A stretch of 39,601 bases of DNA from Thermodesulfobacteriota bacterium (GTDB taxonomy: Bacteria > Desulfobacterota > Desulfobulbia > Desulfobulbales > SURF-16): assembly GCA_039715015.1 (NCBI GenBank), contig JBDLIE010000023.1, positions 1 through 39,601 on the forward strand. The letters are read 5' to 3'. A model generated the notes under the pieces. That model worked only from the letters and a program-made list of their open reading frames with translations, was not told the DNA's origin and made no database searches. Position numbers and translations under genes: made by a program. This document shows, one piece after another, positions 1 to 39,601 of the stretch (the first letter of the stretch is position 1; each line of letters starts with the position of its first letter).

Positions 1-1
1 T

Positions 2-241
2 TGCCGCGAAGGAGAACTCCACGAATTTGGCTGTCCGGTTGAGGTCTGCCCGTGGTGTGACGGCCAACTCACCAGCTGCGATTGCCGATTTAAACAGCTT
101 GGCGTGAGTGAAATCAGCGCCGAAAGACAGCTAGACCAATTCCAGCAATTAGCCAAAAAGAAAGGCCGCATCCCATTTGATGCGGCCTCCCAGCGCCCAG
201 CCTATCCCACTGCTGGTGATGAACCTAAAAACCCTCAGTAG
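2..241 (+). CDS. Partial (5'-truncated) Cys-rich hypothetical protein, probable zinc-binding
   Basis: Manual translation of frame 2: CREGELHEFGCPVEVCPWCDGQLTSCDCRFKQLG...KNPQ*, open from the window edge to TAG at 239-241; converges on hflC; not in the ORF track because its start lies upstream. Confidence 0.75.
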   Translation, partial: CREGELHEFGCPVEVCPWCDGQLTSCDCRFKQLGVSEISAERQLDQFQQLAKKKGRIPFDAASQRPAYPTAGDEPKNPQ

Positions 242-255
242 GCAATCTGGCCCAC

Positions 256-1173
256 CTATTTCTTGTCGAAGTATTTGTAGAACTCGGAATCAGAGGAAAG
301 AAGAAGCTTGGTGTTGGCATTCACCGTCTTGCCATAGCTCTCCAGACTTTTGGAAAAAGCATAGAACTCTGGATCCTTATTATAGGCCTCAGAATAAATC
401 TTTGCTGCTGCCGCATCTGCACGCCCCTTGATCTCTGCCGCCTCGCGCTGGGCACCGGAGGTGATATCCTTCAGCTCACGTTCAAGCTTACCGAGAATCT
501 CCGCCTTCTTCCCCTCACCGATGGAGCGTTTTTCAGCAGCTATACGCTTACGCTCGGAGATCATGCGCTGATAGACCTTACTGCGCACTGATTCAATATA
601 ATTGACCCTCTTGAACATAACGTCAACAAGCTCAATGCCGTATTTCGGGGTAATCTCCGAGGCATTTTTAAAAATAAGTTCAGCAATCTTATCGCGACCA
701 AGAACAACTTCTTCCTTGTCACCCTTATCATTTCCCACCAAGGCCTGATCCCAATCAGAACTCCGAATGATCTCAACAAGATTGTTTTTATTAACAACAT
801 CTCGGACAGCAGAGTCGATGATATCATCGAGAACTGCCTGGGCCCCTGTGTAATCGCGGACGGCCTGCATAAAAACCATGGCATCCTTGATACGCCAACG
901 GGCTGTAGTATCTAAAAAGATGAAGGTTTTATCATGGGTTGGCACCTGATTAGGCTTACCATCCCAGATAAGAACCCTCTTCTCCAGATAACGAACCTTC
1001 TGGATGACGGGCAGTTTAAAATGAGGCCCGGCATTGACTACTGGTTCCCCAACCGGGGCACCAAGTTGGGTGACCACGGCCTGCTGGCCTTCAGGGAGGA
1101 TGTAAAACCCATCCCAGACGACCAAGGCCGCCACCAGGACAAGAAAGAGAAGTGCTGATTTACCGATTTTCAT
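256..1173 (-). CDS. hflC: FtsH protease modulator HflC (SPFH/band-7)
   Basis: N-terminal TM, SPFH domain (GPHFKLP..Q.V...EKR), YQRMISER motif, 'AYNKDPEFYAFSKSLESY' C-terminus; downstream of hflK. Confidence 0.95.
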   Translation of the reverse strand: MKIGKSALLFLVLVAALVVWDGFYILPEGQQAVVTQLGAPVGEPVVNAGPHFKLPVIQKVRYLEKRVLIWDGKPNQVPTHDKTFIFLDTTARWRIKDAMVFMQAVRDYTGAQAVLDDIIDSAVRDVVNKNNLVEIIRSSDWDQALVGNDKGDKEEVVLGRDKIAELIFKNASEITPKYGIELVDVMFKRVNYIESVRSKVYQRMISERKRIAAEKRSIGEGKKAEILGKLERELKDITSGAQREAAEIKGRADAAAAKIYSEAYNKDPEFYAFSKSLESYGKTVNANTKLLLSSDSEFYKYFDKK

Positions 1174-1255
1174 GGAAATTCCTCTTTATTTTCTAAGGCA
1201 CCCTTCCTTGGAAGGCTGCCTTTTAGATATAATAAAATTAGATACCGTAACAGGC

Positions 1256-2356
1256 CTATTTTTTGGCAGGACCAACGTTGAGCAATGGCAACAGGGAGCG
1301 CTGCTCCTTGTCAATCACATATACCTCACTGACCTTAGGCAGTACTGCTTCCATGGTCTCAAGATACAATCTTTTTCGCGTTACAGTTTTTGCCTTTTGG
1401 TACTCTTCAAGAACTGACAGAAATCGAGCGGTATCACCCTTGGCCACATTGGTCCGCTCAATGGCATAGCCATGGGCGCCCTCAATGGTGCCCTTAGCAA
1501 AACCGCGGGCCTGGGGAATAACCTTGTTGTATTGCTGCTCTGCCTCATTGACCAAACGCTTCATATCCTGATCCGCCTCATTCACCTCATTAAAGGCAGG
1601 TTTCACCGCATCAGGGGGGGTAACATCCTTGAGACGCACCTCACCGATATGAACGCCACTATTATAATCATTGAGAGTCTTCTGCAGCTCGTGTGCAACC
1701 TCGCCCCCTAACATCTCACGATTATTAAGGACATAGTCAAAACCGTGATTACCCACCTTACGGCGCATGACCATCTCAGAAACATCGCGCACCGCTTGGG
1801 GAACGTTACGAACGTTAAAGGCAAACATATAAGGATCCCTAACCTGATATTGAACAATCCACTCAACATCAATAACGTTCTTGTCTCCGGTGAGCATCAG
1901 GGATTCGGTGGTGTATCCTGTTTTGGCAAAAACGGACTTCTGTATCTGTGAACGGGAGCGGAAACCAAATTCCTCCTTACGGATCTCGGAGACAGAAACC
2001 TTGAATACCTCATCAAGAAAAGGCATCTTGAGATGGGGGCCAGGCTCGGTCAAGGTATAGAACTTACCCAGGCGGAGAACTACACCCCTTTCACCCTTTG
2101 CCTCGTCAAGGGTGTAAAAAGAGGAACGCAAAACAACGATACCGACAATAACGAGGATAATAAGGCCGAAGGCACCGATCCCTCCCTTAAAATTAGGGGT
2201 GCCGGAGCCGGAGCCGGAGCGCGAACCATCACCACTACCGCCGCCGCCTTCAAAACTTTCCTTAATCTTTTTGAGCAGGGCTGCAATAAGATCCTCTGGA
2301 GAGGATGGACCTTTTTTCTTGCCCCACTGGGGCGGCTGCTCATCTTGCCAGGACAT
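1256..2356 (-). CDS. hflK: FtsH protease modulator HflK
   Basis: MSW...PWG N-terminus, Gly-rich linker, TM, MLTGDKN motif, V.PAFNEV..A.QD, VTRKRLYLETME; SD AAGGAG upstream. Confidence 0.95.
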   Translation of the reverse strand: MSWQDEQPPQWGKKKGPSSPEDLIAALLKKIKESFEGGGGSGDGSRSGSGSGTPNFKGGIGAFGLIILVIVGIVVLRSSFYTLDEAKGERGVVLRLGKFYTLTEPGPHLKMPFLDEVFKVSVSEIRKEEFGFRSRSQIQKSVFAKTGYTTESLMLTGDKNVIDVEWIVQYQVRDPYMFAFNVRNVPQAVRDVSEMVMRRKVGNHGFDYVLNNREMLGGEVAHELQKTLNDYNSGVHIGEVRLKDVTPPDAVKPAFNEVNEADQDMKRLVNEAEQQYNKVIPQARGFAKGTIEGAHGYAIERTNVAKGDTARFLSVLEEYQKAKTVTRKRLYLETMEAVLPKVSEVYVIDKEQRSLLPLLNVGPAKK

Positions 2357-2484
2357 AATGTTCTCCTTTATTTATTTAACACATCAAACTGACCCATTCA
2401 TGAGAACCTCTATAAAAAGGGGAAAACTCTCTCATCTTGGCCAGCAGTAGCAAAAATACAGTTTCATCTATTTGTAACTATTTT

Positions 2485-3384
2485 TCAACCGAAAACCAAA
2501 GCCTGCTTCCAGGCCTGCCAAAGAACTGTAACAACTGAAAAAAACAGAATAAATTGCATTAAAAAGCCAGGGTAGTGGCCAGCAAACTGGCGACCAATAG
2601 AAGTCAAAACACCGAGCACCACCCCAACCACAAACCCCCAAAAATGAGCGCCCAGATCAACACGTTCTCCACCTGTTCCTAACATGGCCAGCAGTCCAAG
2701 ACCTGCTCCCAGGGCAAGTAGCGCTCCCTGCCACCTGCGGCGCCGGACAATCTCTAACCCACAGGAAAGTCCCACCGCACCAAAAACGGCGGTGGAAAAG
2801 CCAACCGACAGATGCTGGCTCCGGTGAAAAACTATATTGAGGAAATTACCACTTATGCCGGCACAGAGGATCAGGGCCCAGCCTAGTCCCGTGCCCAGGA
2901 CCTTGCAGAGCAGATGGATAATGCCGCCACCCAGCACCACATTACCGGCGAGATGAACCACATCGGCATGGAGGGTAAGGGCCGTTGCCAGCCGCCACCA
3001 CTGCTGATCGCCGATAATGGCTTCTCTATTCACCGCCCCTTGCGTAAACCACAGCGAATTGTCCTGCCACGAACCGGTCTTGCAGAAGAAGAGAACAAAA
3101 AAAACCATGATTAACAGGGTGGGTGGTTTAAAATGGGCTTTATCCCGATATCGCTCGCCAGTGTCAACCTGGGGGGTATTTTCCTCTTCATAGAGGAAGA
3201 TCTGATGCTGGGCAGCATGGACACTCTCCTTGGTTACCCAGATAGCAAAATCATCCTGCCTGCTGCCAACAAAATGGGGGATTGCCACGGCACTCAACAC
3301 CAATGACCAGAGATGCATCTCGCTGGCATCTCTGGCAACAATGGCCTCTGTGGCCTCACCGTTTTCCTGATCGTCAAAAATCAT
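2485..3384 (-). CDS. Rhomboid family intramembrane serine protease with N-terminal soluble domain
   Basis: WWRL, H...HL.GN, catalytic GFS (GxS) and AHFWG motifs, multiple TMs. Confidence 0.9.
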   Translation of the reverse strand: MIFDDQENGEATEAIVARDASEMHLWSLVLSAVAIPHFVGSRQDDFAIWVTKESVHAAQHQIFLYEEENTPQVDTGERYRDKAHFKPPTLLIMVFFVLFFCKTGSWQDNSLWFTQGAVNREAIIGDQQWWRLATALTLHADVVHLAGNVVLGGGIIHLLCKVLGTGLGWALILCAGISGNFLNIVFHRSQHLSVGFSTAVFGAVGLSCGLEIVRRRRWQGALLALGAGLGLLAMLGTGGERVDLGAHFWGFVVGVVLGVLTSIGRQFAGHYPGFLMQFILFFSVVTVLWQAWKQALVFG

Positions 3385-3492
3385 TCTTGCGCATCCGAAA
3401 CAGTTGGGTAGTATGCATTCCTTGGCAAATCATGACCAGGAAGCGCATTTAAATTGTCTTCTGCCCTCACTTTCCTGCTCTTGGAGCACAGT

Positions 3493-4908
3493 ATGCACTC
3501 TTCAAGCTATAATCCAGATTATTTCAAAAAAACACTGATTGAACTCATACCGGTGCTGGTCAACTATCTGGAAAGCTCCACCCAGGAAGGCCAAAAAGTT
3601 CTGATCCAAAAACCAATTGACCACATTCTTACGGAGCTCAATTTCAACAAACATACCAGTGAGGGCGGCGGCACATTGCCGGAGATCATCACCACCCTGC
3701 TTGGCCACTGCAACCATATGCTTGATCCCCGATATATTGGCCACCAGGTTGCCGTGCCCATGATGCCCGCCATCTTTGCTGATCTTGTCAATGGCCTGAC
3801 AAACAATGCCATGCCTGTCTATGAGATGGGCCCAGCGGCCACTGCTGTTGAACGCGGCCTGATCTCCTGGTTTCTCGGCAAAACAGGTTGGCAGGCAAAC
3901 GGCGACGGTGTTCTCACCCACGGTGGCAGCCTTGCCAACCAGACCTGCTTGCTAGCAGCCAGAGCCCGGGCATTGCCCCAGGCTTGGGAACAAGGAGTGG
4001 ATGGCAGTGCCGTCATCCTGGCCTCGGAGGCCTGCCATTATTCCATTGCTAAGATGGCCGCCATCCTTGGTCTTGGTACTGCTCAGGTTATTCCTGTTGC
4101 GGCTGATGAATTCTTAAGAATGCGTCAGGACGCCCTGACAGAGATCTGCGCCCAGCAAAAAGCTGACGGCAAAAAAATTATTGCCGTGGTTGCCAATGCC
4201 TGCGTTACTGCCACCGGCCTCTATGATCATCTCAGGCCCATTGGCGAGTTCTGCCGCAAGGAGGAAATCTGGCTCCATGTTGATGGTGCCCATGGCGCCT
4301 CGGCCCTGGTCTCGGATAAATACCGCCAGCTTCTTGACGGCATTGAGCTTGCCGACTCGCTGACCTGGGACACTCACAAAATGCTGGGCACAGCCGCCCT
4401 CTGTGGCGCTGCCCTTTTCCGCAACAAAGAAAGTCTTGATGCCACCTTTCACCAGGACGGCACCTATCTTTTTACTGACCAGGAAAAGATAGGTATGGAC
4501 ATTTCCCAGCGTACGGTGGAATGCACCAAATCAATGATGGGCCTCAAACTTTTTTTCAACCTTGCTGTTCTAGGCGAAAAAGGCATGGCCGCCCATATTG
4601 ATACACTTTACGATAACACCCGCCGCTTTTATAAGATCATTAATGAGCGAGCCGGTTTTTTCTGCCCCTGTCCTCCTGAGGCCAATGTCCTCTGTTTTCG
4701 CTATGGCAGAGGCTCGAACCTGCAGGATATGCTCAGGCAAAAACTGGTAGAAGAGGGAGATTTTTATATTACCAGGGCAACAGTCCATGGCAAAAGCTAT
4801 CTTCGCCTTTCAGTGATGAACCCATTGACCGAAGAAAAACACATTATTAAGCTCTGTGAACGTCTGGAAAAATTGGCAGAAAATCTTGGCTTTGAGGAGA
4901 AAACATGA
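3493..4908 (+). CDS. PLP-dependent group II amino-acid decarboxylase (DABA/glutamate/aromatic decarboxylase family)
   Basis: GGSLAN, HYSI.K, WLHVDGAHG, DSLTWDTHK (PLP Lys) motifs; start moved to ATG 3493 behind GGAG at 3483-3486. Confidence 0.9.
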   Translation: MHSSSYNPDYFKKTLIELIPVLVNYLESSTQEGQKVLIQKPIDHILTELNFNKHTSEGGGTLPEIITTLLGHCNHMLDPRYIGHQVAVPMMPAIFADLVNGLTNNAMPVYEMGPAATAVERGLISWFLGKTGWQANGDGVLTHGGSLANQTCLLAARARALPQAWEQGVDGSAVILASEACHYSIAKMAAILGLGTAQVIPVAADEFLRMRQDALTEICAQQKADGKKIIAVVANACVTATGLYDHLRPIGEFCRKEEIWLHVDGAHGASALVSDKYRQLLDGIELADSLTWDTHKMLGTAALCGAALFRNKESLDATFHQDGTYLFTDQEKIGMDISQRTVECTKSMMGLKLFFNLAVLGEKGMAAHIDTLYDNTRRFYKIINERAGFFCPCPPEANVLCFRYGRGSNLQDMLRQKLVEEGDFYITRATVHGKSYLRLSVMNPLTEEKHIIKLCERLEKLAENLGFEEKT

Positions 4909-5702
4909 CAAGCCCGAATAAGGAAGAGATGGCCAATGAACTGGCTATGCTCACCGACGCCACCCGCAGGCTTTGTAAATTACACGGCACCCTCGGCCTT
5001 GAGTATCCTAACACAGCAGGGTTTGCCAACATCCCCGCCACCCCGACAGCAAGTCAGCCCCCGGTCTCTAAAGGACAACCAAAGGTCCGTTCTTCAAGGC
5101 CACCCGCAGGCCACCAAGAGCCCCCTGCTTTTTGTGCAGAGGATGTTGCCACCTTAAATGACACCATCAGCCATTGTGAGCGCTGCCTGGCAGAGGACAA
5201 ACGGCCCACCCCCCTTTTCGGTAAAGGAAAACAGGACCGACCGGCCCTGCTTATCATCGGCGATGCCGCCGCCAGCCGTGGAGATGTTGAGCGGGGAAGA
5301 ATTTTCCAGGATGAGGCAGAGAAACTGCTCATTAAAATGCTGGCCGCCATCAACCTAAACGAGGGCGATGTCTTTCAAGCCAACATAATCAGATGTGCCA
5401 TAGACACCAATGAGGTCCCCCAAGAGACACAGCTCCAAAACTGTCTCCCCCATCTCATAAAACAAATCACCCTCTTGCGCCCCCAGATCATCTGCACCAT
5501 GGGCCAGCTCGCCAGCCAGGCTCTCCTAGAAAACAAGAACCAACTCATTGCCCTGCGCGGCCGTTTCCATCAGTTTAAAAACATCCCGCTGATGGCTACC
5601 TATCATCCAAACCAACTTCTTCAGGTTCCTGACCTTAAAAAGGCGGCCTGGTATGACCTGCAGCTTATCCAATATAAGCTCGGCAAATTAAAAGAGCGTT
5701 AA
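4905..5702 (+). CDS. Uracil-DNA glycosylase family 4-like protein (degenerate motif A)
   Basis: CxxC...C...C Fe-S ligands, ANIIRC, ATYHP, K..AW.DL; ATGA overlap with the decarboxylase stop; GE(A/G)PG replaced by GDAAA. Confidence 0.85.
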   Translation: MTSPNKEEMANELAMLTDATRRLCKLHGTLGLEYPNTAGFANIPATPTASQPPVSKGQPKVRSSRPPAGHQEPPAFCAEDVATLNDTISHCERCLAEDKRPTPLFGKGKQDRPALLIIGDAAASRGDVERGRIFQDEAEKLLIKMLAAINLNEGDVFQANIIRCAIDTNEVPQETQLQNCLPHLIKQITLLRPQIICTMGQLASQALLENKNQLIALRGRFHQFKNIPLMATYHPNQLLQVPDLKKAAWYDLQLIQYKLGKLKER

Positions 5703-5722
5703 AACGCTCCCTTAACGACACG

Positions 5723-6622
5723 CTAGAGATCTTCAGGGGTAAAACCAACCACCTCATCGATGGCCGTAGCCCCGGTGAGGAGCATAATGAGACGGTCTAC
5801 CCCAAGGGCAATACCGTAGGCCGTATCTATTTTTTCAAGAGCAGCTAGAAATTTTCCTGGAAATTCACCAAAGGATCGGCCCTGGCTCTTGGCGACCTCA
5901 ATCTCCTCCTCAAAGCGATCCTTCTGCTCCTCTGAATCGGTAAGCTCTGAAAAGCCGTTGGCAAGTTCCATGCCGCGCACATAAAGTTCAAATCGCTCGG
6001 CGACTTCAGGATCTTGTGGGCTCGTCTTGGCCAGAGAGCCAAGGGCAACGGGGTAGTTATAGAGAAAACATGGCCGATCATGGCCCAAATGCGGCTCCAC
6101 ATACTTAACCAGCATCTCATCAAACACGTCCTCTTCAAGGGCCTTGCCCACAGAAACCGGGGCATGAAGGGCAAAGGCATCGTGGACCGTCAGTCTCTGC
6201 CACTCAGTCTGTAAAAACAGGCTGATGATCTCCTGAGCATACCCTTCATCCTTCACAAATCTCCTTGCCAGATCCCTGAGGAAGATCTCTGTCTCTCTCA
6301 TCAAATCCTGATAGTCGCCGCCAAGACGATACCACTCCAACATTGTAAACTCCGGCAGGTGGCGGCTGCCCCTTTCTTTAGCTCTAAAACACTTGCATAT
6401 CTGAAAGAGCCTGGGAGCACCGGCAGCGAGCAACCGTTTCATGCAGAGTTCAGGTGAGGTCTGTAAAAACCAGGATGCTGAAGACAACGGCAGAATATTG
6501 GCCTCCGGAATGAGGGCAGGAAGACGGATGGGGGTTTCAACCTCAAGATAGTTGTGTGCCTCAAAAAAAAAGCGGGCCGCCTGGATAATGGCAGCCCGCT
6601 TTTTAAGAACTTGCAGATTCAT
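5723..6622 (-). CDS. epmA: EF-P lysine aminoacylase EpmA (GenX/PoxA)
   Basis: LEVETP, LQTSPELCMKRLL, FR..E....H.PEFTMLEWY, ERFELY..G.ELANGFSEL, GIALGVDRL; LysRS catalytic domain without anticodon domain; adjacent to efp. Confidence 0.95.
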   Translation of the reverse strand: MNLQVLKKRAAIIQAARFFFEAHNYLEVETPIRLPALIPEANILPLSSASWFLQTSPELCMKRLLAAGAPRLFQICKCFRAKERGSRHLPEFTMLEWYRLGGDYQDLMRETEIFLRDLARRFVKDEGYAQEIISLFLQTEWQRLTVHDAFALHAPVSVGKALEEDVFDEMLVKYVEPHLGHDRPCFLYNYPVALGSLAKTSPQDPEVAERFELYVRGMELANGFSELTDSEEQKDRFEEEIEVAKSQGRSFGEFPGKFLAALEKIDTAYGIALGVDRLIMLLTGATAIDEVVGFTPEDL

Positions 6623-6634
6623 TAGTGAAACAGC

Positions 6635-7198
6635 CTACTCTTTCACCCGGGTAATATAGTCACCGGTACGGGTATCTATCTGAATTTTCTCTCCCTCTTC
6701 AACAAAGGGCGGCACCTGGAGCTCGTACCCGGTCTCCACGGTTACCGGCTTGGTGTCGGTTCCGGAGGTATCGCCCTTTACCCACGGGTCAGACTTGGTA
6801 ACGGTAAGATTGACAAAATTTGGCAGGGTGACGCCTATGGGACTGTCATTAAAGAGGAGAACATCAACATCCATATTATCAACCATAAATTGGATGACAT
6901 CATCGAGCTTCTCTTTGAGAATGATGTATTGCTCAAAACTCTTGTTGTCCATGAAATGAAATTCGTCCCCTTGGTTGTAAAGGAACTGCATCTGCCGTTC
7001 ATCAAGGGGCGCTTTTTTGAATTTTTCATTGGAACGGTACGTTTTATCAAAGGCATTGCCGGTAACCATATTCTTCAAACGGCAGCGGTAAAGAGACTGA
7101 CCTTTTCCTGGCTTGGAAAATTCAAAATTGGTAATCACATAGGGCTCGCCGTCAATCTCTATCTTCAGGCCTTTGCGCAAATCTGAGGAGGTATACAT
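6635..7198 (-). CDS. efp: Elongation factor P
   Basis: KPGKG loop (modifiable Lys), KGDT, ETG..L.VP.F...GE.I.IDTRTG.Y motifs. Confidence 0.98.
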   Translation of the reverse strand: MYTSSDLRKGLKIEIDGEPYVITNFEFSKPGKGQSLYRCRLKNMVTGNAFDKTYRSNEKFKKAPLDERQMQFLYNQGDEFHFMDNKSFEQYIILKEKLDDVIQFMVDNMDVDVLLFNDSPIGVTLPNFVNLTVTKSDPWVKGDTSGTDTKPVTVETGYELQVPPFVEEGEKIQIDTRTGDYITRVKE

Positions 7199-7272
7199 AG
7201 AATCACTTTCGGTATTTTTTCATCTCAACAACAAGGAAACAGGAAGATTTGTACTCCACTTGCCTGGGAGAA

Positions 7273-7638
7273 TCAAGCCGTGACAATCTCTTTTTTGCTG
7301 ATGGCTTCGGCCTTAATACGGTCAAGAAGATCCGCAAGGGCCGGCTTGACATTTTCCCTGATGTCGCCAGCGACAATCATAAACAGCAGGTCATCGCCGG
7401 GCAGAAAACGCCCTTCCTTAGCTTCGATAACGATATCGAAGATACCTTCTCGTTGGAGGAATTCCTGACGGATCTCCTCCACCTTTTCCTGGTTGGGGCT
7501 TACCTCCAGGTATTCCACCTGGTCTCGGCTCTGTCGCGACCAGGCCCGCACCACACCGTTATGAACCAGGAGCATACCAACATTCTGGGCAAAATCCGGT
7601 TTTTCTTTCATGGCAGCAATGGCCTTTGAAATATCCAT
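7273..7638 (-). CDS. moaE: MoaE-like molybdopterin synthase catalytic subunit
   Basis: GM...H.GVVR, G...PGDDL....VAGDIRE, LDRIK.....KKE, a MoaE fold signature in the short variant. Confidence 0.8.
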   Translation of the reverse strand: MDISKAIAAMKEKPDFAQNVGMLLVHNGVVRAWSRQSRDQVEYLEVSPNQEKVEEIRQEFLQREGIFDIVIEAKEGRFLPGDDLLFMIVAGDIRENVKPALADLLDRIKAEAISKKEIVTA

Positions 7639-7660
7639 ACTCTTCTTCCTCTTACATAAA

Positions 7661-10306
7661 TTAAGCGTCGCTCAAGCTCTTGGCGGCAATTTCATAGACA
7701 TCCTTTGACAAGGATTCTTCAGCGAGAATGCGTTCAAGCTCGGTCTTCATCAGACCTTGTCGATTTTCGTCATAACGCTGCCAACGGCTTAAGGGCGCCA
7801 AAAGCCGCGCAGCAATCTGGGGGTTGCTGCTGTTTAAGGCAAGAACCTGCTCTGCTAAAAAGCGGTATCCCTTCCCGGATTTATCGTGGAAACAAACCTG
7901 GTTCGCTGAGCAAAAAGCACCGATAAGAGAGCGCACCTTATTGGGGTTGGCCAGAGAAAATGAAGGATGCCTCGTTAATTCCTTTACTTCGGCCATGGTG
8001 GTGGCAAGAGGAGCCGTCGCCTGGACAATAAACCACTTGTCCATCACCAGACTATTATTTTGCCAGCGGCTGAAAAAGGCAACCTGTACCGCTTTGCGCT
8101 CAGGGCAATCGGGGTTATGCATGATGGCGGTGAAAGCACTGAGGCAGTCGGTCATATTATCTGCCCCTGCAAACTGATTAAGACAGAGTTCAAGCACCTC
8201 TTGCCTGCCGGTCATCATCAGGTAGGCAAGGGCCGTGTTTTTCAAGAGCCGTTGCCCGCTCAGGTCAGGATCATACTGGTAAGGAGTATCAGATACGGCA
8301 GCATGATAGCAGGACAAAAAAGGCATAAAGAGCTGCTCTGCCAACTCGGAACGGACAAACTGCCGGGCCGCAAAGATAGCATCCACATCTATGACCTCCA
8401 TCTGCTCACCCAGATATTTTTCAGTGGGCAAAACAAGAAGGCGGGCCAGAAATGCGGGGTCGTGTGATTCTTTTAAAATACGACTGTATACTTCAACAAA
8501 TTCGGCTGGCAAGGAAAGTTGCCGGCCGGCCTGAACATCCTCAACAAGTTTGAGAAGCAGACGGCAAGATAATCTTTGTCCTGCCTCCCAGCGGTTAAAT
8601 GCGTCTGGATCATGCGCCATGAGGAAACGGAGGTCCCCATCACTATATTGATAATGGAGTTTTACAGGGGCACTGAAAGAGCGGAGCAGTGAGGGGATGG
8701 GCTTTTCAGGTATATCGACAAAGACAAATTCCTGCCAGGTCTTACGCAACTCAAGAATTCGTAACTCCGCTGGCCCTCCTTCATCTCCCGAAAGCATCAT
8801 TGGCAGGGAGCGGCCATCCGCACCAAGGAGTCCCACCTTAAATGGTATATGACACGGCTCCTTCTTCTCTTGACCTGGAGTTGGCGGGCATGATTGCTCT
8901 ATAGAGAGGGTATATGTTTTTTTCTGCCTGTCATATCGCCCCTCCACTTGCAGTTCCGGGGTGCCAGCCTGACTGTACCAGTTTTTAAACAGACTAAAAT
9001 CAACAGCGCCACCTTCTGCCATGGCCTCGACAAAATCATCACAGGTAACAGCCTGGCCATCATGCCGGTCAAAATAGATATCCATCCCCTTCCTGAACTT
9101 TTCAGGCCCAAGCAGGGTGTGGATCATCCGGATAACCTCCGCTCCTTTTTCATAGACTGTGACCGTATAGAAATTATTGATCTCCATATAGTGATCAGGG
9201 CGGATAGGATGGGCCATGGGGCCATGGTCTTCAGGGAATTGGATATTGCGCAAGAGCTGGACATCGTTAATACGCTTCACTGCCCGGGAAGTCATGTCAG
9301 CTGAAAACTCCTGATCCCGAAATACAGTAAGACCTTCCTTTAAGCTGAGCTGAAACCAATCGCGGCATGTCACCCTATTACCGGTCCAGTTATGAAAATA
9401 TTCGTGGGCGATTACTCCTTCAATGCCTTCATAATCATCGTCAGTGGCCGTGGCCGGTTCAGCGAGCACATATTTCGAGTTGAAAACATTGAGCCCCTTA
9501 TTCTCCATGGCCCCCATATTAAAATCATCCACTGCAACAATCATGAAGAGGTCAAGGTCATACTCCAGGCCAAAAACCTCTTCATCCCATTTCATCGCCT
9601 TTTTCAGCGAGGCCATGGCATGATCGCAGCGATCCTTATTATGCTCCTGAACATATATAAAGAGATCGACCTGGCGACCACTCATGGTGATGAAATTGTC
9701 AGAAATGGCTACGAGGTCCCCAGCCACCATAGCAAAGAGATAGCACGGCTTAGGGAAAGGGTCCTGCCAACGGGCAAAGTGGCGCTGCTTGCCAACATTG
9801 CCCTTCTCAACAAGATTGCCATTAGCAAGAAGGACTGGGATGCTGGTTTCCGCCTCGATGGTGGTTGTAAAACGGGCCATCACATCGGGCCGGTCAAGAT
9901 AGTAGGTTATCTTGCGAAAGCCCTGGGCCTCACACTGGCTGCAGAAATTACCGCTTGATCGGTATAGACCTTCAAGGGCCGTATTTTTCTGGGGATAAAT
10001 TTCTGTAACGCAGCGCAAGACAAAGGAATCAGGAACATCGAAGATGGTAAGGGTTTGCTTGTTGATCTCATATTGGCTGGGATCAAGAATTTTTTCATCC
10101 ACAGCCAGTTCAACAAGAAGAAGCTCCTCGCCATCAAGAATAAGGGGGGCTTCGCCTTTGGCGTGCTCAGAACGGCGCAAATTCAAAGTTGAAGTCACCA
10201 CGGCCTTGTCATCATACAAGGAGAAAAAGAGATCAACCGTGTCGATATAAAAATCAGGCGGCTGATACTCGCTGAGATAAACAGTTTTTGGCTCAGACAG
10301 TTTCAT
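7661..10306 (-). CDS. pepN: Aminopeptidase N (M1 family)
   Basis: GAMEN, HEYFH + E zinc motif (HEYFHNWTGNRVTCRDWFQLSLKEG), NNFYTVTVYEKG, NPNKVRSL, NPQIAARL. Confidence 0.97.
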   Translation of the reverse strand: MKLSEPKTVYLSEYQPPDFYIDTVDLFFSLYDDKAVVTSTLNLRRSEHAKGEAPLILDGEELLLVELAVDEKILDPSQYEINKQTLTIFDVPDSFVLRCVTEIYPQKNTALEGLYRSSGNFCSQCEAQGFRKITYYLDRPDVMARFTTTIEAETSIPVLLANGNLVEKGNVGKQRHFARWQDPFPKPCYLFAMVAGDLVAISDNFITMSGRQVDLFIYVQEHNKDRCDHAMASLKKAMKWDEEVFGLEYDLDLFMIVAVDDFNMGAMENKGLNVFNSKYVLAEPATATDDDYEGIEGVIAHEYFHNWTGNRVTCRDWFQLSLKEGLTVFRDQEFSADMTSRAVKRINDVQLLRNIQFPEDHGPMAHPIRPDHYMEINNFYTVTVYEKGAEVIRMIHTLLGPEKFRKGMDIYFDRHDGQAVTCDDFVEAMAEGGAVDFSLFKNWYSQAGTPELQVEGRYDRQKKTYTLSIEQSCPPTPGQEKKEPCHIPFKVGLLGADGRSLPMMLSGDEGGPAELRILELRKTWQEFVFVDIPEKPIPSLLRSFSAPVKLHYQYSDGDLRFLMAHDPDAFNRWEAGQRLSCRLLLKLVEDVQAGRQLSLPAEFVEVYSRILKESHDPAFLARLLVLPTEKYLGEQMEVIDVDAIFAARQFVRSELAEQLFMPFLSCYHAAVSDTPYQYDPDLSGQRLLKNTALAYLMMTGRQEVLELCLNQFAGADNMTDCLSAFTAIMHNPDCPERKAVQVAFFSRWQNNSLVMDKWFIVQATAPLATTMAEVKELTRHPSFSLANPNKVRSLIGAFCSANQVCFHDKSGKGYRFLAEQVLALNSSNPQIAARLLAPLSRWQRYDENRQGLMKTELERILAEESLSKDVYEIAAKSLSDA

Positions 10307-10435
10307 AAGAATCCAGTAGCAGGACAGGACCTACACTTGTTTTTTGGGTCAAAGAGAAGCGCCGGAAAAGGCGAGAAAAAGGCGCAAAGTGGCTACGGGT
10401 CGCCAACTTAACTTAGCCGGAACAATACGTCTTTA

Positions 10436-12919
10436 CTATTGAGTTTTCAGCTTCTTGAGAGAAATATTTCGGGCCAGAGATTTTCCAGGCAGAGTAACCG
10501 GAGCCGCCTCAGCAACCTGGCTATCAAAATCAATTTTACTGACCATTGGAACTTTAATTTCTGCCCCAAGGCGTAAGGCGTGGAAATCAAAATCAGCATT
10601 ATACTGTTTGATGAGCCAGAAAGGCAGATCAAACTCATCATGGCATAAGGTCCAGAGGTTATCACCCTTTTTCACCTGGTAGGTATTTTCACCTTCAACC
10701 TTATAGGCAACAAAAAAATCTTCAACTAGTTCCTTATGGTAGAGATAACGCCTCTCCTCGAAATCATCCTTGGTGACCTTGGCAAAGGGCAATTTCAGCT
10801 TCTGGCCATAATGGATGGCCCGGCCAAAGCGATAACGGTTGAGACGTCTTATTTTCCGAGTAGGGATATCCAGCCAGTCAGCATAATGGCCCAGAGTCTC
10901 CTCCACCTCGACCTGAATTGTACCGGTGGAGACCCCCCTAACTGTTTTCATTTTGGCAACATCAAAATTGCCAACCAGTACCATAGGATTCACGACCTCT
11001 GCGACTTCGACTGCTTCAGCGGTTTCAATGTTTCCGACCGCCACAGCGGTTTTAATGGTATCAACGGTGTCAACAACCCCTATCTCATTTGAGTTTACCA
11101 AGGCAAGAACCTCGGCCTCTTTCTCCAAGGTTTTTTCCGGGTCAGCATCGGTAGCTACAGCCACTTTTTGCGGCTCTCCACCCAACTTGGCAGCCACCCC
11201 ATTTCCCAGCTTTGCAGGAAACAGAATAGTCTCATCAATTTCTACCTGGGCTGGCAGAGATGGTTGAGAAGCTTCGGCGACAACCAAAGAAGGAACTTCT
11301 GGAGCAGCAACAACAGGGGAAGCGACCTGGGCAACCACAGGGCTCTCAACAGCCTCCACCGCCCTCTTTTTAGCCCTGGCGACCAAGGCTGGAGGTGCTG
11401 TCTCAGCATCACTGGCCGCAATCAGACCAAGAGGGTTAGCCTGGGGACGCCATTTGGCGAGAGTCCGTACAGGAGATTTAGCCTTTTCGCGGGCCGTGGC
11501 TTTTGCCAAAACTTTTTTCTTTAAGCTGGCCATGGTTGGCTCTGCCTGGCTCCGGCTCCGCTTTCGGTTACGCGGTGCCGAAGCAAGCATTGTTGCCTTT
11601 TCTCCCAAGCCGGGGATACGCAGATTCTGGCCAACATAGATTGTTGCCCTGCGACTCAAGCCATTTGCCGCAACCAGATCCTTCACATTAACTCGATGAC
11701 GCCTGGCAATCTTGCCCGCCGTGTCACCACGCTGGACCCGATAAAACTTGGACCTCTTTTGCCTTTTCTCAAACAAAGATGAAGGTAGAGCGGAAGACAA
11801 TCGTGCCATCTTCTGAGATTGACCGGGCAAACGAAGTCTGTAGCCCTTTGGAATATACTTTTGGCCTGAGAAAACAGGGGGCCGAAGGGCCGGGTTGACC
11901 GCTTTTATCTTACCAGGTTCGACATGGAAGAATTTACAGATCTTAGCCACCGGCACATAGCCTTGCATCTCAACGGTATGATACAAAACTGGCCGATTCA
12001 GGCGAACGTTTCCGAAATATTTTCTGTAATTTTTAGCAACGTGCCTGGCTGCAATGAATTCTGAATAAAAATTACGGGAGGCAAATTTAAATCTTTTGCC
12101 TTTGTACTCATCAAATATCCGGGCATAGCTGCCCTTTTGTTTTTTAGCGCGAAGCATGCCGTTGGGGCCATGATTATAGGCGGTTAGAGCCAAAGGCCAG
12201 TTCCCAAGGAGATTATGATTTTCCTGAAGAAATTTTGCAGCGGCATAGCTTGCGGCAATGGGATCGCGACGCTCATCAACTACATAATCAACCTGCATAT
12301 AACGCCGCCCCGTTGAACGGGTAAATTGCCAGATGCCGGCAGCCCCGAACTTAGAATACGCTTCGTAATTATAGGAAGATTCCACATGGGGGAGATAGGC
12401 AAGATCTTCAGGAAGCCCCTTACTCCTAAAAATATCTTTAACGCGGTCAAGGTACTGGCCGGAACGCTTCACACCAGCTCGGAAGCGGTCTTTTTGCCCG
12501 GTCTGGCAGCGAATATCCTTCCGGGCCTGCCGAAATTCATGGCGTTTAGGATTAGGCCCAAACTGAGCATAAATACGGCGCTCGAGCCGGGTTGATGGCG
12601 CCTTTCCCCTGGCAAATTTATCAAGTATGCCCCGATACCGCTCCTTGACCCTCTTGATTTTTTTTCTATTAGTGCGGCTACTGCCGGGACCATGGGGTTT
12701 CAAATCAATGACTTCATAAATAATCTTTAGATTATTGCTGTCATGAAGCACTCCCTTAGTGGAGGGGTACTGTGAATAGATCTTCTTCCAAAACTCCACA
12801 TTGGGTCGCATGGAGGCGTGAACAGGAAAGGGGTCACTGCCCGTCACTGCCGACACAGGATCGACAAGCCCGACAAGGAAAAAAGAAACTAGAAAGGAGA
12901 GGTGAAAGAAACGATACAT
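10436..12919 (-). CDS. MltD-like lytic transglycosylase with LysM domains
   Basis: Signal peptide; SLT motifs LPHVESSY, AAGIWQF, AYNHG; LysM repeats (YRVQRGDT, YQVKKGDNLW) separated by a long Ala/Val/Glu-rich linker; GTG start. Confidence 0.9.
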   Translation of the reverse strand: MYRFFHLSFLVSFFLVGLVDPVSAVTGSDPFPVHASMRPNVEFWKKIYSQYPSTKGVLHDSNNLKIIYEVIDLKPHGPGSSRTNRKKIKRVKERYRGILDKFARGKAPSTRLERRIYAQFGPNPKRHEFRQARKDIRCQTGQKDRFRAGVKRSGQYLDRVKDIFRSKGLPEDLAYLPHVESSYNYEAYSKFGAAGIWQFTRSTGRRYMQVDYVVDERRDPIAASYAAAKFLQENHNLLGNWPLALTAYNHGPNGMLRAKKQKGSYARIFDEYKGKRFKFASRNFYSEFIAARHVAKNYRKYFGNVRLNRPVLYHTVEMQGYVPVAKICKFFHVEPGKIKAVNPALRPPVFSGQKYIPKGYRLRLPGQSQKMARLSSALPSSLFEKRQKRSKFYRVQRGDTAGKIARRHRVNVKDLVAANGLSRRATIYVGQNLRIPGLGEKATMLASAPRNRKRSRSQAEPTMASLKKKVLAKATAREKAKSPVRTLAKWRPQANPLGLIAASDAETAPPALVARAKKRAVEAVESPVVAQVASPVVAAPEVPSLVVAEASQPSLPAQVEIDETILFPAKLGNGVAAKLGGEPQKVAVATDADPEKTLEKEAEVLALVNSNEIGVVDTVDTIKTAVAVGNIETAEAVEVAEVVNPMVLVGNFDVAKMKTVRGVSTGTIQVEVEETLGHYADWLDIPTRKIRRLNRYRFGRAIHYGQKLKLPFAKVTKDDFEERRYLYHKELVEDFFVAYKVEGENTYQVKKGDNLWTLCHDEFDLPFWLIKQYNADFDFHALRLGAEIKVPMVSKIDFDSQVAEAAPVTLPGKSLARNISLKKLKTQ

Positions 12920-12934
12920 AGGAATTACATCATT

Positions 12935-13888
12935 TTAAAAAAACAGGTAGTAAATCAGACTCACAGCAACAAGAGAGCCCACCCGGAAACTCTGATTATA
13001 CACTATCAGCTCCATGGCAATACGAGGGGAGAAGATCCCTGCATAATAGGGAAACTGATGGCGAGCAGCACGCACTGGCGAAGAAAGGATATTACCCACC
13101 AATAACGCCAGGACAATCTCTCGATAGCTCATGGTGCCAGCATCGAGTAGTGCGCCTGCCACTGCAAGACCAGCTGTGAACTCAGCAGTCAGGTGCAACA
13201 CAATAATACCAAGGCTTTGCGGATGAAGCCAGGAAAGAATACTAATATGTTCTGCCATAAAGCTTTCAAGCCATTCAAAATGGCCCGCTTTATTAAGGAA
13301 AAAAATAACCGTATAGATTGGCACAGTAAAAAAAACTATTTTTTTCAAGCGCTTACGAAACCTCTTCCACGTTTTAGCAAGGGCCTCACTAACACTTAGG
13401 CGTTTTTCCTCAACCAGACTGACAGCTCCATATTTTTTCTTTTCAAGCAGAAAACGGCCTATGATCAAAATAATCACGGTCCGCAAGACTGCTGCCAGAA
13501 AAGTAATTGAAACATAAATAAAGGCAGCACCTTTGATAAGAGGCGCTGTAATGAAAAACATGGTGGGCAGGTGGAGAAAATAGGTGGGGAGCGAGTTAAA
13601 AAGGTTGGCGCAAATCAGCTCTTTTTTATCGATACGTTTTTGGTCAAAGGCCTCAGCCAGCATACTGTTAGCTGACACCCCGGAGAAAAACGCCATGGAA
13701 AAACTGGCCCCTGTCTCACTGGAAAGGTGTCCCAGTCGAATAAGGGGCCTGGAAACACGAGAAATCCGATGGGTCCAGTTGAGAGATTCAATAAAGTTGG
13801 CAAAGGCAAGGCCCAAAGAAACAAAAAAAAGCAGCTTGATTAAAGGCAACGCCAACCCCTGCCACAACATCTGTATAACTTCCATCAC
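12935..13888 (-). CDS. Nucleoside-recognition (Gate) domain membrane protein
   Basis: Multi-TM, duplicated gate-like halves, 'LLVGNILSSP.RA.RHQFPYYAGIF' motif; 15 nt upstream of the transglycosylase gene. Confidence 0.75.
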   Translation of the reverse strand: MMEVIQMLWQGLALPLIKLLFFVSLGLAFANFIESLNWTHRISRVSRPLIRLGHLSSETGASFSMAFFSGVSANSMLAEAFDQKRIDKKELICANLFNSLPTYFLHLPTMFFITAPLIKGAAFIYVSITFLAAVLRTVIILIIGRFLLEKKKYGAVSLVEEKRLSVSEALAKTWKRFRKRLKKIVFFTVPIYTVIFFLNKAGHFEWLESFMAEHISILSWLHPQSLGIIVLHLTAEFTAGLAVAGALLDAGTMSYREIVLALLVGNILSSPVRAARHQFPYYAGIFSPRIAMELIVYNQSFRVGSLVAVSLIYYLFF

Positions 13889-14004
13889 ACTCTCTAAGTC
13901 AACTGGTCATAATCAAAACGGTGGGAAAGATCTTACCAGATGCACAGAAAGAATTCATGGCAAGAGAAGAACAATTCACCTTTAGAGCATGCCGACATGC
14001 AACT

Positions 14005-14038
14005 AAAAAAAGCCACACTTTTCATGAAGTGTGGCTTT
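14005..14038 (-). terminator. Rho-independent terminator after the PilZ gene
   Basis: Stem AAAGCCACACTT / AAGTGTGGCTTT with 6-nt loop, followed by a T-run on the minus strand. Confidence 0.8.
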
Positions 14039-14064
14039 AACAAAACAGTTTCGGGTTACAAATA

Positions 14065-14559
14065 TCAGGGCATCAAATAAAATCCAAGTGCCTTGTCATA
14101 GGCCGGAGAATCGGCCTCATCGAACTGACAACCAACAAAGCCCTGACCAATTACGCGAATTCCTGCCCTTCTTTTGATATGGGTACTGCTTTTATCATCT
14201 AAGTTAAACTCAACCATGAGTTCATCTCCCACTTGAAGATTATGGGAGCCCATAATTGTTAAAGCCAGCCCACTCAATGACAGATCCGCCACCTTGCATT
14301 TCAAGTTAGGTTCAACCTGTGTGTCTGCTGTTTTGATATCTTGATCGACCTTGGTATATTTAGCGTCGATATTCGTAGACTTTCTATATCTCTCCCGAAA
14401 ATCCAAGGAAACAGAAAAGCTATGATTACATGTACATTTCACCTTGAGCGAATGTTTAACACCCTTAAATTTACCCACAGAGACAAGTTTCATGCTCTGG
14501 CAATGCGGGCATTTTATTGCGGCCAGGTTTTCACTGTTAACCCTTATTCTTTTTGACAT
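14065..14559 (-). CDS. Zinc-ribbon + PilZ domain protein (putative c-di-GMP receptor)
   Basis: CPHC...CTC N-terminal Zn ribbon; RERYR (RxxxR) and DLSLSG (DxSxxG) c-di-GMP motifs intact; SD GAGGA. Confidence 0.88.
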   Translation of the reverse strand: MSKRIRVNSENLAAIKCPHCQSMKLVSVGKFKGVKHSLKVKCTCNHSFSVSLDFRERYRKSTNIDAKYTKVDQDIKTADTQVEPNLKCKVADLSLSGLALTIMGSHNLQVGDELMVEFNLDDKSSTHIKRRAGIRVIGQGFVGCQFDEADSPAYDKALGFYLMP

Positions 14560-14882
14560 GATATCCTCGCGAATTCCCCACTAAGAGAAAACGACCTTTA
14601 AAATGCCGCTCCGAACTCCCCGGCGAGTTCAAAAAAATATCCTTTTACGCCAGCAGGATGCTTATCCACGAAAACTGCCTTTTCTTCAAGGAGCAGGGCC
14701 CGCAAACTACAAATAAACTGAGGATAACTTCGTGGCTAGAACGAAAACACAACAAAAAGCCTATACATACTAGGACTATAATTCCTGTCAAATTAACGCA
14801 ACAACATTTCCTCCTCCCTCGCAGCCACCACATATCATCCAACAGCAACATCTTGATTTCAAAAGAGATTCTTGACCATTCC

Positions 14883-14910
14883 TTGACAAAAAAAAATTAA
14901 GAAGAATAAT
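14883..14910 (+). promoter_or_regulatory. Putative sigma70 promoter for the histidine kinase
   Basis: TTGACA (14883-14888), 16-nt spacer, AATAAT. Confidence 0.4.
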
Positions 14911-14966
14911 GAAGCCTTGAAGAATAACCCTCCCCCCTCCTGAATCCTGACACCCTCACTAGCTCA

Positions 14967-16043
14967 ATGGCAAAAGAACAAGACGATTGCGATGGCCAAA
15001 TTTTTCGGGATATCCTGCAACACATCCACCTCGGCCTGGTCATTATCGATACCAAAAAACAACTCGTCAACTATTATAACCAGCAGGCATCAGAAATTTT
15101 CGACCTCATAAAACTTGATCCAGATTTTGACTCTTTCTATCCTGTGATAGAGTCCTCCGTAAATGAACTTCGTGATTCTGGAGGGCCCCAGAAAGTTAAG
15201 ACCGTAAAAAAACATGGTGAGCGTTTTATAGGTTATACTTTAGATGCTCCCGCCCCCTCCCAACACATCATCTCCATTCTTCTTCAGGATATTACTGATC
15301 AAAAAAGAATGGATTCCATAGCTGAAGCCGTAGTCACCATGAACAACGTGGGCTATATCTTTTCTGGAATCAGGCATGAAATTGGCAACCCTCTTAATTC
15401 CATTAAAATGGCGCTCACTGTTTTACAAAAAAATATTGATCGCTATTCCCCCGACGACATAGAGGTCTATTTTGTCAGAGTGTTTGAAGAAATTTCACGA
15501 ATAGAGCACCTGTTGAAGTCTTTTAAGAACTTTAACATGTACGAAAAACCGCAAACAGCCGTAATGGACCTTTCAGATTTTATTATGCATAATACCCAGC
15601 TGATTACTGCATATTCCAGCGTCAAGGATACATTAATAGGGATCAGTGTTGACATTGAAGAGGGATCTGAAATGGTCAAGGTTGATCGCCGTGCTCTTCA
15701 GCAGGTAACCATGAATGTCCTAGCAAACGCCATGGATGCCATGGAGAACAACTCTGAGGCTCGTCTGGTCATATCTGCACGTTCCCATGGCCCCAGTACC
15801 TTGCTTGAGATTGAGGATAACGGGTGCGGTATCCCGGCGGCTTCCATCCACGATATTTTCAAGCCCTTCTATACAACCAAGGAGAAAGGGACCGGGCTCG
15901 GCCTTGCTCTTTCCAAGAAAATGCTGGCCCAAATGAGTTGCTCCATCGACATAGCAAGTACTGTAGGTGAAGGTACTTCTGTTACCATTACGATCCCTAA
16001 GGCACGTGCTTATGAAGTGGAGAATCACAAACAATCACTCTGA
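14967..16043 (+). CDS. Cytoplasmic PAS-like sensor histidine kinase
   Basis: H-box RHEIGNPLNSI, N-box NVLANAMDAM, G1 DNGCGI, F-box IFKPFYTTK, G2 GTGLGL; no TM; N-terminal PAS-like region. Confidence 0.92.
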   Translation: MAKEQDDCDGQIFRDILQHIHLGLVIIDTKKQLVNYYNQQASEIFDLIKLDPDFDSFYPVIESSVNELRDSGGPQKVKTVKKHGERFIGYTLDAPAPSQHIISILLQDITDQKRMDSIAEAVVTMNNVGYIFSGIRHEIGNPLNSIKMALTVLQKNIDRYSPDDIEVYFVRVFEEISRIEHLLKSFKNFNMYEKPQTAVMDLSDFIMHNTQLITAYSSVKDTLIGISVDIEEGSEMVKVDRRALQQVTMNVLANAMDAMENNSEARLVISARSHGPSTLLEIEDNGCGIPAASIHDIFKPFYTTKEKGTGLGLALSKKMLAQMSCSIDIASTVGEGTSVTITIPKARAYEVENHKQSL

Positions 16044-16154
16044 AGAGTGTCAGGTTAATTGCCATAAATGCATAAACCAGCCTCCTGACTTCATTCTTTC
16101 TTTTATTTTGATATAAATTCAAACCTTTTTAAGGTATTGTCTGCGGCGTGATCC

Positions 16155-16183
16155 TTGACAGTTTTTCTCATGTTTTTTAATAT
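16155..16183 (+). promoter_or_regulatory. sigma70 promoter for the heme-c/HAMP and TPR genes
   Basis: TTGACA-N17-TAATAT in an AT-rich intergenic region. Confidence 0.65.
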
Positions 16184-16244
16184 AAAAATCAGTGGTTATT
16201 GCTGCTCAGTGCTTTTCAAAAGCTTTTTAGCAAGGAGAAATTAA

Positions 16245-17117
16245 GTGGGTATTCGAACACGTTTTTTGATTATTATGGGAGTTCTTAGTTTTCTGGCCCT
16301 CGTTGCTTTGGGCTGGGCAAGTTATGAATTCAGTCGTCAAACCGCACTTAAAGAAGCTGACAGCAAAGGTGAAATTATTTTCAACTATTTGCAATCTCAG
16401 CGTCATTTTTTCAAAAAGAACCAGACACCTCTTATTTCTGAGCTTATTGAAAAAGATCGCTTTTACCCGAACCTGATGTCCGGTTTTGCCGCCACCAGCA
16501 CAACTTTTGATTATTTCAACAATAGAATGCCTGGTTATATGATTAAATACGCGGCAACTAACCCTTTGAAAGAGACAAATAGGGCCGATGATTTTGAGGT
16601 AACCATCCTTAAACAATTCAAGGCCGACAGCAAACTAAAAGAAACATCAGGCACCATTACCAAAAACGGCATCAACTTCTTCTACCGTGCTATTCCTTTG
16701 AAAGTAGACAACCCAAAATGTCTGGTATGCCATTCCGACCCTGCTATTGCTCCAAAGGACCAGGTTTCTATTTATGGTTCTGAGAATGGTTACAACTGGA
16801 AGATGAATGAGATTGTCGCCAGTCTGCTTGTTTACATCCCTATCTCCGAAGCTATTGCCCAAGCAAAACAAACTGCCTTGATGCTTTTGGGAATTGGGGC
16901 AGGCTGTCTTATTTTTACCCTTTTTGTTATCAGCATTTTCCTTGAAAGAGGAGTTGTGCAACCCATAATACGGCTTAACACTCGTACTGAAGAGATTAGT
17001 CTTGGTAAGGGACTCGACCAAGCTGTTATTATTAAGTCAAACGATGAAGTTGGTTCTCTATCACGAGCCATCGACAGGCTTCGGATCAGCGTAGCCCGCA
17101 TGCTCACAAGGCGTTAA
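16245..17117 (+). CDS. Membrane heme-c sensor (DUF3365/Tll0287-like periplasmic domain) + HAMP, no output domain
   Basis: TM, periplasmic domain with 'NP....NRADDFE' and CLVCH, 'YG.ENGYNWK..EIV', TM, HAMP (P..RL....EEIS.G.....DEVG.L...IDRLR.S), then stop; GTG start with AAGGAG. Confidence 0.85.
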   Translation: MGIRTRFLIIMGVLSFLALVALGWASYEFSRQTALKEADSKGEIIFNYLQSQRHFFKKNQTPLISELIEKDRFYPNLMSGFAATSTTFDYFNNRMPGYMIKYAATNPLKETNRADDFEVTILKQFKADSKLKETSGTITKNGINFFYRAIPLKVDNPKCLVCHSDPAIAPKDQVSIYGSENGYNWKMNEIVASLLVYIPISEAIAQAKQTALMLLGIGAGCLIFTLFVISIFLERGVVQPIIRLNTRTEEISLGKGLDQAVIIKSNDEVGSLSRAIDRLRISVARMLTRR

Positions 17118-17118
17118 A

Positions 17119-17835
17119 ATGAAAAAAATTTCCTTAATCATTTCAGGGCTTTTTTTCTCCCTGTTATTTCTTCTTACCTTTACCGGGCAGGCTTGGACAG
17201 CTGACTGTTTAGCCATCCGCAAAAAAATTGAGAAGGAGACAGATCTCCTCCAGCGGAAAGAGCTTGCTAAACAAGGAATCAGCGATTGTCCCAATGACCC
17301 TATTATAAATTTCGAATTCGCTTATTCCATGGAGCGTTTCCGCAAATACAAGCTTGCCCTGAAACATTATCAGATTGCGGCTAAGCTTGCTCCCAAGTAT
17401 GGGAAAAGCTATTTTGGCATGGGCGACATGTACATGAACCTGGAAAGGCCTGGCGATGCTGTAAAGGCGTATCAGGCAGGTTTGTCTCTGGATCCCAGCA
17501 ATAAGAGGGCTAAGATTTCCATTAAAGAGGCAAAAAAAGCTGCTAAAAAACAGGGCGGTGGCGATGATGGCATTGCTGCCTTTGAGAATCCTCTTGCCCC
17601 TGCTGCTTCTTCAAAACCCAAAAAGACAGCCCGGAAGTCCAAGAAGACCTCACAAGTTTCAAATCCTCTACCTTACGAGCCTGCTAAGGCTCTCATCCTG
17701 CAGGAACCCGAAATAATGAAGCCCATAGTTGCTACTCCTCTCAAATCTGAGAATCTTCAGAATATGAACTTTGACAAGGCTGGCCATTCTGATATCACCG
17801 GTTCTCTGGATGATAATCAAATGGGAGCAGACTAA
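17119..17835 (+). CDS. Exported TPR-repeat protein with Lys/Ala-rich tail
   Basis: Signal peptide; TPR consensus (ALKHYQIAAKLAPKYGKSYFGMGDMY...AVKAYQAGLSLDP); 1 nt after the HAMP gene stop. Confidence 0.8.
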   Translation: MKKISLIISGLFFSLLFLLTFTGQAWTADCLAIRKKIEKETDLLQRKELAKQGISDCPNDPIINFEFAYSMERFRKYKLALKHYQIAAKLAPKYGKSYFGMGDMYMNLERPGDAVKAYQAGLSLDPSNKRAKISIKEAKKAAKKQGGGDDGIAAFENPLAPAASSKPKKTARKSKKTSQVSNPLPYEPAKALILQEPEIMKPIVATPLKSENLQNMNFDKAGHSDITGSLDDNQMGAD

Positions 17836-17861
17836 TACGAAACCAGATTGCTATTCTCTGC

Positions 17862-17911
17862 TAAACAAAAAAAACCTGCTTGAATAATTTCAAGCAGGTT
17901 TTTTTTGTTTA
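17862..17911. terminator. Bidirectional rho-independent terminator between convergent operons
   Basis: Perfect 23-bp inverted repeat TAAACAAAAAAAACCTGCTTGAA / TTCAAGCAGGTTTTTTTTGTTTA, 4-nt loop, A- and T-tracts on both sides. Confidence 0.92.
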
Positions 17912-17936
17912 AGATATGAAATTTTTTCACGAAGAA

Positions 17937-18659
17937 TCAGCTCAACAAAGGTCCAACCTCCTGTTTAAACTCATCTTCTAACCGGCTGTCGCCAATTTCT
18001 TTCAAGAGGAACTCCATAAGTTCACCAAAACGATCTTTAGAAGGAGATCCGCCAGCCACCCATTTTTCAACACAGTCCCGGACAACCATGTTGCCAACAG
18101 GACCTATGGCGCGGGCCATGGAATCCTCCAACTTCCTGGCAATAGCAGCAAAAGGGCCTTCACTCATCAATTTATCAACATCAATGACTTTCGCCTTTGG
18201 TTTCGGAGCAGGTTTTGCCCCAGCAGGAGATGCTGTTTTCCTTGCTTGAGGTTGGGAGGCTGCTGGTTTTGCCTGATCTTGCAATTGCGACAGATCAGGT
18301 TTCGCTGTCACCAAATCAACCGCAGCCTTGAGCTCTGCGATAAGCATTGAGGTTGTCATGTTGACAAGGGGCATGCTGACTTCTGGTTCGCAAACTGTAA
18401 CCAATGTCCCCTGTTCGTCAATTTTTTTCAGGAGCATCAGATACTCACTGTTTCTAATCTCGTAGCTCATCACCCCAAGTTCTAATGTGGTTGGGTTAGA
18501 AAAAAAACGTTTCAAAAACGTTCCAACCCTTTCCATGGAAGGGACAGTAAGGGTAGTAGCTGGAGGCATATCACAGGCCACAACCCCGAATTTATCTGTA
18601 TAGACAAATGCCCCGAGTACTCCATTGAGCATCTTTATTTCTTGTAATAAGTCGTTCAT
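17937..18659 (-). CDS. Roadblock/LC7-like N-terminal domain + Pro/Ala/Lys linker + small helical 'IGP' domain
   Basis: LLQEIKMLNGVLGAFVY...GVV and LVTVCEPEVSMPLVNM roadblock pattern; C-terminal LEDSMARAIGPVGNMVV...L.KEI....EDEF; SD GGAG. Confidence 0.7.
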   Translation of the reverse strand: MNDLLQEIKMLNGVLGAFVYTDKFGVVACDMPPATTLTVPSMERVGTFLKRFFSNPTTLELGVMSYEIRNSEYLMLLKKIDEQGTLVTVCEPEVSMPLVNMTTSMLIAELKAAVDLVTAKPDLSQLQDQAKPAASQPQARKTASPAGAKPAPKPKAKVIDVDKLMSEGPFAAIARKLEDSMARAIGPVGNMVVRDCVEKWVAGGSPSKDRFGELMEFLLKEIGDSRLEDEFKQEVGPLLS

Positions 18660-18762
18660 TTACGCTCCCAGTCTGAAATCTCTGCCAAAGTTCTCTATAA
18701 GATCACAACTTGTCATAAAGCGATGGGAGACAAGTCCTCAGTTCTTTGAATAAATTGTTTAA

Positions 18763-19953
18763 TTACAAATTGATTCTCTGCACCATGGGCCGCATGCCAT
18801 CTGCGATTTTCCCGGCTGATGCGTCGTTAGAAAGCTCTATACCAAGAATAATCTGAGGCCCGGGAACAATAAGAATCTTGCTTCCAGTTCTCTTATTAAT
18901 CACTAAACTCTGGGGCGCAGAAATGCCTAAGTCATCATTAAGTTTCTCTGTCTCGGAGAGTAAAATTGTAATGTATGGTCCAAATTCACTGCCATTTTGA
19001 TGTTCGGCAAGCAGAAGCCCTTCCCTGTTCAAGATGGCCAACCGGGTGACGCCATCCATTGAGGTTAAAGCATCAAACATAGGCGTAATCGCTGGAGGAA
19101 TTTCTGGTCCTTCAGGCTCTGAAGCTAAGGAAGCTGGATCTATCTCTTGGGCTATCCCTTCTGCTGTTTCTGCAGGTTGAGCTAGAGAAGCAGGATCTAT
19201 CTCCTGGGCAACTCCCTCTGCCGGTGCTTCTGTTTTTTTCTTTTTCTCATCCTTATCAAGCTCACCACCCCCAGCCTCACGTTCTTTCCGTTCATCCTTC
19301 ATGCGGGCAGATTCAATGAGAACAAAACCCAGTGGCGCATCAATAATTTTTTCCCTTTGACGGCAAAGATGCTGAATCTCTATTTCCACCGGGTCCCAAC
19401 AGGCAATCTCTAGGGCTGCCTCCTGGCCCTGAAGGGTTTCAGTGAAAGCATTCATCAACTCTCCTTCAAAAAAGAAAATGGTGCCCACATGCTCTCCTGA
19501 GCTGACATTGAGAGTACAGGTTTTCTTATCAAGGGAGAGAAGCTGCATAAAAGAGGCCAGGGAGACCCCGGTTATATGCCCTTTCTCTGCAGCGGCAAGG
19601 CCTTCATTGACCTTTTCGATAAGGACATCAAAATCAATGGGCTTTTCAATGTATTGAAAGGCCCCCAGGCTATCGAGCCGTTCTTCTATCTCTGAGGAAC
19701 CAAAGGCTGTCATCACAATAACCGGGATATCAGCATGAGCGGCGCTCAGATGGGCGAGGAGTTCAAAGCCGTCCATGTCAGGCATCTTGATATCCGTAAT
19801 GACCAGATTCACCTCTCCTCTATCCATAACAGCCACTGCCTCTTTGCCGTTATGGGCAGTGGCTATGGAAAAAGACTCACTGAACTCTTTGAGTCCATCC
19901 TCAAGACTCAATAAAAAATTATTCTCATCATCGACAATTAATATTTTTTTCAT
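18763..19953 (-). CDS. Response regulator: REC - DUF4388 (PATAN) - acidic linker - roadblock-like domain
   Basis: ILIVDD, ITDIKMPDMDG (phospho-Asp), VMTA, IEKP intact; GHITGVSLASFMQLLSLDKKTCTL...G.IFF.EGEL..A is DUF4388-like; C-terminal L.SMDGV....ILNREG roadblock-like; start at ATG 19953 (AGGA SD). Confidence 0.85.
   Translation of the reverse strand: MKKILIVDDENNFLLSLEDGLKEFSESFSIATAHNGKEAVAVMDRGEVNLVITDIKMPDMDGFELLAHLSAAHADIPVIVMTAFGSSEIEERLDSLGAFQYIEKPIDFDVLIEKVNEGLAAAEKGHITGVSLASFMQLLSLDKKTCTLNVSSGEHVGTIFFFEGELMNAFTETLQGQEAALEIACWDPVEIEIQHLCRQREKIIDAPLGFVLIESARMKDERKEREAGGGELDKDEKKKKTEAPAEGVAQEIDPASLAQPAETAEGIAQEIDPASLASEPEGPEIPPAITPMFDALTSMDGVTRLAILNREGLLLAEHQNGSEFGPYITILLSETEKLNDDLGISAPQSLVINKRTGSKILIVPGPQIILGIELSNDASAGKIADGMRPMVQRINL
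19123..19221 (-). repeat. Intragenic tandem duplication (57-nt period) encoding AEG(V/I)AQEIDPASLA twice
   Basis: 19123-19164 and 19180-19221 are near-identical, differing mostly at synonymous positions. Confidence 0.9.
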
Positions 19954-19985
19954 ACTCTTTCCTAAGAAAAGCGTGGATTCAAAAC

Positions 19986-22307
19986 CTATTTTGCACAGGT
20001 GGCGCGGATTTGTATGAGGTCTGTATGACCCTGCACTACTTTCCAAATACCGTCCTGCATCAACGTCGTCATACCACCGGCCATGGCTTCATCTCGGATT
20101 TGGGCAACAGGAGAATTTTCTGCAATTTTCAGCTGCAGGGCATCATTGTTGGCCAGCAGCTCATGCACGGCTAAACGGCCTTTATACCCTGAGTGTTGGC
20201 ATTTAGGGCAGCCTTTGCTGCGGTATAAGTCACTATTAAGTTCTTCGTTTGTTAAAGGATAGACCTCATGTTCCCCATAGAGACTGAGGATGAGATCTTT
20301 CTCCTCCTGATCCGGCTGATATTTCTCCTTGCAATGCACACAGAGACGGCGAACCAAGCGTTGGGCCAGTACACCAAGAAGCGAGTCAGCAAAATTAAAT
20401 GGGTCAATACCCATACCAAGCAAACGTGTAACTGTTTCAGGGGCCGAGTTTGTATGCAAGGTTGAGAAAACCAAATGCCCTGTCAAGGCTGCCTCGACAA
20501 CTATCTCAGCGGTTTCTTCATCACGTGTCTCACCAACCATGATTACATCGGGATCAGCACGGAGAAAGGCCCTCAATACTCTGGCAAAATCAAGATCAAT
20601 TTTGGGTTGGACCTGCACCTGGCGGAGGCCATCCTGAACAATCTCAACCGGATCCTCGGCAGTCCACACCTTCCTTTGCGGCGTATTTATCTTGGCCAAA
20701 GCCGCATGAAGGGTGGTGGTTTTACCAGATCCTGTCGGGCCGACCACGAGGACCAAGCCATAGGGAATGGCCAGGATTTGCATGAATTTAGTATAGACAT
20801 GTTCAAGGAGTCCCATTTTCTCAAGGGGCATGGCGCCACTTGCTGCCAGGAGACGAAGAACCGCATCCTCGTTGCCGCCAACAGTTGGCAGGGTTGCCAC
20901 CCTGAGCTCAATAATCTTGCCGGTTCGGGTCTTAAATTTTATCTTTCCATCCTGAGGCATCCTGCGTTCAGAGATATCCAGTTTGGAGATAATTTTGATG
21001 CGGGCAACAAGGGGGCGTTTAAACTGGGCCGGTACAGTCTTATAATGAATGCATTCGCCATCAACCCGGAAACGGATGAGAACGCCTCGTTTACCTGGTT
21101 TGGCCTCTATGTGGATATCAGAGGCATCCTTGACATAGGCATCCTCAATGATCTTATTGACCATCTGAACGACAACACCTTCGGCGACTGCGCCGGTATC
21201 CTCAACAACCTCCTCTTCCTCTGCTTCCTCGACAAGTTCCAGCTGCTCAAAAAGGTCATCATCTTCTTCCATACCAGCAGAAGTTTCTTCCATGCCGTAA
21301 TAGACATCGATAATCTTGTCGATGTCATCTTTCAGAGCCACAGCAAGCTCAATGCCTGTGACATTGAGCGACATCTTAACGTTGTCGGCCCGCACGCTGT
21401 CAGTGGGGTTATCTATGGCCAGCAGAAGATTATGATCCTCATCGTAGAGAGGAACACATTTATTGGTGCGAAAAAATTTCTCTGTGATCCCCTTCACACA
21501 ACTCGGCTGAGGTCCAACATTTCCCTCAGTATATTCCACAAAGGGACAGCCATAATATTCACTTAAGGATTTACAGAGCTCTGTTTTTTCAACACTATAA
21601 CTTTCTATAAGAACAGCTTCGATGGATTTATTCTGCTGTTTCGCAGTTTTCCGTGCCTGTTCAAGATCATTGGTGACAAGATAACCACCACCAATGAGAC
21701 GGAAGAAACGACCCGACTTCTCGGCATTTTGCTTGACAAGGTTTAACCTTTTTCCAGCATCACGAAAAGTGGCATCCAATGAGCAGACAGCCTCAAGAGC
21801 CCGCATGGACTCCTTCATATTGCCATTTTGCTCCTGGGTGACGGCAAGACGATCAAGGATATCTAAACGATCCTTGTCTTCAAGGCCGACATCGCTTAAG
21901 GCCTTTTCAAAATAATCAACAGCCTCATAGGGTTTTTCGAGACGATTATAGCACTGACCAATACGGAAACTGATGAGTCCAGGCTGGATGCTGGACTCAA
22001 ATAGCTTGTGCAGTTCATCAATGGCCTCCTGGAAGAAGCCCGCTTCAACAAGGCCATCACAATTTTCAAGAAGCCCATTGTCGTCAGAACTGCTGGCAGG
22101 AGATACTTCTTTTTCGTGAACCTCTGTTGGTCCACGGGCAGAATCTAAACGCTCTTTGATCTGGTTATAAAGCTTGGAATGCTTTTCTGCATCAAGCTTA
22201 GCAAGCAGTTCCTCATAAATGCCACAAGCTTCACTATCGAGGCCATGTGTTTTATAGAGTTCAGCTTCGGCAAGCCGATCTTCAAAATAATGCTTAGATT
22301 CTGACAT
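19986..22307 (-). CDS. PilB/GspE (PulE) family secretion ATPase with N-terminal TPR region
   Basis: ASDIHIE, LDISERRMPQDG, Walker A GPTGSGKT, Asp box TAEDPVE, LRADPDVIMVGETRD, His box TGHLVFSTLHTN, CxxC...CxxC Zn site; TPR-like helices in the first ~190 aa; alternative GTG start at 22346. Confidence 0.92.
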   Translation of the reverse strand: MSESKHYFEDRLAEAELYKTHGLDSEACGIYEELLAKLDAEKHSKLYNQIKERLDSARGPTEVHEKEVSPASSSDDNGLLENCDGLVEAGFFQEAIDELHKLFESSIQPGLISFRIGQCYNRLEKPYEAVDYFEKALSDVGLEDKDRLDILDRLAVTQEQNGNMKESMRALEAVCSLDATFRDAGKRLNLVKQNAEKSGRFFRLIGGGYLVTNDLEQARKTAKQQNKSIEAVLIESYSVEKTELCKSLSEYYGCPFVEYTEGNVGPQPSCVKGITEKFFRTNKCVPLYDEDHNLLLAIDNPTDSVRADNVKMSLNVTGIELAVALKDDIDKIIDVYYGMEETSAGMEEDDDLFEQLELVEEAEEEEVVEDTGAVAEGVVVQMVNKIIEDAYVKDASDIHIEAKPGKRGVLIRFRVDGECIHYKTVPAQFKRPLVARIKIISKLDISERRMPQDGKIKFKTRTGKIIELRVATLPTVGGNEDAVLRLLAASGAMPLEKMGLLEHVYTKFMQILAIPYGLVLVVGPTGSGKTTTLHAALAKINTPQRKVWTAEDPVEIVQDGLRQVQVQPKIDLDFARVLRAFLRADPDVIMVGETRDEETAEIVVEAALTGHLVFSTLHTNSAPETVTRLLGMGIDPFNFADSLLGVLAQRLVRRLCVHCKEKYQPDQEEKDLILSLYGEHEVYPLTNEELNSDLYRSKGCPKCQHSGYKGRLAVHELLANNDALQLKIAENSPVAQIRDEAMAGGMTTLMQDGIWKVVQGHTDLIQIRATCAK

Positions 22308-22386
22308 GGGAATTTTGGGTAAAAGCTGGGAAACGTTCCAAAACACATCTCAACTAGATATGCACTTTTAGTTCCTTAAAATTGAG

Positions 22387-24003
22387 TTACAGTCTGGTGA
22401 TATCTACTACAGGGATGGGGTCTCCGAACTCAGAAGAAATCGTACCACTAAGCAAATCTCCTTCACGGCTCGTGCTGGGAGTCCAATTATACTGATTACC
22501 GATTTCCAGTTCTTCAAGAGGAGATTGCACCAAAACAACCCCCCCTTTAGCTGCCTGGAAAAGAATGACTATCTGTTTTCCCTCTCTGCCGGAGGCCGGC
22601 ACAGGAATATCTAGAACAGGGAACTCCAAAGTTGCCAACTCCTTATTAGTCTTCTCCAGCAATCCACCACGAAATTTTGCCCTTAAGCCGGACCAGAACC
22701 AGCCCTTAAGTTTTTTTAATTTCAAAGAATGTTGCCGGGCTAAATTTCCCATCCCAAATCCAGCTTTTGCCGTAAAGCAAACTTGGTCTGGGATAAATGC
22801 AACATGTTCTCCTCGCCAACGCCCCACCATGAGCATGGGCCATGGAGGTGTTGAAGCGCCTGCAGAAGGCGTCGGAGCAGATTGCGGGGCGCCAGTTGCT
22901 TCAGCAAGTTTTGGCAGGGGTGGCAAGGGACCAAAATTCCCATCAAGGGCAGCTGCCACATAATTAAGCTGCCCCATTAAGCCACTGCGGATTTCGAAAT
23001 GAATAGTATGTAACTTTTTCTGCCCATCCATGTCGGCGAATAATTTCTCAATGGGAGCAATACGTCGAGCACAATGGTTAAGAACCTGCAAATGATACTG
23101 CATGAGCATCTTGCATTCGTTTCCAAGCTTAATACTAATAGAGACCGGGCCTGTCACAGGCATAACATTGCTGTAACGACCACCTAACGCAGCCTTCAGT
23201 TGGTCGCACTGTTCTGCAAGTTGCTCCCTTACGGATTTAATAACAACATGGAGTTTGGCCACGCTGGCTGTCTTGCCAAAAAAATTCTCCACAGGAAGGA
23301 GACGTTTTTTAACAAGCTGGTCAAGGCGGCCGATATGATTTTTCAGGGCAACTTGAAAATCTTGGGGAAGGGGGGCAACAGCAGGTGCAGCAGGTGCAGT
23401 TGGAGCAACAGCTGGGGCTCCTTCTTGGGCAGGAAGTACAGACTTCAGAGCATTCTGGGCCTGCTCCAGCTGGGTTCTTGTCTCGGCGCTGTATGGTTGG
23501 CCCTCACGGGCAGCAGCCTTGAGGGCGGTCAAACTACTTTTTAAGGCAAGGGGACCTGAGGTAGGCACACTTTCCGGTGCGTCACTCATGACGGCAAGGA
23601 CATTATGCATCAATGAGATAACCCCACCCTCACCCACTAAAGGCCCAAGATCATAGGCGCGTGCCGTTTTATCTAGCAAGTCACGCATATTTCCGGCATT
23701 TGAACGGCTTACCTCCCAATCAAGTGTCATCAGTGACTGATCAAGCTTGCTGAGCAACTCATGGCTTGGCGCACTTGGAGCAGGGGCAGCCGCAGCTGCT
23801 GTAGGTGCTGCCTGGCCGCCGCCTTGGCTTTCTAACTCTAGAGCAGGAGACTCTGCTGCCATGGGAGCGGGACTCCCTATATCCTTCACCTCATTGGTGG
23901 CCGGGTCTATTTCAATCTGGCGAACTGCATTAAAAAGGTCATCAACGGCATCTGAAATTTTTGCGTTAAAATCGCCTTGATCGTCAAGTTCATTACTGCC
24001 CAT
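22387..24003 (-). CDS. Hypothetical protein of the mgl operon: helical domains, internal duplication, CheW-like C-terminus
   Basis: Long ORF with SD AAGGAG (9-nt spacing to ATG 24003; alternative ATG 24009); LDWE-containing helical bundle; two ~65-aa repeats; C-terminal beta domain ending G..IPVVDITRL. Confidence 0.75.
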   Translation of the reverse strand: MGSNELDDQGDFNAKISDAVDDLFNAVRQIEIDPATNEVKDIGSPAPMAAESPALELESQGGGQAAPTAAAAAPAPSAPSHELLSKLDQSLMTLDWEVSRSNAGNMRDLLDKTARAYDLGPLVGEGGVISLMHNVLAVMSDAPESVPTSGPLALKSSLTALKAAAREGQPYSAETRTQLEQAQNALKSVLPAQEGAPAVAPTAPAAPAVAPLPQDFQVALKNHIGRLDQLVKKRLLPVENFFGKTASVAKLHVVIKSVREQLAEQCDQLKAALGGRYSNVMPVTGPVSISIKLGNECKMLMQYHLQVLNHCARRIAPIEKLFADMDGQKKLHTIHFEIRSGLMGQLNYVAAALDGNFGPLPPLPKLAEATGAPQSAPTPSAGASTPPWPMLMVGRWRGEHVAFIPDQVCFTAKAGFGMGNLARQHSLKLKKLKGWFWSGLRAKFRGGLLEKTNKELATLEFPVLDIPVPASGREGKQIVILFQAAKGGVVLVQSPLEELEIGNQYNWTPSTSREGDLLSGTISSEFGDPIPVVDITRL

Positions 24004-24118
24004 CAGCATTTACTCCTTTTCTATTCACCCTTTTTCCAGATTTCTTTCCGGGGGAAATTTCCTAGGTTCAACTGAAAACTTTTAAAGAAATCGCCAACTC
24101 GGCCCGAGATGAAAACTG

Positions 24119-24733
24119 TTATTTATTAAAAAGATGCTTATTGGCGACGTAGTTTACAGTACGTTTGCTGATCTCTTTAAGGGTCTCAAATACTCCTGGG
24201 CCTTTGGTGGCGGTACACTCGAACCAGGGGACCTGATATTCCTGGTTCAAATCCTGTTCCAGCTCTTCAACTGTCAAGGTAGGAACCGGGGTATCGCAAA
24301 GATCTCGTTTATTATACTGGAGAACAAGGGGCATCTCTTTGAGATCCAGTCCATGGTCAGCAACATTGCGACGTAGATCATCGAGACTCTCGATATTCCG
24401 TTCTTGCCTCACCTTGAGGGGATCCGCAACAAAAACAAGGCCATCAACACCTTTCAGTACCAGTTTTCGGGTGGCCTCATACATTACCTGGCCGGGAACG
24501 GTATAGAGTTGAATGCGAATATCAAAGCCACTAATCTTACCAAGGTTGAGGGGGAGAAGATCAAAAAAGAGCGTTCGATCACCCTTGGTATCAATGGTCA
24601 GCATCTTGCCACGATCATCATCGCTCATGGCATTGTAGATATAGAGAAGATTAGTGGTCTTGCCACATCTTCCCGCACCATAATAAACGATTTTACAGTG
24701 AACTTCTTTCTTTCCAAGGTCAATTAAGGCCAT
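24119..24733 (-). CDS. mglA: MglA small Ras-like GTPase
   Basis: KIVYYGAGRCGKTTNL (G1), DRTLFFD (intrinsic Arg finger), LYTVPGQV (catalytic Gln), LKGVDGLVFVAD, QYNKRDL (G4). Confidence 0.95.
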   Translation of the reverse strand: MALIDLGKKEVHCKIVYYGAGRCGKTTNLLYIYNAMSDDDRGKMLTIDTKGDRTLFFDLLPLNLGKISGFDIRIQLYTVPGQVMYEATRKLVLKGVDGLVFVADPLKVRQERNIESLDDLRRNVADHGLDLKEMPLVLQYNKRDLCDTPVPTLTVEELEQDLNQEYQVPWFECTATKGPGVFETLKEISKRTVNYVANKHLFNK

Positions 24734-24736
24734 TGA

Positions 24737-25132
24737 TTACCCTTCAAAAATCTTATTGATATCCTCAGCCAGCTCTTCAACGCGAACACGAACAAGGCCA
24801 AGGGAAACATCATCAGCGAAAATACTCACCAAAATCATCTCACCACCTAATCTGGCAAAATGGATATTAGCCTTTTCCCCCTTATGGTAAAGCAGAGAAA
24901 AGTCATTTTCACCAATGAGCTTGGCTATCTGAGAGGTGGCCCCAAAATTGGCGGCGGTTAAGGCTGCTAACGAAATGGCATCCAATCCATCAGTATCTTG
25001 ACCGCAGTGGGCCAAAATATTTCCTGCTCCATCAATTACCATAACCGTCTGAACATTCTCACTGATCAGCTTATCGTTGATTATTGACTTCACATCCTCG
25101 ACAGACTCTGCTGTCAAAATCATGTCTGGCAC
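24737..25132 (-). CDS. mglB: MglB roadblock/LC7 GTPase-activating protein
   Basis: ID.AGNI, SLAALTAANFGAT..IAKLIGENDF..L.H.G, F.DDVSLGLVR motifs; 3 nt upstream of mglA; GTG start. Confidence 0.92.
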   Translation of the reverse strand: MPDMILTAESVEDVKSIINDKLISENVQTVMVIDGAGNILAHCGQDTDGLDAISLAALTAANFGATSQIAKLIGENDFSLLYHKGEKANIHFARLGGEMILVSIFADDVSLGLVRVRVEELAEDINKIFEG

Positions 25133-25265
25133 GTACTTTCCCCCTACTTATTTTTTTTAAAAAGTCTCATTCTTCAAGCTTCCATAACAACATACGCATT
25201 ATTACAAGGAAGATAATCCCCTGGTCCATATCAAAAAAACAGAGACAAACCATTCACACAAACGG

Positions 25266-25293
25266 GTTACATCATTGTTAACTTATCGTTACA
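25266..25293. promoter_or_regulatory. Three GTTA(C/A) direct repeats with 11-bp period, putative OmpR/PhoB-type operator
   Basis: GTTACA at 25266, GTTAAC at 25277, GTTACA at 25288, immediately downstream of the mglB -10. Confidence 0.45.
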
Positions 25294-25294
25294 C

Positions 25295-25324
25295 ATTCTA
25301 TGATTTGCCGAAAGGGCTTGTCAA
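25295..25324 (-). promoter_or_regulatory. sigma70 promoter of the mglBA operon
   Basis: Minus strand TTGACA (25324-25319), N18, TAGAAT (25300-25295). Confidence 0.65.
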
Positions 25325-25399
25325 GAAGCGAACATGTTGAAATAACAAAAAAATTGTCAGAAAATCCCTCTACAGCATTTCTAACAACTCTGTCACCCA

Positions 25400-25669
25400 T
25401 TAAGCGCCAGCCCGGTTAAGCCTCTCTTCAACCACCCTGTTCTTTAAGGTACGGCAAACTTCAAAACCATCAATGCCCGGCAGAACTAAATCTAACAGGA
25501 TAAGATCAATTTTCTCCGATCCATCTGTCATCTCTTCTTTTTTGTTAAATAAATCAAGAACTTTCTCTTCTGAGAGGCGCGGCAAAAACCTTATCAAACC
25601 CACCTTGTTCAATACTGCAGTCAGAATCTGCGCTAGCAATGGTGAGTCTTCAATAACGAGTATGGCCAA
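25400..25669 (-). pseudogene. Truncated receiver (REC) domain fragment
   Basis: ILVIEDS and IDLILLDLVLPGIDGFEVCR are present, but the beta4 Thr/Ser and beta5 KP are missing; stop after AGA; TTG start. Confidence 0.6.
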
Positions 25670-25972
25670 GGAAAAATTCCATGCCTGGGTTTAGCCGATC
25701 AATGTAATGTTGGCGAAATGCCCAGAATCTATTAATTACGCGCCAAAACAAAGAGATTGTACCTGATGTGGATACCAACTTCTTGCCAGACTGTCAACAA
25801 ACATCCTTGTTCGCCTAAATGGGGTTATTTCCTTTCACCATGCGTATCCCCACAGCAAACATGACTCAGAGTTTGCCCCAAAAACCTTCCCAAAGAAATC
25901 TCTTGCATAATAGGTGTCAATATCGCCATATACATAACTTGCAATGACATTTTTCAGCCACAAGAAAACCCT

Positions 25973-26458
25973 ATGTATACACCTATAGTTGGAACCCTTG
26001 GTTATATTCTTTCGCCCGATTCCACCCAGACCTTACTTGTTCATCGCGTTGGCAGAGACAACGACCACCATCTTGGCAAATACAATGGCCTAGGGGGAAA
26101 GATGAAAATAAATGAGGATGTCACCACCTGCATGCGGCGAGAGATCTTCGAAGAATCTGGCCTGACATGTACAGATATGCAGCTCCGCGGCACCATCAAC
26201 TGGCCCAATTTCGGCCCCCAGGGAGAAAACTGGCTTGGATTTATTTTTCTCATCACTGCTTTTTCAGGACAACCATGGCCATCAAACAATGAGGGCACCC
26301 TGGCATGGCACGACCTAACAGAACTTGACAACTTGCCCATGTGGCCGGGTGATCGACATTTTCTCCCCCTTGTTTTTGATAAAAACCCGCGCCCTTTTCA
26401 TGGTTATATGCCCTACGAAAATGGCCACCCCGTGAACTGGAGCTATCAACGGATCTAA
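25973..26458 (+). CDS. NUDIX hydrolase, 8-oxo-dGTP diphosphatase (MutT/MutX-like)
   Basis: Nudix box GGKMKINEDVTTCMRREIFEESGL; KYNGLGG, EGTL.W, LPMWPGDR.FL. Confidence 0.9.
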   Translation: MYTPIVGTLGYILSPDSTQTLLVHRVGRDNDHHLGKYNGLGGKMKINEDVTTCMRREIFEESGLTCTDMQLRGTINWPNFGPQGENWLGFIFLITAFSGQPWPSNNEGTLAWHDLTELDNLPMWPGDRHFLPLVFDKNPRPFHGYMPYENGHPVNWSYQRI

Positions 26459-26575
26459 ATCCTTGACGAACTTCTCCCTGCACTATATTTAGAAACTCAT
26501 CTATAACTCTCGTTCACAACTATCTTTTTCTGAGCACAGCCCGAAAAAACTACCCAAAGTAACAACCCTCAGCCC

Positions 26576-28255
26576 ATGACCTTTACCACCTTAAACCATC
26601 TTTTAGACCAAAGTTGCCGTAAGTTTGCCGACAGACCCGCCCTCAGCCTGGCCTTTGAATCTCCACTTTCGTTCAAACAGCTGCAGTCCAAAGTCGTCAA
26701 ACTTGCTGCCGTTCTTCACCATGAAGGCATCAAAAAAAAGGACAAGGTGGCCATCCTGGCAGAAAATTCGCCAAACTGGGCTGCTGCCTATTTTGCCATT
26801 ACTCGCCTGGGTGCCATTGCCGTACCTATCTTGCCTGATTTTCCTCACGCTGATGTCCGCCACGTTCTTTCTGAATCCAAATGCAAGATTATTTTCACCA
26901 GTCAGCGTCAGATTGAAAAAACCTATGAACTAGAACGCGGCAACCTTAAAACCATTGTCACTCTGGACGACAGCCTCGACCCATCGGCATCACACAACGT
27001 GGAACCCCTGACCATCTTTCTTGAAAGAGAGGAACAGCTGCTGGCTAAAATCATGCCCAAGGTGGAAAAATTAGCCCAAGCAGTGAGCGCTGATGATCTT
27101 GCCTCGGTGATATACACTTCCGGCACTTCAGGCCACTCCAAAGCAGTGATGCTTTCCCACGGCAACTTCTGCGCCAATGTAACTTCTGGAAATAAGGTTC
27201 TGACCACGGCAACACCTGAATGGACCTTTCTTTCCATTCTGCCAGTGAGCCACACCTACGAATTTACTGTTGGCCTGCTTATTCCCATGAGCCAAGGCTG
27301 CCGAGTAGTCTATGCCGGCAAGCCTCCCACCCCAACTTTTCTTGAACGTATCTGCAAAAAAGAGCAGCCTGAAGTCATGTGCGTGGTGCCCATGGTCATG
27401 GAAAAAATATATAAAAAACGGGTGCTATCTGCTCTAAACGCAAAAAAGGTCCTGCGCCTAGCCTGCAAGATTGGACCTGTTCGTCGAAAAATCATGAAAA
27501 AAATCGGCGATCGCCTCCTCGCTTTTTTCGGCGGCAACCTTCAACTTCTGGCCATTGGCGGAGCTGCTTTAAATTATGAAGCCGAGCATTTTCTCCGCGA
27601 GGCTGGCCTCCCATATATGGTAGGTTATGGCCTCACCGAAGCGTCACCCCTTCTCTCTGGCGGACCTATTGGCGGGGTTGAAATTCCTTTAGGCGCCTGC
27701 GGTATGCCCATGCCTGATGTAGAAATTAAAATCCATGAACCAAATGAGAAGACAGGCATTGGTGAGATCTGGGCTAAGGGCGACAATATTATGCAGGGCT
27801 ACGAGGGTAACCCGGATGCCACCAAAGACACCTTGAAACCAGGAGGATGGCTTGCAACAGGTGACCTCGGTCGCCTTGACGGACAAGGATTTCTCCACAT
27901 AAAAGGGCGGTCCAAGAGCGTCATTGTCCTTTCCAGTGGGGAGAATATTTACCCGGAAACAATTGAAGAAAAATTAAATAGCGCCGAATGGGTGGCTGAA
28001 TCACTTGTTGTCGGAAACAACAATCAGCTTGAGGCTAAAATTTATCTCGATCACGACATTATTGCCCGGGACACAGCCAAAAAAACAGTCAAAGAACGTT
28101 TGAACTATACCCATAATCTCATGGCAGATCTAAGAATTGAAATCAACGCTCAACTGCCGACATATTCCAAAATTCACCACTTTACAGAACGACAAGAACC
28201 GTTTATCAAGACGGCTACCCATAAAATTAAACGATATCTATACACTGGCAGCTAG
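26576..28255 (+). CDS. Long-chain fatty acid-CoA ligase (AMP-binding, FadD-like)
   Basis: IYTSGTSGHSKAVMLSH, GYGLTE, GWLATGDLG, GRSKSVIV.SSGENIYPE.IE motifs. Confidence 0.92.
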   Translation: MTFTTLNHLLDQSCRKFADRPALSLAFESPLSFKQLQSKVVKLAAVLHHEGIKKKDKVAILAENSPNWAAAYFAITRLGAIAVPILPDFPHADVRHVLSESKCKIIFTSQRQIEKTYELERGNLKTIVTLDDSLDPSASHNVEPLTIFLEREEQLLAKIMPKVEKLAQAVSADDLASVIYTSGTSGHSKAVMLSHGNFCANVTSGNKVLTTATPEWTFLSILPVSHTYEFTVGLLIPMSQGCRVVYAGKPPTPTFLERICKKEQPEVMCVVPMVMEKIYKKRVLSALNAKKVLRLACKIGPVRRKIMKKIGDRLLAFFGGNLQLLAIGGAALNYEAEHFLREAGLPYMVGYGLTEASPLLSGGPIGGVEIPLGACGMPMPDVEIKIHEPNEKTGIGEIWAKGDNIMQGYEGNPDATKDTLKPGGWLATGDLGRLDGQGFLHIKGRSKSVIVLSSGENIYPETIEEKLNSAEWVAESLVVGNNNQLEAKIYLDHDIIARDTAKKTVKERLNYTHNLMADLRIEINAQLPTYSKIHHFTERQEPFIKTATHKIKRYLYTGS

Positions 28256-28319
28256 TAACTCTAAGTTTAAATTAGTTTTATTTTTAACACCTTTTAAAAG
28301 ATAGTTAACGGGGGAGATA

Positions 28320-29600
28320 ATGAAGAAAAAAATCGCTTTACTTGCATTAACAGGGATCTTTACCGCAGGCAGTGCCTTGGCTTCAGGCTGGCGCATTCCT
28401 GAGCAATCAGTAAATTCTACAGCTTTAAGTGCTGCTTATGTAGCTAATGCCAATGGTGCTGATGCCGCTTATTTCAACCCGGCAAACATGAGCTTTGTTG
28501 AAGACAAGGAAAACTGGCAGCTTGAAATTGATTTCATGTATATACACCTGGGCAAAATAGATTTTGAACACCTCACCACCCCTGCTTTTAACGGCGATTC
28601 TATGGATGAGGATTTTTTCCTCCCCCTCTTTCACATGGTCTCCCCAGAGTTCAACAATATGCGCTTCGGGCTCTCCTTTATAGTTCCCGGCGGCCTTGCA
28701 AAACGGTGGGATGAAGGTTACCAGGGTGCTACAGCCGGCGAATTTTCCTTGGAAATTATGGAACTCAACCCCACCTTGTCCTACAAATTGCATGACATGG
28801 TATCTATTGCAGGTGGTGTCCGGGCTGTTTATAGTTCTGGTCGTGTGAGTAGTGATGCGCTTGGCACATTCACCGGCAATCCCGCTCTTACTTCAGTATC
28901 CCGGGAGATGACTGGTGATTCCATTGATGAGGGCTATAACCTTGCTCTCACCGTCAAGCCCATGGACAACCTGACAACCTCTATCACTTGGCGTTCTAGA
29001 GTAGATCTCACTGTTGAAGCTGATGATCTGACCCTGCGCTCCACTGGTATGTTTCCACCACTGACTGACCAGCTTTATACCGGTGACGCCAACGTAACCG
29101 TGCCTCTTCCAGAGGTTTTTACCCTGGCAGTGGCCTACACCATTAAGGACACAACCATTGAGGTTAGCTGGGACCGAACTTTCTGGTCAGACTACAAGCA
29201 GCTCGACTTTGATTATGATGCAAGCATCGCCCTGACTCCAATACTGCAAACCGCTTTTGACACTCCACAAGCCCGTGACTACAACGATGCCGACGCTTAT
29301 CGGATTGGCGTTACCCACAAAATGCTAGAAGACAGGCTCACCCTGATGGCTGGCTTTGCCATTGATGACACTCCAGTTCCTGATGACACCCTTGGTTTTG
29401 AGTTGCCCGACTCTGACGCCAAGATTTATTCTCTTGGTGCTAAGTATAAATTGAATGACCAGTATGAACTTGGGGTGGCCTACCTTTTTGATGACAAAGA
29501 GGAGCGCAGCCTCCGCGTAGACGACAATAATACCATTGTTGGTGAGTTCACTAATGCTGCAGCCCATATGGTTACCATCGGCTTGAACACAACGTTTTAA
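28320..29600 (+). CDS. FadL/OmpP1/TodX outer-membrane transporter
   Basis: Signal peptide, ASGW...EQS hatch, A.A.YFNPANM, ELPDSD, C-terminal Phe; downstream of the acyl-CoA ligase. Confidence 0.92.
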   Translation: MKKKIALLALTGIFTAGSALASGWRIPEQSVNSTALSAAYVANANGADAAYFNPANMSFVEDKENWQLEIDFMYIHLGKIDFEHLTTPAFNGDSMDEDFFLPLFHMVSPEFNNMRFGLSFIVPGGLAKRWDEGYQGATAGEFSLEIMELNPTLSYKLHDMVSIAGGVRAVYSSGRVSSDALGTFTGNPALTSVSREMTGDSIDEGYNLALTVKPMDNLTTSITWRSRVDLTVEADDLTLRSTGMFPPLTDQLYTGDANVTVPLPEVFTLAVAYTIKDTTIEVSWDRTFWSDYKQLDFDYDASIALTPILQTAFDTPQARDYNDADAYRIGVTHKMLEDRLTLMAGFAIDDTPVPDDTLGFELPDSDAKIYSLGAKYKLNDQYELGVAYLFDDKEERSLRVDDNNTIVGEFTNAAAHMVTIGLNTTF

Positions 29601-29616
29601 CTGATATCTTTCCCGG

Positions 29617-29649
29617 AACAAAGAGGGTGCAATAACCATCCTCTTTGTT
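29617..29649 (+). terminator. Probable terminator hairpin after the fadL-like gene
   Basis: AACAAAGAGGGTG / CATCCTCTTTGTT stem with one G-U pair, 7-nt loop. Confidence 0.55.
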
Positions 29650-29696
29650 ACGCTCATTAGTTTTTACCCCATTTAACCTTTTCAGGATCTACTATC

Positions 29697-30872
29697 TTGG
29701 CCTCACTTGACAACGCAGACGTCCATATTATCCAGCATGATGATCGCCAGATCATTTTGCTCGGTACCGCCCATGTTTCACAAAAATCCGTGGATCTTGT
29801 TCAGCAGGTTATTGAGGAGGAACGTCCGGACTGCGTCTGCGTGGAGCTTGACGAAAAACGTTACGAATCCCTGTCCAAAAAACAGCGTTGGCAATCCTTA
29901 GATATTAAGCAGATCATCCGCAAAAAACAGCTCTCCACCTTGATGATCAACCTGACTCTGGCCTCTTACCAAAAAAAACTGGGGGACCAATTAGGCGTCA
30001 CTCCGGGCTCTGAGCTTCTTGAGGCTACCCGCTCGGCTGATAAATTTAACATCCCTATTTCTCTTTGTGACCGTGATGTGCGGGTTACCTTACGAAGGGC
30101 ATGGAAGAAGACCTCCTTTTTCAAAAAGGGCTACCTGCTCGCCTCTCTCTTTGCCAGTCTTTTTGACACTACAGAGCTGAGCGAAGAGAAACTGAGCGAA
30201 TTAAAAGAAAGTGATGCTCTCTCAGAACTCCTTGCTGAAATGGGCGAGGCCCTGCCTGAGATCAAACAGGTGCTCATTGACGAGCGCGACACCTTTCTTG
30301 CTGAAAAGATTAAGGCGTCGTCGGGCGATAAGATCGTCGCGGTTGTTGGCGCTGGTCATGTTGCCGGCATCAAAGAGGCTCTTTGTGAAGATCGCAGTGC
30401 CCAGATGGAGGAAATCAACACTATCCCGCCGGTTTCACCGGCCTGGAAAATGATGGGTTGGTTAATACCGCTGATAATCCTTGGCTCCATCGGCTATATA
30501 GGTTTTAACCAAGGAAGCCAGGCTGCCGGGGCCAATGCTTTATACTGGGTGCTTGCTAACGGCATCCCCTCATCCCTTGGCGCCTTTATTGGCCTGGCCC
30601 ATCCGGCTACCATCCTTACCGCCTTTCTTGCCGCGCCCATTACCTCTCTCACCCCAGTAATTGGCGCCGGTTATGTCTGCGCCTTTATCCAGGCCATGAT
30701 GCGCCCCCCCTTGGTCCGAGAATTTGAAAATGCCATGGCAGATATGGCCACGGTGCGGGGCTGGTGGCATAACAACCTCCTAAAGGTCTTTCTTGCTTTT
30801 TTACTACCTGGCATTGGGAGCATGATTGGCACCTGGGTTGGCGGTTATGAAATTATCTCCAACCTTGTTTAA
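29697..30872 (+). CDS. TraB/PrgY (TraB/GumN) family protein
   Basis: LLGTAHVS..S, PD.VCVELD..R, PGSE, L.DRD...TL.RAW, LIDERD, VAVVGAGH, C-terminal TMs; TTG start with AGGA. Confidence 0.9.
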   Translation: MASLDNADVHIIQHDDRQIILLGTAHVSQKSVDLVQQVIEEERPDCVCVELDEKRYESLSKKQRWQSLDIKQIIRKKQLSTLMINLTLASYQKKLGDQLGVTPGSELLEATRSADKFNIPISLCDRDVRVTLRRAWKKTSFFKKGYLLASLFASLFDTTELSEEKLSELKESDALSELLAEMGEALPEIKQVLIDERDTFLAEKIKASSGDKIVAVVGAGHVAGIKEALCEDRSAQMEEINTIPPVSPAWKMMGWLIPLIILGSIGYIGFNQGSQAAGANALYWVLANGIPSSLGAFIGLAHPATILTAFLAAPITSLTPVIGAGYVCAFIQAMMRPPLVREFENAMADMATVRGWWHNNLLKVFLAFLLPGIGSMIGTWVGGYEIISNLV

Positions 30873-30880
30873 GGAAGAAT

Positions 30881-31216
30881 ATGTCTAAGAAAAAGAAAAA
30901 AAACGCCCCGCATCTTTCCAAAAAACAGCTGCGCTTCCTCCGTGGTCTTGCCCACCCCCTTGATCCTCTTGCCATGATCGGCCAACACGGGCTGACAAGC
31001 CAGGTTGTTAAGGCCGTAGAAGATGTCTTTCGAACCCATGAGCTGATCAAGGTGAAGGTCCAGAGCACAGCGGATGTTGACCGTCCTGAAGCCGCGGCCC
31101 AACTTGCCAAGGATAGCCGCTCTGCTCTAGTGCAGATCATAGGACGGATTATTATTCTGTACCGCCCCAACAGCGATATTCCTGCTGACCAGTCTATTCA
31201 TCTTCCTAAAAGCTAG
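30881..31216 (+). CDS. yhbY: YhbY (CRM domain) ribosome-assembly RNA-binding protein
   Basis: LS.KQ.RFLRGLAH.L.P...IG..GLT, HELIKVK, VQIIGR.IILYR. Confidence 0.93.
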   Translation: MSKKKKKNAPHLSKKQLRFLRGLAHPLDPLAMIGQHGLTSQVVKAVEDVFRTHELIKVKVQSTADVDRPEAAAQLAKDSRSALVQIIGRIIILYRPNSDIPADQSIHLPKS

Positions 31217-31224
31217 TACTCCCA

Positions 31225-32073
31225 ATGTCTGCGGCCTCTCGCCTCAAATCACTGCTTGCCCAACCAGATTTGCTGGTCATGCCTTGCTGCTATGATGCTT
31301 TGAGTGCAAAACTCATCGAACAGGCGGGTTTTCAACTCACCTTCATGAGTGGATTTGCCGTTTCTGCAGCCCGGCTTGGACTTCCTGACACCGGCCTTAT
31401 TTCCTATGGTGAAATGCTTGACCAAGGACGTGCCATTTGCGCTGCTACATCTCTCCCTGTGCTTGGTGATGGCGACACTGGTTATGGCAATGCCGTGAAT
31501 ACCAAACGTACAGTTCAGGGCTATGCCCAGGCAGGTTTTGCCTGTGTGATGATTGAGGACCAGCTAAGCCCAAAGCGCTGTGGTCATACCAAGGGCAAAG
31601 AGGTGGTCAATCGCGGCGAAGCGTGTAAACGCATAGAGGCGGCAGTAGATGCCCGCAATGAAGGGGCTGACATTCTAATCATGGCCCGTACTGATGCCCG
31701 GGCGCCCCTTGGCTTTGAAGAGGCCCTTGAGCGCTGCCGAGACTTTGCCGCCCTGGGGGCTGACCTTATTTTTCTTGAAGCGCCCCAAAATGAAGAAGAA
31801 ATGGCCCGTTTCTGTCATGAAATCCCAGCGCCCTGTATGGCCAATATGATCCAAAACGGCCAGACTCCCCTTCTTCCTCCGGCCCGTCTTCAAGAGCTTG
31901 GTTTCAAAATAGCCGCCTATCCCCTTACCCTTCTCAGCTCTGCTGTGGAGGCCATCGAAAAATCGTTGGCCGCTCTACGAGAAGGCAGCTACCCAGAACA
32001 CATTTCCTTTTCCCACCTCAAAGAGGTGATAGGTTTTCCTGAATATTATCGAGAAGATGAGCGTTACTCCTAA
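31225..32073 (+). CDS. Isocitrate lyase/PEP mutase superfamily enzyme (PrpB/dimethylmalate lyase-like)
   Basis: YDALSA, GLPD.G, DGDTGYG, IEDQ..PKRCGH, ARTDAR motifs. Confidence 0.9.
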   Translation: MSAASRLKSLLAQPDLLVMPCCYDALSAKLIEQAGFQLTFMSGFAVSAARLGLPDTGLISYGEMLDQGRAICAATSLPVLGDGDTGYGNAVNTKRTVQGYAQAGFACVMIEDQLSPKRCGHTKGKEVVNRGEACKRIEAAVDARNEGADILIMARTDARAPLGFEEALERCRDFAALGADLIFLEAPQNEEEMARFCHEIPAPCMANMIQNGQTPLLPPARLQELGFKIAAYPLTLLSSAVEAIEKSLAALREGSYPEHISFSHLKEVIGFPEYYREDERYS

Positions 32074-32165
32074 GCTCTTTTTTCACCTGCCACCCTCCTC
32101 CCCGCCGCCCCCCTGGCCCTGTCTTTTAAATATTTTTTCCTTCCCTAACTTTTCTCCTTGACTCA

Positions 32166-32184
32166 AGTAGTAACAATTACTATT
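32166..32184. promoter_or_regulatory. PerR-like operator palindrome AGTAGTAACAATTACTATT
   Basis: TAGTAA-N3-TTACTA inverted repeat just after TTGACT (32158-32163), 30 nt before the DVU0772-family start; DVU0772 is in the Desulfovibrio PerR regulon (recalled knowledge). Confidence 0.65.
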
Positions 32185-32214
32185 TGTATCTTAAAGCCAA
32201 CAGGGAGGTGCCCC

Positions 32215-32601
32215 ATGCTTACTCTTGACCAGTTGATATCAAATAGGCAGCTTATCAATCGCATAGATTGGGAAATGACCCCTGAGAAGGCTGTTGAAAT
32301 GTACCTTGAATGGGGTACGGGCTGGATTCGAGGACATGATTTTGTGGCCAGCGACCATGACGAATCATATTATTTTGTCCTCTTTGATTGGGAAGAACCA
32401 CAGGTGACCTTGATTAAGCGAACCGTTAAAGGTGCTGAAGAACTTGCCAAGGTACCTGTTCCCCCGGAACTCTTTGAAAAAGCCTGGAAAGATGATGGAA
32501 TCAGACCAGGAGGTTCAGTCCATAAAATAAACAACGAGCTGAAAAAATATTTAGAAAAAATTCTCCACGGTCCGCCGGTTGATTTTAGCATTACCCATTA
32601 G
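32215..32601 (+). CDS. DVU0772 family protein (oxidative-stress associated, sulfate reducers)
   Basis: IDWEMTPEKAVEMYLEWG signature; SD GGGAGG before ATG 32215. Confidence 0.8.
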   Translation: MLTLDQLISNRQLINRIDWEMTPEKAVEMYLEWGTGWIRGHDFVASDHDESYYFVLFDWEEPQVTLIKRTVKGAEELAKVPVPPELFEKAWKDDGIRPGGSVHKINNELKKYLEKILHGPPVDFSITH

Positions 32602-32712
32602 TACCTCTCTCCTCCTTAAGTAGTACCCACCTTCACTGTGAGGGTGGTTTAGCTTCATACCTCTCTCCTCTCGCCCCTATCCGGTCTCTCTCCCGGATAG
32701 GGGTATTTTTTT
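32602..32712 (+). ncRNA. Candidate 3'-UTR-derived sRNA with repeated CU-rich anti-SD motifs
   Basis: TACCTCTCTCCTC at 32602 and 32658, hairpin 32627-32647, terminal hairpin with a TCTCTCTC loop. Confidence 0.35.
32674..32712 (+). terminator. Rho-independent terminator
   Basis: Perfect 11-bp stem CCCCTATCCGG/CCGGATAGGGG followed by TATTTTTTT. Confidence 0.9.
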
Positions 32713-32850
32713 GCTCTTGGCCCCCCTCCCCCATTACCATTTCAACTCTTTGACACTAAAATTCTCATTGAAAGTGACCATCTTTTTTTGTACTGACAGG
32801 GAAAGTTGCGGTATGGTGGCAACCACCTATCCCATAAAGCACATTTCACC

Positions 32851-33576
32851 ATGACCATTGACAGGCTTTTTAACGACATAAACGACAGTGTTGACTTCAC
32901 CTTTAACGACAAAGTCGCTGAGGTGTTTGACGATATGCTTGAACGCTCGGTGCCCTGCTACCGACAGGTCATCGACATGACCGGCAAACTACTGGACCCC
33001 TTTGTCCAAGATGGCGATGTCATCTATGACCTGGGATGCTCCACCGGGCGTCCACTTCTTGCCCTGGCTGAAATGCTCAAGGCCAAAAAAATGAGCTATA
33101 TTGGCCTAGACAGTTCCGAGGCCATGATCAATAAGGCCCGGCTCAAGGCCGAGATGTTTTCGCGACAAGAACAGGTATCTTTTGAACTTGCCGACATCAC
33201 TACCGCACACCTAGAACCCTGCCGCGCTGTCCTCTTGAGCTACACCCTTCAGTTTTTGCGGCCCATGCAAAGAACAGCCTTTCTTAAGAAAATTTTTCAG
33301 GCCCTGAAGCCAGGTGGGATATTGATTCTCTCAGAAAAAATCATCTCCCACCACTCCAGCCTTAATCGCAGTTTTATCGATATCTATCTTGATTTTAAGC
33401 GCAGGCAGGGCTACTCCGAGATTGAAATCACCAAAAAACGGGAGGCGCTGGAGAATATCCTGATCCCCTTCTCCATTGAGGAAAACCTTAACCAACTTAA
33501 GGAAGCCGGCTTTACAGGCTGCGAAAGTTTTTTTCAGTGGTTTAATTTCGTCTCCTTTGCAGCGGTGAAAGAATAA
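32851..33576 (+). CDS. cmoA: Carboxy-S-adenosyl-L-methionine synthase CmoA
   Basis: DF.FN..VAEVFDDML.RSVP.Y, YDLGCSTG, YTLQFL, ILSEK, FKR.QGYS..EI..KREALEN; TAATG overlap with cmoB. Confidence 0.93.
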   Translation: MTIDRLFNDINDSVDFTFNDKVAEVFDDMLERSVPCYRQVIDMTGKLLDPFVQDGDVIYDLGCSTGRPLLALAEMLKAKKMSYIGLDSSEAMINKARLKAEMFSRQEQVSFELADITTAHLEPCRAVLLSYTLQFLRPMQRTAFLKKIFQALKPGGILILSEKIISHHSSLNRSFIDIYLDFKRRQGYSEIEITKKREALENILIPFSIEENLNQLKEAGFTGCESFFQWFNFVSFAAVKE

Positions 33577-34547
33577 TGGATTTTAGTTTCGACTATCTCA
33601 ATCTTCTTCCAAACGCCAGCCATGCCGAGCTAGTAAAGAGGCAGGAAGCCCACATCAACAGGCTGACCAGCCTCAAAAAAGGTATCCGCAGCCTGCGGGA
33701 ACGGGCTGATTCCCTGGCCCATCTCAACACTGAGCACCTCGATTTTTCGGGTGATGCGGTCACCATTGGTGATAACGAAGAAATTTCCAAACAGGACCGC
33801 GAAAAGCTGCTGAGCGCTCTCAAGGGATGTATGCCTTGGCGAAAGGGCCCTTTTTCTATCTTTGGCATTGATATTGATGCCGAATGGCGCTCAAACAGGA
33901 AATGGGACAGATTGCTTCCCGTGCTGCCGGACCTGAAGGACAAGGTCATCGCCGATGTGGGCAGCAATAACGGCTACTACATGTTCCGCATGGCCCACCA
34001 TGACCCTAAACTGGTGCTTGGTTTCGAGCCCTATCTCCACCACTATTTCACCTTCAGGATGCTTAATGGTTTTGCCGGATGCCCGAACCTGGAGCTTGAC
34101 ATCCTCGGTGTTGAAGACATGGGGTTGTTTGCAGAAAGTTTCGATGTTGTTTTTTTGATGGGCATTCTTTACCACCGCATCTCGCCCTTGGAATGCCTTA
34201 AAGAGGTGAAAAAATCGATGACCCCAGGCGGCACCCTCATTGTTGAATCCCAGGCCATCCCCGGCGAGGAACCTGTCGCCCTCTTCCCGCAAGGACGCTA
34301 CGCCAAGGTGCCAGGCACCTATTTTGTGCCCACCGGGGCCTGCATCAAAAATTGGATGATCCGGGCCGGATTTTCAGAGGTGGAGATTTTCTGCAGCCAC
34401 TCCATGAGCAGCAAAGAGCAGCGGCGGACTAAATGGATGGATTTTGAATCCTATACTGACTTTATCGACCCCCAAAATCCACAGCTCACCATTGAAGGCC
34501 ACCCGGCCCCGCTGCGTGTTTTTCTCAAAGGAATTGCTGATGGATAA
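33576..34547 (+). CDS. cmoB: tRNA 5-carboxymethoxyuridine synthase CmoB
   Basis: PWRKGPF...G..IDAEWRS..KW.R, DVG.NNGYY.FRM, GILYHR.SP, RYAK, EQRRT.WM, T.EG.PAP.R. Confidence 0.95.
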   Translation: MDFSFDYLNLLPNASHAELVKRQEAHINRLTSLKKGIRSLRERADSLAHLNTEHLDFSGDAVTIGDNEEISKQDREKLLSALKGCMPWRKGPFSIFGIDIDAEWRSNRKWDRLLPVLPDLKDKVIADVGSNNGYYMFRMAHHDPKLVLGFEPYLHHYFTFRMLNGFAGCPNLELDILGVEDMGLFAESFDVVFLMGILYHRISPLECLKEVKKSMTPGGTLIVESQAIPGEEPVALFPQGRYAKVPGTYFVPTGACIKNWMIRAGFSEVEIFCSHSMSSKEQRRTKWMDFESYTDFIDPQNPQLTIEGHPAPLRVFLKGIADG

Positions 34548-34559
34548 AAGATGGACAAG

Positions 34560-34934
34560 CTATTTGTTCAGCTCTACCTTTTCAACTATGCGGCCGTAAT
34601 ACTCTTCCTGGGCCTGCAGATTGACAGACCTGCCGCCCCGTGATTCCATTTTCATGAGCAGGACATTGAGCTTACGCATCTGCTGGAGACGGACATGCTC
34701 ATCTTCACTGCTGGCAATGAGTTCCTCTAGACGCTGGACCTCTTTCCGGTCCAGAATTTCCTGGGGAACGTAACCGCTATTTTTCAAAATCTTATAGGCC
34801 ATCTGCAGATCTGCAGGCACAAAGGAGTCATCATCTAGAGCCAGAGGCTTATCCTTCCACTGCTCAAAGGTAAGACTGCCCTCGCTGATGGCCTGATTAA
34901 TCCGGCGCTCGGCAATAATCCGAAAAGCTTCCAT
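34560..34934 (-). CDS. DUF1992 / DnaJ-like domain protein
   Basis: IAERRI..AI.EG......KPL.LDD...VP.DL.MAYKILKNSGYVP.E motif. Confidence 0.85.
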   Translation of the reverse strand: MEAFRIIAERRINQAISEGSLTFEQWKDKPLALDDDSFVPADLQMAYKILKNSGYVPQEILDRKEVQRLEELIASSEDEHVRLQQMRKLNVLLMKMESRGGRSVNLQAQEEYYGRIVEKVELNK

Positions 34935-35948
34935 CTAAATGACCTGCACAGTGAAACGAGGTTGGCCGGGATCAAAAACAACCTCAACATTACTCAAAAG
35001 ACCACGCCTCTTAAAACGCTCTATATTCCCCTTATTCATGCCGGTAAAGAGTGAACGGTCCCGCTCGGCAAGTTGCAGAGTGATCATCCCTTGGCCACCG
35101 CCCTTGTGGGCTTTCACGAGTGTTCTGCGCACCATTTTATAATATTGGCGCCCTAAGACAAGCTCGCCAAAGGCTGGGTGATAGGGGCCTGCCACCATAT
35201 CCTTCTCCAGGCTCTCGCAGCTCTGCAGCCCCAGGCGGGCAACCACGATGCCTGCCCTGTCAAAGATATCTTTCATGCGGCCACAGACCGCCGTACACAG
35301 TGCAAGAGACCAAGGCTGGTAGAGCCCTTGGCGAAAAGAGGCGGCCAGGGGACTATCCTTCATGACTAAGGTGGGATAGATGCGGACCAAATCAGGTTGC
35401 AGGGCTGCCAATTTTCTGGCGCTGTCCATGCAGCTCTGGCGGCTGTCAGCGGGCAGCCCCACCATGAGCTGGCCACCAACCAGCATCTTCCTGTCCCTTA
35501 AAATAACAAAGGCCTTTTCCACCTCTCTTGAGGCATGCCCCCGGCCACTTTGCTGCAAGACCTGATCATCCAGAGACTGGATGCCAAGCTCGACAAGGGT
35601 GACACCGCATGCCTTCAACAGATCAACAATTTCTGGGCTGACAAAATCAGGCCTGGTTGAAATGCGGATCTCATTAACCTGGCCGCTGGCAAGAAAGGGG
35701 GCCACCCCCCCCAGCAACTCCTCCTGGCGCGGCATGGAAAGGCCGGTGAAACTCCCCCCGTAGAAGGCGACCTGCACCGGCCTGTCAGCCTGCCTGGGCC
35801 AGGCCAGCTTTTCTTTGATTTCTGCCGCTACCTGGTCAGAGGTGATCTCTTCGCCGCCGACCCCGGAGATCGAGTGCTGATTACAAAACACACATTGATG
35901 GGGGCAACCCTGATGGGCAATGAAAAAAGGAATAACAAAGGGGGTCAA
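34935..35948 (-). CDS. Radical SAM protein, Elp3/YhcC-like without acetyltransferase domain
   Basis: IPFFI.H.GCPHQCVFCNQ (CxxxCxxC), AFYGGSFT, IR.STRPD, ELGIQS, QLMVGLP, RIYPT, AGPYHPAFGELV; TTG start overlapping the upstream TGA. Confidence 0.9.
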   Translation of the reverse strand: MTPFVIPFFIAHQGCPHQCVFCNQHSISGVGGEEITSDQVAAEIKEKLAWPRQADRPVQVAFYGGSFTGLSMPRQEELLGGVAPFLASGQVNEIRISTRPDFVSPEIVDLLKACGVTLVELGIQSLDDQVLQQSGRGHASREVEKAFVILRDRKMLVGGQLMVGLPADSRQSCMDSARKLAALQPDLVRIYPTLVMKDSPLAASFRQGLYQPWSLALCTAVCGRMKDIFDRAGIVVARLGLQSCESLEKDMVAGPYHPAFGELVLGRQYYKMVRRTLVKAHKGGGQGMITLQLAERDRSLFTGMNKGNIERFKRRGLLSNVEVVFDPGQPRFTVQVI

Positions 35949-36688
35949 ATGGTCTCAACCCCGGCAAATTCAGGCTCATGGAGGGGGATGATAATATCTG
36001 CCATATCCCGCATCTTGACCATGAGATCATAGGCAACGTAAGCATCAACATGGGTACCAGGGGGGATCACCTCCATCTCCATGGCGCGCACCTCCCGGGG
36101 AGGCTCGAAATTCTCCTTGATCACACAGAACCCGGTGATAATGGCTTTACCCTTGTCTGTCTCCACCATCACACTCATCCCGCCTTTGGTATGGGCCGGT
36201 GTATGAAGCATGGTAATGCCGGGCACCACTTCAGTGTCTCCGCTTACCGCTTTCACCTGGCCAGCCTCTTCCACCTCGTAGATATAATCCTCCACATAAC
36301 GAAAATCGAGTGGATGGCAGGCATGGATGGCCTCAAGCTCCTTTTCATGTACGTAAAAGAGGGCATTGGGACATTTATAATCATTTTCACAATGGTCGGC
36401 ATGGAGATGGGTATGGATGACGATGTCGATCTCCTCACCGCTTAGCCCCCATTTGGCCAACCCCTCTTCAAAGGTGTAGATAGGGCCGCCGATACTCTGC
36501 TGGCGGTCTTCAGACTGAATTGGCCGCATCTCACCGGTATCAACAAGAATTTTCTTATCACCACCTTCGAGATACCAGCAGAAAATGGGGATGGCGTACG
36601 GGGTTCCATAACCGTGCTGGTAGGTCATCATTCCCTTATCAAAGACCTTACTACCCATGACGATGGGATGAATTTTATAGGTTGTCAT
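35945..36688 (-). CDS. Metallo-beta-lactamase fold hydrolase, AHL-lactonase-like family
   Basis: LVDTG, THLHADH (HxHxDH), TPAHT.G, IIPLHE; ATGA overlap with rnc. Confidence 0.85.
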   Translation of the reverse strand: MTTYKIHPIVMGSKVFDKGMMTYQHGYGTPYAIPIFCWYLEGGDKKILVDTGEMRPIQSEDRQQSIGGPIYTFEEGLAKWGLSGEEIDIVIHTHLHADHCENDYKCPNALFYVHEKELEAIHACHPLDFRYVEDYIYEVEEAGQVKAVSGDTEVVPGITMLHTPAHTKGGMSVMVETDKGKAIITGFCVIKENFEPPREVRAMEMEVIPPGTHVDAYVAYDLMVKMRDMADIIIPLHEPEFAGVETI

Positions 36689-37446
36689 TTTTCGCCTCCC
36701 TCTTTCGAGGTTGTCCTGAAATTATAGGAATCAAAATTTTTGACGACCTTGGCGGCGGCCTGCTGTTCTGCTTTTTTCTTATTCTTGGCCTCTCCCCTGG
36801 CCAAAATTTGGCCTTGGAAACGGACCGAGACACTAAATGTCTTGTCATGGTCCGGTCCTGAGGTTTCTTCGAGATGATAGGATGGGCCTTCGCTAAAAAT
36901 TTCCTGAAGCATGGCCTGCAACCTGCTCTTGGCATCGGCAACATCAAGATCTTTGCGCCGTTCATCAAACCAGGGAACGACCAGCCTGGCCACCACCTTT
37001 TCCACGGCCTGGTAGCCGCCATCTAGAAAAATGGCACCCACAACCGCCTCAAAAGCACAGGAAAGAATAGAATTTTTTTGGCGGCCCTGGGAATGGTCCT
37101 CCCCTCTCCCTAAGAGCAGGTAAGGCCCTATATCAATTTCACGGGCCATCCGGGCCAGATGACTCTCCTTAACAAGTGCGGCCCTAAGCTGAGTAAGCTC
37201 GCCCTCCTGCATCTCGGGATAACGCTGATAAAGGGCATGGCCCACAGTGAGATCCAAAACCGCGTCACCCAAGAATTCCAGCGTCTCATTATCGCGACGC
37301 AGGTCATTGCCCTGCTCAAAGGCATAGGAACTATGGATAAATGCCTCCTGCAACAGAGAGATATCGGTAAAGCTGTAATTTAGTTTTTCCTCAAACGAGG
37401 TGAGCCCTTCCCGGTTTTTGATGACCAGGGCATCAAGCATTGTCAT
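36685..37446 (-). CDS. rnc: Ribonuclease III
   Basis: HSSY, NETLEFLGDAVL signature, FEAVVGAIFLDGG, dsRBD (DAKSRLQ...GPDHDKTF...KKKAEQQAA). Confidence 0.97.
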   Translation of the reverse strand: MTMLDALVIKNREGLTSFEEKLNYSFTDISLLQEAFIHSSYAFEQGNDLRRDNETLEFLGDAVLDLTVGHALYQRYPEMQEGELTQLRAALVKESHLARMAREIDIGPYLLLGRGEDHSQGRQKNSILSCAFEAVVGAIFLDGGYQAVEKVVARLVVPWFDERRKDLDVADAKSRLQAMLQEIFSEGPSYHLEETSGPDHDKTFSVSVRFQGQILARGEAKNKKKAEQQAAAKVVKNFDSYNFRTTSKEGGEK

Positions 37447-37582
37447 ACGCTTCTCTTTAGTAAGATTGGCATCTTAGAAAGCATTTCCTTAAACACAACT
37501 CCTACCAGTAAAAACCAGCCAAGCAAAGGGATATTTGGCGAAAAGAAACAGCCAGGAATGAAAAGGCACGAGGGAAAGAAGT

Positions 37583-38551
37583 TTAGGAGGGGGTGTTGCT
37601 TAAGAATTTAACAAAAGAAATGAACTTTTCCTGCTCAAAATGCCCCACCATCTTCTCTTTCATCAGCAGCATGGCCTGAAAGGGGTCTCTGGCATCGCCA
37701 TAGGGACGGTTGGTAGTTAGGGCATCATAGACATCGGCAATAATGGCGACCTTGGCGTTATCAGAAATATCGCCGCCCTCAAGTTTGTCCGGATAGCCGG
37801 TACCGTCATACTTTTCATGGTGGTGGAGGATAATATCAAGGGCAGCATCAGAAACCTCATCCTTCATGAGTTCATGACCTTTGCGGGGATGGGACTTGAT
37901 AATCTCAAACTCCTCATTGGTAAGCTTGCCGGGTTTGTTCAAGATCCCGTCATCGACACTGGTCTTGCCCACATCATGAAGAATAGAACCCAGAGCAAAT
38001 TCACGGAGATCATCCGGCGATCCCAAGCCGATGAACTGCCAAAGCCCAATGCCGAACACCGCCACATTGACGCAATGGGTAAAGGTATAATAATTATGTG
38101 ACGACAGGGAGAGCAGGGTGGGGATAGAGGAAGGATCACTCAAGGTAAATTTAATAATATTATCACTTACTGCCCGGCTACGAGCGATATTTTCTCCACT
38201 TCGCGGATCATTATAGACATCCTGCATCACATTGGCTGCACAGGTATATATAATCTCCGACTTCTTCTTAGTGGGAAGACGGGGATTTTCAATAATGGAG
38301 CCCAGGGATTCCTCCATGTGATCGTAGAAATCCTGCAGGGCCTGCTTTCTGACAAAAAGCTTATCAAGGACCCTTTCAGCCAGGGTATTCCCGACATCCT
38401 GGACCGTTGTTCCACGCCGGCAGAGGACCTCAGGGTCCAGAATACCCTTATCCAGATTGATGGAATAAAGATCAAAGGTCAGGGTAGACACGCCAGCCAG
38501 GACTTCATCCCGGCTGATCGGTACAAATTTTTCCGTATTAGATGTTTGCAA
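37583..38551 (-). CDS. HD-GYP cyclic dinucleotide phosphodiesterase
   Basis: YTFTHCVNV, LHDVGK, ILNKPGKLT..EF, HHEKYDGTGYP, IADVYDALTTNRPY; TTG start behind AAGGGGG. Confidence 0.92.
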   Translation of the reverse strand: MQTSNTEKFVPISRDEVLAGVSTLTFDLYSINLDKGILDPEVLCRRGTTVQDVGNTLAERVLDKLFVRKQALQDFYDHMEESLGSIIENPRLPTKKKSEIIYTCAANVMQDVYNDPRSGENIARSRAVSDNIIKFTLSDPSSIPTLLSLSSHNYYTFTHCVNVAVFGIGLWQFIGLGSPDDLREFALGSILHDVGKTSVDDGILNKPGKLTNEEFEIIKSHPRKGHELMKDEVSDAALDIILHHHEKYDGTGYPDKLEGGDISDNAKVAIIADVYDALTTNRPYGDARDPFQAMLLMKEKMVGHFEQEKFISFVKFLSNTPS

Positions 38552-38861
38552 CCAGCCCCCTTATTTCCATGATTCTCTCAGACAAACTCTTATATTTTAA
38601 CACTTTTTAAACAGTGACAGAATTTAAAAAATCATCTCTATTAAAAAAAATTGCCTTATCTTATGGCCACTTAAAAGAAGGAAGCGTTCTTCGTTTATTA
38701 CTTCTCTCCAAACCACAAAAGATCCTTTTCCAAACCAAATTTGCGAGTATGGTTGTAAGCCGAAATGGCATTTTTTTAAGGCGTGGTAGTCTCTGTGGGG
38801 GAGGGAGCACGCATAGTCAAAAACATGACACAAATTTCTAAAAAAGCTTAAACCCGCCCCC

Positions 38862-39239
38862 ATGAACTCCAGAGCAATCCTCCCCCTGCTGCTTCCCACA
38901 ATTTCCTTTATAATTCTCTTGCCAACCTTGACCATGGCCGCCAGTTGCCTCAAGGGGGGCTGCCACCAAGACTTAACAAAACTAAAACATCTGCATGGCC
39001 CCATTGGCGCAGAGATGGCCGGAGTCCAAGGCTGCACCATCTGTCATGCACCTGCAGGCCAAGCATGCAGCCCCTCAGCATCAGGGCAGTTCAAATTAAA
39101 GAGCAAAGAGATGATGTGCCAGACATGCCACGACAAAAATTTAGGCAACCAGCACACAAATGACGCCACCCCGTGCCTCAAATGCCATAGCCCCCACGGA
39201 TCAAGCATAAGTCCTTATATGCTCAGGGGAAAATCATAA
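38862..39239 (+). CDS. Small periplasmic multiheme (probably tetraheme) cytochrome c
   Basis: Signal peptide; CLKGGCH (CX4CH), CTICH, CQTCH, CLKCHSPH; four extra His residues available as distal ligands. Confidence 0.88.
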   Translation: MNSRAILPLLLPTISFIILLPTLTMAASCLKGGCHQDLTKLKHLHGPIGAEMAGVQGCTICHAPAGQACSPSASGQFKLKSKEMMCQTCHDKNLGNQHTNDATPCLKCHSPHGSSISPYMLRGKS

Positions 39240-39395
39240 TTCTCTTTTCTTTCTTGTCAGCAAATCTAGGCGTTTCGCGTAGGTCAATTTTAAACTTAGT
39301 GCTGATTGTCTTCCTCCCCTTGCCTGTATATTATGGTCTTAATAATTTAAGCCAGGCCTTATGCTATGCCTTATTTTTTTTGGGAGGAGGATGTT

Positions 39396-39601
39396 ATGAA
39401 TCAAGACCATAATCAACATCTAGCAAACCTGGACGAAAACATCGAATCTGATGAACGCATCCAGGAATTACGGGCCAAAATGGCCTTTTTGCTCACCCCT
39501 GGCGTCGACTACAACACCCTCACCGACCTCTGTGCAGACACCCCCTTCATGGCGAACGAAAACGGCTCCGACGCGGCCATGAAATCCTTTAAGACCGCCT
39601 G
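39396..39601 (+). CDS. Hypothetical small acidic protein running to the window end
   Basis: Strong SD GGGAGGAGG, ATG 39396, 68 open codons (MNQDHNQHLANLDENIESDERIQELRAKMAFLLTPGVDYNTLTDLC...) then 'tg' at the edge; possible TTGCCT-N17-TAATTT promoter at 39320-39348. Confidence 0.6.
   Translation, partial: MNQDHNQHLANLDENIESDERIQELRAKMAFLLTPGVDYNTLTDLCADTPFMANENGSDAAMKSFKTA

Follow-up and report, generated by a model that had tools for sequence, protein, structure and literature searches.

A conserved mglBA gene cluster of Desulfobulbales may link a heme-Cache receptor to a TPR-fused PilB/GspE-family ATPase

The 39,601-nucleotide stretch of Thermodesulfobacteriota DNA analysed here (the window) contains a predicted six-gene mglBA operon and a convergent receptor gene whose parts have known relatives; their wiring is putative. 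We favour, with a probability of about one half, a reading in which the receptor acts through a roadblock adaptor on MglA-GTP and thereby on a second T4aP extension ATPase, the machine being encoded elsewhere. This reading is favoured because the gene order is conserved, MglA and the ATPase co-occur, the TPR repeats fused to the ATPase are homologous to those of SgmX-like proteins and the genes are linked to pilMNOP in relatives. The locus comprises the following features.

14967..16043, plus strand: cytoplasmic PAS-like-HisKA-HATPase histidine kinase (Pfam; synteny)
16245..17117, plus strand: Cache_heme (Tll0287/DUF3365)-HAMP membrane receptor (PF11845, PF00672)
17119..17835, plus strand: TPR protein with a probable signal peptide, judged by eye (Pfam; synteny)
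17862..17911, no strand: bidirectional intrinsic terminator (perfect 23-bp inverted repeat, A8/T8 runs)
17937..18659, minus strand: orf6, roadblock plus helical domain, 240 aa (AF2, fold comparison)
18763..19953, minus strand: response regulator, REC-DUF4388(PATAN)-roadblock, 396 aa (Pfam)
19986..22307, minus strand: PilB/GspE-family ATPase, TPR-MshEN-ATPase, 773 aa (Pfam/NCBIfam, profile comparison, motifs)
22387..24003, minus strand: orf3, predicted CheA-like scaffold, 538 aa from the second ATG (AF2 fold comparison)
24119..24733, minus strand: mglA, Ras-like GTPase, 204 aa (homology to M. xanthus MglA)
24737..25132, minus strand: mglB, roadblock GAP, 131 aa (PF03259 over the Pfam cut-off)
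25295..25324, minus strand: sigma-70-type promoter TTGACA-N18-TAGAAT (11/12 match; conserved across family loci)

The six co-oriented ORFs described in the initial annotation span 17937-25132 on the minus strand, with successive gaps of 3, 115, 79, 32 and 103 nt, and the gene-neighbourhood comparison that it proposed showed their order to be conserved in relatives. Within the order Desulfobulbales, the exact six-gene order occurs in 19 of 25 loci and mglB-mglA-orf3-ATPase is contiguous in all 25. Outside the order, the REC-DUF4388-roadblock gene and orf6 are missing from core loci, and the receptor, adaptor (orf6) and REC genes are absent from 11/11 of them. The stable core is the first four genes only. 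The clade of this MglA (clade A, at least 68% identity) is present in 40 of the 151 genomes of the order, and the TPR-ATPase is found in the same 40; the loci and genomes counted here and below are related by kinship and not statistically independent. A scan of named genomes for the locus returned one locus, and the literature searched, most subscription papers being outside its reach, yielded no description of the six-gene operon. The TPR protein at 17119..17835 is co-conserved with the operon in syntenic loci.

Both transcription signals proposed earlier are present. The promoter is the best-scoring site of its kind; the number of such sites equals chance expectation (13 versus 12.7 +/- 3.2), and significance from the scan count alone was rejected. 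The promoter is credible because its boxes are conserved amid otherwise diverged DNA: TTGACA is retained in 8/10 family loci and both boxes with the 18-nt spacing in 7/10. A conserved T-rich element lies immediately upstream of it. The terminator has a z score of -9.5 and is missing from the terminator-scanner list.

The MglA sequence matches that of M. xanthus (E 6e-64) with its residues in register. It carries a P-loop, T54, an NKRD motif and, as anticipated, an intrinsic Arg finger (R53) and a catalytic Gln (Q82, within TVPGQ); with mglB adjacent and the motifs conserved across aligned homologues, these features place it among the Group 1 MglA small GTPases. MglB is a Roadblock/LC7 domain homologous to the MglB proteins of M. 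xanthus and T. thermophilus. It aligns to residues 15-131 of the 160-residue M. xanthus chain and ends where the C-terminal helix of the latter starts (the equivalent of residue 131-132). That helix serves nucleotide exchange in the M. xanthus protein (PMC6785124), and the 131-aa MglB of the window differs in being without it. Judged from these sequences, MglA and MglB are a GTP switch and its GAP.

The 538-aa protein encoded by orf3 had been labelled unknown, a label that its AF2 model (pLDDT 84) corrects. The model comprises an HPt/P1-like bundle (residues 76-194), a four-helix bundle built from a duplicated hairpin (214-355) and a CheW/P5-like domain (387-538). Fold comparison gave a Z score of 10.5 with CheA P1 (rmsd 3.3-3.4, 114 aligned) and 10.1 with CheA P5 (rmsd 3.1, 119 aligned); because a Z below 13 for helical bundles may reflect a common arrangement, the P1 assignment is less certain than that of P5. 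The top Foldseek matches are CheW/CheA at E ~1e-2, with none at E<=0.001, and orf3 falls in the Atlas CheW and Hpt clusters. P1 helix B is devoid of a phospho-acceptor His (no column from 100 to 116 has His in more than 3 of 76-78 rows), HATPase_c (P4) is absent from the 25 Pfam families listed for 83 members, and the model leaves no space for a P4 kinase domain. We rejected orf3 as an active CheA since both the kinase domain and the phospho-His are missing; according to the model it is a kinase-less CheA-like scaffold. We also rejected an obligatory link between orf3 and a chemoreceptor array, as flagellin, CheW and MCP have no match in one genome that carries the operon (G072; 10 contigs, 97% complete).

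The ATPase retains Walker A and B motifs, Asp and His boxes and a tetracysteine zinc site, all kept in 39-42 of 42 homologues. RLGxxLxxxG is the c-di-GMP motif of MshEN ATPases. This RLG motif occurs in 0/42 homologues and is present in the canonical PilB and MshE of the same genome; c-di-GMP gating of the TPR-ATPase was therefore rejected. At its N-terminus (residues ~60-198) lies a TPR module resembling the SgmX C-terminus. The profile of this module matches the C-termini of SgmX-like proteins (HHalign 99.6%, E 1.8e-24, 126 columns), versus E 8e-9 to 4e-5 for four control TPR sets, and in 38 of the 41 matches outside the ATPases it aligns best to the C-terminal region. The SgmX model is the top NCBIfam match in 10/11 scanned SgmX-like proteins (two at model positions 860-1014), a set that was picked by the same TPR profile and whose proteins score far below the SgmX cut-off. 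The comparison rests on these proteins and the SgmX model, with no M. xanthus SgmX sequence in it; among the 120 matches listed of 2406, a retrieval aimed at myxobacterial SgmX gave Gemmatimonadota relatives. The preferred reading is weakened by the direct SgmX HMM comparison, in which the TPR of the window has no match and 1/11 members matches (E 0.0056), MamA being the best generic match. The first-repeat HYNLG motif of SgmX-like proteins reads ENCxGL in the TPR-ATPase, and a PDB sequence search with the TPR returned designed or generic repeats only and no SgmX entry. By profile comparison, the ATPase repeats are probable homologues of the triad that ends SgmX-like proteins, and through these they tie transitively to SgmX model positions 860-1014. 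A predicted complex of MglA, GTP and Mg with TPR(60-198) scored 0.01 and weighs neither way.

Six of seven stand-alone TPR genes in sister clusters score 108-125 bits to the TPR profile, and six sister loci encode, downstream of orf3, a fusion of the TPR module to a Ser/Thr kinase. The module thus reads as an unchanging arm that serves different outputs across operons and, because the same arm also sits on a kinase, its output need not be a pilus. The ATPase itself scores below the cut-offs of the PilB (TIGR02538; 521 versus 675.65 bits), GspE (473 versus 630) and TfpB (405 versus 850) models, and a quick tree places it outside canonical PilB, in a separate clade sister to DUF4388-fused ATPases. 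Its position in a clade of its own and its PilB and GspE scores weaken the preferred reading and, together with the kinase-borne arms, speak for an alternative that we regard as unlikely, if the least unlikely of those that oppose it: the ATPase would be a signalling or positioning hub rather than an extruder, made polar by MglA-GTP, and would scaffold or inhibit canonical PilB or position a chemosensory array through orf3. The neighbourhoods outside the order point the same way, as an HDOD-cheB-cheB cluster flanks the core in 8/11 loci, continuing into cheY-cheA in 4/5 extended loci. Against such a hub stand the retention of all catalytic motifs, the persistence of the operon in G072, and the six carriers that have no canonical PilB and keep PilM, although the five of them examined hold another orphan ATPase.

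We next consider the machine on which the favoured pathway would act. As noted from the outset, the window contains no pilin, platform or secretin match among the 39 ORFs scanned (Pfam or NCBIfam). The genome encodes six PilB/GspE-type ATPases versus three secretins and three platform genes, so the TPR-ATPase is surplus to its three machines; with its motor motifs intact, this upholds the proposal of an alternative ATPase, whereas we infer the roles in "polarity" and as a "dedicated extension ATPase". Canonical PilB coexists in 34/40 carriers, which weakens the preferred reading and led us to reject the TPR-ATPase as the sole PilB. The reading is likewise weakened by the source assembly, in which a search revealed no T4aP major pilin. 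Full-length SgmX (NF052243) has no match in the genome (100 contigs, 99.99% complete). All nine pilin-motif matches of the genome fall within its MSHA-like cluster (C4) and its T2SS (C17), and at one locus outside the order (L092) the core abuts an MSHA-like cluster. The same switch could accordingly drive an MSHA-like pilus or the T2SS, serving adhesion or secretion (of cytochromes, for example) and not twitching. We consider this improbable since each cluster has its own ATPase and extension ATPases are usually machine-specific; moreover, the repeated linkage is to pilMNOP (mglB-mglA-orf3 lies directly upstream of it in 4 loci), and the best sequence matches of the TPR-ATPase are PilF/PilB, slightly above GspE.

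The operon had been proposed to be self-contained. This does not hold, as the heme-Cache-HAMP receptor gene convergent with it beyond the terminator co-varies with orf6; the receptor is probably the input of the proposed pathway. It has a CxxCH motif, also present in 13 of 14 syntenic HAMP proteins checked, and ends in a HAMP domain with no output domain (transmembrane segments were judged by eye). In the AF2 model of orf6, residues 1-119 adopt a roadblock fold (Z 14-15.7) and residues 168-240 form a C-terminal IGP helical domain, with G186/P187 invariant in 19/19 sequences. The match to the MglC structure (Z 13.3) is a generic roadblock match only, and the Atlas DUF8082 score of the C-terminal domain (0.76) is a lead only. 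Searching for the IGP domain of orf6 in longer proteins gave 60 candidates, none at E<=1, which is weak evidence. By analogy, through a short motif, orf6 is a candidate HAMP-binding adaptor. Among 70 mglA loci, receptor and orf6 are both present in 25, both absent in 38 and found singly in 7, a count made with two HMMs trained on loci within this same table. In two families devoid of the operon, 23/54 genomes have the receptor and all 23 also have a full-length orf6 homologue, the two forming a convergent pair <1 kb apart in 9.

The preferred reading is weakened by mismatches between the two genes (13 family genomes have the receptor with no full-length orf6, and 5 carriers lack the receptor) and by the absence of the receptor, orf6 and REC genes outside the order. 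Since the pair occurs without the operon and the core without the pair, the locus could instead hold two loosely related, co-regulated modules, namely the four-gene core (mglB-mglA-orf3-ATPase) and a pair of receptor and adaptor that has a separate output, the TPR being generic and not binding MglA. The weak direct SgmX HMM score agrees with this. We nevertheless regard it as improbable: output-less HAMP and IGP genes recur within the mglBA clusters of other lineages, mutually adjacent in 8/8 such loci, and the TPR homology is position-specific relative to controls. Overall, the initial annotation stands for the conserved order and the surplus motor, and fails for self-containment and the unknown label.

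In the response regulator, REC residues D8, D9, D54 and K104, including the phospho-acceptor Asp, are invariant in 23/23 members, all of which combine a phosphorylatable REC with PATAN/DUF4388, as in PatA-type regulators, in a different domain order. Three roadblock domains had been proposed: those of MglB (Pfam) and orf6 (fold) stand, whereas that of the REC protein is weaker, being undetected in the window's own copy and matching PF03259 in 9/23 family members (hhalign probability only 34%). The orf6 and REC roadblock profiles match MglB weakly. The histidine kinase at 14967..16043, syntenic in 18/20 informative loci of the order, is a candidate partner of the REC-PATAN protein.

In the favoured pathway, (i) the heme-c receptor would sense a heme ligand (NO in a characterised homologue) or redox state; (ii) its output-less HAMP would bind the IGP helices of orf6, two of which would be supplied by roadblock dimerisation, the published kinase having them as a tandem repeat; (iii) the orf6 and REC-PATAN roadblocks would act on or with MglB and set where MglA-GTP persists; (iv) MglA-GTP would bind the SgmX-like triad and recruit or license the ATPase, free of c-di-GMP control, at a T4aP base (pilMNOPQ, pilC) encoded elsewhere; and (v) the adjacent kinase would phosphorylate REC-PATAN, whose PATAN domain would contact the ATPase N-terminus as in cyanobacteria, with orf3 as a non-catalytic scaffold. 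Its fullest form, a complete bacterial receptor-G-protein-motor relay in which a periplasmic NO/heme-ligand receptor lacking any enzymatic output recruits the roadblock adaptor via HAMP, the adaptor adjusts how MglA cycles through GTP and MglA-GTP acts as a direct switch of a pilus motor via a fused SgmX-derived arm on a dead-CheA-derived scaffold, is tentative and rather doubtful.

Comparison with known systems draws on the available parts of the cited sources. In Myxococcus, SgmX TPR12-14 binds MglA-GTP (PMC7668184), and the route of PilB to the pole via SgmX is open, no SgmX-PilB or MglA-PilB contact being detected in the available text (PMC11580455). The window shares with that system a Group 1-type MglA (R53/Q82), a coupled MglB and extra roadblocks (PMC7668184, PMC7519303, PMC9811614, PMC11580455), as well as a triad homologous to SgmX-like C-termini, with a PilB-type ATPase as the putative target. 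It differs in forming a single gene block and in fusing to a second ATPase the triad that in M. xanthus lies within the 1060-aa SgmX; no CheA-like scaffold, REC-PATAN-roadblock protein or heme receptor figures among the components named in those sources. The CHH system of Pseudomonas azotoformans pairs an IGP motif and an output-less receptor with a Ser/Thr kinase (10.64898/2026.05.25.727664, a 2026 preprint; PMC12889525). Both have an output-less CxxCH Cache-HAMP receptor and a neighbour with a C-terminal IGP-x-(A/G/S)-x-hydrophobic helix; the IGP domain of the window is single and roadblock-fused, unlike the tandem pair on the kinase there, and no Ser/Thr kinase lies near its receptor (no Pkinase match among flanking ORFs, Pfam). 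MglA, GTPase and roadblock are absent from the text of the preprint; its supplementary gene-neighbourhood figure S1, outside the search, could affect the novelty of the receptor-adaptor pair.

In Synechocystis, PATAN binds PilB1 at its N-terminus, and the window resembles cyanobacterial PatA-type regulation of PilB1/PilC in placing REC and DUF4388/PATAN beside a PilB-type ATPase (10.1101/2021.06.11.447907), though as REC-PATAN-roadblock in an MglA operon and not in a Tax/Pix system. Acinetobacter baylyi PilB and TfpB, which have been proposed as two distinct extension ATPases serving a single pilus machine, provide a precedent, with no GTPase module described in the available text (PMC11656802). 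MglA is known to accompany MglB, in some neighbourhoods close to PATAN genes (Wuichet and Sogaard-Andersen 2014, PMC4316618), as here; that source gives related sulfur-cycle genera as 'MglB>MglA', and its supplementary file 3 makes no mention of PilB, TPR or CheW, file 1 being outside the search.

Our analysis identifies a widespread kinase-less CheA-like family (orf3), with a match in 83/351 genomes of the phylum. With an SgmX-like triad joined to a PilB-type ATPase in one natural protein, the step from GTPase to motor could be tested using just two purified proteins. According to the available text of the preprint (10.64898/2026.05.25.727664), it is unknown what acts downstream of output-less heme-Cache receptors, and one such receptor here appears tied to a small GTPase via a roadblock adaptor. 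The genome encodes dsrA over the cut-off, which cannot tell the suggested sulfate reducer from a disproportionator or oxidiser. If true, the pathway would let sediment sulfur-cycling bacteria couple the sensing of gases or redox state to movement on surfaces.

The operon comprises six minus-strand genes whose arrangement and spacing are as described in the initial annotation, which also holds for the catalytic residues of MglA and for the terminator. It faces three convergent genes, the (+) entries of this list:

25400-25669 (-): truncated remnant of a receiver domain, upstream of the promoter; locus L024 holds a similar remnant
25132-17937 (-): the operon, encoding MglB, MglA, the 538-residue orf3 product, a TPR-MshEN-ATPase, a REC-DUF4388(PATAN)-roadblock protein and orf6 (roadblock and helical domain)
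17119-17835 (+): TPR protein
16245-17117 (+): Cache_heme-HAMP receptor
14967-16043 (+): histidine kinase
14065-14559 (-): PilZ protein, cysteine pairs at its N-terminus; the gene diverges from that of the kinase and shows within-family synteny at 6 loci

The reported promoter-like site is present; such sites are no more numerous than chance predicts (13 versus 12.7), and both boxes with their 18-nt spacing are kept in 7/10 family loci in which the surrounding DNA has diverged. Three roadblock domains had been proposed: those of MglB and orf6 are firm, and the third, detected in 9/23 family members of the REC-DUF4388 protein, gives no match in the window's own copy. The genome contains dsrA.

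Gene order is conserved in relatives. We found orf3 in 15/40 of them, the closest named record being a genome of the Desulfurivibrionaceae, a family of Desulfobulbales (75% identity). At 25 loci of this order (15 with orf3 and 10 more picked by MglA), mglB-mglA-orf3-ATPase is contiguous throughout; 19 show the exact six-gene order (the last gene being cut in one), three are cut by contig ends and three, all from one family, are rearranged. MglA falls into two groups across 151 genomes of the order, and the 40 genomes with the operon-type group (the carriers) are the identical 40 that hold a TPR-fused ATPase. The other group combines mglB-mglA with a long protein bearing orf3-like helical repeats, and no ATPase occurs in its clusters at 10 loci inspected. 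Of the two clades, this is the more common across the order. Proteins from its third gene span 435-1939 aa, and the three scanned gave no Pfam match. The window's genome also has it (G000:C13:527-4804, L054), where the third gene (621 aa) is followed by genes for a zinc-ribbon/Ig protein and a roadblock-like protein. Among 351 genomes of the phylum, near-full-length orf3 was detected in 11 outside the order, with mglA-orf3-ATPase contiguous at 10 loci and cut at one; mglB accompanies 9 of these 10 and was not found at L091. The last two genes are absent from all 11 loci, and the core of the operon is therefore four genes, mglB-mglA-orf3-ATPase.

Searching with a profile built on the first 205 residues of the ATPase gave 38 ATPase fusions plus 41 further TPR proteins. 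Most of these 41 have 850-1150 aa, and 38 of them match best in their C-terminal region. The SgmX model is the top NCBIfam match, far under cut-off in every case, for 10/11 TPR proteins scanned, two of which match it at positions 860-1014. Excerpts of two reports state that SgmX uses its last three TPRs to bind MglA-GTP, but not the GDP form (PMC7668184), with a KD of 0.6 uM (PMC13408092). Profile-profile comparison of 44 fused modules with 37/41 SgmX-like C-termini (four omitted), a set chosen with the same profile, gave 99.6% and E 1.8e-24; with four control TPR sets, E lay between 8e-9 and 4e-5. The fused modules carry a diverged first-repeat motif, and only 1/11 TPR modules matches the SgmX model directly. 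Sister mglBA-orf3 clusters carry the module either as a gene of its own (seven loci, six at 108-125 bits) or joined to a Ser/Thr kinase immediately 3' of orf3 (six loci, 20-63 bits), and the cluster continues into pilMNOP at four loci. These comparisons suggest that the TPR module may serve as a fixed MglA-effector arm to which different outputs are attached. TPR-kinase fusions occur at L101, L103, L117-L120 and L130-L133, six directly after mglB-mglA-orf3 and four away from mglA, the latter labelled by BLAST only. The operon would work like the Myxococcus xanthus MglA-SgmX-PilB branch without belonging to it: the genome has no full-length SgmX and the window's MglB lacks the C-terminal helix.

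Of 42 ATPase homologues, 39-42 keep each of the motifs examined (Walker A/B, Asp, His, zinc), and 0/42 have the c-di-GMP motif of MshEN. The ATPase scores best as PilB, yet under the PilB cut-off; in a quick tree it falls in a separate clade, with DUF4388-fused ATPases as sister group. PATAN-linked ATPase parts at L078, L079 and L124 include an MshEN-REC-DUF4388 protein and an ATPase, sister to that of the operon, with a weak N-terminal DUF4388 match. For T4aP, the genome has pilMNOPQ on contig C12, pilC on C4, canonical PilB on C5 and, on C35, a PilT-like ATPase; it also encodes an MSHA-like cluster and a T2SS. Six ATPases stand against three secretins and three platforms, and the assembly yielded no T4aP major pilin. 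A non-extruding hub is a possible but rather doubtful role for the ATPase; an output through MSHA or the T2SS appears unlikely. Canonical PilB is missing in 6/40 carriers versus 4/111 other genomes of the order (PilM is found in 148/151). The five PilB-less carriers examined keep platform and PilT-like genes and also hold another orphan ATPase, so this absence is only suggestive. In the family f15 genomes G050, G059, G072 and G078, nothing matches canonical PilB; PilM is present, as are PilT-like genes and a solo PilC-like gene. The order's canonical PilB (G000:C5:74929-77145, L052) carries a C-terminal cyclic-nucleotide-binding domain and lies distant from other pil genes, and the T4aP secretin seems to be split (G000:C12:25562-29197, L053) into a 630-aa AMIN/N0/STN/TPR gene and a 570-aa secretin gene.

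The AF2 model of orf3, built from 83 sequences (pLDDT 84), comprises a bundle resembling CheA P1 (Z 10.5), a four-helix bundle arising from a duplicated hairpin, and a CheW/P5-like domain (Z 10.1; top Foldseek matches CheW/CheA, E about 1e-2). The Atlas likewise groups orf3 with CheW and Hpt. We rejected membership of CheA itself, as orf3 lacks a kinase domain and its helix B holds no conserved His; it looks derived from a CheA. A che cluster adjoins the operon in 8/11 loci outside the order. G072 retains the operon with no match to flagellin, CheW or MCP, and a chemoreceptor array is therefore not required. The che cluster at L107-L111 and G000:C37:7135-19022 holds two or three CheB-type genes, one PATAN-fused, plus HDOD; in lineages beyond the order it is oriented divergently to mglB, and in the window's genome it is unlinked.

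The convergent kinase, Tll0287-HAMP and TPR genes adjoin the operon in 17/20 informative loci of the order; in one, the kinase and a heme-less HAMP sensor are rearranged, and in two the three genes are absent. The middle gene encodes a Cache_heme receptor with CxxCH and HAMP and no output domain. Excerpted reports describe a homologue of the same architecture that binds NO (PMC12889525) and to whose HAMP two kinase helices, starting IGPLA and IGPIA, bind with nanomolar affinity (preprint 10.64898/2026.05.25.727664). The C-terminal helical domain of orf6 has the family consensus A-I-G-P-(I/V)-(G/A/S)-x-M-V, with G and P invariant in 19/19. Among 70 mglA-bearing loci, 25 have both output-less HAMP and IGP genes, 38 neither, 5 IGP only and 2 HAMP only, in a table whose HMMs were trained on some of the same loci and whose kin are not independent; the two genes are adjacent in 8 rearranged or distant loci. 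Independently of the operon, 23 of the 54 genomes of families f16 and f17 have the receptor, and all 23 a full-length orf6 homologue, the two forming a convergent pair <1 kb apart in nine. Against this pairing stand 13 family f1 genomes with the receptor and no full-length orf6 homologue, and the absence of this receptor from 5/40 carriers. We judge a reading of the locus as loosely linked modules about as unlikely as an MSHA or T2SS output. A second Cache_heme-HAMP receptor and TPR pair (G000:C10:69283-70679) has no orf6-like gene adjoining.

MglA-PATAN gene proximity has been published (excerpt of PMC4316618); in the literature searched, we found no account of the operon, the TPR-ATPase fusion, the CheA-like scaffold or the receptor-roadblock link. 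Building on the observed domain identities and co-occurrence, we propose, with a probability of roughly one half, a pathway running from receptor through orf6 and MglA-GTP to a second T4aP ATPase. The receptor HAMP would bind orf6, the roadblocks would tune the GAP activity of MglB, and MglA-GTP would bind the fused TPR arm, thereby engaging the second ATPase at the T4aP base. Because PATAN binds the PilB1 N-terminus in Synechocystis, according to an excerpt of 10.1101/2021.06.11.447907, the convergent kinase may act via REC-PATAN, and orf3 would scaffold the pathway.
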